From Pseudomonadota bacterium (lineage in GTDB: Bacteria > Pseudomonadota > Gammaproteobacteria > Burkholderiales > JAJZUU01), in contig JAJZUU010000007.1 in NCBI GenBank assembly GCA_021848325.1, positions 2,341-66,340 on the forward strand: a DNA stretch of 64,000 nucleotides. Direction: 5' to 3'. Both the position numbers and the translations under genes were made by a program. The notes under the pieces were generated by a model. It ran no database searches. It worked only from the letters and a program-made list of their open reading frames with translations, and had not been told where the DNA came from. This document shows, one piece after another, positions 1 through 64,000 of the stretch (positions are counted from its first letter, which is position 1; the number at the start of each line of letters is the position of its first letter).

Positions 1-1459
1 AGATCAAGGGCGAACCCGGGTCCCGGGCCACCTGAAGTCCGGTGTACATCTTGGGGGTGAAGTCGGAAAAGCTGAACAGCATGGGCAGGGCATCGCGCCG
101 CAACACATCGGCGGCGTGGGCGATCACCGGTCCCAGTTCGGCCGCCCGGTCCGCGGGTACGCCCTGCTCCTTCATGGCCGCGGCGAATGCCGCACGGCGG
201 GCGTCCGGCGTCGCCGCGCCGCTCTGCTCGAGCTGCTTCAGGTAGCCGGCAAGAAGCGCCATCATCTTCCCGTCGCCCGGCGAAAAGCCCAGGTCGTCAT
301 AGGTCATATCCTTGTCGCCCATGCGCGCGTAGGCCAGCATGTTGGGGTAAAGCTGGTACACGCGGTAGGTAATCGTGCCGTTTGCCGGGGACTGCAAGGT
401 CACGTCAAGGGAGGGTCCCACGTCCCGCAGCATCTGTTTGCCGGCGTCCTGGGACATGTTGACCACATTGTGCTGCCGCAATTCCGAGATGTTGATCTTG
501 TTGCCCATCTCGTCGCCCAGTTGCTTGTCCACGTTGCTGTGGACCAGTTGCTGCGGAAAATTGGGTTTGGTGAGATCGGTCAGCACGAACGACACCGCCG
601 AGCCGGCGTCTCCGAAAGAGGCCTGGTAGAAGGTAATGCCCTTATAGGTCAGCGGATCGTTGACGGTGATCCGCTTGGCCGCCAGCACCTTGCCGCCTTC
701 CCCTACCAGCGCGAGATCGGTGCGGTAGTCGCTGGGCATGCCGGTGTGGTAATAATCGATGGCGAACTGGTTGTTGCGCACCTCGAACGGCAGCTTGATC
801 TCCCGGTAGCTGCTGCCGTCCTGCACGTAGACGATATCCGCGCTGTCCTTGGTGGGAATGTTCATCACCCCGCGAAAGCCGAAGTGCGAGGTCACCAGCC
901 CTCCGACCGCGATAATCACCACACCGCCGTGCACCAGAAAAAACCCGATCTTTGCCCAGCGCCCCTTGCGGGCCACCAGCAGTTCGTTCCCCTCCCCGTC
1001 GCGGCCGCGCACGAATTCGCGGAATCCGGCTTGGTGCAGGACGCCCCGCACCTGGTCGGGCTGGGCGGCGGCAATCTCGCCCGCAACCTCCATCGTGGCG
1101 GCATCCCCGGGCCAATCCGGGACCTTGGCCAGAGGCTGCATCTGCCGCCAGACACGCGGCCCGAAACGCACCAGGGCGATGCTGACGGACAGCACCAGGA
1201 AGGCCAAAATCCCGATGAACCACCAGGAGGCGTACATATTGTACAGGCCCATGGCGGCGAACACCTTGTACCAGAACGGGCCCAGCTTGGACAGGTAGAA
1301 ATCGGAGGGCTGGTTCTGCTCCAGCACGGTGCCGATCACGCTGAGGCCCGCAACCATGCACAGCAGGAAGATCGCCGTGGGCATGGAAGAGATGAAGTCG
1401 AATATGCGCAGCGCCAGGTTTTTCTGGGATTCGGATTTCGGTACAATCAGTTCGGCCAT
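1..1459 (-). CDS. resB: Cytochrome c biogenesis protein ResB/CcsB (System II), 3' end outside window
   Basis: Not in the ORF track; translated by hand from ATG 1459: MAELIVPK...FISSMPTAIFLL..LSVIGTVLEQ..LGPFW..LYNMYASWWF...KGRWAKIGFFLVHGG...GMPSDYRTDL...ITVNDPLTYKGITFYQASFG...YTGLQVARDPG, typical ResB motifs; frame open to position 1. Confidence 0.9.
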   Translation of the reverse strand, partial: MAELIVPKSESQKNLALRIFDFISSMPTAIFLLCMVAGLSVIGTVLEQNQPSDFYLSKLGPFWYKVFAAMGLYNMYASWWFIGILAFLVLSVSIALVRFGPRVWRQMQPLAKVPDWPGDAATMEVAGEIAAAQPDQVRGVLHQAGFREFVRGRDGEGNELLVARKGRWAKIGFFLVHGGVVIIAVGGLVTSHFGFRGVMNIPTKDSADIVYVQDGSSYREIKLPFEVRNNQFAIDYYHTGMPSDYRTDLALVGEGGKVLAAKRITVNDPLTYKGITFYQASFGDAGSAVSFVLTDLTKPNFPQQLVHSNVDKQLGDEMGNKINISELRQHNVVNMSQDAGKQMLRDVGPSLDVTLQSPANGTITYRVYQLYPNMLAYARMGDKDMTYDDLGFSPGDGKMMALLAGYLKQLEQSGAATPDARRAAFAAAMKEQGVPADRAAELGPVIAHAADVLRRDALPMLFSFSDFTPKMYTGLQVARDPGSPLI

Positions 1460-1569
1460 CGGTACGTCCCATCGAAGATCAGTTGCCGTGCCATTCCTGG
1501 ACAACGGGGCAGGGCGATTTTCCGGGCACGCTTCGCCCGGTTGACTTGATCGAACATTTTAGCAGATCA

Positions 1570-1585
1570 AGCAAGAAAGGTGCCA
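1570..1585 (-). promoter_or_regulatory. Sigma-54 (-24/-12) promoter for resB
   Basis: Minus strand reads TGGCACCTTTCTTGCT, matching TGGCAC-N5-TTGC, 110 nt upstream of the resB ATG. Confidence 0.8.
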
Positions 1586-1666
1586 TTGCATTCGGTTCCG
1601 GACATGGGTGCGCGGTCGCCGAGGAGCCCGCCACCCCGGGAGGGGACCCGGCTTCCGCGGGGTATA

Positions 1667-1686
1667 TTTTCCCATTTCCGGGAAAA
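1667..1686. promoter_or_regulatory. Palindromic operator, candidate enhancer-binding-protein site
   Basis: TTTTCCC-ATTTCC-GGGAAAA with perfect 7-bp arms, about 80-100 nt upstream of the sigma-54 site; near copy at 17799-17818. Confidence 0.6.
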
Positions 1687-1694
1687 CGGTCTTC

Positions 1695-2327
1695 CTATTT
1701 CCCGTTTTCAGGATTCTTCCCGCCGTCCTCGCGCGATCGTCTGGCCGCGCCCGCGGGTTTCTTGGCCAGGGCCGCCTGCCACTCCCAGATGGCCGCGCGC
1801 GCCTTGCGCACGAAGGGGTCGGCATTGCTGGACAAATGGACGTAGGTGCGCATCGCCCCCAGGGCCCCTTCCAGGTCCTTCAGCCCCTCCAGGGACTCCG
1901 CCAGGCCGTAGTAGGCGTTGGCCTGCATCGGGCGCAGGTTGATGGCGGTCTGGAAGAAATCGCGGGCGATGTCGTAGCGCTTCAGGCCGATCATGGCAAA
2001 ACCCATGTTCACGTTGGCCTCGGGCATGTCGGGAGCCAGTTCCAGCAGGCGGTGCAGCGCCGTCGCGGCGTCGTCGTAGCGCCCCGCGTGCAGCATTACC
2101 ACGGCCTCCTTGAAGCGCTGATCGATCTCGGCCCGCCTGGCCTGGCTGGCATGCACCTCGGGCTCCATCACCGGGTCGGCCGGGCGCGTAACGGGGCCCG
2201 CCGCCGGCGGCCCTGCGGGGCCGGCCCCGTGGCCCGGCGAGGACGCCGTCCGCAAAATGCCCGCCACGCCGCCGGCGAAAACCACCAGCGCCAGCAAGAA
2301 CAGCCGGTTGCGCCACCAACCCGTCAT
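1695..2327 (-). CDS. Membrane-anchored TPR protein, probably a cytochrome c maturation accessory
   Basis: 210 aa; N-terminal hydrophobic segment, Pro/Ala linker, TPR helices (AMIGLKRYDIARDFFQTAINLRPMQANAYYGLA); ATG overlaps ccsA stop. Confidence 0.8.
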   Translation of the reverse strand: MTGWWRNRLFLLALVVFAGGVAGILRTASSPGHGAGPAGPPAAGPVTRPADPVMEPEVHASQARRAEIDQRFKEAVVMLHAGRYDDAATALHRLLELAPDMPEANVNMGFAMIGLKRYDIARDFFQTAINLRPMQANAYYGLAESLEGLKDLEGALGAMRTYVHLSSNADPFVRKARAAIWEWQAALAKKPAGAARRSREDGGKNPENGK

Positions 2328-3148
2328 ATCATCCCCTTATGGGGCGCCATGCTCACGAACGGCACCCCGAAAAAAGTCAGAAACGCCAATACGAACACGC
2401 CCAGGATCATCAATGCGCCCAACCGGGGCGAGATCGGGTAGCTCAGACGCAGGTGCAACGCCGCCGCCAGCGCCAGCCAGGTAACGAAGGCCCAGGTTTC
2501 CAGGGGATCCCAGGCCCAGTACCGGCCCCATGCGCCCTGGGCCCATACCGCCCCCGCGATCAGCATCAGGCTCTCGAATACCAGGGCCAGGGTCATGATG
2601 CGCCACGCCAGGGCATCCAGCGACACGTCCGGCGGCATGTCGCGAAACCAGGCTGAAAGACGCGTGCGCCGCAACCACATCACCCCCGCCAAACCGACCG
2701 CCAGCAGGCAGGTGCCGAGAAATACCTTGCCCATGGCCACGTGGGCCCACAGCCAGGGCGTATCGTAGGTCGGCGGCAATGGACCGCCCGCCGGCCGCAA
2801 CACCAGCAGCCACAGCCCCAGCAGCAGAATGACCGGAAGGACCACGACGGAGGTCGGCCGCAGCACCGGCAGCCGCCAATAGGCAAAGGCATAGACCACG
2901 CCGAGGCTGAATAAGTTGCTGAGCAGTATCTCGAACATGTTGAGGAACGGGCCGTGCCCGGTGCGCGCCCAGCGCGCGGCGATGCCGACGGAGACGAGCA
3001 CCAGGGCGGTGAGCAGCATGCCCAGCACGACCTTTTCCCGCTGTTGCCCCCGGGCAACCCCTGCCACCGCGACGCCGGCCGTGACGGCATAGGCGGCGAC
3101 GGCCATCCAGATCCAGGGCAGTTCGGGCGCGCGCGCCAGGGCGTTCAT
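2324..3148 (-). CDS. ccsA: Cytochrome c biogenesis protein CcsA/ResC (heme lyase, WWD domain)
   Basis: Start MNALARAP at 3148 (ATGA overlap with upstream gene); WLWAHV, WAQGAWGRYWAWDPLETWAFVTW, ALHLR; multiple TM helices. Confidence 0.9.
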   Translation of the reverse strand: MNALARAPELPWIWMAVAAYAVTAGVAVAGVARGQQREKVVLGMLLTALVLVSVGIAARWARTGHGPFLNMFEILLSNLFSLGVVYAFAYWRLPVLRPTSVVVLPVILLLGLWLLVLRPAGGPLPPTYDTPWLWAHVAMGKVFLGTCLLAVGLAGVMWLRRTRLSAWFRDMPPDVSLDALAWRIMTLALVFESLMLIAGAVWAQGAWGRYWAWDPLETWAFVTWLALAAALHLRLSYPISPRLGALMILGVFVLAFLTFFGVPFVSMAPHKGMI

Positions 3149-4149
3149 GTGTGCAAGGCCCCATGCCCGGCGGAAAAGCCGGCAGCCCGGCCGGTCCGCT
3201 CCGGGCCCGAAGACCCGAGCCGGCGCCAAAAGTGCCAGGCCAGCCCGCCCACGCCGGCCACCGCCACGACAAACAGCCACGGCAGGGTGGGATCGTAGAA
3301 TATCTTGTACCCCATCCAGGTGCGCAACTCGTCGAAACGCAGGCTGCCGCCCTCCAGGCGCGCCGTTTGTCCCGGCTTCAGCTCGATCCGTCGCCCACCC
3401 GAGGAAACGATCAGGACGCCGCTGCTGTCCTTCCGGTCCATGGTCCAGGCGGCATCCGCTCTGAGGGGGGTCTTGAGCCGCAGCCAGAACCTGATCTCCG
3501 CCCCCCCGGGCGGAGTCCATCTGTTGTCCTGCTTCCAGTCGAACAGTGGATAAGAGGGCATGTGGATCGCTCCGGTTACCGGCTTCCCGTGTTCCGGGAT
3601 CCAGGTAAGCAGGGGCGCAAAGCCCTTGTTGGAACTGGTGTAAAACCGGTAGCCATGCAGGATGAGCGGGTGGTCGTCGCCGACCACCATCGGCACCAGA
3701 CGCCCCGCGCCATCCGGGGCCAGCACCTGGCTGCGGGTGGTGGAACGGCTCAACTCCGGGCCGTAGTCCACGGTGAAAGGGCCCTGCACGAAGAAGACCT
3801 TGGAAAATCCCATGGGGTGCAGTGGGCCCTTGGCCAGGACCTGCACGTCGCCGGGCAGAAAAGCGCTGTCCTCCGTCACCTCCACCACCCCGTCCAGGTG
3901 AACCAGCCGCCCCACCGCCGCCAGGACGACGATCCCCAGCAGCGCCAGGTGGAACACCAGCAGCCCGCCCTGGCGGTTGATGCCCGGGTTGACCGCGATG
4001 GCGGCCAGCAGATTGACCGCCAGCAGGCCCAACGGGGCCACCAGCCACCAAAGGGGGGCGGCAGGGCGGTTGTAGCTCAGCAGCACCCCCGCGCACAGCA
4101 AGGCCATCCCCACCAGGGTGAGTCGGACGGAGGACAACAAACGCAACAT
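3145..4149 (-). CDS. Short ResB/CcsB-like cytochrome c biogenesis protein
   Basis: 334 aa; N-terminal TMs, LLVFHLALL His motif, VVGDDHPLILHGYRFY (ResB NxPL-like), C-terminal YDPTLPWL TM; coupled to ccsA. Confidence 0.75.
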   Translation of the reverse strand: MLRLLSSVRLTLVGMALLCAGVLLSYNRPAAPLWWLVAPLGLLAVNLLAAIAVNPGINRQGGLLVFHLALLGIVVLAAVGRLVHLDGVVEVTEDSAFLPGDVQVLAKGPLHPMGFSKVFFVQGPFTVDYGPELSRSTTRSQVLAPDGAGRLVPMVVGDDHPLILHGYRFYTSSNKGFAPLLTWIPEHGKPVTGAIHMPSYPLFDWKQDNRWTPPGGAEIRFWLRLKTPLRADAAWTMDRKDSSGVLIVSSGGRRIELKPGQTARLEGGSLRFDELRTWMGYKIFYDPTLPWLFVVAVAGVGGLAWHFWRRLGSSGPERTGRAAGFSAGHGALHT

Positions 4150-4153
4150 CCCG

Positions 4154-6637
4154 TCATGGTACGTTATTGCAGGCCTCGGTGCCAGACCACATCCAGAATA
4201 TCCCGGTCTGGCCGTTGCCCGGCGCCCCCACCGAGCCGCAGTTGCCGGCGCTCCAGTTGCCGCTTTTGGCGAAGGTCTTCACCTTCAGCACCGCCCGGTT
4301 GTAATAGGGCGGATTGGTGTAGCCGGCGGTGGTGTTGTTGCGCACCTGGGTCCCCGCCGCCAGCCCCCCTTCCGGACCCACGTCGTTCAGGTTCACCAGG
4401 AACGCCTTGTTCTTCCAGCCGTGGGGCACCGCCACGTGGCACAGGCTGCAGCGGAAGTTGGTCACTACCGCTGCGTGGTAGACGTGCCAGTTGGTGGTCC
4501 CGGCGCCGCCACCGCCGCCGCTGCCGCTGAAGCCGCTCTTGAGCACCGTCGGCGGATTGGGGTTGCCGTACTGGTTGTAGTCGTGGCACTTGAAACACAA
4601 GTCGCCGGGCGTCCCTTCCCCCGTCCCCGTCGTCTTGTCCCCGCTCCATGGCCCCTTCAGGATGAAGTTGTTGGTCGATCCGTGCGGCCCCCATGGCTGG
4701 CCCGTGCCGGGCACCACCGTCCCCGACGCCGTGTTGGAACCATGGCAGTCGCTGCAGTACATGGTCTCGTTACCCACGTTGGCGTTCCACGGGCTCAGCC
4801 ACAGGTTCGCGCTGGCGTTGCCCCGCACCGCCGGCGTGCGCCCGGTGTTCAGCATCACCGGGTGCCACGAGCGGTGGTTGTTGGTCTGGAAGTTGACCGT
4901 GTAGCCCTGCCCCGGCGGCACCCCGGCAAACGCCCCGGAGTCGGTGGTGGTCACTTCCCCCTGGTGGCTCACCGGCGACTGGAATTCCATCGCCTGGTTG
5001 GTGAATTGCAGCAGGCCGTTGGTGCCCGAGGGCGTCCCGCCCCCGGAGGAGCCCAGCATCGGCGGGGTGGTGCCGAAGCCGTAGTCGGAGTGGCATTTGA
5101 GGCAGATCTGGTATTCCCGGGTGACGTAGGATGCGGTCACGGTGGAGTCCACGCTCCCCCCCGGGTCCCCGCGCTTGAGGGTGTAGCTGGCGGGCAACGA
5201 CCCGAAGCTGTGGGCGCTGTAGTTGGGCTCCACCCCCCAGGTGCCCCGGAGCGCCCCGGAAGCGATGTTGCTGCCCAGGATGTGGGTGGACGTGGCGTCC
5301 GGACTGGCCAGGTTGCCGTAGAACACCTGGTTGCGGATGATCCGGTGCGGGTTGTGGCAGTCGGTGCATTCGGCGTGCCGGTTGGTGAGGTTGCCGAATC
5401 CCAGCAGGCTCCTCGATTCGATGAAGTCCGAGCCTTCATTGGTCGGGGCGTCGGCGTTGTAGGTCCCGATGTCATGCACCTCCATCCCCGCCGGCTGGTC
5501 GGTGCTGGTGATGGGCATGTGCCGCGGCAGGCTGAAGTCGTCCTGGATGTCGGCCACGTTGGTGGTGGGGGTGACGATGCTCTGGGCGCTGTTGGTGTGG
5601 CACTGGTAGCAGGTCTGCTCGATCGCCGAGTTGCCGCCGCTCTTGGGCACGGCGGTGCTGTCTGTGCCTTCCCGCAACAGGCGCCGCGCCCCTTGCACGG
5701 TGTGGGGGTCGTGGCAGTTCAGGCACGCCGCCTGCCAGACCTGGGTGCCGCTGGGGAATTCCCGCTGGGCGGCGGCGCTGGCGGTATAGGTCTCGTTGGC
5801 CACCAGCGGGTTGGCGTGGGCGGAGTAGGCCCAGGTCGGCCCCGCCTTGTCGTGACAGGCCAGGCAGATGGTGTCGCTGTTCGGGTTGAATGCGCCGCCG
5901 GTGGGCGCCGCCGCCTGCAGCCGGTTGGCCCGCAGGAATTTGATGTCCCCCAGGGTGGGGTCGGTGTCCCGAATGTGGGGGTCGTGGCAGGTGGTGCACT
6001 CCAGCTTGCCCGCTTCCAGCGGCAGCAGGGGTTTCGTTAGCGAGCCGGGCACCCGCGTGCCCACCGTGGTGCCGTCCGGCGCCCACAGCTCGCCGTCCTT
6101 GGACGCCAGGGTGCTGTCGTAGGTGAACGAGATGGGGTGGTCGTTGGTGAGGTTGACCCCGAGGTCGCGGGTGTAGCCGGTCAGCGCCCCGGCCCCGGTG
6201 GGCATGGTGCCCCCCACCCCGGTGCCGTTCATGGCTATGCTGGCCGGGCTCTGCCCGTTCAGCACGTCCACCGTGCCCAGCGCCATGGTGCCGTCGTGGC
6301 ACGACAGGCACAGCTTGGAATAACCGTCCGGCGCGGCTGCCAGCTCGGCGGGATTGGCGACCATGGAGCTGGAAAGGTACGGCGTGTAGGTGGACCCGGC
6401 CAGCTTGCGGTTCCACAGCGGCGCCTGGATCGGCTCCGCGCCGTGCGGCGTGTGGCAGAATACGCATATCTGCGATTCGCTCACCGCCGTCACGCTGCCC
6501 GTCCCGCTCACCGACAGGTTGTGCTTGGTGTTGCGGATGTCCGCAATCCGCGTCGCCAGCGCCAGCTCCGTCCCCGCCCACAGCAATCCAAGGCCCAGGC
6601 CCGCCGCAATAAACCAGGGGCCAGTTCTTCTGCGCAT
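4154..6637 (-). CDS. Undecaheme c-type cytochrome, copy 1
   Basis: 11 CxxCH (CVFCH, CLSCH, CTTCH, CLACH, CLNCH, CYQCH, CTDCH, CLKCH, CSDCH, CFKCH, CSLCH); signal peptide MRRRTGPWFIAAGL...ALA; start 6637 chosen by homology with copy 2 (track start 6664). Confidence 0.92.
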   Translation of the reverse strand: MRRRTGPWFIAAGLGLGLLWAGTELALATRIADIRNTKHNLSVSGTGSVTAVSESQICVFCHTPHGAEPIQAPLWNRKLAGSTYTPYLSSSMVANPAELAAAPDGYSKLCLSCHDGTMALGTVDVLNGQSPASIAMNGTGVGGTMPTGAGALTGYTRDLGVNLTNDHPISFTYDSTLASKDGELWAPDGTTVGTRVPGSLTKPLLPLEAGKLECTTCHDPHIRDTDPTLGDIKFLRANRLQAAAPTGGAFNPNSDTICLACHDKAGPTWAYSAHANPLVANETYTASAAAQREFPSGTQVWQAACLNCHDPHTVQGARRLLREGTDSTAVPKSGGNSAIEQTCYQCHTNSAQSIVTPTTNVADIQDDFSLPRHMPITSTDQPAGMEVHDIGTYNADAPTNEGSDFIESRSLLGFGNLTNRHAECTDCHNPHRIIRNQVFYGNLASPDATSTHILGSNIASGALRGTWGVEPNYSAHSFGSLPASYTLKRGDPGGSVDSTVTASYVTREYQICLKCHSDYGFGTTPPMLGSSGGGTPSGTNGLLQFTNQAMEFQSPVSHQGEVTTTDSGAFAGVPPGQGYTVNFQTNNHRSWHPVMLNTGRTPAVRGNASANLWLSPWNANVGNETMYCSDCHGSNTASGTVVPGTGQPWGPHGSTNNFILKGPWSGDKTTGTGEGTPGDLCFKCHDYNQYGNPNPPTVLKSGFSGSGGGGGAGTTNWHVYHAAVVTNFRCSLCHVAVPHGWKNKAFLVNLNDVGPEGGLAAGTQVRNNTTAGYTNPPYYNRAVLKVKTFAKSGNWSAGNCGSVGAPGNGQTGIFWMWSGTEACNNVP

Positions 6638-6638
6638 G
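4200..6638. repeat. 2.44-kb direct repeat unit A (pairs with 6873-9311)
   Basis: Offset 2673; shadow-frame translations identical in both copies; differences found at 4278-4279 vs 6951-6952 and 6622 vs 9295. Confidence 0.95.
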
Positions 6639-6814
6639 TGTCGCCCCGCTCCGAAATCTGGCATGCCAATCCGGCTTCGCCGGTCGGCCCACCCGTTATC
6701 TTAGCGTAACGGCACCGGGTCGGAAAACTTTAGCGACTTTGGGGCAAGGGAAAACCAAAAAGCGCCGGGCAGGACCCGCTGCAACCCGCCCGGCGCCTTC
6801 CACGGCGACTGCCG

Positions 6815-9310
6815 TCACGGCACGTTGTTGCAGGCCTCGCTGCCGCCGCCCATCATGCCGACCATCCAGGCAATCCCGGTCTGGCCGTTGCCCGGCGCCC
6901 CCACCGAGCCGCAGTTGCCGGCGCTCCAGTTGCCGCTTTTGGCGAAGGTCACCACCTTCAGCACCGCCCGGTTGTAATAGGGCGGATTGGTGTAGCCGGC
7001 GGTGGTGTTGTTGCGCACCTGGGTCCCCGCCGCCAGCCCCCCTTCCGGACCCACGTCGTTCAGGTTCACCAGGAACGCCTTGTTCTTCCAGCCGTGGGGC
7101 ACCGCCACGTGGCACAGGCTGCAGCGGAAGTTGGTCACTACCGCTGCGTGGTAGACGTGCCAGTTGGTGGTCCCGGCGCCGCCACCGCCGCCGCTGCCGC
7201 TGAAGCCGCTCTTGAGCACCGTCGGCGGATTGGGGTTGCCGTACTGGTTGTAGTCGTGGCACTTGAAACACAAGTCGCCGGGCGTCCCTTCCCCCGTCCC
7301 CGTCGTCTTGTCCCCGCTCCATGGCCCCTTCAGGATGAAGTTGTTGGTCGATCCGTGCGGCCCCCATGGCTGGCCCGTGCCGGGCACCACCGTCCCCGAC
7401 GCCGTGTTGGAACCATGGCAGTCGCTGCAGTACATGGTCTCGTTACCCACGTTGGCGTTCCACGGGCTCAGCCACAGGTTCGCGCTGGCGTTGCCCCGCA
7501 CCGCCGGCGTGCGCCCGGTGTTCAGCATCACCGGGTGCCACGAGCGGTGGTTGTTGGTCTGGAAGTTGACCGTGTAGCCCTGCCCCGGCGGCACCCCGGC
7601 AAACGCCCCGGAGTCGGTGGTGGTCACTTCCCCCTGGTGGCTCACCGGCGACTGGAATTCCATCGCCTGGTTGGTGAATTGCAGCAGGCCGTTGGTGCCC
7701 GAGGGCGTCCCGCCCCCGGAGGAGCCCAGCATCGGCGGGGTGGTGCCGAAGCCGTAGTCGGAGTGGCATTTGAGGCAGATCTGGTATTCCCGGGTGACGT
7801 AGGATGCGGTCACGGTGGAGTCCACGCTCCCCCCCGGGTCCCCGCGCTTGAGGGTGTAGCTGGCGGGCAACGACCCGAAGCTGTGGGCGCTGTAGTTGGG
7901 CTCCACCCCCCAGGTGCCCCGGAGCGCCCCGGAAGCGATGTTGCTGCCCAGGATGTGGGTGGACGTGGCGTCCGGACTGGCCAGGTTGCCGTAGAACACC
8001 TGGTTGCGGATGATCCGGTGCGGGTTGTGGCAGTCGGTGCATTCGGCGTGCCGGTTGGTGAGGTTGCCGAATCCCAGCAGGCTCCTCGATTCGATGAAGT
8101 CCGAGCCTTCATTGGTCGGGGCGTCGGCGTTGTAGGTCCCGATGTCATGCACCTCCATCCCCGCCGGCTGGTCGGTGCTGGTGATGGGCATGTGCCGCGG
8201 CAGGCTGAAGTCGTCCTGGATGTCGGCCACGTTGGTGGTGGGGGTGACGATGCTCTGGGCGCTGTTGGTGTGGCACTGGTAGCAGGTCTGCTCGATCGCC
8301 GAGTTGCCGCCGCTCTTGGGCACGGCGGTGCTGTCTGTGCCTTCCCGCAACAGGCGCCGCGCCCCTTGCACGGTGTGGGGGTCGTGGCAGTTCAGGCACG
8401 CCGCCTGCCAGACCTGGGTGCCGCTGGGGAATTCCCGCTGGGCGGCGGCGCTGGCGGTATAGGTCTCGTTGGCCACCAGCGGGTTGGCGTGGGCGGAGTA
8501 GGCCCAGGTCGGCCCCGCCTTGTCGTGACAGGCCAGGCAGATGGTGTCGCTGTTCGGGTTGAATGCGCCGCCGGTGGGCGCCGCCGCCTGCAGCCGGTTG
8601 GCCCGCAGGAATTTGATGTCCCCCAGGGTGGGGTCGGTGTCCCGAATGTGGGGGTCGTGGCAGGTGGTGCACTCCAGCTTGCCCGCTTCCAGCGGCAGCA
8701 GGGGTTTCGTTAGCGAGCCGGGCACCCGCGTGCCCACCGTGGTGCCGTCCGGCGCCCACAGCTCGCCGTCCTTGGACGCCAGGGTGCTGTCGTAGGTGAA
8801 CGAGATGGGGTGGTCGTTGGTGAGGTTGACCCCGAGGTCGCGGGTGTAGCCGGTCAGCGCCCCGGCCCCGGTGGGCATGGTGCCCCCCACCCCGGTGCCG
8901 TTCATGGCTATGCTGGCCGGGCTCTGCCCGTTCAGCACGTCCACCGTGCCCAGCGCCATGGTGCCGTCGTGGCACGACAGGCACAGCTTGGAATAACCGT
9001 CCGGCGCGGCTGCCAGCTCGGCGGGATTGGCGACCATGGAGCTGGAAAGGTACGGCGTGTAGGTGGACCCGGCCAGCTTGCGGTTCCACAGCGGCGCCTG
9101 GATCGGCTCCGCGCCGTGCGGCGTGTGGCAGAATACGCATATCTGCGATTCGCTCACCGCCGTCACGCTGCCCGTCCCGCTCACCGACAGGTTGTGCTTG
9201 GTGTTGCGGATGTCCGCAATCCGCGTCGCCAGCGCCAGCTCCGTCCCCGCCCACAGCAATCCAAGGCCCAGGCCCGCCGCAATAAACCAGGGGCTAGTTC
9301 TTCTGCGCAT
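6815..9310 (-). CDS. Undecaheme c-type cytochrome, copy 2
   Basis: 831 aa, same 11 CxxCH; C-terminus GIAWMVGMMGGGSEACNNVP vs GIFWMWSGTEACNNVP in copy 1; start overlaps the 3' end of the upstream NHL gene. Confidence 0.92.
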   Translation of the reverse strand: MRRRTSPWFIAAGLGLGLLWAGTELALATRIADIRNTKHNLSVSGTGSVTAVSESQICVFCHTPHGAEPIQAPLWNRKLAGSTYTPYLSSSMVANPAELAAAPDGYSKLCLSCHDGTMALGTVDVLNGQSPASIAMNGTGVGGTMPTGAGALTGYTRDLGVNLTNDHPISFTYDSTLASKDGELWAPDGTTVGTRVPGSLTKPLLPLEAGKLECTTCHDPHIRDTDPTLGDIKFLRANRLQAAAPTGGAFNPNSDTICLACHDKAGPTWAYSAHANPLVANETYTASAAAQREFPSGTQVWQAACLNCHDPHTVQGARRLLREGTDSTAVPKSGGNSAIEQTCYQCHTNSAQSIVTPTTNVADIQDDFSLPRHMPITSTDQPAGMEVHDIGTYNADAPTNEGSDFIESRSLLGFGNLTNRHAECTDCHNPHRIIRNQVFYGNLASPDATSTHILGSNIASGALRGTWGVEPNYSAHSFGSLPASYTLKRGDPGGSVDSTVTASYVTREYQICLKCHSDYGFGTTPPMLGSSGGGTPSGTNGLLQFTNQAMEFQSPVSHQGEVTTTDSGAFAGVPPGQGYTVNFQTNNHRSWHPVMLNTGRTPAVRGNASANLWLSPWNANVGNETMYCSDCHGSNTASGTVVPGTGQPWGPHGSTNNFILKGPWSGDKTTGTGEGTPGDLCFKCHDYNQYGNPNPPTVLKSGFSGSGGGGGAGTTNWHVYHAAVVTNFRCSLCHVAVPHGWKNKAFLVNLNDVGPEGGLAAGTQVRNNTTAGYTNPPYYNRAVLKVVTFAKSGNWSAGNCGSVGAPGNGQTGIAWMVGMMGGGSEACNNVP

Positions 9311-9311
9311 G
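6873..9311. repeat. 2.44-kb direct repeat unit B (pairs with 4200-6638)
   Basis: See unit A. Confidence 0.95.
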
Positions 9312-10385
9312 CTTCATACCCGTCAAGTACTGGAAGATGACCACCCTTCCGTTGAACATGTCCGCCACATAGATCCGGTTATGCGGATCAGTCCACGCAC
9401 CGGCGGGCAGATAAAATTCGCCGATCTTCTTGCCGGTGCCGCCGATGGGCATCAGGAACCTCCCGTCCCGGTTGAAGACCAGCAGGTAGTCGTGCATGGA
9501 CTCGACCACGTATACATTGTTATCGCTATCCACCGCGACGCCTTTTGGGCGCACCATGTTCCCCACGTACAGGCCGCGCTCGCCGAACTGCCGCAAAAAA
9601 CCGCCGTGCTCGTCCAGCACCTGAACCCTGGAATTGAGCGTGTCGGCGACATAGAGCTCGCCGTCCGCCAAGGCCAGGTGAGTGGGGAAATTGAATTCAC
9701 CCGGGCCCGTGCCGCGCCGGCCGATCACATCCAGCAGCTTGCCGGCGTCGTCGAACACCTTGATATCATGGGCATAGGTGTCCACCACGAACACCCGCCC
9801 CCGTTTCCCATCGCGGGCAAGCCCGGTGGGCCATTTCAGTATCCCCTTGCCGAAGCTGCCTACCGGATTGCCCGCCGAATCCAGCCGAATCACTTCCCCC
9901 AGCTTGGCATCCGCCACCAGGATCTGGCCGTTGGGGCCCGGGGCGATGCCCACGGGGGACTCGAAGCGCACGTTTTCCTTCGCCTGGTCCCACACATCCA
10001 GCTTCCCGGCAACGCCATCGAACACGAATACCGCGCGGCGGCTGGCGTCCGTAACAAGGATCCTGCCCTGCCCGTCCACCATGCCGGATACGGGGCGCTG
10101 CAGCACCACGGGCTCCCGGTTGCCGGCGGTGAGGCCCACCAGCCAGTACAGGAATTTCACGCCGGCGCTGCGCTGCTGCTCGTTCTCGTCGTGGAAGTTG
10201 TTCTCGCCGGTCAGTTCGCCCACATATGCGTAGCGGGGCGTCTCCGGCGGCTGGGGCCACACCTTCCTGACCTGGCCGGCGGAGCCATCCGGGTCGAGAC
10301 GCATCACGTAGTGCGTGTCGGCGCATCCGGAAAGCAGCAAGAAACATGCCACCAGCCAGCCCAATCGGAGATATCGATGGTTCAA
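9294..10385 (-). CDS. NHL-repeat beta-propeller lipoprotein
   Basis: Lipobox LLSGC; NHL repeats (RPVSGMVD, SPVGIA, WPTGLA, GTGPGEFNFPTHLA, VRPKGVAVD, FYLPAGAW). Confidence 0.88.
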   Translation of the reverse strand: MNHRYLRLGWLVACFLLLSGCADTHYVMRLDPDGSAGQVRKVWPQPPETPRYAYVGELTGENNFHDENEQQRSAGVKFLYWLVGLTAGNREPVVLQRPVSGMVDGQGRILVTDASRRAVFVFDGVAGKLDVWDQAKENVRFESPVGIAPGPNGQILVADAKLGEVIRLDSAGNPVGSFGKGILKWPTGLARDGKRGRVFVVDTYAHDIKVFDDAGKLLDVIGRRGTGPGEFNFPTHLALADGELYVADTLNSRVQVLDEHGGFLRQFGERGLYVGNMVRPKGVAVDSDNNVYVVESMHDYLLVFNRDGRFLMPIGGTGKKIGEFYLPAGAWTDPHNRIYVADMFNGRVVIFQYLTGMKHAQKN

Positions 10386-10386
10386 G

Positions 10387-11418
10387 CTACTTCTCCCCTT
10401 TTGTCGGCTGAGGCGTGATGAGCAGCATCCCGATGCGCCCGTTCAGGCTATCCGCGACATACAGCACGTTCGCATCGATCCACAAGCCCGCAATATGGTT
10501 GAAATGGGAGGGGCCCGCCCCGCTGCCGCCGTACTGGGCCAACAGCCGGCCATCCGGGGAAAAGACCTTTATGGTGTCGTCGTAGTTGTCGCCCACATAA
10601 ACCCGCCGGAAGCGATCCACGGCGATCGCGCCGGGATCCGTCAGGTCGTCTTCCCCCAGAACCCGGCAGGCGGCGCTGCGTCTCTGCTGCACCACGACCC
10701 GCTTGGCGATGCGATCCACCAGGTAGATCTCGTCGCGGGTGAGCGCCATGGCGGTCATGCTGTCCATCCCCACGGCCTTCGCGCCGCAAGGACGGATGAC
10801 GGAAACCGCCGCGCCCAGGGGATTGAACCCGACCACTTGATGGTACAGCCCATCGGCCACCAGCACCTCTCCCGTCGCCTCGTCCACGGCGAAGGCGGTG
10901 GGGCGTCCCAGGTTGGCATCGTCGCTGAACGTGTTTATCAGCATGCCGTTCCAATCGTAATGGGCGATCCGTCGCGCCGCCGGCTCCGACAGGTATACGG
11001 TCATGTCCGGCGCCGCATAGATCTCCCAGTCGGCGCCGGGGGCGAGCTGGGTGTAGGCGGTGAGCCGCCGGGTGGTTCGATCATAGCGGTAGATGCGCCT
11101 GGCGCCGGTATCCACCACATAGACGAAATTGCCCCGGGCGGCCACCGAGGTCGGCCGCACAAAGGTGACGTAGCGGGGGGACGTCTGGCCGAAATCGGAG
11201 GTGAGCAGCCCGCCGCTGATATCCCCCCACGACTCCAGCAGGGACGTTCCATCGGTGCCACGCCTGTCCGCGACGGCTCCGGCCGGGGCGGCGCACCCGG
11301 CCAGCACGCCGCACAGCGCCAGAAGCGCCCACAGGATGACCGGGGAACGGCGCCGGATCTGCCGTATCAGCCGGGTGCCCCCAACCGGCCGGGCAAAGAC
11401 TGGCGCTCCCTCGATCAT
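10387..11418 (-). CDS. NHL-repeat beta-propeller lipoprotein
   Basis: Lipobox VLAGC; repeats RPTSVAA, RPTAFAVD, DPGAIAVD, GAGPSHFNHIAGL; start near 11418/11421 behind AGGAG. Confidence 0.8.
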   Translation of the reverse strand: MIEGAPVFARPVGGTRLIRQIRRRSPVILWALLALCGVLAGCAAPAGAVADRRGTDGTSLLESWGDISGGLLTSDFGQTSPRYVTFVRPTSVAARGNFVYVVDTGARRIYRYDRTTRRLTAYTQLAPGADWEIYAAPDMTVYLSEPAARRIAHYDWNGMLINTFSDDANLGRPTAFAVDEATGEVLVADGLYHQVVGFNPLGAAVSVIRPCGAKAVGMDSMTAMALTRDEIYLVDRIAKRVVVQQRRSAACRVLGEDDLTDPGAIAVDRFRRVYVGDNYDDTIKVFSPDGRLLAQYGGSGAGPSHFNHIAGLWIDANVLYVADSLNGRIGMLLITPQPTKGEK

Positions 11419-11428
11419 CACTCCGCTC

Positions 11429-11833
11429 CTAGAAAATTCCGGGGCCCTGGCTCGTGCCACCGCTCATTATCCCGGTGCTCAAACCGGGCTTTCCGGAATG
11501 ACACAGGCCGCAATGTTCCACCGACCAGGCGATCTTGCCGTTGTGGCACGCCCCGCAAAACTTGCCGTTGATGATGTCCGCCATGTCCATGTCATCTGCG
11601 CCCGCCTGCAGCTTGAACCCGAGTTCGGTATGGCACACCTTGCAGCGGAAGCGCTCGCGGTGAAACCAGTGGGGGAAGATTACCGGCCGCATGCCGTTTT
11701 TTTGCGACCAGTTGTTGAGCACCACATCCCCGTATTCCGCCCGCACCGCGGCGCCCGGCAGCAGCGCCAACAATACCGCGAGCAGGGCCAGCCAGCGCTT
11801 GCCGCGGGCGGGTGGCCGGAGGGACGGTTTCAT
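11429..11833 (-). CDS. Periplasmic c7-type triheme cytochrome c
   Basis: Signal peptide; VIFPHWFH, CKVCH, CGACH, CGLCH; RBS AAGGAAAGG. Confidence 0.9.
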   Translation of the reverse strand: MKPSLRPPARGKRWLALLAVLLALLPGAAVRAEYGDVVLNNWSQKNGMRPVIFPHWFHRERFRCKVCHTELGFKLQAGADDMDMADIINGKFCGACHNGKIAWSVEHCGLCHSGKPGLSTGIMSGGTSQGPGIF

Positions 11834-11847
11834 GGCGCACCTTTCCT

Positions 11848-12411
11848 TCATTTTGGAATCACGCTGTGACAGCGGTTGCATTCGCTCAGGGGAAAGGCCA
11901 CGGTACCATGGCACTTGCCGCAATACTGGCCATTGAGAATGGCCAGCATGGTCAGCCCGGGGGTGGGGCCCTCCTTGAACATGGAGTCGTGGCAGGTGGT
12001 ACAGTCCAGCCAGGCCGTGTGGGGCCTGTGGGGAAACCGCACCCAGGGCGTACCGCCGGTATTTTTCATGATCGTGTCCTGGTCCAGCGTCCTGACCCGG
12101 GTCTGCGGCTGCAGTTTGCTGCGCGGATCGATGTACCCTTCGTTCAGCGCCTGGTCCCAGTTCACCTTGTTGCCGACGTAATCCTGGGGCAGCTTGGACA
12201 GGGAGTCGCCCGGTTCCTGCAACAATGAAATATCCGGATTGGCAGGGTCGTGCAAGCCGTCGCTGATGAGCGCCGCCCAGACGTTCTTTACCGGGGCCAC
12301 GACCGTCCCGCCCCACGCCACACCCGCGCCGATGACCGAAGCCGCGACCAGCAAGGCCGCCCATCTGCCGACACGGCGGTTCCGCAACAAACACACAATA
12401 TCGCTACCCAT
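11848..12411 (-). CDS. Periplasmic c7-type triheme cytochrome c
   Basis: Signal peptide; VRFPHRPH, CTTCH, CGKCH, CNRCH; start MGSDIV chosen over track start 12489. Confidence 0.88.
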   Translation of the reverse strand: MGSDIVCLLRNRRVGRWAALLVAASVIGAGVAWGGTVVAPVKNVWAALISDGLHDPANPDISLLQEPGDSLSKLPQDYVGNKVNWDQALNEGYIDPRSKLQPQTRVRTLDQDTIMKNTGGTPWVRFPHRPHTAWLDCTTCHDSMFKEGPTPGLTMLAILNGQYCGKCHGTVAFPLSECNRCHSVIPK

Positions 12412-12575
12412 CACTGCTTTTGTCTTCCGTCTAAAGATCATCTCTGCCAAGTGCGTCGCCTGGGCGGCCTGCGCACACCCCATACCCATCCCGATATCCC
12501 ATTTTATCGCCTAAACGGCCCGGCCGCCAAAGCCGTCCGCGATTTTGCGGTCCTCCGTCCGGCCGGGAACAAATT

Positions 12576-13325
12576 TTATCGATACACCTTCCACACGCGT
12601 TTCCGCGCGCGGATCATCTCTTCGATGATCTGGTCGGACTTGGGCCGGGTATGGCAGCGGGCACACTCGGTGGGCGGAAACGCCACCGAGCCGTGGCACA
12701 CGCCGCACTTCTGGCCACGCATGATTCCTTCCATGGTGATCCGGTTGGCGCCCTTCTGAGGGACGAAGATGCCGGCATGGCAATTGGCGCAGGCCAGCCA
12801 GCGGGTATGGGCCCCATGGGAGAAGATCACGTCCGGGGTACTCCCTTTCACCTTGAATTCGATATTGAGATCAAACACCGGGGGAGCCGTACCCGCCTTG
12901 TCCAATTCCCAGCGGGGCTTGATTTTGCCCTGGGCCAGCACCTTCATCCAGTCTACCCCATTCCCTGCCCGGTACGGGTCCTTCGGCCAAGGGGAGAATA
13001 CCTCCGACGGCCGTTGCAGCAGGTGCAACTGGTCGTCCGCCGGATCGTGGATGCCGTCCGTGGCGGGCGGCAAGTTGAGCGGCGGCGCCGGCTTCAACAG
13101 GCGATTCATCGGGACCGGGCCGCTGGGCGGGGGCACCTCCGGCGGCGCCATAAAGGCAGGTTTCCCCATCTCGCTGCCCGCCGCGCGCGCCACGGCATCA
13201 TCGGGACTGCGAGGCACGTACCTAACCGGGGGCTCCACGCTGCACCCCACTATCAGCGTCCCAAGGGCCACCGTCGCCAGCCCGCCGAGGAGTCCCAGCC
13301 GCTTAATGTCGACCAGCATATTCAT
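12576..13325 (-). CDS. c7-type triheme cytochrome c lipoprotein
   Basis: Lipobox LIVGC, Pro-rich linker, VIFSHGAH, CANCH, CGVCH, CARCH. Confidence 0.88.
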   Translation of the reverse strand: MNMLVDIKRLGLLGGLATVALGTLIVGCSVEPPVRYVPRSPDDAVARAAGSEMGKPAFMAPPEVPPPSGPVPMNRLLKPAPPLNLPPATDGIHDPADDQLHLLQRPSEVFSPWPKDPYRAGNGVDWMKVLAQGKIKPRWELDKAGTAPPVFDLNIEFKVKGSTPDVIFSHGAHTRWLACANCHAGIFVPQKGANRITMEGIMRGQKCGVCHGSVAFPPTECARCHTRPKSDQIIEEMIRARKRVWKVYR

Positions 13326-13409
13326 AGATCTTCTCAAGAACTCCAGTTCCCAAAATTTCCGGCCCCGGTCCGGTCGGCGCCTCCTCCGTCCGGATACCGT
13401 TGACGGCGC

Positions 13410-15464
13410 CTACATATCGCCGAAGTTCCTGATCGCGTTGAACATGATGGAGGTATGGGTCTGGTTGCCGAATTGGCCCACCCGCGCGATCAGTCCGAGT
13501 TGGGTGCGTCCGATGGAGTAATTCAGACGATTTTCCCAGGAACGGGTTTCGTACTCCTGCGGTCCGCTCAGGACGGGGAGCGCCACCTGTCCGTAGAGGG
13601 TGAGTTGAGACATGAACTGCAGGCGCGGCACACCGAAGGCGCGCTGGTGCCGGTAGGTCAAGTCCCCGCTGGAAGAGGTGGTGAACTGGCTAATAGGCTG
13701 GTCGATGGTGCTCTGACGCGAGGACTGGATAGTCAGGTCCCCGCTCAAGGAGGAGTAGCGATTGAGCAGGGTATTCACCGTCGCCTGAAAATTGATCATT
13801 TGCATGGCGTCCCGGCCGTCATTGAGGGAGCGCGAATCGGTTGCGCTCAAGCGCAGCAGGGTCGAGGTCTTGTCCGCCCCCTTGTTCCAGGTCAGGGACG
13901 CGGTATCGGACAGGCGCCGCGTGGAGGCCACGGCGGTATCCAGGTCGCTGGAAATGCTCTGGCTCAGGTTCATCGCCAACCTGGCGCCCGGGCCGGTCTC
14001 GATGCTGCGGCTCAGGCCGTGGCCCGCCGCCAGGGACAGGTGCCGCCCCGCGGCCAATCCGGTGCGGTTGCTGGCCGTACCCGAGCCGAACCAATAGTAC
14101 TGATACTTGCCGAAATTGAGCGTGTCGGACTGGTAAGTGGCGCCCAGTGACTGATTGGTGCTGGTCGAGGTAGTGCCGCCGCTGGCGGTTTGAGTCAGGT
14201 TGGCAGTGGCATTGAGGCTGACGTTCCTGTTCAGCCGATAGATCGCGCCGCCATTGAGGTTGGCGGAGCGCAAGCTGGTAGGCCCGGTGTCGAGGGCGTA
14301 CAGGCGCACCCCCCCGTTCACGGTCAGGGGGCTCCGTTCCGGGCGCCAGAAGGCGTAGCTGTTCAACTGCAGGAACCGGGTATTGGTGCCTGTGGTGGCG
14401 AGGTTGTAGCGATTGTCGTTGAGGGTGGCCTGGGAATCCACCGAAAACTCCTGGTTCGGCGTGTAGTTGTGGCGAACGTCCAGGGTATTGAGCAGCGCAG
14501 TCTCGCCGGTATCGAGACGCTCGTTCTTGTTGGTGGTACCGCTGACATCCACACTCTGTTTCCCGAAACGGGTCGACGCGCCAAACTGCAGCCCATTCTG
14601 CTGGTAGTCCCCGACGGTTCCGGATTCCCCGGTCTGACTGCTCTGGTCGAAGGCCAGCCGGTAGCGGGTATTCCCCTGCAGCGTCTGGTAGGTCTGACTG
14701 AAGCCGAGGCGCTTGTAGCGGTAGGCCGCCCCGATGGTCCCCGCCAAGCCCGTATCCATCCGGCTGTCCGTGACGTCGTAGTGCGCCTCGAAGGGAAAAC
14801 GGCTTTCCGGCAGCAGCGCCAGGCTGGCGTTTCCGGTGAGGTCGCGGGAACTGCCACCCTGTGTCCCGCTCGTCCAATCCTGGGAGATCCCGATCCCGCC
14901 GCTGACCAAGGCAAACCAGGGGCGCCAGATAAAGCTGCTGCCGTTGAGGGTGGCCGTAAGGAGCTGGTCCCGCGTTTTTTGCGTCCCGATGTCCTCGCTC
15001 CGAAAGGTGTAGCCCACTGAGCCCCAGGTGCGGATGGGAGAGAGGCGCCAGGGGACGAGGCCCTTGATCTTCTCGAAGAGGCCCTTGCTCTTCCCGGGAC
15101 CCGACCCCTCTTCCCCGGTCCCTGACCCCACGTCCCCATTACCCGGCGCCGGGGACTCGACACCTGCGCCGTTCGCGGCGGCGGGGTACGCCGGGCCGGG
15201 GATCCCACCCTCCCCCGGGGGCTGTTGCTCCGCCAAGGTATCCGTCAGGGTCAGATGCAGTGCGTCGCCGGTGGCCGGCTCCGGCTCGGGGGATGACTCA
15301 GACTGCTCGGTTCGCGCTTCCAGGTCCCGGGACAACGCAAGACGCAACGCGTCCCCGGTCACGGGAAACGCCGCCGGCAACGCGCAACGGGGCCAGGCGA
15401 ACGTCAGCCACGCAGCCATCAGGACATATGCCGAGCCCCCGCCTGTGGCGCGCCGTTCACCCAC
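13410..15464 (-). CDS. Predicted outer-membrane beta-barrel (porin/channel)
   Basis: 684 aa, signal-like N-terminus, Ser/Thr/Gln/Asn-rich alternating beta-strand pattern, aromatic residue near C-terminus (SIMFNAIRNFGDM), no heme motif; start uncertain. Confidence 0.7.
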   Translation of the reverse strand: MGERRATGGGSAYVLMAAWLTFAWPRCALPAAFPVTGDALRLALSRDLEARTEQSESSPEPEPATGDALHLTLTDTLAEQQPPGEGGIPGPAYPAAANGAGVESPAPGNGDVGSGTGEEGSGPGKSKGLFEKIKGLVPWRLSPIRTWGSVGYTFRSEDIGTQKTRDQLLTATLNGSSFIWRPWFALVSGGIGISQDWTSGTQGGSSRDLTGNASLALLPESRFPFEAHYDVTDSRMDTGLAGTIGAAYRYKRLGFSQTYQTLQGNTRYRLAFDQSSQTGESGTVGDYQQNGLQFGASTRFGKQSVDVSGTTNKNERLDTGETALLNTLDVRHNYTPNQEFSVDSQATLNDNRYNLATTGTNTRFLQLNSYAFWRPERSPLTVNGGVRLYALDTGPTSLRSANLNGGAIYRLNRNVSLNATANLTQTASGGTTSTSTNQSLGATYQSDTLNFGKYQYYWFGSGTASNRTGLAAGRHLSLAAGHGLSRSIETGPGARLAMNLSQSISSDLDTAVASTRRLSDTASLTWNKGADKTSTLLRLSATDSRSLNDGRDAMQMINFQATVNTLLNRYSSLSGDLTIQSSRQSTIDQPISQFTTSSSGDLTYRHQRAFGVPRLQFMSQLTLYGQVALPVLSGPQEYETRSWENRLNYSIGRTQLGLIARVGQFGNQTHTSIMFNAIRNFGDM

Positions 15465-15493
15465 GCCACCCCTCGCGCCCCTGCCTCGCCCCG

Positions 15494-16522
15494 CTATTTG
15501 GCATCCGTGTCATGCCCTCCTCCGGCAAGCGGTCGATAGAACGAGGTGTCCATCAGGATCGGCGTCTGCTTCCTCAATTTGGCGATCAGGCCCTTCCAGG
15601 CCAGGTCGCTTTGCTCCCTGCGCCACAGGTCGCGCGCCCGTTTCCGGCTCTCAGCAAAGCTGTCCAACCGCGCGGGCCGGCGCTGTTCCAGGCGGAAAAT
15701 CGCCACCCCTTCCAGCAGGCCCACGGGAGGCGAAATCTCGCCCGGCTTGAGTTTGGCGATGGCGCTCTCGGCCAGTCTGCCCAGCATGCCCTGGTGCAGG
15801 TAGCCCATGTCGCCGCCCTGGGCGGCGGTGGAGTCCCCGGAATGGGCCTTCGCCTCGGCGGCGAAATCCGCGCCCTTGCGCAGGCGCTTGATGATCTCCT
15901 CCGCCTCTTTGGTGGCCTTCTCCCGGGCCGAGTTGGGGGCCGAGGGGTCGACCTTGAGCAGGATCAGCGACACCCTCACCTGCTCGGGTTCCGTGAACAG
16001 TTTGGGGTGGCTGAGATAATAGGCTTTCAACTGCTTTTCGCTCGGTTCCGGGACGTTTCGCACCTGCCGCTCGACCTGCTCCAGCAAGCTCTTCTTCTCC
16101 ATGTCCGCGGTGAGTTCCGGAAGAAAGCGAGCCCGGTTCTGGCGCCACTTCTCGTTGCCGGCGTAGCGCTTGTCAAACGCCGCCACGTCCTTCTTGACCT
16201 GGGTCTCGTCCGGCTTCAGCCCGCGCCTCTTGGCCTCCTGCAGCAGGAGCGCATTGTTTACCAGTTGCTCCCCCACCTTCCGCTGCAGGGCCGCCAGCTT
16301 GTCCGCGCCCGGATTGGGGTGATAGAAGGTGTTGCGGACCGCCACCAGAAAGGCGTCGTCGTAATTCTTCCGGGTGATGACGGTATCGCCGACCCGCGCG
16401 AAAATCGCCTCCTTGCCCGCCGGCGGCTCCGCGGTGGCGGCGAAACCCTGCCCCGCCAGCAAGATGCCGCCCAGGACGGCCCAGCAAACCCGCTTGGCAG
16501 CGCCACTCATTGCCCCGGTCAT
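15494..16522 (-). CDS. PpiC/SurA-type peptidyl-prolyl isomerase (periplasmic foldase)
   Basis: EQVRVSLILLK, GADFAAEAKAHSGDS..QGGDMG, LKPGEISPPV parvulin motifs; GGAG RBS before ATG 16522. Confidence 0.88.
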   Translation of the reverse strand: MTGAMSGAAKRVCWAVLGGILLAGQGFAATAEPPAGKEAIFARVGDTVITRKNYDDAFLVAVRNTFYHPNPGADKLAALQRKVGEQLVNNALLLQEAKRRGLKPDETQVKKDVAAFDKRYAGNEKWRQNRARFLPELTADMEKKSLLEQVERQVRNVPEPSEKQLKAYYLSHPKLFTEPEQVRVSLILLKVDPSAPNSAREKATKEAEEIIKRLRKGADFAAEAKAHSGDSTAAQGGDMGYLHQGMLGRLAESAIAKLKPGEISPPVGLLEGVAIFRLEQRRPARLDSFAESRKRARDLWRREQSDLAWKGLIAKLRKQTPILMDTSFYRPLAGGGHDTDAK

Positions 16523-16708
16523 TTTCACTCCATTCCATCCACTGTTGTTCGAGATCCTTCGCATCAGGCGTCCATACTAGCCGGATGCATCCGAATCGGC
16601 AACACGACGACGGGCCAGGCGCGTGCTCCGCCTGGCCCGTCGTCCGCCTGGGCGCCGCGGCTCGGCGGCCTGAAACCCGCCCGCCGCGCGCCGCTCACCC
16701 CGCCGCGC

Positions 16709-17587
16709 TTACTTGATGTGGCAAGACAGGCACAAGGCACTGCCCGTATTGGCCACGCGCAGGAAGGTGGTATTGGTGGAGTGTGGATCGTGGCAGCTCG
16801 CGCATTCCACGAACGGCTCGACCGTGCCGGTGGTGGTGTTGGTACGGGTATACAGACTGATGTCCGTCTTCTCCCGCGTTGCGGCCGTTCCCACGCTGGT
16901 ATCCACCCACCACACCTGCTGTCCGTTAACGGTGCCCACGTTCAGAGCCCCATTCGCGGCATACGTCTTGCCATGGAAGTCGCCCGGCAGATTGATGTCC
17001 CCGCCCGCCGCGAGACCGCCGCCGTACTCGATACCCACCGGGTGGTCGTTCCGCAGGTCGACGCCGATGTTGGTGATGATGCCGGAGGCAAGCGTGCCGG
17101 TTGCGGTGTTCACGTCCGCTCCGGTCATGGTGCCGAAGGTCGCGCCGGCCGGGTTATAGCCGCCCGAGCCGGGGGCGTTGATCATCACGTTCAGCGCCAT
17201 GGTGCCGTCGTGGCAGGACAGACAGGCCAGGGACACCGACCCCACCGGGAGCACCGTTCCCTTCAGGGTGCTGGTGCCCAGCTTGTCGTAGGTGGTGTAG
17301 GTGGTCGGGTTGTTCGTGACCTTGTTCCACAGCGGCGCCTGGGCCGATATGTTGGCCCCGTGGGGCGTATGGCAGAACACGCAGATCTCGGTGGTGGTCA
17401 CCGCGCCGGCAGGGTCGAGATGCGCAGCTCCGGTGCCGGTGACGCTCAGGTTGTGCTTGGTGTCTGCAATCGACAGCGCCAGCGCGCTCGGGGAGAAGGC
17501 GCCCGCGACCAGCAACGCGGCCCCTCCCGCCATCAACGCTCCGCCGACCGCCCGCGTAATCGCTTTCTTGGTGAATGGTGTTTTCAT
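16709..17587 (-). CDS. Secreted tetraheme cytochrome c, OmcE-like
   Basis: Signal peptide ending ALA; TKHNLS, EICVFCHTPH, PLWN, SLACLSCHDG, DLRNDHPV, ECASCHDPH, FLR..NTGSALCLSCHIK; strong RBS AGGAAGGA. Confidence 0.9.
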   Translation of the reverse strand: MKTPFTKKAITRAVGGALMAGGAALLVAGAFSPSALALSIADTKHNLSVTGTGAAHLDPAGAVTTTEICVFCHTPHGANISAQAPLWNKVTNNPTTYTTYDKLGTSTLKGTVLPVGSVSLACLSCHDGTMALNVMINAPGSGGYNPAGATFGTMTGADVNTATGTLASGIITNIGVDLRNDHPVGIEYGGGLAAGGDINLPGDFHGKTYAANGALNVGTVNGQQVWWVDTSVGTAATREKTDISLYTRTNTTTGTVEPFVECASCHDPHSTNTTFLRVANTGSALCLSCHIK

Positions 17588-17721
17588 GGCTATCCTTCCT
17601 TTCTCTTGTAGGCCCTTCAGTAGAATCAAGCTGCAAGTCCGAACCATCCTTGCTTGCGTCCCGGACGCATCGGTGTTCGATGATGCCCCCCGAATGCCCG
17701 CTTACTTCCCACCTTACCCTA

Positions 17722-17737
17722 AGCACATAGCGTGCCA
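17722..17737 (-). promoter_or_regulatory. Sigma-54 (-24/-12) promoter for the tetraheme gene
   Basis: Minus strand TGGCACGCTATGTGCT; GG and GC at canonical spacing; 135 nt upstream of ATG. Confidence 0.72.
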
Positions 17738-17798
17738 GAGGTACAATCTACTGGTGTTTCAACTGCCTTGCCGCCCTTTCCGGGTTCTTGCGGGAGGA

Positions 17799-17818
17799 AA
17801 TTCCCGTAAATGGGAAAA
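17799..17818. promoter_or_regulatory. Palindromic operator, candidate enhancer site
   Basis: Minus strand TTTTCCCATTTACGGGAATT, 17/20 identical to 1667-1686; extra half-site TTTCCCAT at 17832-17839. Confidence 0.6.
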
Positions 17819-17869
17819 CATGCCCGTGGAATTTCCCATATTATAGAATATTTCTACCCTCTTGTCTTT

Positions 17870-18991
17870 TTAACCCTTGCGCGGCGTCCTGGCGACGAAG
17901 CCCGCGTCAGCAGGCAGGTCCGCCGGCCGATAGACGTCCAGCTTGCGGTAGAACTGGTCCACCACATAGACCCTGCCATCGTCATCGATAGCGATGCCGG
18001 AGGGCAGCATATAGCGCCCGGGCACATCGTCGCCGCGGTTACCCACCGCCAGCAGCAGTTTCCCCTCGGGCGTGAATATCTGGAAGTTGCCGAAGGCAGC
18101 GTCCACCACGTAGACCAGCCCGGAAGGGTCGAGGGCGATGCCCTTGGGCCGCATGAACTGCCCGCTCTGCTCGCCGATGGCGCCGAAGGTGCGCACGAAG
18201 GTCCCGTCCAGTTTGAATTCCTGCACCCGGAAGTTCATGGCATCCACCACATAAAGCAGGTGGTCCGGCCCGATGGCGGCATAGATGGGCATGTTGAATT
18301 CCCCGGGGCCGGTGCCGCGCTTGCCGATGTCGAACAGGTGCTTGCCGGTGGCGGTGTCGAACACCCGCACCCGGTGCTCATCCGTCTCCACCCCCCCGGT
18401 GTCCACCACGTAGACACGGCTGCCGTCCGGGGTCACGGCGATTCCGCTCGGGCGATGGAACCAGCTCGGCCCGCCCAGGGCGGACAGGTACTTGCCATTG
18501 CCGTCGTAGATCACTACCCGCTTGTTGCTGCCGTCCACCACATAGATGTTCCCCGCCGCATCCGTTGCGATGCCCATGGGCATGGCCAGCTCGCCCGGCC
18601 CCTCCTCCTGGCCAAGGATGGCGAAACGCCTGCCCGGGATATCGAACAACAACACCGCCCGCCGTGCCGTGTCGGTCACGTAGACGCGACCGTGGTGCAC
18701 CGCCACCGCGAACGGCTTGGCCAGCCCCTCCCCTTCTTGCCGGGCGCCGGTAACCATGTATTTGAAGCGCTCGGTCGAATCCTCCTTGACCACGTCGGCG
18801 CTGCTGGTGATGCTGCGTTCGAAGATGTACTTGGCCGGGTCGGGAGGCGGCGGGAACACCGGGTGGAGGTCGACCTTGCTGGGGCCTTCCTGGGTTTCCA
18901 TGGTGGTGCAGGCGCCCAGCACTCCCAGCAATACCAGCAGCAAGGCGGCCTTGCAGACGGCGGCAATGGACGGATACGGAATGCGCTTCAT
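17870..18991 (-). CDS. NHL-repeat beta-propeller lipoprotein
   Basis: Lipobox VLGAC; AKPFAVAV, MPMGIATD, HRPSGIAV, GTGPGEFNMP, MRPKGIALD, MLPSGIAID. Confidence 0.9.
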   Translation of the reverse strand: MKRIPYPSIAAVCKAALLLVLLGVLGACTTMETQEGPSKVDLHPVFPPPPDPAKYIFERSITSSADVVKEDSTERFKYMVTGARQEGEGLAKPFAVAVHHGRVYVTDTARRAVLLFDIPGRRFAILGQEEGPGELAMPMGIATDAAGNIYVVDGSNKRVVIYDGNGKYLSALGGPSWFHRPSGIAVTPDGSRVYVVDTGGVETDEHRVRVFDTATGKHLFDIGKRGTGPGEFNMPIYAAIGPDHLLYVVDAMNFRVQEFKLDGTFVRTFGAIGEQSGQFMRPKGIALDPSGLVYVVDAAFGNFQIFTPEGKLLLAVGNRGDDVPGRYMLPSGIAIDDDGRVYVVDQFYRKLDVYRPADLPADAGFVARTPRKG

Positions 18992-19112
18992 GTGGACTCC
19001 CGGCTTACGTTTCTGCAACAGGCGCCCGCGGGACGCCCGTTCCCAAGTCTTGCCGCGCTTAAGGCTACTGCCCGTTCCTTACGATTCGGCGGCCGAGACT
19101 TAATTATACAAC

Positions 19113-19141
19113 CATCATTTCCGATACTGAAGTCCTCATTG
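19113..19141 (-). promoter_or_regulatory. Candidate sigma-70 promoter for the NHL gene
   Basis: TTCAGT-N17-TATAAT on minus strand. Confidence 0.45.
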
Positions 19142-19171
19142 GTCGCGAAACAGGGAGGGCATGGGCGCGCG

Positions 19172-22100
19172 CTACGGGAGCGAGTTCTTCTGCGACCCGA
19201 TCCGGTGCCGGCGCAGCAGATCGGTGAAGTCCGCGGCGGGCAGGGGGGCACTGAAGTAGTAACCCTGCATCTCGTCGCAACCGTGTGCCCGCAGGAACTC
19301 CATTTGCTCCCGTTCCTCGACCCCTTCGGCCACCAGCTTCAGCTTCAGGCTGCGGCCCATGGCGATGATCGCCCTTACGATTTCCCCGTCGTTGGTGTCG
19401 GTGACCACGTCTTTGATGAAGGAGCGGTCGATCTTCAACTGGTCGATGGGAAAGCGCTTGAGATAGCTCAGCGAGGAAAAGCCGGTGCCGAAGTCGTCCA
19501 TGGCGAGCAGGATGCCGAGTTCCTTGAGCCGCCCGAGCACCGCTGCGGGGCCTTCCACGCTCTGCATCAGCATGCTTTCCGTCAGCTCCAGCTCCAGGCA
19601 GCCGGGGGCGAGGCCGGTCTCTTCCAGCACCCCGCTCACGGTGGAAATAAAGCCCGCTTCGCGCAACTGCCGGGCCGACAGGTTTACCGCCACGTTGATG
19701 GGCGCCAGGCCCGCCTCGCGCCAGGACTGGTTTTGCGCGCAGGCCGAGCGCAGCACGTATTCGCCGATCGGCACGATCAAGCCGCTTTCCTCGGCGAGGG
19801 GAATGAACTGGTTGGGCGCAATCAGGCCCAGATCGGGATGAAGCCAGCGCACCAGGGCCTCGGCACCGGTGATCTCGCCACTTTCCAGGCTCACCTTGGG
19901 CTGGTAGTACACGCGCAGTTCTTCCCGTTCCAGGGCCTTGCGCAGGTCGTTTTCCAGCGCCAGGCGCTCGAAGGCGCGGGCATTCATGTCCGCAGTATAG
20001 AACTGGTAGTTGTTGCGGCCCAGTTCCTTGGCCCGATATAGCGCGGTGTCGGCATTCCTGATCAGGGTCTGACGGTCCCCGCCGTCGTTCGGGAAAAGGC
20101 TGACGCCGATGCTGCAGGTGACGAACAACTCCCTCCCGTCCACCGCGAACGGCCGGGAGAAGGCACCGACCATGGTCTGGCAGACGTGAATGCTGTCCTG
20201 CCCCTTGGCCAGATCGGGCAGGACAATCATGAATTCGTCCCCCCCCAGGCGCCCCACCGAGTCGCTCTCTCTGATGCAGCCCCCGATCCGTTGCGCCACC
20301 TCCTTCAGCAGCAGGTCGCCGAAGTCGTGCCCCAGGGTGTCGTTGATGGTCTTGAAACGGTCCAGGTCCAGAAACAGCACCGCCACCGTGAGGCTGCGCC
20401 GGCGCGCCTGCACCAGGGCCTGCCCCAGGCGGTCGCGGATCAGGAACCGGTTGGGCAGGCCGGTGACCGGGTCGTGGTGGGCGAGGTGATGGAGCCGCGA
20501 CTCGGACTCCCTGAGTTCGCTGACATCGCGCAGGATCGTGGACAGAAAGGCGACGCTGCCATCCGGATTATCGTGGGCGACGACCACGTGGGAAACGGGG
20601 ATTTCGCGCCCGTCGCGCTCCACGATGGCGGTTTCTCCCCGCCATACCCCGTCCCTGGCGGCCATCGCGACGCCCTCCTCGACCATCTGCACGGCCCACG
20701 CCGGATGGATGTTCTCCGGGGAACACCGATCCGGGCCGTCGCCGAACCGGTCTCTCCAGGCGGTATTGACATATACCGTCCCCCCGTCCAGCCGGGAAAC
20801 GCGCACCAGGTCGGGGCTTGCCTCCAATATGGAAATCAGTTGCTGTCTCTCGCGTTCAAGGGTTTTTTCCCTGGTAATGTCCCGTCCGGCTATGACCAGG
20901 CCATTGCGCCTGCCGTCGGGATGGAACAAGGGTACCTTCACCATGTCGTAGACCGCGGTGCCGCCGGGGATGCGTATCGCGGCCTCCTCCCGAACCGGTT
21001 TCGCCTCCCGCCAGACCTGCTCGTCGCTCGCCGCGCATGCCAGATAGGCCTCCCGCCGGAAGGAGCTATAGGCTGCCAATTCCAGGGGGTTCTTGCCTTG
21101 GTAGGCAGCCCCCTCGAGCCCAAACAGGCGCAGACCGAACTGGTTGGCCTCCAGCAGGCGGCCCTCGCCGTCCTTGAAACACACGACTTCAGGCATGGCG
21201 TCGAGCAAGGTGCGCAAGCGCCGGCCTTCCTCCCGCAATCCTTTTTTCGCCCCATCCACGGCATCCATAGCCGCCCGGGCGCACTCGTTTTCCCTCCACG
21301 GCAACGGCTGTCGGAGTTGCTTGAGCCCCGCGGAAGACGGGGCCACGCTGTCCACCCGCACCACCCGGTACAACAGCAAATAGGCGAGCAACTGGTAGAC
21401 GTGGCCGAGCAGACCGAAGACCCCCTGGCCATGGGGCGGCCGGAGAAAGCACAACTCGCTCAGCATCAGGATGCACACCCCGGCCAGCAAGCCGCTTACG
21501 TCGAACGGCTGAGGGCTGCGGGATTTGACCAGAAGCGCCACCGCGGCCAGGGAATACATCCCGATGCCGAGATATTCGACGCCCAAGACGAAGAAAGGCT
21601 GCGTGGAAGTAGCCGGAGGGGCGAAAGGCAAGCCCCCGGTGCAATACCCCAGCACGGCAACGGCGAGGCTGGCGCCCAACAGGCCGTGGCGGATACCCGG
21701 TCTGGCAAACGGCCTCCAGGGCAGCAGCACGGCCGCCAGCAGTACCGCCGCCAGCAGCGGGCGTGCCTGCGGCCATGGGGCGGCTCGCGGCCCAGCCCAA
21801 TACTGCAAGCCGTCGAGGGGCACAAGATGGGAGAGATGGGTCAGTCCGACCGCCAACAGGCCGCAGGCGAGCAACAGGAGATTGGCGGGGGTCTGCCTGG
21901 TGTAGGCGTTCCATCCCAGGGCAAAAGCGAGGACGGCCGCCAGGCCGGCGCCGAGGTCCAGGAGCCCGTGCAGCAGCGGGTACGAGGCCAACGACTCGAA
22001 GCCGTCACGCGGGCTGAGTTGCAGGATAAAGAGGTAAAGGAGGACGAGGCCGAACACAAACCAGTCCGCCCGGCGCAGATACCGCTCACGGCTCGCCCCG

Positions 22101-22177
22101 GCCAGCATCAGATCGGACAGGGCCGAAGTTTCCCCGGCAGCCATACCGGCAGCCATACCGGCAGCGTAAATCAGCAT
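19172..22177 (-). CDS. Membrane sensor (MASE3-like)-PAS-PAS-GGDEF-EAL c-di-GMP enzyme
   Basis: TM-rich N-terminus, two PAS-like segments, RESD I-site plus RLGGDEF, intact EALVRW/DDFGTGFSS/KIDRSF/AEGVE/QGY; start approximate (track ORF over-extends into the divergent gene). Confidence 0.88.
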   Translation of the reverse strand: MLIYAAGMAAGMAAGETSALSDLMLAGASRERYLRRADWFVFGLVLLYLFILQLSPRDGFESLASYPLLHGLLDLGAGLAAVLAFALGWNAYTRQTPANLLLLACGLLAVGLTHLSHLVPLDGLQYWAGPRAAPWPQARPLLAAVLLAAVLLPWRPFARPGIRHGLLGASLAVAVLGYCTGGLPFAPPATSTQPFFVLGVEYLGIGMYSLAAVALLVKSRSPQPFDVSGLLAGVCILMLSELCFLRPPHGQGVFGLLGHVYQLLAYLLLYRVVRVDSVAPSSAGLKQLRQPLPWRENECARAAMDAVDGAKKGLREEGRRLRTLLDAMPEVVCFKDGEGRLLEANQFGLRLFGLEGAAYQGKNPLELAAYSSFRREAYLACAASDEQVWREAKPVREEAAIRIPGGTAVYDMVKVPLFHPDGRRNGLVIAGRDITREKTLERERQQLISILEASPDLVRVSRLDGGTVYVNTAWRDRFGDGPDRCSPENIHPAWAVQMVEEGVAMAARDGVWRGETAIVERDGREIPVSHVVVAHDNPDGSVAFLSTILRDVSELRESESRLHHLAHHDPVTGLPNRFLIRDRLGQALVQARRRSLTVAVLFLDLDRFKTINDTLGHDFGDLLLKEVAQRIGGCIRESDSVGRLGGDEFMIVLPDLAKGQDSIHVCQTMVGAFSRPFAVDGRELFVTCSIGVSLFPNDGGDRQTLIRNADTALYRAKELGRNNYQFYTADMNARAFERLALENDLRKALEREELRVYYQPKVSLESGEITGAEALVRWLHPDLGLIAPNQFIPLAEESGLIVPIGEYVLRSACAQNQSWREAGLAPINVAVNLSARQLREAGFISTVSGVLEETGLAPGCLELELTESMLMQSVEGPAAVLGRLKELGILLAMDDFGTGFSSLSYLKRFPIDQLKIDRSFIKDVVTDTNDGEIVRAIIAMGRSLKLKLVAEGVEEREQMEFLRAHGCDEMQGYYFSAPLPAADFTDLLRRHRIGSQKNSLP

Positions 22178-22255
22178 TGTTCCATCCTGCTTATTATTTT
22201 TTGCTAATGAAGCCGATCCGTAGATATCGCCTGGATTGCGGAAAACTTTAGCGGT

Positions 22256-22798
22256 ATGATGCCTCGGCGGGTCCCCTCGGGAATCTCGGCGGCCGCAATC
22301 CAGGCCTACACGGACGAGCTGACCAAGCCGAGGAACCGGCGCGCCCTGTGGGAAAAGCTCTCCGATTTCGAGAAGGCGGGGCACCCGTGGTACCTGCCGC
22401 TCCAGGTCATGCGGTTCGACGTGGACAAGTTCAAGCCGATCAACGATACCTTCGGGCACGAGGTGGGCGACCGGGTGCTCGCCCATGTGGCGAGGACCAT
22501 GGAGGCCCATACCCGCGAGGGGGATTTCGTGGTGCGCTACGGCGGCGACGAATTCCTGGTGGTAATGCCGAACTGCGACCTGGAAAGCGCCACGCGCAGG
22601 GCGGAGGGCATTCGCGAAAACGTGGTTTCATCCCCGCTTACGGTCGACGGCAAGGTTCTGGGCGTCACCCTCAGCATCGGTATCGCCGACTGGGACTCGC
22701 GCGGGACCGTGCCGAACTTCTCGGACCTGCTACGGGCGGCGGACAAGGCCATGTACCTGTCCAAGAAAAACGGGCGCAACCGGGTATCCAGCCTGTGA
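22256..22798 (+). CDS. Stand-alone GGDEF diguanylate cyclase
   Basis: DELTK..NRR, FDVDKFKPINDTFGHEVGD, REGD I-site, RYGGDEF, ADKAMYLSKKNGRN. Confidence 0.85.
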   Translation: MMPRRVPSGISAAAIQAYTDELTKPRNRRALWEKLSDFEKAGHPWYLPLQVMRFDVDKFKPINDTFGHEVGDRVLAHVARTMEAHTREGDFVVRYGGDEFLVVMPNCDLESATRRAEGIRENVVSSPLTVDGKVLGVTLSIGIADWDSRGTVPNFSDLLRAADKAMYLSKKNGRNRVSSL

Positions 22799-22838
22799 TC
22801 CGCCGCGGGCGGAGCAGAGCGCCGTCCGTTGATGGCGG

Positions 22839-23345
22839 CTAGTCGAACAGGCGTTTCAGGCCCGCGAGGTAGCGTCCCGCACCAGAGTCACCTTCCGCCG
22901 GCGCCCAGGGCGCCTTCTCCTCCGGCAGCAGGGGACGGTAAGGCCCGGCCTTGGCCTCGAAAAAGACCCCGTTCGGCGCCAGGGCGACCAGGGTATGGAA
23001 TACCCCATGGGGTATGTTCACCCCTACCGCCTCTCCGCCCGGCTGCAGCACCACCCTGCCGCTCACGCCCCCCCGTGCATCGAACAAGAGCACCCCGAAC
23101 CTCCCCCGAAGCACCGCAATGGTTTCGTCCTTGGACGGGTCCCGGTGACAATGGGGAGGGATATAGGAGTCCGGCTCCATGGCATTCAGCAGGCGGTGGC
23201 TCGCCTCCTCGTCGGACCCGTGGAAATTGTAGTTCTTGCGCAGGCGCGAAGACTGCCGCGCCATCGAGGAGACCTCGTCCAGGAGCCCCTGGCCGATCAC
23301 TTGAACGCCATCCGTCACTGGCACACCTCCGGAATCAAACTGCAT
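22839..23345 (-). CDS. WbuC-family cupin-fold protein
   Basis: RLRKNYNFH, HRLLNAMEPDSYIPPHCH, GVFHTLVAL..FFEAKAGPY. Confidence 0.82.
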   Translation of the reverse strand: MQFDSGGVPVTDGVQVIGQGLLDEVSSMARQSSRLRKNYNFHGSDEEASHRLLNAMEPDSYIPPHCHRDPSKDETIAVLRGRFGVLLFDARGGVSGRVVLQPGGEAVGVNIPHGVFHTLVALAPNGVFFEAKAGPYRPLLPEEKAPWAPAEGDSGAGRYLAGLKRLFD

Positions 23346-23629
23346 GGGGCATCATTGGATCATTTGCCGTATATCTTCGGGGGATCATAGCAAAACAAAC
23401 CCAGCGGCCAAATACCCCGGACGTGAAATACCGGGTGCGAGTCGGGAAACGGCAACCTGTTTCCGTCACTTTTCCTTTTCGCCCCCTGTTTTGACAGGAG
23501 CCTGCTCACTCGAATTCAACCTAGAAACGGTAGTTGGACGGGCTCACCAAATGGGTGAATCCTGAAATCATTGAAAACTACATTACAAGCATGTCGTTAA
23601 AACTTCAATGGAGCGGTCAATTGCCGTTT

Positions 23630-23836
23630 CTAGGAGCCTGTCGGACTTGAAGAATCGAAGCGAAGCGGGTCAGGCAGGCAAGCCGCGTAGCGGCTGCTCG
23701 CAAAATTCGGCTGGCCGAGGACAGATTTTGTCGATTTTGCAGGTCAATAGTCGTTCTATTGACCAAAAAAGCGGCGAAATATGGACCGGTCAGGTGGATT
23801 TGCAGCCGATTTCCTTTAAGTCCGACAGGCTCCTAG
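23630..23836. mobile_element. 207-bp MITE, copy 1
   Basis: Ends CTAG-GAGCCTGTCGGACTT...AAGTCCGACAGGCTC-CTAG; second copy at 63052-63258 differs at one base. Confidence 0.9.
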
Positions 23837-23947
23837 GTTCAAGGCAGGCGGCGGGGCACAGTGCGCCCATCTTGCAAGGCTCGCCCCAGCAGTTATATTG
23901 GAGAGACGAATGCAGCCGTCAGGAGACGTCTCAGCGGGGGCGCAAAG

Positions 23948-24484
23948 ATGACGAAGAAATCCCTTCCCTTGTCCAAGGTCTATGGCCTGCTGGAACCGGG
24001 GCCCGTGGTGATGGTCACGACCGCCAGCAACGGCCGGGCGAACATCATGACCATGTCGTGGCATACCATGATGGAATTTGAGCCGCCTCTCGTCGGTTGC
24101 GTGATCAGCAACCGGAACCACACCTTCGACATCCTGGAGGCCACGGGGGAATGCGCGATCAACATCCCGACGGTGGAACTGGCGGAAAAAGTGGTGGGCT
24201 GCGGCAACACTTCCGGACGAACGGTCGACAAGTTCGAGGCCTTCGGTCTCACGCCGGTCGCCGCCTCGTGCATCAAGGCTCCGCTCGTCGCCGAGTGCTA
24301 TGCCAACCTTGAATGCAAGGTCGCCGACGGGAAGATGGTGGCCAAATACAACTTCTTTATCCTTGAAGTGCTCAAGGCGTGGATAGCGCCCTCGGAGAAA
24401 CAGCCGCGGACGATTCATCACCTCGGAAAAGGCTCGTTCATGGTTGCCGGCGAGACCATCAAGCTGCCTTCCAGGATGAAATAA
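23948..24484 (+). CDS. Flavin reductase-like family protein
   Basis: LLEPGPVVMVTT..NIMTMSWHTMMEFEPP, GNTSG..VDKF, IHHLGKG. Confidence 0.88.
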   Translation: MTKKSLPLSKVYGLLEPGPVVMVTTASNGRANIMTMSWHTMMEFEPPLVGCVISNRNHTFDILEATGECAINIPTVELAEKVVGCGNTSGRTVDKFEAFGLTPVAASCIKAPLVAECYANLECKVADGKMVAKYNFFILEVLKAWIAPSEKQPRTIHHLGKGSFMVAGETIKLPSRMK

Positions 24485-24608
24485 CTTGCCGAGCAGTCTG
24501 TTGGGCGTACCCGGCAGTAAGCCACTGATCTTGGCCGCAAGCCGCTACCGCTTCCCACCGCCCGTCCCCCTTTTCCTGCCGACGGAAAAGGGGATCGGCG
24601 GCACGTGC

Positions 24609-25754
24609 TTACGGCAATACCGCCGGCAACTGCTGCGCCAGGGCGCTGCGCTTGGTAGTGGCGGCACCCGCCAGGGCGAATCCCCGCAGCCGGCCCTGGG
24701 CGTCGCGGAACAGGGCGCACACACCGTCCGCTTCATCGTCGATGTGCCATTCGCCCTCGGCCCCGGGGGATGGCGGCGCCACGGCCAGGGGGCAGGCAGG
24801 GGTCTTCACCACCACCGGCATGGCGGGATAGACCACCTCGGTGGGCGTGCCGGTCAGGGTCTTGGCCAATGCCCGCGCGGCCTGCATCAGCGGCATGACG
24901 AAGGGCAGCAGCAGTCCCTCCACCTCGGCGCAGTCGCCCAGGGCGTAGACGTCCGGGGCGCTGGATTGGAGCCGGCGGTCGACCCGGATGCCGCGGCCGG
25001 TATCGATCCCGGCCGCCCGGGCCAGGTCGGCGCGAGGCCGCAGGCCAATGGCGGAGAGCACCGCCTCCGCCTCCAGCGCGGAGCCGTCGGACAGGGTCAG
25101 GCGATAGCCGCCAGCCGCCTTGTCCACCCGGCTGACGCTGGCGCCCAGGTGCCAGGTTACCCCGGCCCGGGCCAGGGCGTCGCCCAGGGCCTCGGCCGCG
25201 GGTGCCGGCAACAGGCGTTCCAGGGGATGGGCGGCCGGGTGGATCAGGTCCACCCGGTAGCCGGCGGCGACCAGGTCATTGGCGAACTCGCAGCCGATCA
25301 GTCCGCCCCCCATGATGGCCACCCGCCGCTTGTTTTCGATCGCGCGGCGGAAGCGGGCATAGTCTGCTAGGTCGTTCACCGACAGCACCTCCGCCGCCCC
25401 GTCCCCCGCCAGTTGCGGCCGCACCGGGTCTGCCCCGAGGGCCAGCACCAGCTTGCGATAGCCGCGCGGCCGGCCGTCCACGGTGATGCTGCGGGCCCCG
25501 GGGTCGATGGCCTCCACCTTGGCATGGGTCAATATCTCGGCCTGCAACTGCTCCGCCATCCGGGCGGCGTCGGCGGTGGCTAGGGCGTCGGCCGACTTGC
25601 CCGCGGCCAGGGCGTTGGACAGCATCGGCTTGGAGTAGAAGCGGCCGTCGTCCGCAGTAATAAGGGTCAGCGGTGTTTCGGCATCCAGCTTGCGCAGCTC
25701 CCGCGCCAGGGTGTAGCCGGCGAGACCGCTGCCGACGATGATGATCGGTTCCAT
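24609..25754 (-). CDS. rubB: NAD(P)H:rubredoxin reductase
   Basis: GSGLAG, YSKPMLS, GGGLIGCEFANDL, ALGDCAE, YPAMPVVVKTP; follows rubredoxin. Confidence 0.9.
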   Translation of the reverse strand: MEPIIIVGSGLAGYTLARELRKLDAETPLTLITADDGRFYSKPMLSNALAAGKSADALATADAARMAEQLQAEILTHAKVEAIDPGARSITVDGRPRGYRKLVLALGADPVRPQLAGDGAAEVLSVNDLADYARFRRAIENKRRVAIMGGGLIGCEFANDLVAAGYRVDLIHPAAHPLERLLPAPAAEALGDALARAGVTWHLGASVSRVDKAAGGYRLTLSDGSALEAEAVLSAIGLRPRADLARAAGIDTGRGIRVDRRLQSSAPDVYALGDCAEVEGLLLPFVMPLMQAARALAKTLTGTPTEVVYPAMPVVVKTPACPLAVAPPSPGAEGEWHIDDEADGVCALFRDAQGRLRGFALAGAATTKRSALAQQLPAVLP

Positions 25755-25820
25755 GGCTGATTCCTTGTCTTGGCTGCCCGGCGGCAACCGGGGCCGCTAA
25801 TCGGCCCCGGCTGCGGGTCG

Positions 25821-25991
25821 TCAGGCGGCGATTTGCACCATCTCGAAGTCGGCCTTGGCCACCCCGCACTCCGGGCACGCCCAGTCCTCGGGGATGTCCT
25901 CCCAGCGGGTGCCGGCCGCGATGCCGTCTTCCGGCATGCCCACCGCTTCGTCGTACACAAAACCGCACACTACGCATTCCCATTTCTTCAT
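25821..25991 (-). CDS. rubA: Rubredoxin
   Basis: Hand translation [56 protein letters not shown] (two CxxCG). Confidence 0.95.
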
Positions 25992-26019
25992 GATCGATCT
26001 CCTTGATTGTCTTGGTTGA

Positions 26020-26490
26020 TTAAGCCGTTACTTTTCCGAGGCTCGCGCGATACTGGTTTGCGTGCCGCTCTTCCACCTTGGCCAGGGCGGCGAAGCGCTT
26101 GGCCGCCTTGTCCAGGATCGCCCGGAAGCGCTCGGCGTGTTCCCGGGATTCGGCGATCTGTTCGTCGATCTCGGTCACGGCGGCCTGCTGGTCCTCCTGC
26201 ACCGCCATGTGGCGGAAGGAGGGGTACATCTCGGTGTATTCGTAGGTCTCGCCTTCGACGGCCATCTCCAGGCAGCGGGCCGGCGTCATCTGCTCCCGGG
26301 GGTAGAGCAGGTCCAGGTGGCCGAAGGCGTGCTGCACCTCCTGGGCCGCGGTCTCCTCGAATACCCGGGCGCTTTCTTCGTCGCCCTGGGCGCGGCACAT
26401 CTTGGCGAAGTAGAGGTACTTGATGTGGGCCATGGACTCGCCGGCAAAGGCGGACTCGATGTTTTTGACGGTTACGGATTCGGTCTTCAT
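26020..26490 (-). CDS. rbr: Rubrerythrin (short, no rubredoxin domain)
   Basis: [40 protein letters not shown] diiron motifs. Confidence 0.92.
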
Positions 26491-26579
26491 GCTCATCTCC
26501 TTCAGTAGATTGTCTGGGCTGTTCCCTGTGTCGTTCAGCACACGGTTGCCATCATACGGAAGGAGGGTGGATTGATCTA

Positions 26580-26616
26580 ATTGATTGTTACAATAACAAT
26601 GATAGGAAACGACTAT
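26580..26616. promoter_or_regulatory. OxyR binding site upstream of rubrerythrin
   Basis: ATTG-N7-CAAT-N7-ATAG-N7-CTAT matches the OxyR ATAG-N7-CTAT-N7-ATAG-N7-CTAT periodicity. Confidence 0.8.
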
Positions 26617-26644
26617 TAGACGGCAGGCCCCGTCCGCTGCGGCT

Positions 26645-27580
26645 TTACGCCGGCGGCCGGTCGAGCATGGCGACGCAGGGCAGGGGGCAATCCAGCACCG
26701 CCTGGCGCAACGCCTCCAGCGCCTGGGGCCGGGGAAAGCTCCGGCGCCAGGCCAAGGCCACCCGGCGCGCGGGCGCGGGCGCGGCGAAGGGACGGACCGC
26801 CAGCAGGCGGTTTTCCTGGCCGGAGACGCCCACGGCGGTGCAGGGAAGCACGGTGATCCCGGCGCCGGAGGCCACCATGTGACGGATGGTCTCCAGGGAA
26901 CTGCCCTCCAGGGTCCGTTGCATGCTGCCGAGGCCGGCGGACCGGTTGAGGGCCGGGCAGGCCTTAAGCACCTGGTCGCGGAAGCAGTGGCCGGAACCGA
27001 GCAGCAGCAGGGTCTCGGCCGCCAGGTCGTCCAGGGCCACGGAGTCGCGCTCGCACCAGCCATGGCCTGCCGGCACCACCACCTGGAACGGCTCGTCGTA
27101 CAGCGGCTTGGTGACCACGCCCGGTTCCTCGAAGGGGAGCGAGATGACGATGGCGTCCAACTCCCCCTGCTTCAGGCGTTCGCTCAGGCGGGCGGTGAAG
27201 TTCTCCTCGATCAGCAGGGGCATCCGGGGCGCCCGCTGGTGCAGGATGGGGATCAGGTGGGGCAGCAGGTAGGGGCCGATGGTGTAGATCGCCCCCAGGC
27301 GAAGGGGGCCGGCCAGTGGGTCCTTGCCCTGCTGGGCGACGGCCTTGACCGCCGCCGCCTCCTCCAGCACCCGGCTCGCCTGCTCGACGATGCGCTCGCC
27401 GACGGGGGTGACGCTCACTTCCTGGGTCCCCCGCTCGAACAGGGTCACGCCCAGTTCCTGCTCCAGCTTGCGGATACCCACGCTCAGGGTTGGCTGGCTG
27501 ACGAAGCAGGCCTCGGCGGCACGGCCGAAGTGGCGCTCCCGCGCCACCGCAACGATGTAACGCAGTTCGGTGAGGGTCAT
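26645..27580 (-). CDS. oxyR: LysR-family peroxide sensor OxyR
   Basis: MTLTELRYIVAVARERHFGRAAEACFVSQPTLS; GHCFRDQVLKAC redox Cys pair; GSSLETIRHMVASG. Confidence 0.95.
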   Translation of the reverse strand: MTLTELRYIVAVARERHFGRAAEACFVSQPTLSVGIRKLEQELGVTLFERGTQEVSVTPVGERIVEQASRVLEEAAAVKAVAQQGKDPLAGPLRLGAIYTIGPYLLPHLIPILHQRAPRMPLLIEENFTARLSERLKQGELDAIVISLPFEEPGVVTKPLYDEPFQVVVPAGHGWCERDSVALDDLAAETLLLLGSGHCFRDQVLKACPALNRSAGLGSMQRTLEGSSLETIRHMVASGAGITVLPCTAVGVSGQENRLLAVRPFAAPAPARRVALAWRRSFPRPQALEALRQAVLDCPLPCVAMLDRPPA

Positions 27581-27645
27581 GGACGGATGATAACGTTGCC
27601 GCGCGGCCAACGCAAAGGCGGTCGGCGGGCGCGGCGGCTCAACCG

Positions 27646-28164
27646 TTAGTGCAGCCCTTCCTTGATGGCTTCGATGATGCGGTTTTCGATCTTGTGCCCC
27701 ACCTCTTTGGCCTTCTTGTGCGGGTCCTTGGCCAGCAGATAGCTGGGCCGGGTGAAGATGACGGTGATTTGGTCGGGGTGTTTTTTCATGTTGTACACCA
27801 CCACCTTGAACGGGCATAGCACCGACCAGTCCATGTTGAGGTTGAACACCTCCCGGTTGAACACCAGCGAACAGAAATGCACCGCGGTGGCGTTCTGGAA
27901 GCCGATGGTGTTCCACTTGTCCTCGCCCAGGACCGCCTTGTTGTTCTCCAGTCCCTTGGACAGGTTCTCCTCGCCGCTGATCTGGAACTGCTTGGCCTCC
28001 AGCCCGGTCTTCACGTGGGCGAGCACGGTGTCGAAATCCCCCTTCACCTGGTATTTCCAGACAGCCGGGTTGTCTGCGGCGCGGGCCGCGGCGTTGGGGC
28101 CGGCCCAGGCGACGAACAGGAAACAGAGCAGCAGTGCTGCCCGGGTAAGCGGATTGGCTTTCAT
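27646..28164 (-). CDS. Exported DUF302-like protein
   Basis: Signal peptide; FCS...LCPFKVVVY..RP pattern. Confidence 0.7.
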   Translation of the reverse strand: MKANPLTRAALLLCFLFVAWAGPNAAARAADNPAVWKYQVKGDFDTVLAHVKTGLEAKQFQISGEENLSKGLENNKAVLGEDKWNTIGFQNATAVHFCSLVFNREVFNLNMDWSVLCPFKVVVYNMKKHPDQITVIFTRPSYLLAKDPHKKAKEVGHKIENRIIEAIKEGLH

Positions 28165-28357
28165 GGGATACCCTCCTTGCGCTGTGACGAGACGCCGGAA
28201 CAGAGCGGGCCGGCGACCTTAGGAGCCCTCGCCGCCGGCATCCGCCGGGGAAGGCAAGGGAAACGGTTTGCGCGCTGCGCCCTATCACCTATAGAAGATG
28301 GACGCGGCCTCCGCAAGCCACCGTTGCGAAGGAAACGGGGGGCAGGCGGTCGGCCCC

Positions 28358-29440
28358 TCAGCGCCCCAGGTAGGGCACCAGGATCGCCGCCGTCCGGTCC
28401 GCGCCGTCGGCGGGCACCGGCACGCCGGCGGGCATGGCGACCAACTCCTCCAGCGTCTGCCCCAGCCGGCCCTGGGCCAGGTCGTCGGCCGGGATCTCCC
28501 GGCAGCGGCCGTGGGTCCGCAGCCAATCCACCAGCCAGGGCTCCTCCGGCCAGTCCCGGCGGGGCACGTAGAGCACCGGCACGCCGTTGGCCGCCGCCTC
28601 GGCGAAGCTGCCGTAACCGGGCTTGGTGATCAAGGCGTCGCAGGAACACAGCAGGTCCACGAAGTGCAGGGAGAGCGCCTCCAGCGGCACCGCGTCGGGG
28701 TGGCGCACCTGCCAGGCGTCCTCCACCAGCCAGCGCACCCCGGGCAGACGGGGCCAGTCTTCCAGGGGCAGGCGGGTAGGGATGCCCCCCAAGGCCACCA
28801 GCACCAACTTGTCGCCGGGCTCCAGGTCCAGCCTGGCGTCGATTTCGGCCCGACGGTCGGTGCCGCGGCGGGCGACGGTCCCCAGGGGCTCGGCGCGGCG
28901 CAGATCCGCCATGGGCATGCCCGGCTGCAGCCGCAGGAAGCAGGCCGCGCTGTTGTAGGCCTCCAGCATCTGCCGGTGGATCTCGGCGGCGCCGGGGTAA
29001 TCCCGGCAATAATGCAGGTAGATGTCCGCCCAGTTGAGGGAGCACATGGCCGCGGCCGGGATGCCCGCCCACGCGGCCTCCGCCAGGGCGAGATAAGAGA
29101 CGTTGGCAAACACCAGGTCCGGGGCGAGGCCCGCCAGCCGCTTCGCCCCGCGCTCCACCTTTTGCTCCCAGTCCCGGTGGAAAACGGCATAGGCCCGGGC
29201 GCTCTCTTCCACCCGCACGGCCAGGGCGCTTTCCATGCGCATGCCGAAATCGGTGGCCTGGGGAATATGGTCGAAGGGGCCCTCGATGCGGCTCGCCAGC
29301 AGCGGGCGCGGCGCCCCGGAGCGCACGGTGAGGCGCAGCCCCGGCACCCGTCGCCGCAACGCGTTCAGCACCGGGGCGGTCTGGGCCAGGTGGCCGAAGC
29401 CGTGGAAGGAGATATCCGCCAGCAGGTGGGGGCCGGTCAT
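28358..29440 (-). CDS. GT-B fold glycosyltransferase-like protein
   Basis: ISFHGFGHLA, DFG, CDALITKPGYGSFAEA..VPVLYVPRRDWPEE; ATGA overlap with hda. Confidence 0.7.
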   Translation of the reverse strand: MTGPHLLADISFHGFGHLAQTAPVLNALRRRVPGLRLTVRSGAPRPLLASRIEGPFDHIPQATDFGMRMESALAVRVEESARAYAVFHRDWEQKVERGAKRLAGLAPDLVFANVSYLALAEAAWAGIPAAAMCSLNWADIYLHYCRDYPGAAEIHRQMLEAYNSAACFLRLQPGMPMADLRRAEPLGTVARRGTDRRAEIDARLDLEPGDKLVLVALGGIPTRLPLEDWPRLPGVRWLVEDAWQVRHPDAVPLEALSLHFVDLLCSCDALITKPGYGSFAEAAANGVPVLYVPRRDWPEEPWLVDWLRTHGRCREIPADDLAQGRLGQTLEELVAMPAGVPVPADGADRTAAILVPYLGR

Positions 29441-30108
29441 GGGGCGGCCAGCATCCGGCGCAGCAGGGGCAGGGTGACGGGGCGCTTGGTTTCCAGGGAA
29501 TAGCGGTCGAGGGCGTCCACCATCCCCAGCAGGGAGGGCAGATCGCGCCGCCAGTGGCGCAACAGATAGCCAGCCACTTCGGGGGCCAGGGCGAAGCCCC
29601 GCTGCCGGGCGCGGCCCGCCATGGCATCGGCCTTTTCTCCGTCGCTCAGGGCGTGCACCTGGTACACCAGGCCCCACGCCAGGCGGCTGACCAGGTCCGG
29701 GCGCAGGGCCAGTTGCGCGGGCGCGGCGGGCCCGCTCACCAGTAAGGCGCCCCGCCCCTCCCGCATCCGGTTGCAGAGATTGAACAGGGCGATCTGGCCC
29801 GCATCGTCCAACCGCTGCACCCCGTCCAGGGCCACCGCGTCGAGGCCGGCCAGCTCCGGGCCGGGACCGCCTTCGGCCCCTTCCGTGCATACGACGCCGT
29901 GGCCGCTTGCCGCCGCGGCCGCGACGAAGGCCGTGAGCAGATGGCTCCTGCCGCAGCCCGGCTCGCCCCAGATGTAGACGAAGCGCTCGCGACTGCGCCC
30001 GGCCGCCAGGTCCTTGAGCAGATGCAGCAGCTCGGCGTTGCGCCCCGGCACGAAGTTATCCAGGGTCGGGGCGGGGGCGGGGGCGATGTCGAGAACGAGT
30101 TGTTTCAT
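29437..30108 (-). CDS. hda: DnaA regulatory inactivator Hda
   Basis: MKQLVLD clamp motif, TLDNFVPGRN, GEPGCGRSHLL, DLVSRLAWG, RPVTLPLLR. Confidence 0.93.
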   Translation of the reverse strand: MKQLVLDIAPAPAPTLDNFVPGRNAELLHLLKDLAAGRSRERFVYIWGEPGCGRSHLLTAFVAAAAASGHGVVCTEGAEGGPGPELAGLDAVALDGVQRLDDAGQIALFNLCNRMREGRGALLVSGPAAPAQLALRPDLVSRLAWGLVYQVHALSDGEKADAMAGRARQRGFALAPEVAGYLLRHWRRDLPSLLGMVDALDRYSLETKRPVTLPLLRRMLAAP

Positions 30109-30153
30109 GTCGGAGCAGCAGTTTACCGCAGACGCAATTCGGGATGGCGCCAT

Positions 30154-30213
30154 TTAGGTGTCGCGAAATAATAACTTGGACATTTGTCCAAATTATTGTT
30201 TCTCGACGCCTTA
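30154..30213. mobile_element. Ultra-short palindromic element with TTA flanks (family of 49028-49110)
   Basis: TTA-GGTGTCGCGAAATAATAACTTGGACA-TT-TGTCCAAATTATTGTTTCTCGACGCC-TTA. Confidence 0.75.
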
Positions 30214-31272
30214 GTCGCGGTAGGCCGAACTGGCCAGATACTTGCCTCGCAGTTGACGCAGCCCCACCAGCAGGGCGGCGCTGGCCGGCAGGGCGAGCAG
30301 AATGCCGAAGAAGCCGAATATCTGGCCGAAGGCCAGCAGGGCGAAGATCACCAGCACCGGGTGCAGGCCGATGCGCTCGCCCACCAGCCAGGGGGTCACC
30401 ACCATACTCTCCAGCGCCTGCCCGATGCCAAACGCGATCCACACCGGAATCAGGCCGGCCAAGCCCTGGAATTGGAGCAGGCCGGTCAGGGTGGCCAGGA
30501 TGAGCCCGGTAATCATGCCCAGGTAAGGGACGAACACCAGCAACCCGGCCACCATGCCGATGGGCAGCGCGTAGTCCAGCCCCGCCAGCCACAGCCCGGC
30601 CACGTAGTACACCGCCATCAGCAGCATCACGGAGAGCTGGCCGCGCAGGAACTCCCCCAACACCCGGTCGACTTCCCGCGCCAGCCCCGCCGCTTGGGAA
30701 TGCCAGCGGCGCGGGATCAGATGGTCAGTGTGCGCCACCATGATGTCCCAGTCGCGCAACAGGTAAAACGTCACCACCGGCACCAGCACCAGGTTGGCGA
30801 CAAACTCCACCACCGCGAGCCCGCCGCTTTTCAGGGAAGGCAGCAGCCATGCCGCCGCCCCTCCCGCGCTTTGCCAGTGGGTCGACAGCAATACCTGCAC
30901 CGCTCCGGCCCCCGGGGAGAGATCCACCCCGAAGCGGCTCTTGAGCCAGGGCCCCGCCTGGGTGCGCACCCAGTCGAACAAGGCGGGCAGCCGCTGGGCC
31001 AGGGAGCCGACCTCCTGATCCAGCAGGGGCACCAGGATCAGGACGAAGCCGGCAAACGCCAGCAGCAGAAACAGCATCACCAGCATCGTTCCCAGGGTGC
31101 GCGGGAGCTTGCGCCGCTCCAGCCGGTCCACCAGGGGATCGCACATGTAGGCCAGGATCGCCGCCAGCAGGAAAGGGGTCAGGATGGGGCTGAGCAGATA
31201 CAGCAGGAGGCCGGCCGCGCCGGCCAGGGCCAGCCCCCAGTAGAACTGCCAGTTGGAGCGTTGTGTCGTCAT
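30211..31272 (-). CDS. AI-2E family transporter
   Basis: [43 protein letters not shown]. Confidence 0.92.
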
Positions 31273-31385
31273 TGTGGTCCAGCCGCTGCCGGCCGTCGGC
31301 GGACGCCGACCTACATCGAAGCGCCGTTTTGGGTAAAATAGCTTCTTTGGCCACTACTTTATCTGCTAGAAAGCGAGAACTCAAC

Positions 31386-32431
<1,046 letters not shown>

Positions 32432-32435
<4 letters not shown>

Positions 32436-33076
32436 AGACCGTCGTCGCCCTGATCTCCGGGCGCGGGAGCAATCTCGAGGCGATCCTGGAAGCCGGCCTG
32501 CCGGTGCGCATCGCCGCGGTCATCAGCAACAACCCCCAGGCCCCGGGGCTGGCCATCGCCCGGGCCCACGGGGTGCCCACCGCCGCGCTGGATCACCGCC
32601 GGTTTCCCGACCGCGAGACCTTCGACCAGGCCCTGGCGGAGCAGATCGACCGCCACCGCCCCGACCTGGTGGTGCTGGCCGGGTTCATGCGCATCCTGAC
32701 CGACACCTTCGTCAACCGCTACCGGGGCCGCATGATCAACATCCACCCGTCCCTGCTGCCCGCCTACCCCGGTCTCGATACCCACGCCGAAGTGCTGCGG
32801 GACGGGGTGAAGATCCACGGCTGCACGGTGCACTTCGTCACCCCCAAGGTGGACCACGGCCCCATCATCGTCCAGGCGGCGGTGCCGGTGCGCTCCGGCG
32901 ACAGCGAGGCCACCCTGGCGGCAAGGGTGCTGGAGCAGGAACACCGGATACTGCCCCGGGCGATCCGCTGGTTCGCCGAGGGCCGGCTCGCCGTCGGCGA
33001 GGACGGAGTGGTAAACCTAATCGGCCAGGGCTTGTCTCAGGGACAGCTGATTTCTCCTTGGGACGACGAAACTTGA
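32432..33076 (+). CDS. purN: Phosphoribosylglycinamide formyltransferase
   Basis: [40 protein letters not shown]. Confidence 0.97.
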
Positions 33077-33090
33077 GCAAAGGCCGATCC

Positions 33091-33792
33091 ATGCGCGCCG
33101 CGCAAACATGGGCCGCCGCGCTCCTGCTGTGGGCAGCGGCGGCGTCGGTCCAGGCCGCGCCCCAGCGGGTCAGCGCCCAGTACCAGTTGCTCAAGGACGG
33201 GCAGCCGGTGGCGGTGGTGGACGAGACCTTCACCCGATCCGGCGACCGCTACCGGATCGAAAGCGAGACCAAAGGGGTCGGCATCTTCGCCCTGCTGGTC
33301 AAGGGCTCGGTCAGGCTGGTGAGCAGCGGCGAGGTCACCAAGAAGGGGCTCAGACCGCTGCATTTCGAGCACCACCGGGGCGCGGACCCGGCCAGGACGA
33401 TCTATGCCGATTTCGACTGGCAGACGAACAGCCTCGACCTGCGGCATGATGGCGCGACCGAGACGGTGGCCCTCCAGCCGGGCAGCCAGGACCGGCTGAG
33501 CCTCATGTACCAGTTCATGTTTCTGCGGCGCCGGCCGGCGGATCTGGTGTTCTACATGACCAACGGCAAGAAGCTCGACCAATACCGCTACCGCCGGGTT
33601 GGGGTGGAAACGCTCACCACCCCGGCCGGCCCGCTCAGGACGCTGCACTATTCCCGGCAACACGAGCCCGACGAAGACGGTACGGAGGTGTGGCTGGCCA
33701 TGGACAGGCATTACTTTCCGGTACGGGTGCTGATCGAGGAGAAAGACGGCGGCACCCTGGAGCAAACCCTGACCCGCCTGGACATCGAATAG
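33091..33792 (+). CDS. DUF3108 family exported protein
   Basis: Signal peptide; QDRLSLMYQF, TPAG.LRTLHY, EVWLA..HYFPVR. Confidence 0.8.
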   Translation: MRAAQTWAAALLLWAAAASVQAAPQRVSAQYQLLKDGQPVAVVDETFTRSGDRYRIESETKGVGIFALLVKGSVRLVSSGEVTKKGLRPLHFEHHRGADPARTIYADFDWQTNSLDLRHDGATETVALQPGSQDRLSLMYQFMFLRRRPADLVFYMTNGKKLDQYRYRRVGVETLTTPAGPLRTLHYSRQHEPDEDGTEVWLAMDRHYFPVRVLIEEKDGGTLEQTLTRLDIE

Positions 33793-33808
33793 GCGCCGCC
33801 GCACCGCG

Positions 33809-34936
33809 ATGGCAACAGCCGGCCGACGTTCGACCTTTCCCCTTCCCGGGGCGATGTTTTGGGCCCTGCTCTTTTCCCTGGCGGTGCACCTGGCGCTGCT
33901 GTTCGGCCCCCGGATCCTCGTCCCCGTCAGCCCGCCCGCGCCCCTGCCGCTGGAAGTCCGGCTGCTGCTGCCGCCCAAGGCGCCTCTGAAAGCCCCTCCG
34001 CGGGAAGCAAAGCCCCGGCACAAAGCGCCCCGCCACAGGGCGCGCCTGGCGCAAAAACAGGAACCGCGTCCGCCGGCGCCGCCCGCGCCCGCGCAACCCT
34101 TGGCGATGAAATCCCCGGTCACGGAACCCTCGGCGCCGCAACCCGCCCCGCCCCCGGCAGCGCCGCCGCAACCCGCGCCCGCGCCACCGCAACCCTCGGC
34201 TGCGGCGTCCGAAACGCCACCGGCCCGGGCCGCCGCGCCCGACCAGGCCGACAACCTGCCCACCGAGGCGGAGATCCAATACATCCTGTACAAGGGAACC
34301 CAAGGCCTGAAGGTGGGCCGCACCGTGCATATCTGGCGCATTCGGGACGGACGCTACCACGTCACCAGCGTGACCGAGGCCAGCGGCATATTCTCCCTGT
34401 TCAAGCCGGGCAGGCTGGTGCAGACCAGTCAGGGCACCATCACCCGGGACGGCCTGGTCCCCGACGCCTTCTGGATCCAGCGCGGCCAGTCCGCGGACAC
34501 CACCGACTCCGCCCGGTTCGACTGGGAGGACCATTTGCTCACCCTGGGTTCCTACGAGAACGGCCGCACCGTCGCCCTGCCCGAGCACACCCAGGACCTG
34601 GTGAGCTTCGTGTACCAGATGGGCTTCGCGGGGCCGCCCAAGGGCACCCTCCACCTCCATATCACCGACGGCAGGAAGCTGGACAGCTACGACTACCGGG
34701 TCCTGGGGGAGGAAACCCTGGACACCCCCATGGGCAGCGTCAAGGCCCTGCACTTGAGCAAAGTGCACCCGCCCGGGGAAGACGGCACCGACATCTGGCT
34801 GGGGGTGGACTATCATTACCTGCCGGTCAAGGTCCGGCTCACCGACAAGGACGGCGACAGCGCCGAGCAAGTGATCAGCTCGATCCGCTTGAATAATCCG
34901 CCAAATCCTTTACACTCGGCCCCTCCCCCACCCTGA
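33809..34936 (+). CDS. DUF3108 protein with TM anchor and Pro-rich linker
   Basis: FSLAVHLALL, long P/A-rich spacer, QDLVSFVYQ, TPMG..ALHL, DIWLG..YLPVKV. Confidence 0.8.
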   Translation: MATAGRRSTFPLPGAMFWALLFSLAVHLALLFGPRILVPVSPPAPLPLEVRLLLPPKAPLKAPPREAKPRHKAPRHRARLAQKQEPRPPAPPAPAQPLAMKSPVTEPSAPQPAPPPAAPPQPAPAPPQPSAAASETPPARAAAPDQADNLPTEAEIQYILYKGTQGLKVGRTVHIWRIRDGRYHVTSVTEASGIFSLFKPGRLVQTSQGTITRDGLVPDAFWIQRGQSADTTDSARFDWEDHLLTLGSYENGRTVALPEHTQDLVSFVYQMGFAGPPKGTLHLHITDGRKLDSYDYRVLGEETLDTPMGSVKALHLSKVHPPGEDGTDIWLGVDYHYLPVKVRLTDKDGDSAEQVISSIRLNNPPNPLHSAPPPP

Positions 34937-34950
34937 ACCGCAACCGCGAT

Positions 34951-36216
34951 ATGCCGCTTTCCGCCCAGCAACTGGACCACGCCGTCAGCGCCCTCAGGGC
35001 CGTGCTGCCGCTGTCGGAGCCGGCCGACGTCGCCCTCGGCCGCTATTTCCGCGAACACCACACACTCGGCGCCAGGGACCGCGCCTTCGTCGCCGAGACC
35101 GTGTTCGGCGTGCTGCGCCGCAGGCTGTTCCTGGAGCATCTCGCCGGCTCGTCCACGCCGCGCAAGCTGGCGCTCGCCTATCTGGCAAGGCCGGCGGGGC
35201 TGGGGCTGCGCGAACTGGAAGGGTCCGTGACCCAGGAAGAGGTCCGCTGGCTCAAGGAAATCAAGGCGGCCCCCGGCGACCCCTTGCCCCTGTCCGTCAG
35301 GACCGATTTCCCGCAATGGCTGCTGGAGAAGCTGCAAACCTTCATGAGCGAGGAGGACATCCTCACTCTGGCCCGCGGCATGCAGCAGCCCGCCCCGCTG
35401 GACCTGCGGGTGAACACCCTGCTGGCGAGCCGGGACGAGGTGCTGCAGGCCTTGCGGGACGAGGGCCTGGAGGCGGCGCCCACCCCTTTCTCTCCCCTGG
35501 GGATACGCCTGGGGGGAAAACCCGCGCTGCAGAAGCACCCCCTGTTCTTGAGCGGCAAGGTGGAGGTGCAAGACGAGGGCAGCCAGTTGTTGGGCTATCT
35601 GGTCGCCCCCGGGCGCCACGACATGGTGGTGGACTTCTGCGCCGGCGCCGGCGGCAAGACCCTGCTGCTGGGGGCGCTGATGCGCTCCCAGGGGCGCATC
35701 TACGCCTTCGACGTGGCGGCCAAGCGCCTCAACAACCTGAAACCGCGGCTCAAGCGCTCGGGGCTCAGCAACCTGCACCCCCAGCTCATCAGCAACGAGA
35801 ACGATCTGAAGGTGAAGCGGCTGCACGGCAAGATCGACCGGGTGCTGGTGGACGCGCCGTGCAGCGGGCTCGGCACCCTGCGCCGCAATCCGGACCTGAA
35901 GTGGCGCCAGACGCCGCAATCCGTCGAGGAACTGCGCGCCAAGCAGGCGGCCATATTGGCCAGCGCGGCCAAACTGCTGAAGCCCGGCGGACGCCTGGTA
36001 TACGCCACCTGCAGCCTGCTGCCGGAGGAAAACCAGGACGTGGTCCAGGCGTTCCTGGCACAGGCCCCCCAGTTCGAACTGCTCGACTGCGCGCAGCTCC
36101 TGGCGAGCCAGGGCATCCCCCTGGACACCGGGCGGTATCTGCAGATCTACCCCCACAGCCACGGCACGGACGCGTTTTTCGCGGCCGTGATGGAACGGAA
36201 GGCCCCCGCGCCGTGA
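34951..36216 (+). CDS. RsmB/NOP (Fmu/Sun) RNA cytosine-C5 methyltransferase
   Basis: VQDEGSQL, DFCAGAGGKT, LVDAPCSGLG, YATCS, HGTDAFF. Confidence 0.93.
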   Translation: MPLSAQQLDHAVSALRAVLPLSEPADVALGRYFREHHTLGARDRAFVAETVFGVLRRRLFLEHLAGSSTPRKLALAYLARPAGLGLRELEGSVTQEEVRWLKEIKAAPGDPLPLSVRTDFPQWLLEKLQTFMSEEDILTLARGMQQPAPLDLRVNTLLASRDEVLQALRDEGLEAAPTPFSPLGIRLGGKPALQKHPLFLSGKVEVQDEGSQLLGYLVAPGRHDMVVDFCAGAGGKTLLLGALMRSQGRIYAFDVAAKRLNNLKPRLKRSGLSNLHPQLISNENDLKVKRLHGKIDRVLVDAPCSGLGTLRRNPDLKWRQTPQSVEELRAKQAAILASAAKLLKPGGRLVYATCSLLPEENQDVVQAFLAQAPQFELLDCAQLLASQGIPLDTGRYLQIYPHSHGTDAFFAAVMERKAPAP

Positions 36217-36812
36217 ACACAACCGCTACCCCCCTCAAGGCGGCAGCCACGCTGTGCCTGCTCCTGCTGCTCGCGCGGGGAGGCGGCGCCCACGGCTTCC
36301 AATTGCCCGCCCCCGCCACGGGCAGGATCCTGCCCGCCCAGGGGACCGTTCAGGTGGCCTTCACCCCCGGCGACAACGCCACCGGGATGATCGTGGCGGC
36401 CATCCGGCAGGCGCGCAGGCAGATCCTGGTGCAGGCCTTCAGCTTTACCAGCAGGGACATCGCCCGGGCGCTCATCGACGCGCGCCGCCGCGGGGTGGAG
36501 GTGGACCTGATCGCCGACCGGGAGCAGACGGCGAAGCTCGCCCGCGGCATGGTGCCGAAGCTGGCCGCGGGCGGGGTGGCGACCTGGCTGGACGGGGAGC
36601 ATGCCAGCGCCCACAACAAGGTGATGGTGATCGATGCCGGCGGCGCCGACCCGGTAGTGATCACCGGCAGCTTCAACTTCACCTACGCCGCGCAGCACAA
36701 GAACGCCGAAAACGTGCTGCTGATCCGGGGGGACCCGGCGCTGGCCGACGCCTATCGGGCCAATTGGCAGCGCCACCGGCTCCACTCCGTCCCATACCGC
36801 ACACCCGGGTAG
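36213..36812 (+). CDS. Exported phospholipase D-family (Nuc-like) protein
   Basis: GTG start overlapping rsmB stop; VAFTPG, AFSFTS, HNKVMVID, TGSFNFT..NAEN single HKD motif. Confidence 0.88.
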   Translation: MNTTATPLKAAATLCLLLLLARGGGAHGFQLPAPATGRILPAQGTVQVAFTPGDNATGMIVAAIRQARRQILVQAFSFTSRDIARALIDARRRGVEVDLIADREQTAKLARGMVPKLAAGGVATWLDGEHASAHNKVMVIDAGGADPVVITGSFNFTYAAQHKNAENVLLIRGDPALADAYRANWQRHRLHSVPYRTPG

Positions 36813-36820
36813 GGCCGCAG

Positions 36821-38110
36821 ATGAAACCCAACCCCCATATCCACAGCCTCCTTCTGGACCTGCTGTCGGACGTCGGCAACCCGATCCTGCTGTGGCAGTT
36901 GCTGGCGCTCGGCCTGTGCCTGGCCGCGGCGTGGGCGCTCGCCTACCTGGTCAACCGGCGTTTGCGCGTCTCGGGGCTGGCCGCCCGGTTCGACATCGGC
37001 GGCGTCAGACGCATGGTCTTTCCGCTGACCGCCCTGCTGCTGGTGACCGTCGGCAAGGCCGTGTTCAGGCATTGGCACGTCCCCCATCTGCTCAACATCG
37101 CGGTGCCGCTGCTGGTTTCGCTGGCCATCATCCGGCTTGTGGTCTACATGATGCGCTTCATTTTCGCCCCCAGCGGCTGGCTGCAAACCTCGGAACGTCT
37201 GCTCGCCGCCCTGGTGTGGATCGGGGTGGCGCTGCACATCACCGGCTTCCTGCCGGACATCGTCAGACTGCTGGACGAGCTGAGCTTCGATATCGGCGTC
37301 CAGCGGGTCTCCGTGCTGCTGATCCTGCAAGGCCTGATCTCCATCGCGGTGACCTTCCTGGCCGCGCTGTGGCTGGGGCGCGTGCTGGAGAGCCCCATCA
37401 TGCACGCGGAAGGGTTGGACATGAACCTGCGGGTGGTACTCGCCAAGTTCATCCGCGCCGCGCTGATCGTACTCGGCATCATGATCGCCCTGCCCGCCGC
37501 CGGGATCGACATCACCGTGCTGTCGGTGTTCGGCGGCGCACTGGGCGTGGGGCTGGGATTCGGCCTGCAGAAGATCGCCAGCAACTACGTCAGCGGCTTT
37601 ATCATCCTGCTGGACAAGTCCATCCACCTGGACGACGTGATCACCGTGGACAGCCGCTACGGTGCGGTATCGCGGCTGACCGCCCGCTACACGGTGCTCA
37701 AGGGATTGGACGGCACCGAATCCATCATCCCCAACGACACCCTGATCACCTCCACCGTGATCAACCATTCCTACTCGGACCGCAACGTCCTGGTCAAAAT
37801 CCCCGTCCAAGTCAGCTACCAGAGCCCCCTGGAGAGCGCCATGGAGATCATGCTGCAGGCCGCCCTGCACCAGCCGCGGGTGCTCAGGGACCCGGCCCCG
37901 CGGGTCTACCTGGCGGCATTCGCCGACAACGGCATCAATCTCGAGATGTCGGTCTGGATCAGCGATCCGGAACAGGGGCAGATGTCCCTGCGCTCCGACA
38001 TCAACCTGGAGATCTGGCGCGAATTCCGGAAACAGGGCATCGAGATCCCCTATCCGCAGCGCGATATCAGAATTTTGGCCGCGCCCGCGGCGCCGCAGCA
38101 AGGGAGCTGA
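36821..38110 (+). CDS. MscS-family mechanosensitive channel
   Basis: GALGVGLGFGLQKIASNYVSGFIIL, IIPN, FADNGINL, GIEIPYPQR. Confidence 0.93.
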   Translation: MKPNPHIHSLLLDLLSDVGNPILLWQLLALGLCLAAAWALAYLVNRRLRVSGLAARFDIGGVRRMVFPLTALLLVTVGKAVFRHWHVPHLLNIAVPLLVSLAIIRLVVYMMRFIFAPSGWLQTSERLLAALVWIGVALHITGFLPDIVRLLDELSFDIGVQRVSVLLILQGLISIAVTFLAALWLGRVLESPIMHAEGLDMNLRVVLAKFIRAALIVLGIMIALPAAGIDITVLSVFGGALGVGLGFGLQKIASNYVSGFIILLDKSIHLDDVITVDSRYGAVSRLTARYTVLKGLDGTESIIPNDTLITSTVINHSYSDRNVLVKIPVQVSYQSPLESAMEIMLQAALHQPRVLRDPAPRVYLAAFADNGINLEMSVWISDPEQGQMSLRSDINLEIWREFRKQGIEIPYPQRDIRILAAPAAPQQGS

Positions 38111-38239
38111 CGCCGGGCATTGTAATTTAGGCCGATCCATTGTAATGTTCCTTATCAGCCCCACTTCATCTCAAACGCTCCCGCTGCTTGAGTCAAGCCA
38201 GACGGGGCGCCCCGTCCGCATCGTTGAGGAACTCGTTTG

Positions 38240-39418
38240 ATGTTGTTGTCCGGTATCATCGATCTGCCCTGGTGGGGCTACGCCGTCGTCGCCCTGGTCC
38301 TGACCCACATCACCATCGCCGGCGTCACCATTTTTCTGCACCGCCACCAGGCGCACCGCGCCCTGGACCTGCATCCCATCCCCAGCCATTTCTTCCGCTT
38401 TTGGCTGTGGCTCACCACCGGCATGGTGACCAGGGAATGGGCCGCCATCCACCGCAAGCATCACGCCAAGTGCGAAACCCCGGAAGACCCGCACAGCCCG
38501 CAGGTGCTCGGCATCAAGAAGGTGCTGGGGGAAGGGGCCGAGCTTTACCGCAAGGCATCCAAGAACGCCGAGACCATGAAAAAATACGGCCACGGCACGC
38601 CGGACGACTGGCTCGAGCGCAACCTCTACGCCAAGCACAGCGGTAAGGGCATCGCCCTGATGCTGGCCATCGATCTGGTCCTGTTCGGCCCGGCCGGGCT
38701 GACCATCTGGGCGGTACAGATGATCTGGATCCCGCTTTTCGCCGCCGGCATCATCAACGGCGTCGGCCACTACTGGGGCTACCGCAACTTCGCCTGCGAG
38801 GACGCCAGCACCAACATCGTGCCGTGGGGCATCGTCATCGGCGGCGAGGAACTGCACAACAACCACCATGCCTATGGCAGCTCCGCCAAGCTGTCCAGCA
38901 AATGGTACGAATTCGACATCGGCTGGCTGTACATCCGGATCATGGAGACCCTGGGCCTGGCGAAGGTCAAAAAGGTCGCCCCCAAGGTCCGCTTCAGCGA
39001 CGGCAAGGCCCTGTGCGACATCGATACCCTGCAGGCGGTGATCACCCACCGCTATGACGTGATGACCCGCTTCGCCCGCTCGGTCGGACGCATCTACAAG
39101 GCGGAGTTCCGCAAACTCCGGAGCCGTGCCCCGCTGTCCGGCGACGGCGCCCCTCTCAAGACCGTCAGGGGCTGGCTGCACCTGGATGCAAAGGCGCTGA
39201 AAGACCAGGACAGGGCCAAGCTCGACGAGCTGCTCGATATGAGCAAGGTCCTGCAAACCGTGTATACCATGCGCATGGAGCTGGCCGCCCTGTGGGAGCG
39301 CTCCAGCGCCTCCAAGGAACAATTACTGAGGCAGTTGGAGGACTGGTGTCACCGCGCCGAGGCGAGCGGCATCGTGGCATTGCAGGAATTCTCCGTGAAG
39401 TTGCGCCGCTACGCATAG
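38240..39418 (+). CDS. desA: Membrane acyl-CoA (delta-9-type) fatty-acid desaturase
   Basis: His boxes HRHQAH, HRKHH, HNNHH. Confidence 0.92.
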   Translation: MLLSGIIDLPWWGYAVVALVLTHITIAGVTIFLHRHQAHRALDLHPIPSHFFRFWLWLTTGMVTREWAAIHRKHHAKCETPEDPHSPQVLGIKKVLGEGAELYRKASKNAETMKKYGHGTPDDWLERNLYAKHSGKGIALMLAIDLVLFGPAGLTIWAVQMIWIPLFAAGIINGVGHYWGYRNFACEDASTNIVPWGIVIGGEELHNNHHAYGSSAKLSSKWYEFDIGWLYIRIMETLGLAKVKKVAPKVRFSDGKALCDIDTLQAVITHRYDVMTRFARSVGRIYKAEFRKLRSRAPLSGDGAPLKTVRGWLHLDAKALKDQDRAKLDELLDMSKVLQTVYTMRMELAALWERSSASKEQLLRQLEDWCHRAEASGIVALQEFSVKLRRYA

Positions 39419-39655
39419 GCTTCCGCGGCTTTTTTGGGGCAGGGGCATCGCAGGGGCGCGAACCCGGTCCCGCTTGGGATTCATTTCTACAAAACTATAA
39501 TTCGGGAGCGGGCCTTTGCCCGCAGGGAGCAGACCCGATGATAACGTTGGAGACCGGCACCGATTTCCGCCGTGCCGCCCGTACCGAGGCGGCGCAGGCC
39601 TTCGGCCCGTTTCACAAATTTTTCGTCCGCCATACGGCGCCCACCTCTATTGCCC

Positions 39656-40786
39656 ATGACGCACCCGGCACTTGAAGGGAAGAGCTTCCGCTGGCTGCTG
39701 GAATCCGCCACCGACCCGATGATCATCGCGGGCGGGGACGGCCGTATCCTGCTGGCCAACGCCGCGGTGGAGCAGCTTTTCGGCTACAGCGGCGACGAAC
39801 TGCTTGGGCTCCCGGTCGATACCCTCGTTCCCGAGCGCTTCCGCCAGGCGCACCAGGCGCAGCGCACGGAGTATTGCGGGCGCCCGCTGCAGCGCCCCAT
39901 CGGCCGTGGGCCGACGGTATACGGCGTGCGCAAGGACGGCACGGAGTTCCCCGCCGAAGTGAGCCTGAGCCCGCTTGAGACCGCGGACGGCCTGCTGGTG
40001 ATGGCCGCCATTCACGACATCAGCGAGCGCAGGCAGGCGGAGGAGCGGCAGGCGCGGCTGGTGAGCGAACTGGAAAGCGCCAACGAGGAGCTGAAGAGCT
40101 TCGCCTACGTGGTGTCTCACGATCTCAAGGCCCCGTTGCGCGCCATCGGCTCCCTGGCGGACTGGATCGCCACGGACTACGGCGACAAGTTCGACCAGGC
40201 GGGCAAGGAGCTGCTGCAACTGCTGACCAGCAGGGTGCGCCGCATGGACGGCCTGATCGACGGCATCCTGCAGTATTCCAGGGTGGGGCGGGTCAGGGAG
40301 ACCCGCGTCCCGGTGGACCTGGAGCAACTGGTCCACGACGTGATCGACCTGCTGGCGCCACCGCCTCATGTCCGCATCACGGTCGACACCCCTCTGCCCA
40401 CGGTGACCGCGGACCGGACGCGGATGCAGCAGGTGTTCCAGAACCTGCTCGGCAACGCCATCCGCTACCTGGACAAGCCCCAGGGGACCATCCGCGTCGG
40501 CTGCACCGCGCAGCCGGACGGCTGGCGCTTCAGCATTGCCGACAACGGCCCCGGCATCGAGCCGAGGCAGTTCGAAAAGATCTTCCAGTTGTTTCAAACC
40601 CTGGCCCCGCGGGACAAGGTGGAAAGCACCGGCGTCGGCCTGGCCCTGACCAAGAAGGTGGTCGAGCTGTACGGCGGGCACATCTGGGTGGAATCCGCGC
40701 CCGGCAAGGGCAGTACCTTCTTCTTTACCCTGCCCCGGGCCTGCGCCCCTACGGGCCCCACAACCAAAGGAAAACAATGCGAATAG
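39656..40786 (+). CDS. PAS sensor histidine kinase
   Basis: PAS (RKDGTEFPAEVSLS), H-box SHDLKAPL, NLLGNA, DNGPGI, GVGLA. Confidence 0.93.
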   Translation: MTHPALEGKSFRWLLESATDPMIIAGGDGRILLANAAVEQLFGYSGDELLGLPVDTLVPERFRQAHQAQRTEYCGRPLQRPIGRGPTVYGVRKDGTEFPAEVSLSPLETADGLLVMAAIHDISERRQAEERQARLVSELESANEELKSFAYVVSHDLKAPLRAIGSLADWIATDYGDKFDQAGKELLQLLTSRVRRMDGLIDGILQYSRVGRVRETRVPVDLEQLVHDVIDLLAPPPHVRITVDTPLPTVTADRTRMQQVFQNLLGNAIRYLDKPQGTIRVGCTAQPDGWRFSIADNGPGIEPRQFEKIFQLFQTLAPRDKVESTGVGLALTKKVVELYGGHIWVESAPGKGSTFFFTLPRACAPTGPTTKGKQCE

Positions 40787-41193
40787 CCAACAGGCCCATC
40801 CTCCTGGTGGAGGACGACCAGGTGGACGCCATGACCGTAAAACGCGCCCTGAAGGAACTCCACGTCACCAATCCCCTGGTGCACGAAGACAACGGCGAGG
40901 CCGCCCTGGCCCGCTTGCGCGATCCGGAAGGCCAGAAGCCGTGCATCATCCTGCTCGACCTCAACATGCCGGTGATGAGCGGTATCGAGCTCCTGCGGGT
41001 GGTGAAGGAAGACGAGCAGCTCAAGGGTATCCCGGTGGTGGTGCTCACCACCTCCGCCGAACAGGAGGACAAGGTGAGCAGCTTCAACCTGGGAGTGGCG
41101 GGCTACATGGCGAAACCGGTGGACTACCGGCAATTCGTGGAGGTCATGCGCTCCATCAACACCTACTGGACCATCAGCGAGATGCCCCAGTAG
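40777..41193 (+). CDS. Single-domain response regulator (Rcp1/CheY-like)
   Basis: LLVEDD, LLDLNMP, LTTS, KP; overlaps kinase. Confidence 0.95.
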   Translation: MRIANRPILLVEDDQVDAMTVKRALKELHVTNPLVHEDNGEAALARLRDPEGQKPCIILLDLNMPVMSGIELLRVVKEDEQLKGIPVVVLTTSAEQEDKVSSFNLGVAGYMAKPVDYRQFVEVMRSINTYWTISEMPQ

Positions 41194-41237
41194 GGGCCTG
41201 TTTCGAGAACCTGCCACCCCTTCTTCGGACCTTGTCT

Positions 41238-43856
41238 ATGGCAGCACCCCAGATTCGCATTCTTGTCGTCGAGGACGATAAAGTGGACCGGATGGCCTGC
41301 CGGCGGGCCCTAATGCAGGCGCCGGAGCAGTTTGTCCTGCTCGAGGCCGAAACCGGCGGGGAGGGCCTGCAGCTCGCCTGGTCGGAACGACCGGACTGCG
41401 TCCTGCTGGACCACCACCTGCCGGACATGGACGGCCTGGAGTTCCTGCGGGAGTTGTCCGAGGAGGGAGATAAAATGCCGGTTCCGGTGCTGATGCTGAC
41501 CGGGGCGGACAACGCGGCGATCGCGGTGGAGGCCATGCGCCGCGGCGCCCGCGACTACCTGGTCAAGGACATTGACCGGCGCTACCTGGAACTGCTGCCG
41601 GCGGTGATCCAGCGGGTGTTGCGCGAGCAACGGGCCCTGGCCGAGAGGGCGCAGGCCCAGGAACAACTGCGGCAGGCGGAGGCCAAGTACCGCACCCTGG
41701 TGGAGCAGATCCCCGCCATCACCTATATCGCTACGCCGGACCAACCCGGCACCCTGCTCTACGTCAGCCCCCAGGTGAGGGAACTGGGGTTTTCCCCGGA
41801 AGAATGGGCGAACGACCCGGAGCTCCGGGTCGGCCAAATCCACCCGGACGACCGGGTGCGGGTCGCCGAGGCGATGTTGCAACGGCAGTTGCAAGGCAGC
41901 CCGCTGTGTTGCGAATACCGCATTCTGGCCCGGGATGGGCGCACCTTCTGGTTTCGCGACCAGGCATCGGTGGTGGGCGACGAGGCGGGCCGCCCCCTGT
42001 TCCTGCAAGGCATCCTGGTGGACGTAAGCGACAACAAGCGGGTGGAGGAAGAGCTCAAGGCGCACCGCTACCGCCTGGAGGAACTGGTGGCCCGGCGCAC
42101 CGCCGCCCTCACCCGGGCCAACACGCAGTTGCGCCAGGACATCGTCGAGCGCCAGCGCATGGAGCAGGTGCTGTTCCAGGAGAAGGAGCGCGCCCAGGTC
42201 ACCCTGGAGGCCATCGGCGACGGGGTCATCACCACCGATGCCGAGGGCCGGGTCGAATATCTCAACCCGGTGGCCGAACAGATTACCGGCTGGCGCTGCG
42301 CCGAGGCCCGGGGCCAGCCCCTGGGGGAGGTCTTCCCCATCGTTCACGAAGAGACCCGGGAAGCGGCGGAAAACCCGGCCGCCCGCTGCCTGCGAGAGGG
42401 TCAGGGTAAGGGGCCGGCGCGGCACAACATCCTGCCGCGCCGCGACGGCACGGAGTTCGCGGTGACCGACTGCGCCTCTCCCATTCACGACCGGGACGGA
42501 AAGGTGACCGGCACCGTGGTGGTGTTCCACGACGTCACTCAGCAGCACCGGCTGACCCAGCAGTTGTCCTATCAGGCCACCCACGACGCCCTCACCGGCC
42601 TGGTCAACCGCCACGAATTCGAGCGGCGTTTGGGGCGGGTTCTGGATTCCGCGCGCACGGGCAATTCCGATCACGCCCTGTGTTTCCTGGACCTGGATCG
42701 CTTCAAGGTGGTCAACGACACCGGCGGGCATGCGGCGGGGGACGAACTGTTGCGCCAGATCAGCGCCCTGCTGCAGGAAAAGGTACGCCAGCGGGATACC
42801 CTGGCGCGCCTTGGAGGGGACGAGTTCTGCGCCCTGCTGGAGCGCTGTTCGCTGGAGCAGGCCTGGCGCATCGCCGAAGACCTGTTGCAGGCGATCCAGT
42901 CCTTCCGCTTCTCATGGGACGGGCACACCTTCAGTGTCGGCGCCAGCATCGGCATCGTCGCGGTGGACGGGAGCGCCGAAGGTCTCTCGGACATCCTGAG
43001 CGCCGCCGACGCCGCCTGCTACGCCGCCAAGAAATGCGGCCGCAACCGCATCCATGTGTATCAGGAGGACGACGGCGAAATCGCCCGCCGCCGCAGCGAA
43101 GGCCAGTGGGTGTCCCGCCTGACCCGCGCCATCGAGAACGACGCCCTGCGGCTCTACTGCCAACCCGTCACCGCGCTCGCCGCCGGCGGCAAGGGACACG
43201 GCTACTACGAAGTCCTGGTGCGCCTGCTGGCCCAGGACGGCGGGCTGGTGGCTCCGGCCGATTTCCTGCCGGCGGCCGAGCGCTATAACCTGATGCCGGC
43301 CATCGACCGCTGGGTGGTGCGCCACGTCATTTCCTGGCTCGGCCAGAGGCGTTCGGAGGGGGGCGCGGACGGCCCGGCCTACTTCATCAACCTCTCCGCC
43401 GCATCGCTGGCGGACCAGACCATGCCTGACCACATCGGCGCCCTGCTGCGGGAACACCGGGTCCATGCCGGCGCGCTGGGTTTCGAAGTCACCGAAAACA
43501 CGGCCATGGCCAACCTCCCCCAGGCGGCCCGTTTCATCCGGGAACTCAAACAACTGGGCTGCTGGTCCGCCCTGGACAACTTCGGCGGGGCCTTTTCTAC
43601 CATCCCCAACCTGAAAAGCCTGCCGGTGGATTTCATCAAGATCAGCGGCACCTTCGTCCGGGACATGCTGGCCGACGCCGTATCCCATGCAGTGGTAGAG
43701 GCCATCAACCAGGTGGCCCACGTGATGGTGATCCAGACCGTGGCCGAGTGCGCGGAAAGCGCGGCGATCGTGGAACGCTTGCGGGAGTTGGGCGTGGATC
43801 ACGCCCAGGGCTACGCCCTGTCCCGCCCCCGTCCGCTGGACGAGCCGGTCGGTTAG
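41238..43856 (+). CDS. REC-PAS-PAS-GGDEF-EAL hybrid
   Basis: REC (VEDD, LDHHLP), two PAS, RQRD I-site and RLGGDEF, degenerate EAL (EVL, DNFGGAFS, KISGTF). Confidence 0.92.
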   Translation: MAAPQIRILVVEDDKVDRMACRRALMQAPEQFVLLEAETGGEGLQLAWSERPDCVLLDHHLPDMDGLEFLRELSEEGDKMPVPVLMLTGADNAAIAVEAMRRGARDYLVKDIDRRYLELLPAVIQRVLREQRALAERAQAQEQLRQAEAKYRTLVEQIPAITYIATPDQPGTLLYVSPQVRELGFSPEEWANDPELRVGQIHPDDRVRVAEAMLQRQLQGSPLCCEYRILARDGRTFWFRDQASVVGDEAGRPLFLQGILVDVSDNKRVEEELKAHRYRLEELVARRTAALTRANTQLRQDIVERQRMEQVLFQEKERAQVTLEAIGDGVITTDAEGRVEYLNPVAEQITGWRCAEARGQPLGEVFPIVHEETREAAENPAARCLREGQGKGPARHNILPRRDGTEFAVTDCASPIHDRDGKVTGTVVVFHDVTQQHRLTQQLSYQATHDALTGLVNRHEFERRLGRVLDSARTGNSDHALCFLDLDRFKVVNDTGGHAAGDELLRQISALLQEKVRQRDTLARLGGDEFCALLERCSLEQAWRIAEDLLQAIQSFRFSWDGHTFSVGASIGIVAVDGSAEGLSDILSAADAACYAAKKCGRNRIHVYQEDDGEIARRRSEGQWVSRLTRAIENDALRLYCQPVTALAAGGKGHGYYEVLVRLLAQDGGLVAPADFLPAAERYNLMPAIDRWVVRHVISWLGQRRSEGGADGPAYFINLSAASLADQTMPDHIGALLREHRVHAGALGFEVTENTAMANLPQAARFIRELKQLGCWSALDNFGGAFSTIPNLKSLPVDFIKISGTFVRDMLADAVSHAVVEAINQVAHVMVIQTVAECAESAAIVERLRELGVDHAQGYALSRPRPLDEPVG

Positions 43857-43863
43857 TACGAAA

Positions 43864-43885
43864 AAAACCCGCCGCAGCGGGTTTT
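43864..43885. terminator. Bidirectional intrinsic terminator
   Basis: AAAACCCGC-CGCA-GCGGGTTTT between convergent genes. Confidence 0.8.
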
Positions 43886-43906
43886 AACTACTGCTTGCCT
43901 CGCTCG

Positions 43907-44062
43907 CTACTTGAGCTTGATTTCCTTGTATATCACGTGCTTGCGGGCGACGGGATCATATTTCCTGATCTCCATCTTTTCCGGCATGGTGCGTTTGTTC
44001 TTGGTGGTGGTATAGAAATGGCCCGTGCCCGCAGTGGACTCCAGCTTGATCTTGTCGCGCAT
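43907..44062 (-). CDS. rpmG: 50S ribosomal protein L33
   Basis: Hand translation [51 protein letters not shown]. Confidence 0.97.
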
Positions 44063-44145
44063 TTTTCAGCTCCTGATGTGTTGGGTTCCGCCTCCGCCCC
44101 GGCGATGCAGCCAGGCCGGCGCTGCCGCGCATGGCAACTGTTCGG

Positions 44146-44382
44146 TTATACCGTCTCTCCGCGGGCGCGCATCTCGGCCAGCACCTCGTCGATGCCTTTC
44201 TTGTCGATGGTGCGCAAACCGGCACTGCTGACGCGCATGCTCACCCAGCGGTTTTCGCTATCCACCCAGAACCTGCGCTGTTGCAAATTGGGCAGAAACC
44301 GGCGTTTGGTCTTGTTATTGGCGTGGGAAACATTATTCCCCGTCATCGGCGCCTTGCCGGTAACCTGACATACTCGGGCCAT
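44146..44382 (-). CDS. rpmB: 50S ribosomal protein L28
   Basis: [34 protein letters not shown]. Confidence 0.98.
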
Positions 44383-44493
44383 GATGATGACTCCCCAAAG
44401 AAAAAACGAACATTATATTTTCTTCTGGAAAAACTCTCAAGGGCTATGGACCGGGAAATTGACCTGGGCACCTCTTTTTCAGTCGCCGCGCCC

Positions 44494-45168
44494 TCACAGC
44501 AGCCCGCGCTCGGCGAACGACAGCGAGGCGCCCCCCGCCACGATGAAGTGGTCCAGCACCCGCACCTCCACCAGGGCCAGCGCCTGCTTCAGCGCGAGGG
44601 TCAGCGCCTGGTCCGCCTGGCTCGGCTCGGCCACCCCGGAAGGATGGTTGTGGGCGAAGATCACGGCGGCGGCATTGTGATGCAGGGCGCGCTTAACGAC
44701 TTCCCTCGGGTACACCGATGTCTGGGTCAGGGAACCGCGGAACAGCTCCTCCACCGCGATCACCCGGTTCTGCGCGTCCAGAAAAACCCCGGCGAACACC
44801 TCCTGTTCCTTTCCCGCCAAGGCCAGGCGCAGATAGTCCCGCACCGATTGGGGCGAGGTCAGTGCGTCCCTATGCCGCATTTGCTCCTGCAAGGCGCGCC
44901 GGGCCATTTCCAGAACCGCCTGCAACTGCGCGTACTTGGCCGCGCCCATGCCGGGCGACTGGCAGAAGTCGCTCTGGCCGGCGGCGAACAGGCAGGTCAG
45001 GCTGCCGAACCGCCCCAGCAGTTCCCGGGCCACATCCACCGCGCTCTTGCCGACCACCCCGGTGCGCAGGAAGATCGCCAGCAATTCGGCATCGGACAGC
45101 GCCGCCGCCCCCCTGGCGAGCAGCTTCTCGCGGGGACGTTCGTCCTCCGGCCAATCGGTAATCGCCAT
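44494..45168 (-). CDS. radC: RadC/YicR JAB-domain protein
   Basis: [42 protein letters not shown]. Confidence 0.95.
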
Positions 45169-45296
45169 TCCCGGACCCTTCGCGTAAAATGACAATAGGT
45201 ATTAAAGCGCAAACAGAAAGACTGTGCAAAGCGATCTGGGCCGTTGCGCCCCACGTGGCCTTTCCTGCCCGGTAACCTGATGAGACGACACAGAAC

Positions 45297-46514
45297 ATGG
45301 ACGGCCTAGCCGACAAGCGCCTGCTGCTGGGCATCACCGGCGGGATCGCCGCGTACAAGGCGGCGGAGCTCGCGCGCCTGCTGGCGAAGCGCGGCGCCCA
45401 GGTAAGGGTGGTGATGACCCAGGCCGCCTGCCGCTTCATCGCCCCGGCCACCCTGCAGGCCTTGAGCGGCAAGCCGGTCCTGACCGACCTGTGGGACGAG
45501 CGCGCCGATGGCGGCATGGCCCATATCGAACTCACCCGCGAAGCGGACGCGGTGCTGATCGCCCCCGCCAGCGCCGATTTCATTTCCAAGCTGGCAACCG
45601 GCGCCGCGGACGACCTGCTGTCGGCGCTGTGCCTGGCCCGCGCCTGTCCCCTCCTGATCGCGCCGGCGATGAACCGGCAGATGTGGCACAACCCCGCCAC
45701 CCAGCGCAACGCCGCGCTACTGGTCCAGGACGGCATTATCCTGCTGGGCCCCGCCAGCGGCGAGCAGGCCTGCGGGGAGGAGGGCATGGGGCGCATGCTG
45801 GAGGCGGAGGCCCTGGCGGACGAACTGGAGGGCTTCTTTCAACCCAAGCCGTTGAGCGGCGCGCGGGTGCTGGTCACCGCAGGCCCCACCTTCGAGGCCA
45901 TCGACCCGGTGCGCGGCATCACCAACCCGAGTTCCGGGAAGATGGGTTACGCCGTGGCCCGGGCCGCGTGGGAGGCCGGCGCCGAGGTCACCCTGGTGAG
46001 CGGACCGACCTGCCTTGCCCCGCCCCCCCACGCCCGCCTGATCCGGGTAACCGGCGCCCGGGAGATGCTGGAGGCGGTCAACGGCGCCCTGGACGGCGCG
46101 GACATCTTCATCGGGGTGGCGGCGGTGGCCGACTACCACCCGCTCCATCCCAATGAGCAAAAGATCAAGAAGGGCGAGGGGACCCTGACCCTGGAGCTCG
46201 CCCCCAATCCGGACATCCTCGCCGCGGTGGCGGGCCGCCCGAACCCGCCCTTTTGCGTGGGATTCGCCGCGGAAAGCGAGAATCTGTACCAGTTCGCCGA
46301 GCTCAAGCGGCAGCGCAAGAAACTGCCGCTGCTGGCCGCCAACCGGGTGCAGGACGCGCTGGGCGGGAACGAGAGCGAACTGGTCCTGTTCGACGATGCG
46401 GGCGCGCACCCCCTGCCGCGGGCGGCGAAGATCGTGCTGGCGCGGCAACTGATCCGGCACTTGGCCGGACTGTACCGCCCCGATCCGGCTGCGGGCCGCG
46501 GCACACCCGATTGA
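45297..46514 (+). CDS. coaBC: Bifunctional PPC decarboxylase/PPC synthetase
   Basis: GITGGIAAYK, APAMN, ACGEEGMGRM, TAGPT.EAIDPVR.ITN.SSGKMG, VGFAAES. Confidence 0.96.
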   Translation: MDGLADKRLLLGITGGIAAYKAAELARLLAKRGAQVRVVMTQAACRFIAPATLQALSGKPVLTDLWDERADGGMAHIELTREADAVLIAPASADFISKLATGAADDLLSALCLARACPLLIAPAMNRQMWHNPATQRNAALLVQDGIILLGPASGEQACGEEGMGRMLEAEALADELEGFFQPKPLSGARVLVTAGPTFEAIDPVRGITNPSSGKMGYAVARAAWEAGAEVTLVSGPTCLAPPPHARLIRVTGAREMLEAVNGALDGADIFIGVAAVADYHPLHPNEQKIKKGEGTLTLELAPNPDILAAVAGRPNPPFCVGFAAESENLYQFAELKRQRKKLPLLAANRVQDALGGNESELVLFDDAGAHPLPRAAKIVLARQLIRHLAGLYRPDPAAGRGTPD

Positions 46515-46535
46515 GGCAACGAGAGGAAAAGGGCA

Positions 46536-46985
46536 ATGACGAAAGTGGACATCAAGATTCTGGACGACCGGCTCAAGGGCCACCTGCCCGGTTACGCAAC
46601 CCCGGGCGCGGCCGGCATGGACCTGCGCGCCTGCATTGAGCACGTGCTCACCTTGCACCCCGGCGACACCGAACTCATCCCCACCGGGATCGCCATCCAC
46701 CTGGACACGGCCTCCTTGGCGGCCCTGGTATTGCCGCGCTCGGGCCTCGGGCACAAGCACGGTATCGTGCTGGGCAACCTGGTGGGGCTGATCGACTCCG
46801 ACTACCAGGGGCAGATCTTCGTCTCCTGCTGGAACCGCAGCAAGACGCCGTTCATCCTCAACCCCCTGGAGCGTATCGCGCAACTGGTGGTGGTGCCGGT
46901 GGTGAGGGTCGAATTCAACGTGGTAGAGGATTTCACCGCCAGCACGCGCGGCGCGGGCGGATTCGGCAGCACAGGCAAGCACTGA
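46536..46985 (+). CDS. dut: dUTPase
   Basis: [37 protein letters not shown]. Confidence 0.98.
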
Positions 46986-47353
46986 CTGTCGGCAAAACTT
47001 ACACTTCGTACCGCGCGCCCCTGTTCTTCCCGGTATTGCAATTATAAAACAGCATATTGCCTCGTTCGGCCCAAAATATGCTTGGGATTGGCAATAGCCC
47101 CGCCAATCGGGCTGATTGTGCCGCCAAAAGCCGCTGCAGGTGCAATTCATGCGCAGGATTAATGAGATAGCAACACACTTGCGGACAAAGATATGTTAAT
47201 TTCTTTTTATAAAACGATATAATGGGTCGTCAAGGACCCGGCTAGCGCCAAGGAGGGGGTCAGATGCTTCTCATTACCGGTTCAGGGCGCGCCTGGATGG
47301 CCGCTAACAAATAAAATATCCCGGAACTTCTGGACAGCATCATACCGAGCAAA

Positions 47354-48826
47354 ATGAAACTGTCGCTCGCGCGCTTATGTTTTGTTGCCTTCCTCACGCT
47401 GGAACTGGCGCTCAGCCTGACCATCTTTTTCCTGTACCAGTCGGAGAAGGACCTGGCAAGCCAGCCTTATCCCGCCGGGGGAGAGCAGACCAAGCGCGTG
47501 CTCGCCGGCGAAATCGTGGGACTAACCGGCAGGATGCGCGCCGTAGCGGAACTGATCGCGAAACACCCCCAAACCATCGCCAGCCTGGCGAGCGGCTCCG
47601 AGCAGGAGCGCCTGGCCCAGTTGTCCAACATCGAGGCGCTGTACCCGGACGTCGCCATCCGCCTGCTGCCGGCCGACACCGGTGCGGCGGCCGGCCTGTA
47701 TGCGGCACCCCTGTCAGCGGTGCATGCGCAGCTGCCGCCGAACGGGAACGGGGGCGTTGCGGCAAAAGATGCGCATGGCACGTCTGAGGGCGTACTGACC
47801 ATCGTGCAACCGGTGACCGACCCCCGGACCAAGACATTGCTGGGCTTCGTGGTGGTCGACAAGGGGCTGAGCGAGTTGCGGACACTGTTCGGCAGGCTGG
47901 TCGGGAGGGGCAATTACGTCGAACTGCAGCAGTTCAACGTCAACGGCCCCTACGACGTGCTGCTGCATCGCGGTGACGCGTCCCTCAAGACCAACTCCCT
48001 CAAGGAACTGTTCGATCTGCCCGGGACCACTTGGCGGCTTGTGGTCTGGCCCCGGCCCAGTTGGGTGCAGCAGGCGGGCGACCCCTACCAGATACACGTG
48101 GGCGCATGGCTGTTCGCCACCGTCTGGCTGATTGTTGCCATGGGTGGACTACACTTCGCCTTGCGCAAGACACTGCTGAGCGACGTGGACAGCGTGCTCG
48201 CGTTCTTCTCCGACATTCGCCATTTCCGCTTGCGCAAGTCTTACCCCATCCGGCTCAAGGACCTCCAGGAAAGTTTCGAGCTCATGTACGGGCTGGGCAA
48301 ACTCATGGTGGGCAAGCAGAAACAAGTGGCGGACTACGCCAGCATCGACCACCTGTCCCAGGTCAACAACCGTCGCAGCTTTGAAGCCAAACAGCGGGAG
48401 CTCTACAAGACCCTGGCGGACGGCTGGGTGCACAGCCTGTTGATCCTGGATATCGACAACTTCAAACAGGTGAACGACACCTACGGACACGACGCGGGGG
48501 ATACCCTGATCGTCCAGTTCGGCAAGGTGCTCAAGGAAAATCTCCGTGCCAGCGACTTTGTCGCCCGCCTCGGCGGCGACGAGTTCTGCGTGATCTTCCC
48601 CAACACGCCCCTCAAGAAAGCGGGTGAATTGGCCGCCCGGCTGCGGCAAAGCATGCCCGCGGAAGTGCCGCTCGCCCCGGGAGTCCTGCACAAGCTGAGC
48701 TGGAGCGGCGGCTTGAGCGAATACAAGCGCGAAGATGCCAGCGAGAACATGGCACTGTCCCGTGCGGATGGCGCACTGCTCGAGGCAAAGCGGGCGGGGC
48801 GCAACCAGACCAGGGTGGCCGCCTAA
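47354..48826 (+). CDS. Membrane diguanylate cyclase with periplasmic sensor domain
   Basis: Two TMs flanking a periplasmic region; DHLSQVNNRR, DIDNFKQVNDTYGHDAGD, RASD I-site, RLGGDEF. Confidence 0.9.
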   Translation: MKLSLARLCFVAFLTLELALSLTIFFLYQSEKDLASQPYPAGGEQTKRVLAGEIVGLTGRMRAVAELIAKHPQTIASLASGSEQERLAQLSNIEALYPDVAIRLLPADTGAAAGLYAAPLSAVHAQLPPNGNGGVAAKDAHGTSEGVLTIVQPVTDPRTKTLLGFVVVDKGLSELRTLFGRLVGRGNYVELQQFNVNGPYDVLLHRGDASLKTNSLKELFDLPGTTWRLVVWPRPSWVQQAGDPYQIHVGAWLFATVWLIVAMGGLHFALRKTLLSDVDSVLAFFSDIRHFRLRKSYPIRLKDLQESFELMYGLGKLMVGKQKQVADYASIDHLSQVNNRRSFEAKQRELYKTLADGWVHSLLILDIDNFKQVNDTYGHDAGDTLIVQFGKVLKENLRASDFVARLGGDEFCVIFPNTPLKKAGELAARLRQSMPAEVPLAPGVLHKLSWSGGLSEYKREDASENMALSRADGALLEAKRAGRNQTRVAA

Positions 48827-49027
48827 CCCGGATATCTCACCGGACCGGCCCGGCGGGATGTCTGGCTAACGGGGTCATGATTGCGCCACCCCGGCTTGCC
48901 GCCGACGGCCGCGTCCATAGGGCACGGCTTCTATTCCTCAATACGCAAAACCGCCGCGCCCACCGATATGGCGTTAGAATGGCCGGGGGCCTCTCGGGCT
49001 CCTAATTCACGACACCGTGCAACATTA

Positions 49028-49110
49028 TTAGGCGTCGAGAAACAATAACTTGGACATTTGTTGCGGATTCGCCGCAACAAATGTCCAAGTTATTATTTCT
49101 CTACGCCTTA
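49028..49110. mobile_element. Palindromic miniature element with TTA flanks
   Basis: 37-nt arms 49030-49066 and 49072-49108 (2 mismatches), loop ATTCG; same terminal sequence as 30154-30213. Confidence 0.8.
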
Positions 49111-49128
49111 ACGCAAGGAGGGGTCCCC

Positions 49129-49926
49129 ATGCCGAGAACTCGCCTCATTTCCGGTGTATTTGCCGTATCCGTTTTGCTTCTGGCCCCGGCGGCCGGCGCC
49201 TTTGATTTGGGCGGGTTGATCCACAACGAGCAACTCGGCAATCTCGGCAAAGCCATTCCGAAGAACTCGCAGACCTCGGACAACGCGCCCGCATCCGGCG
49301 CCGGTTTGGCCAGCTTCAGCAACAAGGAACAGATCGGCAGCCTGAAACAGGCGCTCACGCAAGGCGCTGAAACCGCGGTATCGAATTTGGCGAAGGAAAA
49401 CGGCTACCTCGGAAATGACAAGGTGCGCATTCCATTGCCGGAAAACTTGCAAAAAGTAGCCAGCCTGCTGCGTACGGTGGGCATGGGGAAATACGCCGAC
49501 GACTTGGAAGTCTCGATGAATCGGGCCGCGGAAGCGGCTGTTCCCGAAGCGAAAACCCTGCTGGTCGGGGCGGTAAAGGGCATGAGCGTGAGCGATGCCA
49601 AGGGCATCCTCAGGGGCAGCGACGATGCCGCCACGCAATACTTCCGCAGGAAAACCGAAACCGCGCTGGCCGGAAAATTCAAGCCGATCGTAGCGAAGTC
49701 GATGCGGAAGGTGAAACTCGCGGAGACGTACGACCAGTTTGCCGCAAAAGGCGCGAAGTTAGGCCTGGTGGATGAACGCGATGCCAAGATGGATGACTAC
49801 ATCACACGCAAGGCATTGGACGGTTTATTCCTGATGATGGCGGAACAGGAAAAGGCGATACGCGCGAATCCATTGGAAGCAACGGGAACTCTGGCGAGGA
49901 AAGTCTTTTCGGCCATCAAATACTAA
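49129..49926 (+). CDS. DUF4197 family exported protein
   Basis: RBS AAGGAGG before ATG 49129; LKQAL.QG, NGY..N..VRIPLP, MNRAAEAA, ATQYF, EKAIRANP. Confidence 0.88.
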   Translation: MPRTRLISGVFAVSVLLLAPAAGAFDLGGLIHNEQLGNLGKAIPKNSQTSDNAPASGAGLASFSNKEQIGSLKQALTQGAETAVSNLAKENGYLGNDKVRIPLPENLQKVASLLRTVGMGKYADDLEVSMNRAAEAAVPEAKTLLVGAVKGMSVSDAKGILRGSDDAATQYFRRKTETALAGKFKPIVAKSMRKVKLAETYDQFAAKGAKLGLVDERDAKMDDYITRKALDGLFLMMAEQEKAIRANPLEATGTLARKVFSAIKY

Positions 49927-49946
49927 CCGACCAAACCACCGCTGTC

Positions 49947-51329
49947 GTGAAAAACCGGAAGCACGCAAACGCCGAAGCGCTGTTTTTCAAGGGAAATCGC
50001 CATATGCAAGCGGGCGACGTTGCCCGCGCCGAAGCGTGCTTCCGCGAAGCGGTGCGAATTGCGCCGGATTTTGCGGAGGGTTACGCCAACCTGGGCTTTC
50101 TTTTGGACAGGCGAGGCGTAACAGATGGCGCGGAAAGCTGTTATCGGCGTTCCATCGAACTTAACCCGGCCTATTCGGAAACCCACCTCAACCTGGGAGC
50201 GCTCCTTGCGAAAGAGAAGCGATTCACCGAGGCCGAGGCGGCCTATAGACGGGCAATCGCGCTCAGTCCACGCGCTCCCGCAGGCTGGTCCAATCTGGGG
50301 GTGCTCTATGCCTGCATGAAACGTGAAGAGGACGCGGAGCAGTGTTACCGCACGGCCATGGCCCTGGATGAGTCCTACGCAAATGCACGATTCAACCTGA
50401 GCTACCTGCTGTTGCGCCAGGGCAGGTTCGAGGAAGGCTGGTACTGTCTTGAGGCGCGCGACTGGTACGCGGCACTGTCCGCCCATCTTGCCTGTCCTCG
50501 CTGGCAGGGGGAATCGCTTGCCGGCAAGTCGATAGTGATCGGCTACGAAGCCGGCCACGGCGATATGATTCAATTCTGCCGATACGCGGCGGTGTTGAAG
50601 GCGCAGGGTGCCGCGTCGATCACCATGATTTGCCACCCCTCCTTGAAGGCCTTGTTCGCGGCACTGGAAGGGGTGGACACCATCATTTCCTTCGACGAGC
50701 AGATTCCGGCATCGGGCTGGGATTTCTGGACCCCCCTCTTTAGCATCCCGTACCATTGCAAAACGCGCCTCGACTCCATTCCGGGGGAAGTCCCCTATCT
50801 GCAGGCTCCGTCAAGCCGAATCGCGAAGTGGGCGTCGCTTCTGCCGGGGAACGGTCTCCGCGTCGGCTTGGTGTGGAAGGGAAACCCGCTATTCGAAAAT
50901 GATGCCGACCGCTCTCTTCCGTCGCTTGATGTGTTGGCACCTTTGGGGGCTATAGCCGGCGTGAATCTTATCAGCCTGCAGAAAGGCGCCGGTGAAGCCG
51001 AGGCAGCGCAGCCACCCGGAGGGATGCATCTCATCGACCTTGGATCCCGGTTAGAGGATTTCGCCGATACGGCCGCCGTCGTGACGAGCCTCGATCTGGT
51101 AGTTTGCGTCGACACGGCCATAGCCCACCTGACCGGTGCCCTCGGGAAGCCGTGCTGGGTATTGTTGCCCGCCTACAAAGCAGACTGGCGCTGGCTGACA
51201 GATCGCACGGATTCGCCATGGTACCCCGGAATCATGCGGCTCTTTCGCCAATCCACAATGGGAGACTGGGCCGCCGTCGTAGCCGAGGTGGCTACCGCCC
51301 TTGAGCATTTGGCGTTGGAGGCGGCCTAA
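49947..51329 (+). CDS. TPR plus glycosyltransferase (GT9-like) protein
   Basis: N-terminal TPRs; EAGHGDMIQFCRY, VGLVWKGNP, FADTAA...LDLVVCVDTAIAHLTGALG, DWRW, SPWYP. Confidence 0.85.
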   Translation: MKNRKHANAEALFFKGNRHMQAGDVARAEACFREAVRIAPDFAEGYANLGFLLDRRGVTDGAESCYRRSIELNPAYSETHLNLGALLAKEKRFTEAEAAYRRAIALSPRAPAGWSNLGVLYACMKREEDAEQCYRTAMALDESYANARFNLSYLLLRQGRFEEGWYCLEARDWYAALSAHLACPRWQGESLAGKSIVIGYEAGHGDMIQFCRYAAVLKAQGAASITMICHPSLKALFAALEGVDTIISFDEQIPASGWDFWTPLFSIPYHCKTRLDSIPGEVPYLQAPSSRIAKWASLLPGNGLRVGLVWKGNPLFENDADRSLPSLDVLAPLGAIAGVNLISLQKGAGEAEAAQPPGGMHLIDLGSRLEDFADTAAVVTSLDLVVCVDTAIAHLTGALGKPCWVLLPAYKADWRWLTDRTDSPWYPGIMRLFRQSTMGDWAAVVAEVATALEHLALEAA

Positions 51330-51375
51330 TCCTTGGAATGGAACGGCCATTCCGCGCACTCCAACCCGGTCAGCC

Positions 51376-52542
51376 TTAGGTTCGGTTTCCGTGCCGCAAC
51401 ACCACCACCTCCGGCTTGGGAAAGCCGTTGAACTCGCTGGCGTAGGCCGTGGAGTAGGCGCCGATGTTTGGGATATAGATGTAGTCCCCCTCTTGCAGGT
51501 CTTCCGGCAGCATCTCGTCGCGCATCATGACGTCCATGGAGTCGCAGGTGGGACCGGCCACGGTGCAGGGGATCTCGGTCCCCGCTCGGTCGGTGTAGAC
51601 CTCGTACTGCATGCCTTCCACCGTCTCCATGAGGCCATGAAACACGCCGGCGTCCAGGTAGATCCAGCGGGTGCCGTGGCGGGTCGCGGTGCCCACCACC
51701 CGGCTTACCATGTAGGCGGAATCGCTCACCAGGAAGCGGCCCGGCTCGGCCATGACGCGGATGGTGTCTGGAATATCCTCCAGGGCCGCCTGGACCGACT
51801 CGCCGATTTTCTCGATGGAGGGAATGGGCTTGATGTGGCGCACCGGGTAGCCGCCGCCGATGTTCAGCAGCCGCGGCTCCAGGCCGTTTTCCCGCATCAT
51901 GTCGAACACCCGCTCGGCGTTGTCGATGCCAATGGCCCAGTTCTCCAGATTGCGGCACTGGGAGCCCACATGGAACGTGACCCCGGCCAGGTCCGCCCTG
52001 AGCCGCACCGCCTCTTCAACGATCTCCCGCGCCTCGGGGAAGGCGGCGCCAAACTTGCCGGACAGCGGCCAGTCGCTGCCGATGTTCTGGGTCTCGATGC
52101 GCAGGTAGAGCTTGGCGTCGGGCTTGATGCCATGAATCTTGCGCAACTCGTCGATACTGTCCAGCACGTACCACTCCACCCCTTTGCCGGCGGCGTAGCG
52201 CAGGTACTCGCTGGACTTGATGGGGTTGCTGTAGTAGACCTCCCGGGCCGGCACGCCGAGGGCCAGCAACAGGTCCAGCTCGGCGATGGAGGCGATCTCG
52301 AAACCGACCCCTTCCTGAAGCATGATCTCGAGCACTTCGGGGTGGGGATTGGCCTTGACCGCGTAATGGGGGTGCACCCGCGGCATGGCGGCCTTGAAGC
52401 GGCGCGCCTTGATCCGCGCCAACTCGGGATCGATCAGCAGGAACGGGGTCTTGTGCCCCTGCTTGACGGCTTCGCGCACCACGGCGAAGTCCAGGCTGGT
52501 TTCGGGATGGGTGTCGTAAATGTCGGCGATGCTGTTGGGCAT
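51376..52542 (-). CDS. Fold-type III PLP ornithine/lysine decarboxylase
   Basis: HYAVKANP, FEIAS, KFG, FHVGSQ, NIGGG, AEPGR, GPTCDSMD, GAY. Confidence 0.93.
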   Translation of the reverse strand: MPNSIADIYDTHPETSLDFAVVREAVKQGHKTPFLLIDPELARIKARRFKAAMPRVHPHYAVKANPHPEVLEIMLQEGVGFEIASIAELDLLLALGVPAREVYYSNPIKSSEYLRYAAGKGVEWYVLDSIDELRKIHGIKPDAKLYLRIETQNIGSDWPLSGKFGAAFPEAREIVEEAVRLRADLAGVTFHVGSQCRNLENWAIGIDNAERVFDMMRENGLEPRLLNIGGGYPVRHIKPIPSIEKIGESVQAALEDIPDTIRVMAEPGRFLVSDSAYMVSRVVGTATRHGTRWIYLDAGVFHGLMETVEGMQYEVYTDRAGTEIPCTVAGPTCDSMDVMMRDEMLPEDLQEGDYIYIPNIGAYSTAYASEFNGFPKPEVVVLRHGNRT

Positions 52543-52632
52543 GGCGGTCTCCTGCGGGGAACCGAGGTTATCGGGATGGGCGTGCGCTGAACACGGCGCC
52601 GGTGGAAATGCCCCTCATCATTTTCTCTCGCC

Positions 52633-54876
52633 TCAGGTGACGCAGTCGACGAAATACGCGGTCTTGCCGTCGATCTCCTCGCGCACCAGGCCGTGGATGT
52701 CGGTCTCGAATCCGGGGAAGCGCTCGTTGAACGCCCGCGCGAACTGAAGGTAGCGCACGATGGTGCTGTTGAAACGCTCCCCGGGGATGAGCAAGGGAAT
52801 GCCGGGGGGGTAAGGGGTGAGCAGCGCGCTGGTGATGCGCCCCTCCAATTGATCGATCTCCACCCGCTCGATCTCGCGGTGGGCCATTTTGGCGAACGCG
52901 TCCGCGGGCTTCATGGCCGGCGCCATCTCGGACAGGTACATCTCGGTGGTAAGCCGCGCCACGTCGCTCGCCCGGTAGATGCTGTGGATCTGGTCGCACA
53001 GGTCCTTAAGGCCGATCTTCTCGTAGCGGGGGTGCTTTTCGACGAATTCCGTCAATACGCGCCACAGGGGGTGATTGCCGTCGTAGTCGGCCTTGAACTG
53101 CTGCAGCGCGGTCAGCATGGTGTTCCAACGGCCCTTGGTGATGCCGATGGTGAACATGATGAAGAAGGAATAGAGCCCGGCCTTTTCCACGATCACCCCG
53201 TGTTCGGCCAGGTACTTGGTGACGATGGCCGCGGGTATGCCGTGCTCCGCGAACTCCCCCGAGACGTCCAGGCCGGGGGTGATCACCGTGGCCTTGATCG
53301 GGTCGAGCATGTTGAATCCGGTGGCGAGACCGCCGAAGCCGTGCCAGCGCTCGCCGGAGCGCAGGACCCAGTCCTCGCGCTCGCCGATGCCCTCTTCCGC
53401 CAGTTCCTCCGGGCCCCACACCCTGAACCACCAGGATTCGCCGAACTCCTCGTCCACCTTGCGCATGGCGCGGCGGAAGTCCAGGGCCTCCAGGATGGAT
53501 TCCTCCACCAGGGCGGTGCCGCCGGGCGGCTCCATCATGGCCGCCGCCACGTCGCAGGAGGCGACGATGGCGTACTGGGGCGAGGTGGAGGTATGCAGCA
53601 GGTAGGCCTCGTTGAAGCGGTGGTGGTCCAGCTTGCGGGTCTCGGAGTCCTGCACCAGTATCTGGGAGGCCTGGGACAGGCCCGCCAGCAGTTTGTGGGT
53701 GGACTGGGTGGAGAACACCAGCGCATCCTTGGACCGGGGCCGGTCCTTGCCGATGGCGTGCATGCTCTTGTAGAAGTCGTGGAAGGTGGCATGGGGCAAC
53801 CATGCCTCGTCGAAGTGCAGGGTGTCGATGTAGCTGCCCAGCAGATCCTTGATGGTGTCCACGTTGTAGAGGATGCCGTCGTAGGTGCTCTGGGTGATGG
53901 TCAGGATGCGGGGCTTCGACTTGACGTGCCGGGCGAACGGGTGCGCCTCGATCTTGCGCTGGATGTTCTCCGGCCGGAATTCGTCCAGGGGAATCGGCCC
54001 GATGATGCCGTAGTGATTGCGCGTGGGCGTCAGGAACACCGGGATCGCGCCGGTCAGAATAATGGCGTGCAATATCGACTTGTGGCAGTTGCGGTCGACG
54101 ATCACCACATCGTCCGGGGCCACGGTGGCATGCCACACCATCTTGTTGGAGGCCGAGGTGCCGTTGGTGACGAAGAACAGGTGGTCGCACGAGAAGATGC
54201 GCGCCGCATTGTGCTCGGAAGCGGCCACCGGCCCCGAGTGGTCGAGCAGTTGCCCCAGTTCCTCCACCGCGTTGCACACGTCGGCGCGCAGCAGATTCTC
54301 CCCGAAGAACTGGTGGAACATCTGCCCGATCGGGCTCTTCAGGAAGGCGACGCCGCCGGAATGCCCCGGGCAATGCCAGGAATAGGAGCCGTCCGCCGCG
54401 TAGTGGGTCAGGGCCCGGAAGAAGGGCGGCACGATGGAGTCGAGGTAGGCCCGGGCCTCGCGGGCGATGTAACGCGCCAGGAATTCCGGCGTATCCTCCA
54501 GCATGTGGATGAAGCCGTTGAGCTGGCGCAGGATGTCGTTCGGGATATGGCGCGAGGTGCGCGTTTCGCCGTGTAGAAAGATGGGGATCTCGGCGTTGCG
54601 GAAACGGATTTCCTCGACGAAGGTGCGCAGCCGGGCCAGGGCGTCCCGCGCCTGCTCCGGCGAGCCCGACAGTTCCTCGTCGTCGATCGAGAGAATGAAG
54701 GCGGAGGCGCGCGACTGCTGCTGGGCGAAGGACGAGAGGTCGCCGTAACTGGTGACCCCCAGCACCTCTATGCCCTCGCCCTCGATGGCCTTGGCCAGGA
54801 CGCGGACATTGATGCCGCTCGCGTTCTCGGAACGGAAGTCTTCGTCGATGATGATGACGGGAAAACGGAATCGCAT
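52633..54876 (-). CDS. Fold-type I Arg/Lys/Orn decarboxylase with wing domain
   Basis: CPGHSGG, VTNGTS..NK, DRNCHKS, HFDEAW, STQSTHK, TSTSPQY, PYPPGIP. Confidence 0.95.
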   Translation of the reverse strand: MRFRFPVIIIDEDFRSENASGINVRVLAKAIEGEGIEVLGVTSYGDLSSFAQQQSRASAFILSIDDEELSGSPEQARDALARLRTFVEEIRFRNAEIPIFLHGETRTSRHIPNDILRQLNGFIHMLEDTPEFLARYIAREARAYLDSIVPPFFRALTHYAADGSYSWHCPGHSGGVAFLKSPIGQMFHQFFGENLLRADVCNAVEELGQLLDHSGPVAASEHNAARIFSCDHLFFVTNGTSASNKMVWHATVAPDDVVIVDRNCHKSILHAIILTGAIPVFLTPTRNHYGIIGPIPLDEFRPENIQRKIEAHPFARHVKSKPRILTITQSTYDGILYNVDTIKDLLGSYIDTLHFDEAWLPHATFHDFYKSMHAIGKDRPRSKDALVFSTQSTHKLLAGLSQASQILVQDSETRKLDHHRFNEAYLLHTSTSPQYAIVASCDVAAAMMEPPGGTALVEESILEALDFRRAMRKVDEEFGESWWFRVWGPEELAEEGIGEREDWVLRSGERWHGFGGLATGFNMLDPIKATVITPGLDVSGEFAEHGIPAAIVTKYLAEHGVIVEKAGLYSFFIMFTIGITKGRWNTMLTALQQFKADYDGNHPLWRVLTEFVEKHPRYEKIGLKDLCDQIHSIYRASDVARLTTEMYLSEMAPAMKPADAFAKMAHREIERVEIDQLEGRITSALLTPYPPGIPLLIPGERFNSTIVRYLQFARAFNERFPGFETDIHGLVREEIDGKTAYFVDCVT

Positions 54877-54921
54877 GACCCCTCCTTCGTGCCGGTGTTA
54901 AAGAAGCGGGCTAACCGGCGG

Positions 54922-55488
54922 TCAGATCTTGGGCAGCGTCACGCCGTGCTGCCCCTGGTATTTGCCGCCGCGATCCTTGTAGGAGGTCTCGCACACCTCG
55001 TCGGACTCGAAAAACAGCACCTGCGCCACGCCCTCGTTGGCGTAGATCTTGGCCGGCAGCGGCGTGGTGTTGGAGAATTCGAGGGTGACGTAACCTTCCC
55101 ACTCCGGCTCGAACGGCGTCACGTTGACGATGATGCCGCAGCGGGCGTAAGTGGACTTGCCCAGGCAAATGGTCAGGACATTGCGCGGGATGCGGAAATA
55201 CTCCACCGTGCGCGCCAGGGCGAAGGAATTCGGAGGGATGATGCACACGTCCCCTTGGACGTCGACGAAGGAGTTGGGGTCGAAGTTCTTGGGATCGACG
55301 ATGGTGCTGTTGAGGTTGGTGAACAGCTTGAACTCGTCCGAACAGCGGATATCGTAGCCGTAGCTGGAGGTCCCGTAGGAGACCACGCGCCGCCCGTTCA
55401 CCTCCTTGATCTGATTCGCCTCGAACGGCTCGATCATGCCGTAGTCCCCGGCCATGCGGCGAATCCACTTGTCTGATTTGATGCTCAT
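54922..55488 (-). CDS. dcd: dCTP deaminase
   Basis: [36 protein letters not shown]. Confidence 0.97.
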
Positions 55489-55576
55489 AGCGCCAGATTG
55501 GGTAATGTGCGTGACGGGTGACGGGGAATGGGCGATGAGACCGCAATTCCCATCACCCGTTCCTCCTTACCGTTTT

Positions 55577-56665
55577 TTAAGTATTCTGAATCACGATGCT
55601 GGGGAACTTGGCGCTGTGATCCACCGCCTGCTCGCCGATCTTCACCGCCACGCGGCGTGCGATCTGGCGGTAGATCTGGCTGATGCGGCCCTCGGGATCG
55701 GCGGCCACGGTGGGCTTGCCGGTATCGGCCTGCTCGCGGATGTGGATATCCAGCGGCAGCGCGCCCAGGAACTCCACCTCGTAGTCCGCACACATCTTCT
55801 CGCCGCCGCCCTCGCCGAAGATGCGCTCCTCGTGGCCGCACTTGGAGCAGATGTGCATGCTCATGTTCTCCACGATGCCGACGATCGGAATGCCCACCTT
55901 CTCGAACATCTTGAGTCCCTTGCGCGCGTCGATCAGGGCGATGTCCTGGGGCGTGGTGACGATCACCGCGCCGGTCACCGGCACCCGTTGCGCCAGCGTC
56001 AGTTGGATGTCCCCGGTACCCGGCGGCAGGTCCACCACCAGGTAGTCCAGGTCGCGCCAGCGGGTATCGTTGAGCAACTGCTCCAGGGCCTGGGTGACCA
56101 TCGGGCCGCGCCACACCATGGGGGTCTCCACGTCGATCAGGAAACCGATGGACATGGCCTGCAAGCCGTGCCCTTCCATCGGCTCCAGGCTCTTGCCGTC
56201 GCTGGACTCGGGACGCCCCTTGATGCCCAGCATGGTGGGCTGCGAGGGGCCGTAGATGTCGGCGTCCAGCACCCCCACCTTGGCGCCCTCGGCGGCCAGG
56301 GCCAGCGCCAGGTTGACCGCGGTGGTGGACTTGCCCACGCCCCCCTTGCCGGAGGCGACGGCGATAATGTTTTTCACCCCGGGGATCAGCTTGACCCCGC
56401 GCTGCACGGCGTGGGACACGACCTTGAATGTAACGTTGACGTTTACCTCGCCGACGCCGGGAATGGTTTTCAGCTTGTCCGTCACCAGCTTTTTGATCTG
56501 GTCGAGGACGCCTTTGGCTGGATACGACAATACGATGTCGAGGGAGACACTGGCGCCATCGATCTTGATATTTCTGGCCGCTTTACCCGTGACAAAATCC
56601 TTGCGCGTGTCGGGGTCGATGACCTCCTTCAGCGCGGTTTGCACTTGCAGTTCAGAAATTGCCAT
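55577..56665 (-). CDS. apbC: Fe-S cluster carrier ApbC/Mrp
   Basis: ASGKGGVGKST, DADIYGPS, WRGPM, DLPPGTGD, ENMS..C..C. Confidence 0.96.
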   Translation of the reverse strand: MAISELQVQTALKEVIDPDTRKDFVTGKAARNIKIDGASVSLDIVLSYPAKGVLDQIKKLVTDKLKTIPGVGEVNVNVTFKVVSHAVQRGVKLIPGVKNIIAVASGKGGVGKSTTAVNLALALAAEGAKVGVLDADIYGPSQPTMLGIKGRPESSDGKSLEPMEGHGLQAMSIGFLIDVETPMVWRGPMVTQALEQLLNDTRWRDLDYLVVDLPPGTGDIQLTLAQRVPVTGAVIVTTPQDIALIDARKGLKMFEKVGIPIVGIVENMSMHICSKCGHEERIFGEGGGEKMCADYEVEFLGALPLDIHIREQADTGKPTVAADPEGRISQIYRQIARRVAVKIGEQAVDHSAKFPSIVIQNT

Positions 56666-56885
56666 GTCCAGACTCCTTACGCAGTAGTAACTTTAGAAAG
56701 TGTGCAAGTTTAAACAATATTGAAGCTGGCGCATACTGTATTGTTAGCGCCGGAAAGACCAGTCTTAACCCCTTGCCGGAGAGGGGAAATGGGGCACCGG
56801 CGGCGCCCCGTCCGGTGGCGGTTAATGCATTGCGCCGCCGCAAAGGCTAAAATGGGGGTTTCCATCCGCAAGCAGACCGCCACCG

Positions 56886-59000
56886 ATGACGCGCAAGATC
56901 CTCGTTACCTCCGCCCTGCCCTACGCCAACGGCAGCATTCACCTGGGACACCTGGTGGAATACGTCCAGACCGATATCTGGGTGCGATTCCAGAAAATGC
57001 AAGGCCACGAATGCTGGTACGTGTGCGCCGACGACACCCACGGCACGCCCATCATGCTTCGCGCGGAGAAGGAGGGCATCACGCCGGAGGCGCTGATCGA
57101 GCGGGTACACGGCGAGCACTTGCGGGATTTCACCGGATTCCACGTCGGATTCGACAATTACTATTCCACCAATTCCGACGAAAACCGCCAGTTGTCCCAG
57201 GGCATCTACCGCAGGCTGCGGAATGCGGGCCTGATCGAGGCGCGCACCATCGAGCAGTTCTACGACCCGCAGAAGGACATGTTCCTGCCGGACCGCTTCA
57301 TCAAGGGGGAATGCCCCAAGTGCCATGCCAAGGACCAGTACGGCGATTCCTGCGAGGCCTGCGGTGCCAGCTACGCCCCCACCGATCTGATCGAGCCCTA
57401 CTCCGCGGTATCCGGCGCCAAGCCGGTGCGCCGGGAGTCCGAGCACTACTTCTTCAAGCTGGGCGAGTGCGAGGCCTTTCTCCGGGAATGGACCCGGGGC
57501 GGGCATTTGCAGCCGGAGGCCGCCAACAAGATGGCGGAGTGGTTCGAGGCCGGGCTGCAAAGCTGGGACATCTCCCGGGATGCCCCCTACTTCGGGTTCG
57601 AGATCCCGGACGCCCCCGGCAAGTATTTTTACGTCTGGCTGGACGCCCCGGTGGGCTACATGGCGAGCTTCGGGAACCTGTGCGCACAGCGCGGGCTGGA
57701 TTTCGACGCCTTCTGGCGCGAAGGCTCCGAGACCGAACTGTACCACTTCATCGGCAAGGACATCCTGTATTTCCACGCCCTGTTCTGGCCGGCCATGCTG
57801 CAATACTCCGGCTACCGCACCCCCACCAAAATCTTCGCCCACGGCTTCCTCACCGTGGACGGGCAAAAGATGTCCAAGTCCCGCGGAACCTTCATCACCG
57901 CCGAGAGCTACCTGAAGCAGGGCCTCGACCCCGAATGGCTGCGCTACTACTACGCCGCCAAGCTCAATGGCTCCATGGAGGACATCGACCTCAACCTGGA
58001 AGACTTCGTGGCCCGGGTGAACTCGGACCTGGTGGGCAAGTACATCAACATCGCCAGCCGGACGGTGGGATTCGTCACCAAGCGCTTCGGCGGCAAGTTG
58101 TGCCGCGCTCTTTCCGCCGAGGCGCAGGGGGTAATCGACCGATTCGGCCGCGAGCGGCCGGGGGCGCCCGCCAGGGAAGCGCTCATCGCCGCCCACTACG
58201 ACAACCGCGAGTACGGCAAGGCCCTGCGGGAAGTGATGGCTCTGGCCGACATTGCCAACCAGTACGTGGACGAGCAGAAGCCCTGGGAACTGGCCAAGCA
58301 GGAAGGGCAGGAGGCCCGGCTGCACGAAGTCTGCACCGTCAGCCTGAACCTGTTCCGGCTGCTCACCCTCTATCTCAAGCCGGTGCTGCCCGAGCTAGCG
58401 GAAAAAGTTGAAAGTTTCCTCAACATCCCGCCGCTGAAGTGGACGGACGGGCAGCAGTTGCTGCTCGATCATGCGATCACGCCCTACCAGCACCTCATGA
58501 CCCGCATCGACCCGAAACAGATCGACGCGCTGGTCGCGGCCAACCGGGAAAATCTCAAGGCCGCGCCCGCGCCGGAACCACACTCTCCGGTCCGCCATGG
58601 TGAGAAGCAGCAGCATTCCCCCTCTCCCCAATCCTCTCCCGTGGGGGGAGAGAGGGCAAACGTCGGCGCTATCGCGCCGATGGTTTCGATCGAAGACTTC
58701 GCCAAGATCGATCTGCGCATCGCCAGGATCGTCAGTGCGGAGCATGTGGAAGGGGCGGACAAGCTGCTGCGGCTCACCCTGGACATCGGCACCGACACCC
58801 GCACCGTGTTCGCCGGCATCAAGACCGCCTACGCCCCGGAACTGCTCGTGGGGCGGCTGACCGTGATGGTGGCCAACCTGGCCCCGCGCAAGATGCGCTT
58901 CGGCGAGTCCCGGGGCATGGTACTGGCGGCGGGCGACGGCGGCAGCCTCTACCTGCTCGGCCCGGACGAGGGCGCCCGCCCCGGAATGCGGGTCAAATAG
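56886..59000 (+). CDS. metG: Methionyl-tRNA synthetase
   Basis: HLGH, Zn knuckle CPKC..CEAC, KMSKS, C-terminal tRNA-binding domain. Confidence 0.98.
58618..58656. repeat. REP-like palindrome inside metG
   Basis: CCCCCTCTCCCCAATCCTCTCCCGTGGGGGGAGAGAGGG, encoding [13 protein letters not shown]. Confidence 0.55.
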
Positions 59001-59014
59001 GGCGGGCAGACCGA

Positions 59015-59038
59015 AAAAAGCGGCCTGGGCCGCTTTTT
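59015..59038. terminator. Bidirectional intrinsic terminator
   Basis: AAAAAGCGGCC-TG-GGCCGCTTTTT between convergent metG and the DsrE-family gene. Confidence 0.8.
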
Positions 59039-59053
59039 CCAACCCCGGGCCGG

Positions 59054-59488
59054 TCAGGGTTTGAGATAGACGTAGCCTTCCCTGGCCTGCAGCTTGGCCA
59101 CCTCGGCCACCCCGGAAGGAACGATCTTGACCCCGGGCAACACCGTCTTGGGATCGATCTTGCGGCTATTCAGCGTGTTGTTGCACACATCGAACTGCAC
59201 CCCCCGGGCCATCAATTGCTCCACCGGGATGTTATAGGGGTTGCCGTTCTTGTCCTGGGCACCCTCCAGCAGGAAATCGATGCCCTTGCCATGGGTCACC
59301 ACCACGATCTTGGCAGTGGGGTCCGCGTTGAGGTGGTTGTTGATATTGCCCATGGCGGCCGACGCCACCTGCGTATCGTTGACGTGGTAGACCACCTTGA
59401 TCGGCTCTTCGGCGGCAGACGTGCCGCCCACCATACCGAACAATCCGAGCAGGGTAGTCAATGAAATTGCCAGATGCAGTTTGTGCAT
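59054..59488 (-). CDS. Exported DsrE-family protein
   Basis: Signal peptide; KVVYHVN, VVTHGKGI.FL, FDVCNNTL, VPSGVAEVAKLQ..GYVYLKP. Confidence 0.85.
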   Translation of the reverse strand: MHKLHLAISLTTLLGLFGMVGGTSAAEEPIKVVYHVNDTQVASAAMGNINNHLNADPTAKIVVVTHGKGIDFLLEGAQDKNGNPYNIPVEQLMARGVQFDVCNNTLNSRKIDPKTVLPGVKIVPSGVAEVAKLQAREGYVYLKP

Positions 59489-59856
59489 TGTCTCGTCTCC
59501 TCATGGTTTTTAGGTTGGTACTGCCATCCCGGCGGCAGGCAATGGCATGAAAAACCATGTTTCATACCGCCGCCAATAGCCTGGAGCGGGCGCTGCCGGC
59601 GCGAGCCCGACCTGGCCAGCCCATAGCTTAACGCTTTATCCGGATCACTTCCACCCCGATAAAAGTATGGTTTATCCGGTTCGCATGGCAAGCCGAACCG
59701 AGCTTCCGCCGATTGCGCAATTTGCCGGCCCCACCCGTTGTAGTCGCCCGATGAAACCAAACCGCCCCCGATGTTGACTAATTTGTCCGCGCTGTTGTTC
59801 CAGAGCGTGCTCTGGGACATGCTTGTCCCACCCAAATATGATCAGGAGAAAAATTC

Positions 59857-60675
59857 ATGCAGCACGCCAACACCGCCGCCAAGCTGGCCTTGGCCAGCCT
59901 CCTCACCACCGCGCTTTCCGCCGGCGCGGCGGAATACCCCAAACAGATACAGTTGGCGATCGATTCTGGGGTAAAGGTGGTAAGGAGCTTCCCCGCCGCC
60001 TCCCACCTCAAGGGCTGGGTGCTTTCCAAGGAAGGGCAGTACTCCCTGGTCTTCACGACGCCAGACGGCAAGACCCTGCTGGCCGGGGACTTGATCGACG
60101 AATCGGGGCACAACCTGACCGCGGAATATGGGGAAAAATATGTTCCCAAACCCGATTTGAATTCGCTCTTTCAGGAACTCGGGCACAGGACCTACCTGGC
60201 GGAAGGCACGCAGAAATCGCCCAAGGCGGTGCTGTACGTGTTCTTCGACCCGGACTGTCCGTACTGCCATCTCACCTGGAAGGCGCTGCAGCCCTACGAA
60301 AAAGTGGGACTGCAGGTTCGCTGGGTACCCGTGGCTTATCTCAAACCCAGCTCCCTCGGGCGCGCCGCCGCTATCATGGCGGCGAAAGACCGGGTAGCGG
60401 CCTTTCGCGAGAACGAAGTCAAATTCGACGCCCGGAACAACGAGGGCGGGCTGAAACCCTTGAGCAAGCCTTCTCAGGCGATCGCTTCCGAACTGCGATC
60501 CAATATGGTGCTGTTGCAGAAGTTCGGCGCGTACGGCACGCCGGCGCTGGTGTGGAAAGACAAGGGAGGCAAGATCGAGATGAAGGGCGGCATGCCCCGC
60601 CTCTCCGAACTGCCCGGGATCACCGGCTTGCCGGAGCAAAAATCGGACGACCCGGATCTCGCGCACTTCCGCTGA
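59857..60675 (+). CDS. dsbG: Thiol:disulfide interchange protein DsbG
   Basis: TPDGKTLLAG.LID, FFDPDCPYCH, RWVPVAYL, GTPALV. Confidence 0.9.
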   Translation: MQHANTAAKLALASLLTTALSAGAAEYPKQIQLAIDSGVKVVRSFPAASHLKGWVLSKEGQYSLVFTTPDGKTLLAGDLIDESGHNLTAEYGEKYVPKPDLNSLFQELGHRTYLAEGTQKSPKAVLYVFFDPDCPYCHLTWKALQPYEKVGLQVRWVPVAYLKPSSLGRAAAIMAAKDRVAAFRENEVKFDARNNEGGLKPLSKPSQAIASELRSNMVLLQKFGAYGTPALVWKDKGGKIEMKGGMPRLSELPGITGLPEQKSDDPDLAHFR

Positions 60676-60736
60676 GGGCGCAATCCCCGGGGCCCGCACG
60701 GCCCCGCGCTCGACTGTGCCGGTCGGGCGGCGCGAT

Positions 60737-60933
60737 ACTGAACTACCACCTGCTAAAGCAGGTGGGTTAGCGCAGCTAGGCGCAGAGGACTAAAGTCCTC
60801 TTGCTCGCGCCCAGCTAAACGCGCAACACCAGCAAGGTGGAACGAGCTTCGGTTTGTTCCACGCTTGCTGAATTTGCAAGGCTAAAGCTGACCGGCTAAA
60901 GCCGGTGGTTTAAACCTTGCGATGGACAATTAA
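60737..60933. mobile_element. 197-bp non-autonomous IS200/IS605-type element, copy 1
   Basis: Subterminal hairpins CCACCTGC-TAAA-GCAGGTGG and ACCGGC-TAAA-GCCGGT; no terminal IR or TSD; identical to 61887-62083. Confidence 0.8.
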
Positions 60934-60996
60934 CGAGACAAGCGGATCGTAAACTCGTTAAAATAGCTCCTCGCCAACGCTAAGGAGCCGACAACC

Positions 60997-61701
60997 ATGC
61001 AAGTGGGACCCGCCTGCGAAGAACCCAACTTACGGCTCGAGACCCTCCGTTCCCGCGTCCTGCGGATGGGGGAAAAGGTCGAGCAGCAGCTTATCCACAC
61101 CCTGGACGGGCTCGCCAGCGGGGATATCGCCCTGCTGGACCGGATGATCGAGGGCGATCGGGAAATCAACGCCATGGAAGCGGGGATCGACGAGGCTTGC
61201 ACCCACCTCTTGGTGCAACGCCAGCGCGCACCGGGCGCGTTGCGCTTCAGCACGGCCGTGGTCAACATCATCTCGGACCTGAAACGGATCGGGGACGAGG
61301 CCAAGAATATCGCCCACACCAGCAAGCGCATCCACGCTTCGGGGCGCCCCCAGTTACCCGGTTACAGGACAGTCCGCAGCGCCGCGAACGTCACCCTGGG
61401 CATGTTGCGCAAGGTTCTGGACGCATTCGCCCGCCAGGAGGTCAATGCAGCGGCACAGGTCGCCCGGGAAGACAGCGCGGTCCACCACGAATTCCGCTCC
61501 GTCGTACGGCTGTTGGCCACCTTCATGATGGAGGGCCGGCGCGCCATTCCCGCCTCGGTGGACATCCTGTTCGTGGCCATGTCCATCCAGCGCATCGGCG
61601 ATCACGCCGGAAACATCGCCGAACACGTGGTCAATATGGCGGGCGTAGGACACGTGCGCCATACCCTGCGAGGCGAAGAGAGCATTTTGGCCATGAGATA
61701 G
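60997..61701 (+). CDS. phoU: PhoU-family protein (divergent, solitary)
   Basis: RSRVLRMG..VEQQL, D.EINAME..ID, DLKRIGDEAKNIA, RIGDHAGNIAE.V; RBS AAGGAG. Confidence 0.85.
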   Translation: MQVGPACEEPNLRLETLRSRVLRMGEKVEQQLIHTLDGLASGDIALLDRMIEGDREINAMEAGIDEACTHLLVQRQRAPGALRFSTAVVNIISDLKRIGDEAKNIAHTSKRIHASGRPQLPGYRTVRSAANVTLGMLRKVLDAFARQEVNAAAQVAREDSAVHHEFRSVVRLLATFMMEGRRAIPASVDILFVAMSIQRIGDHAGNIAEHVVNMAGVGHVRHTLRGEESILAMR

Positions 61702-61886
61702 GGGCCCGTTTAAAGTCCCGGACCGCACCGTACACCCTTCCTCCCGCCGGGCGCCTGCCCGGAAATTCGTACAGTTCCCCCCTCTCCGTGAGGCAATCGG
61801 CTCCATCAATTCCCCCGATTCGCGGGGAAGACCGCTGGCAGTCCGATGTCCGCCACCAGCTTCCTCACGCAACGCGCCTTACACAA

Positions 61887-62083
61887 ACTGAACTACCACC
61901 TGCTAAAGCAGGTGGGTTAGCGCAGCTAGGCGCAGAGGACTAAAGTCCTCTTGCTCGCGCCCAGCTAAACGCGCAACACCAGCAAGGTGGAACGAGCTTC
62001 GGTTTGTTCCACGCTTGCTGAATTTGCAAGGCTAAAGCTGACCGGCTAAAGCCGGTGGTTTAAACCTTGCGATGGACAATTAA
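61887..62083. mobile_element. 197-bp non-autonomous IS200/IS605-type element, copy 2
   Basis: Base-for-base identical to copy 1, same orientation, offset 1150. Confidence 0.8.
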
Positions 62084-62085
62084 GT

Positions 62086-62904
62086 TCAAATCACATCCGC
62101 AAAATAAGATTCCGCCCGCTTGAACAGGGCGTAGCTGATCGGCAGCATTATGGCCGTCAGCACGATCCCGGGCCATAGTGCGGTCAGGTCGGGCGGCTGG
62201 CCGTGCAGCAGGGCCCGCTGGAACGCATCGATGATGCCCGCGAGCGGGTTCAGTGTATATACCCTGTACAGGAAATCCGACCACGTGCCCGCCGCCTGGT
62301 GGACCAGCAGCTTTTGCTTGACCAGGGCAAGGGGATAGATCACCGGCGAGGCGTACATGAGCAGCGAAAGCGCGATCGGCAAAGCGGTCGCCACGTCGCG
62401 GTAGTAGACGTTCATGGCGGCGCCGACCAGGGACACCGTGAGGGACACGAGGATCGTGTAGGCGATGATGACCGGGACCCAGAGTGCGTAAGCTGTTGGG
62501 ACCATGTGATAATACGCCATCAACCCGGCAAGGATTATGAAGTTTATGCCCAGTTCCACCAGCTTGGTGAGTACGCTGGTGAAGGGAAATATCTCCCGCG
62601 GGAAATAGATTTTTCGAATCAGGCTTGCGTTTCCGACCACGCTGTTTATGCCGTCGGAAGTCGCTTCCTGAAAGAGGGTCCAGGGCATGAGCGCGGCAAA
62701 GGTCAGCACGGGGTACGGGATGTTTCCGCTGTCGATGCCGACGAAGCTTTTCACCAGGGTAAAAATCAGCATGAGCATCAGGGGCTTGAGAATCGCCCAC
62801 GCGATGCCCAGATAGGCCTGCTTGTAGCGCAAGGCGATGTTCTTCCACGCCAATGCCGCCATTAGTTCCCGGTAGGAAAAAATATTCCGGATCGTCTGAA
62901 TCAT
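62086..62904 (-). CDS. wzm: ABC-2 polysaccharide export permease (Wzm/RfbA-like)
   Basis: RELM..LAWKNIALRYKQAYLGIAWAILKPL, LIRKIYFPRE, VYYRDV, YASPVIYP, LNPLAGIIDAFQ. Confidence 0.9.
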   Translation of the reverse strand: MIQTIRNIFSYRELMAALAWKNIALRYKQAYLGIAWAILKPLMLMLIFTLVKSFVGIDSGNIPYPVLTFAALMPWTLFQEATSDGINSVVGNASLIRKIYFPREIFPFTSVLTKLVELGINFIILAGLMAYYHMVPTAYALWVPVIIAYTILVSLTVSLVGAAMNVYYRDVATALPIALSLLMYASPVIYPLALVKQKLLVHQAAGTWSDFLYRVYTLNPLAGIIDAFQRALLHGQPPDLTALWPGIVLTAIMLPISYALFKRAESYFADVI

Positions 62905-63051
62905 GTCTTGTTCCGTCGCTAAATATAACGGCTTGTCCGAGACGTCGCCTCGCGCACTCGAAACATGGATACCACACCAGCATCCCCTGAGCGGGGACAG
63001 TCGTGCCGGCGCTTGCGCCGCAAATGGTATTTGACGCAAGATTCATACCGG

Positions 63052-63258
63052 CTAGGAGCCTGTCGGACTTGAAGAATCGAAGCGAAGCGGGTCAGGCAGG
63101 CAAGCCGCATAGCGGCTGCTCGCAAAATTCGGCTGGCCGAGGACAGATTTTGTCGATTTTGCAGGTCAATAGTCGTTCTATTGACCAAAAAAGCGGCGAA
63201 ATATGGACCGGTCAGGTGGATTTGCAGCCGATTTCCTTTAAGTCCGACAGGCTCCTAG
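63052..63258. mobile_element. 207-bp MITE, copy 2
   Basis: Same as 23630-23836 except A at 63109 vs G at 23687. Confidence 0.9.
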
Positions 63259-63340
63259 CAAAATCGCCCGAGGACGCGTGAGGTAAGCTGGAAAAAATGG
63301 AGTCCAACGTTTCTGTAAAATGACGAAACGGAGGACTGAG

Positions 63341-63643
63341 ATGGAACGGATACCAAGAGGGATTTACACGCAGGAATTTCGGGAGCAGGCAGTGCGTCTG
63401 CATGAGGTGGATGGACTGACGATACCTGAAGTAGCGAGGCGGCTGTCCTTGCCGGGAGGGACGCTGAAGAACTGGGTTTATGCGGCGCGCCGGGGCAAGC
63501 TGGGCGAAGTGGGCAAGAACCAGAAGCCGCTGACCGATCTGGAACTGGAGCTGGCGCGGGTCAAGCGCGAGTTGGCTGAAGTCAGGATGGAGCGCGACTT
63601 GCTAAAAAAAGCGGCGGCCTACTTCGCGAGGGAGTCGCGGTGA
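63341..63643 (+). CDS. IS3 OrfA
   Basis: YTQEFREQAVRL..VARRLSLPGGTLKNWV..ELARVKRELAEVRMERDLLKKAAAYFA. Confidence 0.92.
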   Translation: MERIPRGIYTQEFREQAVRLHEVDGLTIPEVARRLSLPGGTLKNWVYAARRGKLGEVGKNQKPLTDLELELARVKRELAEVRMERDLLKKAAAYFARESR

Positions 63644-64000
63644 AGTACGGTCGAATGGACGAATGGCGACAGCAATATCCGGTAGCGGTGATGTGCCGTG
63701 TTTTTGAGGTTTCAGAGAGTGGTTTTTACGCTTGGCGGGATCGCCCCTTGTCGCCCCGTGCACAAGAGAATGCACGTCTGGAAATCGAGATTCGAGCGGC
63801 GCACCAGCGCACCCGTGAAACCTGCGGCCCGGAGCGGCTGCAAAGCGACCTGTCCGATCATGGTATCCGAGTGGGCGTGGATCGCATCAAGCGTATCCGC
63901 AGGAAGCTGGGACTGCGCTGCAAGCAGAAGAGAAAGTTCAAAGTGACCACCGATTCCAAACACAACCTGCCGGTGGCGCCGAACCTGCTGGAACGAAACT
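63640..64000 (+). CDS. IS3 OrfB transposase, partial
   Basis: -1 frame relative to orfA: QYPVAVMCRVFEVSESGFYAW...GPERL..L...RIRRKLGLRC..KRKFKVTTDSKHNLPVAPNLL. Confidence 0.9.
   Translation, partial: MKYGRMDEWRQQYPVAVMCRVFEVSESGFYAWRDRPLSPRAQENARLEIEIRAAHQRTRETCGPERLQSDLSDHGIRVGVDRIKRIRRKLGLRCKQKRKFKVTTDSKHNLPVAPNLLERN

Follow-up and report, generated by a model that had tools for sequence, protein, structure and literature searches.

Identical 191-nt copies of a probable non-autonomous IS200/IS605-family element on either side of a phoU paralogue in an uncultured betaproteobacterial lineage

Two identical 191-nt sequences located on either side of a phoU gene are very probably copies of a non-autonomous IS200/IS605-family element (MITE/PATE) that is mobilised in trans by a Y1/HUH transposase (TnpA) and that arrived here by two independent insertions. 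This reading follows from the multiple identical copies of the element together with a tnpA-bearing IS200 whose ends match those of the element. The DNA analysed, referred to here as the window, is a stretch of 64,000 nt (contig C97, C97:2341-66340) from a 94%-complete genome of 3.0 Mb in 119 contigs. Mini IS200/IS605-type elements had already been proposed in the preliminary description of this DNA, and the hairpins, the left-end target, the lack of a target duplication and the cognate tnpA-bearing IS200 all bear this proposal out. The element belongs to a known transposon class and reveals no new mechanism; it provides a clean, population-resolved case of an IS200-derived MITE that is active in an uncultured lineage of betaproteobacteria, with exact empty sites, the target TTAAT, a right-end motif and a candidate mobilising TnpA, and it helps to annotate the element family in Gallionella- and Nitrosomonadales-type MAGs.

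The repeat search of the window detected a 197-nt repeat family with two members that are 100% identical (60737-60933 and 61887-62083) and lie in direct orientation with a start-to-start distance of 1150 nt; a PhoU-domain ORF is situated between both copies, which confirms the identical 197-bp direct repeats around phoU that were described earlier. On the minus strand both copies read TTAA TTGTCC...GGTGGTAGTTCAGT, and the right end of the element consists of the hairpin CCACCTGC-TTTA-GCAGGTGG followed by TAGTTCAGT. The true insert is 191 nt (60738-60928 and 61888-62078) as delimited by the empty sites of sister contigs, and is shorter than the 197-bp repeat, with a 1-nt ambiguity at the border where one T can be assigned to either side. 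The earlier statement that each copy begins with TTAA is right as to the letters, but these belong to the flanking target 5'-TTAAT and lie outside the element. The 191-nt element contains no ORF and no terminal inverted repeats and carries a subterminal hairpin at each end, both on one strand, and its interior is made of four stacked hairpin modules and not of a deleted tnpA. The hairpins near both ends, the internal hairpin and the long stem reported previously were all seen on the minus strand, and the predicted folding energy of the repeat is far beyond that of shuffled sequences on both strands (z = -7.1 and -8.8). The right-end hairpin is separated from the predicted cleavage point by eight or nine nucleotides, TAGTTCAG(T), and both subterminal hairpins are conserved in relatives of the element, while the stem of domain 3 shows compensatory changes in relatives and is lost from some derivatives. 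An IS3-derived MITE was also considered, as the bottom-strand end reads TGAAC, and was ruled out by the lack of inverted repeats and of a duplication. The features of the locus are listed below.

60738-60928 (or 60737-60927), minus strand: MITE copy 1, delimited by six sister empty sites and identical to 6 other genomic copies; its top strand, which is the minus strand of the window, reads 5'-TGTCCATCGC...GGTGGTAGTTCAG-3'
60929-60933, minus strand: target motif (TAM) 5'-TTAAT, which adjoins copy 1 at its left end; part of the flank, as the empty site has it too
61888-62078, minus strand: MITE copy 2, with the same sequence as copy 1; four sister contigs have the empty site ACACAAAGTTAACTAAAGCG
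62079-62083, minus strand: TTAAT beside the left end of copy 2 as assembled; its origin is the ABC-2 site, and on the phoU side the ancestral target reads TTAAC
60891-60906 (copy 2: 62041-62056), minus strand: left-end subterminal hairpin ACCGGC-TTTA-GCCGGT, within an outer stem at 60876-60920
60746-60765 (copy 2: 61896-61915), minus strand: right-end subterminal hairpin CCACCTGC-TTTA-GCAGGTGG
60830-60870 (copy 2: 61980-62020), minus strand: internal long stem, domain 2; base conserved and tip variable in relatives
60770-60826 (copy 2: 61920-61976), minus strand: internal composite stem with the tip GAGGAC-TTTA-GTCCTC, domain 3
60997-61701, plus strand: PhoU-domain gene of 234 aa, two-domain (Pfam PhoU, PF01895, 113.9 bits); native and outside the element
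60935-60964, plus strand: sigma-70-like site GAGACA-18-TAAAAT, a consensus match only; the repeat of copy 1 ends 2 nt before it

Sister contigs were found through exact-protein look-ups with the PhoU protein, which gave six contigs from other assemblies (ENA ERZ27237442, ERZ27237470 and ERZ27237461; NCBI GCA_027438215.1; and two Logan runs) with identities of 99.2-99.97% to the window; the forty same-order genomes that were compared all represent other families, with partial matches to G033 and G018 only. The empty-site comparison suggested beforehand was successful, as exact empty sites are present in the sister contigs. Copy 1 is missing from all six of them, the empty site on the plus strand being GCGCGATAATTAACGAGAC and the occupied site GCGCGAT[A-CTGAAC...GGAC-A]ATTAACGAGAC, so that the top-strand insert is placed 3' of 5'-TTAAT with nothing duplicated, and among the compared assemblies copy 1 is present in this one only. 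Site 2 is empty in at least four sister contigs (ACACAAAGTTAACTAAAGCG) and occupied in two, namely L040, which ends inside copy 2 and displays the same right-end junction as the window, and L069 (a further contig of sample ERZ27237461), where the left-end side reads ...GGACA/GTTAAC/TAAAGCG (slashes mark the joints) and the target is TTAAC. Because the L069 site has TTAAC at this position, the TTAA of the window copies is flanking target and not element. A third site, at the ABC-2 permease gene, is empty in 5 contigs and occupied in 2. Presence/absence polymorphism is therefore observed at three sites among strains that are >99% identical, and the element has been recently active. Copy 2 is shared with one sister population and the two insertions differ in their strain distribution; on comparison of these sequences, copies 1 and 2 are independent and recent insertions on either side of a resident phoU paralogue.

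Across the whole genome, seven full copies of the element and one at a contig end were detected (at least 8), all of them 99.5-100% identical, and the repeat is accordingly not a chance match. Further insertion-site flanks at the ends of contigs C68 and C6 indicate at least one more site, while an nhmmer profile search found no more diverged members of the family in the genome. The left-end flank is TTAAT at seven of the eight genomic copies and TTTAT at the remaining one, the single variant copy on C17, and no target duplication was observed at any genomic copy. With GC skew as a proxy for orientation, four copies lie on the G-rich strand, three are near zero and none is clearly negative. A single short-type relative of ~150 nt was also noticed outside the window (C82:16936-~17085), with a TTTAT left flank and the right end GGTGGTAGTTTAGT, and it represents a subfamily common to elements in Nitrosomonadales and Ca. 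Tenderia MAGs.

The same genome harbors an intact TnpA of 143 aa on contig C94, with a Y1_Tnp match (PF01797) of 158 bits, the HVH (HUH) motif and a C-terminal tyrosine, and its carrier is a 590-bp IS200-like element at C94:~3357-3947. The left ends of this IS200 and of the mini element share an identical stretch of 38 nt, AAGGTTTAAACCACCGGCTTTAGCCGGTCAGCTTTAGC, which includes the left-end hairpin; the IS200 right end, AACCCACCGGCTTTAGCCGGTGGTTGTTTAGT, is 87.5% identical to that of the mini element over 32 nt, and the stems of the two right-end hairpins differ by one compensated base pair. The interior of the mini element (~110 nt) is unrelated to the resident IS200, and because of this and of the compensated difference in the right-end stem, the immediate parent may be another IS200 relative that escaped detection. 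A truncated IS200 copy, comprising the 3' part of tnpA and the right end, lies ~550 bp past the end of the window beside an IS3-family element. IS200 copies were likewise found in sister strains, in G033 (another family of the same order, two copies with 91.7% identity) and in G054, a Gallionella MAG, where they have a TTAAT left flank and end in GTTTAG(T). The earlier observation that neither tnpA nor tnpB occurs in the window holds, the nearest tnpA being the fragment ~550 bp beyond it and the intact gene that on C94; the search proposed at that time for tnpA/tnpB elements with the same ends was answered in part, with a tnpA-only IS200 found in the genome and no tnpB.

The IS200 group is composed of tnpA-only elements, such as Salmonella IS200, and the transposition mechanism of the family is established for IS608 and ISDra2, the latter with the target TTGAT, which resembles the TT(A/T/G)AT observed here. 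The element described here shares with IS200/IS605 members of the IS200 group the association with a Y1/HUH TnpA, the subterminal hairpins on one strand, the absence of terminal inverted repeats and of target duplication, and a left end located 3' of a fixed short motif, which is here the pentanucleotide TT(A/T/G)AT; unlike the IS200 group, the window copies are gene-less and would need TnpA in trans, and this lineage has a target (TTAAT) and a terminal motif at the right end (TTCAG/TTTAG) of its own. The PATEs of Haloquadratum and the PATE-like elements of Geobacillus stearothermophilus are similarly short and gene-less, with IS200/IS605-type ends, several identical copies and mobilisation in trans, but those PATEs are linked to tnpB-bearing IS and often to omega-RNAs, whereas no TnpB was found here and the sole autonomous relative is tnpA-only. 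According to PMC5027513, insertion of an IS200/IS605 left end invariably takes place 3' of a tetra- or pentanucleotide particular to the element. The hairpins, the target and the matching ends seen here make up the anatomy by which 'peel-and-paste' elements of this family are defined. By analogy with this family, the 143-aa TnpA of the 590-bp IS200 would bind the subterminal hairpins of the top strand when it is single-stranded. Cleavage would take place on the 3' side of 5'-TTAAT, which flanks the left end, and, for the right end, on the 3' side of ...GTTCAG(T). A single-stranded circle would then be released, with the predicted right-end/left-end junction ...GGTAGTTCAG(T)/TGTCCATC..., precise excision would leave the joint TTAAT/TATCGCG, and the circle would reinsert 3' of another TT(A/T/G)AT without target duplication ('peel and paste').

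The exact 24-nt right-end pattern was found at 19 loci in Gallionella, Sideroxydans, Nitrosomonadales and Ca. Tenderia MAGs, all of which are gene-less, and no autonomous element with this right end was present among these 19 exact-pattern loci. The relatives split into a long type (~190 nt, like the window copies) and a short type (~150 nt, like the C82 relative); their left flanks are mostly TTAAT, TTTAT or TTGAT, and at the right end they have TTCAG, TTTAG or TTAAG and then a T. The RNAalifold consensus of eight long-type members comprises four hairpin domains with five pairs that show compensatory changes, and some derivatives in the family are without a whole hairpin domain. The consensus energy is -67.1 kcal/mol for the top strand versus -68.1 for the bottom strand, and because both strands are equally stable the consensus structure is silent on RNA versus DNA and on the strand. 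An excess of G-U pairs in the consensus was set aside as an artefact of a prediction made on one strand only.

The phoU gene is one of three PhoU paralogues in the genome, with metG, a DsrE-like gene and a DsbC/G-like thioredoxin-fold gene upstream of its region and an ABC-2 permease downstream on the minus strand. It had been proposed as the cargo of a composite unit, in which the two outer ends, the left one from copy 2 and the right one from copy 1, would move 1.34 kb together. Both copies are intact and directly oriented with the outer left and right ends correctly placed, and an IS608-type TnpA requires only the ends (PMC5027513), but this proposal is contradicted, by an observation that the preliminary description had itself listed among its possible refutations, in the sister strains, which retain phoU at the same locus without copy 1 in six contigs and without copy 2 in at least four, with the two insertions distributed differently among strains. 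Moreover, the 953-bp segment between the repeats is single-copy in the genome (the other match being a 67% paralogue only), its GC of 0.64 is like the 0.647 of the window, and the unit was not found elsewhere in any other assembly by the exact PhoU-protein look-ups, which makes a composite transposon highly improbable; joint mobilisation by the outer ends would be a capacity only, and nothing in these sequences indicates its occurrence. A different role for the element or its end hairpins would be mainly that of a structured small or cis-regulatory RNA, psRNA14-like, with the repeats affecting the expression of neighbouring genes. The predicted folds are very stable, copy 1 has its repeat ending 2 nt upstream of the promoter-like phoU site, and Rfam psRNA14 (RF02351) resembles the end hairpins, with its 5' hairpin consensus ACUcAAcAACCACCGGCUAAAGCCGGUGG close to the IS200 right-end bottom strand ACTAAACAACCACCGGCTAAAGCCGGTGG. 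The resemblance nevertheless covers one hairpin only, with scores of 18-26 bits (best 25.6) far under the gathering threshold of 60, and the element is not a member of that family; the structure has no strand preference, and because the insertion sites are polymorphic any regulatory effect would be incidental, so that a mainly regulatory RNA is considered very unlikely. The psRNA14 matches lie at L011:1369-1433 and at 60733-60823 of the window, and RF02351 may itself be built on IS200-type end hairpins. As for the site GAGACA-18-TAAAAT, it is a possible phoU promoter by its consensus match, with a core that the insertion of copy 1 would have left intact; the upstream context of this putative promoter is replaced by copy 1, and a hairpin after the dsbC/G-like gene precedes the end of the copy 1 repeat.

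The preliminary description had also raised an orphan omega-RNA, in which the element would be a PATE with a TnpB guide-RNA scaffold whose transcript would run across the right end into the flanking DNA and serve in trans. Such an idea is reasonable, since PATEs 'often encode omega-RNAs' that are acted on in trans (Meers et al. 2023, PMC10055086), and the ~130 nt of conserved structured sequence before the right end, with some compensatory changes, are in keeping with it. It is nonetheless made highly unlikely by several results: no TnpB was detected in the 94%-complete genome by either PF07282 or NF040570, with the positive controls detected; only 4 of the 14 MAGs that carry the element family have TnpB, and their seven TnpB loci (PF07282) are not similar to the element; the autonomous relative in this genome is an IS200 with tnpA alone; the structure is equally good on both strands; and the Rfam search of the element gave no family at threshold, the covariance-model check called for earlier having returned only the sub-threshold psRNA14 matches. 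The conserved internal hairpins could instead constitute a functional RNA, for instance a guide-like or regulatory one, with a non-TnpB partner, in which case each insertion would make a new flank-specified RNA, or extra TnpA-binding sites that boost mobilisation, although we regard this as very unlikely. The repeats might lastly be sequences of the REP/REPIN type, serviced by a domesticated RAYT (TnpA-REP) and not by a true IS200 transposase. REPs likewise resemble IS200 end hairpins (PMC3333891), and a second Y1_Tnp protein of 253 aa (56 bits; C71:164-925, L012) is longer than the IS200 TnpA and RAYT-like. Against this, the element has distinct left and right ends that match the IS200 ends, a defined TTAAT insertion and few copies that are perfectly identical, it does not form an inverted REP doublet, and no similarity to it was found on C71, all of which renders a RAYT-serviced repeat extremely improbable. 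The non-autonomous IS200/IS605-family element, mobilised in trans, is thus retained as the preferred reading.

The right-end junction of copy 2 with the downstream flank of phoU is genuine, being present in L040 as well, and the arrangement of phoU between two direct copies therefore stands. Downstream of phoU the sister strains have a 61-aa ORF, then a chemoreceptor gene and a C_GCAxxG gene, and this DNA was not found in the assembly of the present genome; the left-end flank of copy 2 in the window is the 3' end of the ABC-2 permease gene, identical to C94, where the same MITE-ABC2 segment occurs with the ancestral VanZ-like neighbour on its far side. Copy 2 as assembled may therefore reflect either a real recombination between two MITE copies, which would have deleted or rearranged the intervening DNA, or an incorrect contig join over the repeat or mixed strain haplotypes, and we lean somewhat towards the latter. 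This leaning is based on the 1372-bp overlap of C94 and C97, which differs at one base, inside another multi-copy repeat; on the tail of C97, which is made up of an IS3 and of pieces that have duplicates on C94; and on the independent assembly L069, which pairs flanks in a similarly implausible way across the element. The earlier suggestion that recombination could delete or amplify the unit is possibly borne out, as copy 2 joins its right-end flank on the phoU side to the left-end flank of a different insertion site, but a mis-join fits equally well. The last ~3.4 kb of C97 (from window position 61887 to the contig end) comprise segments of C94:2808-5320, reordered and reoriented, together with the IS3, and are probably the product of assembly through repeats or the haplotype of a second strain. 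On C94 and C97, the joins that place the element next to the IS200 and to ABC-2 run through repeats and may not be reliable. The case serves as a warning that contigs joined across these 191-nt repeats can be chimeric.

Several other mobile elements were observed in the surroundings. An unrelated MITE of 207 bp, whose 19-bp terminal inverted repeats are perfect (CTAGGAGCCTGTCGGACTT...AAGTCCGACAGGCTCCTAG), is located at window positions 63052-63258 and 23630-23836; full or partial copies of it (135-170 nt) occur on >60 contigs, and because many of these lie at contig ends this MITE fragments the assembly, while it is missing from the ABC-2 locus in some sister strains. The IS3-family element occupies window positions 63259-64000 and continues to C97:66888, with orfA carrying HTH_Tnp_1 (63320-63643) and the start of orfB carrying HTH_21; its far end abuts the truncated IS200 just past the window, and several contig ends likewise carry an IS3 end. 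Outside the window, 27-bp tandem repeats, GGGGCGTCCCCCAAGGGGACTTCCTGC, were found at C97:67547-67613, at C94:2808-2847, and on C73 and C118, where they adjoin the right flank of the IS200 and lie in or beside a DDE_5-type transposase remnant.
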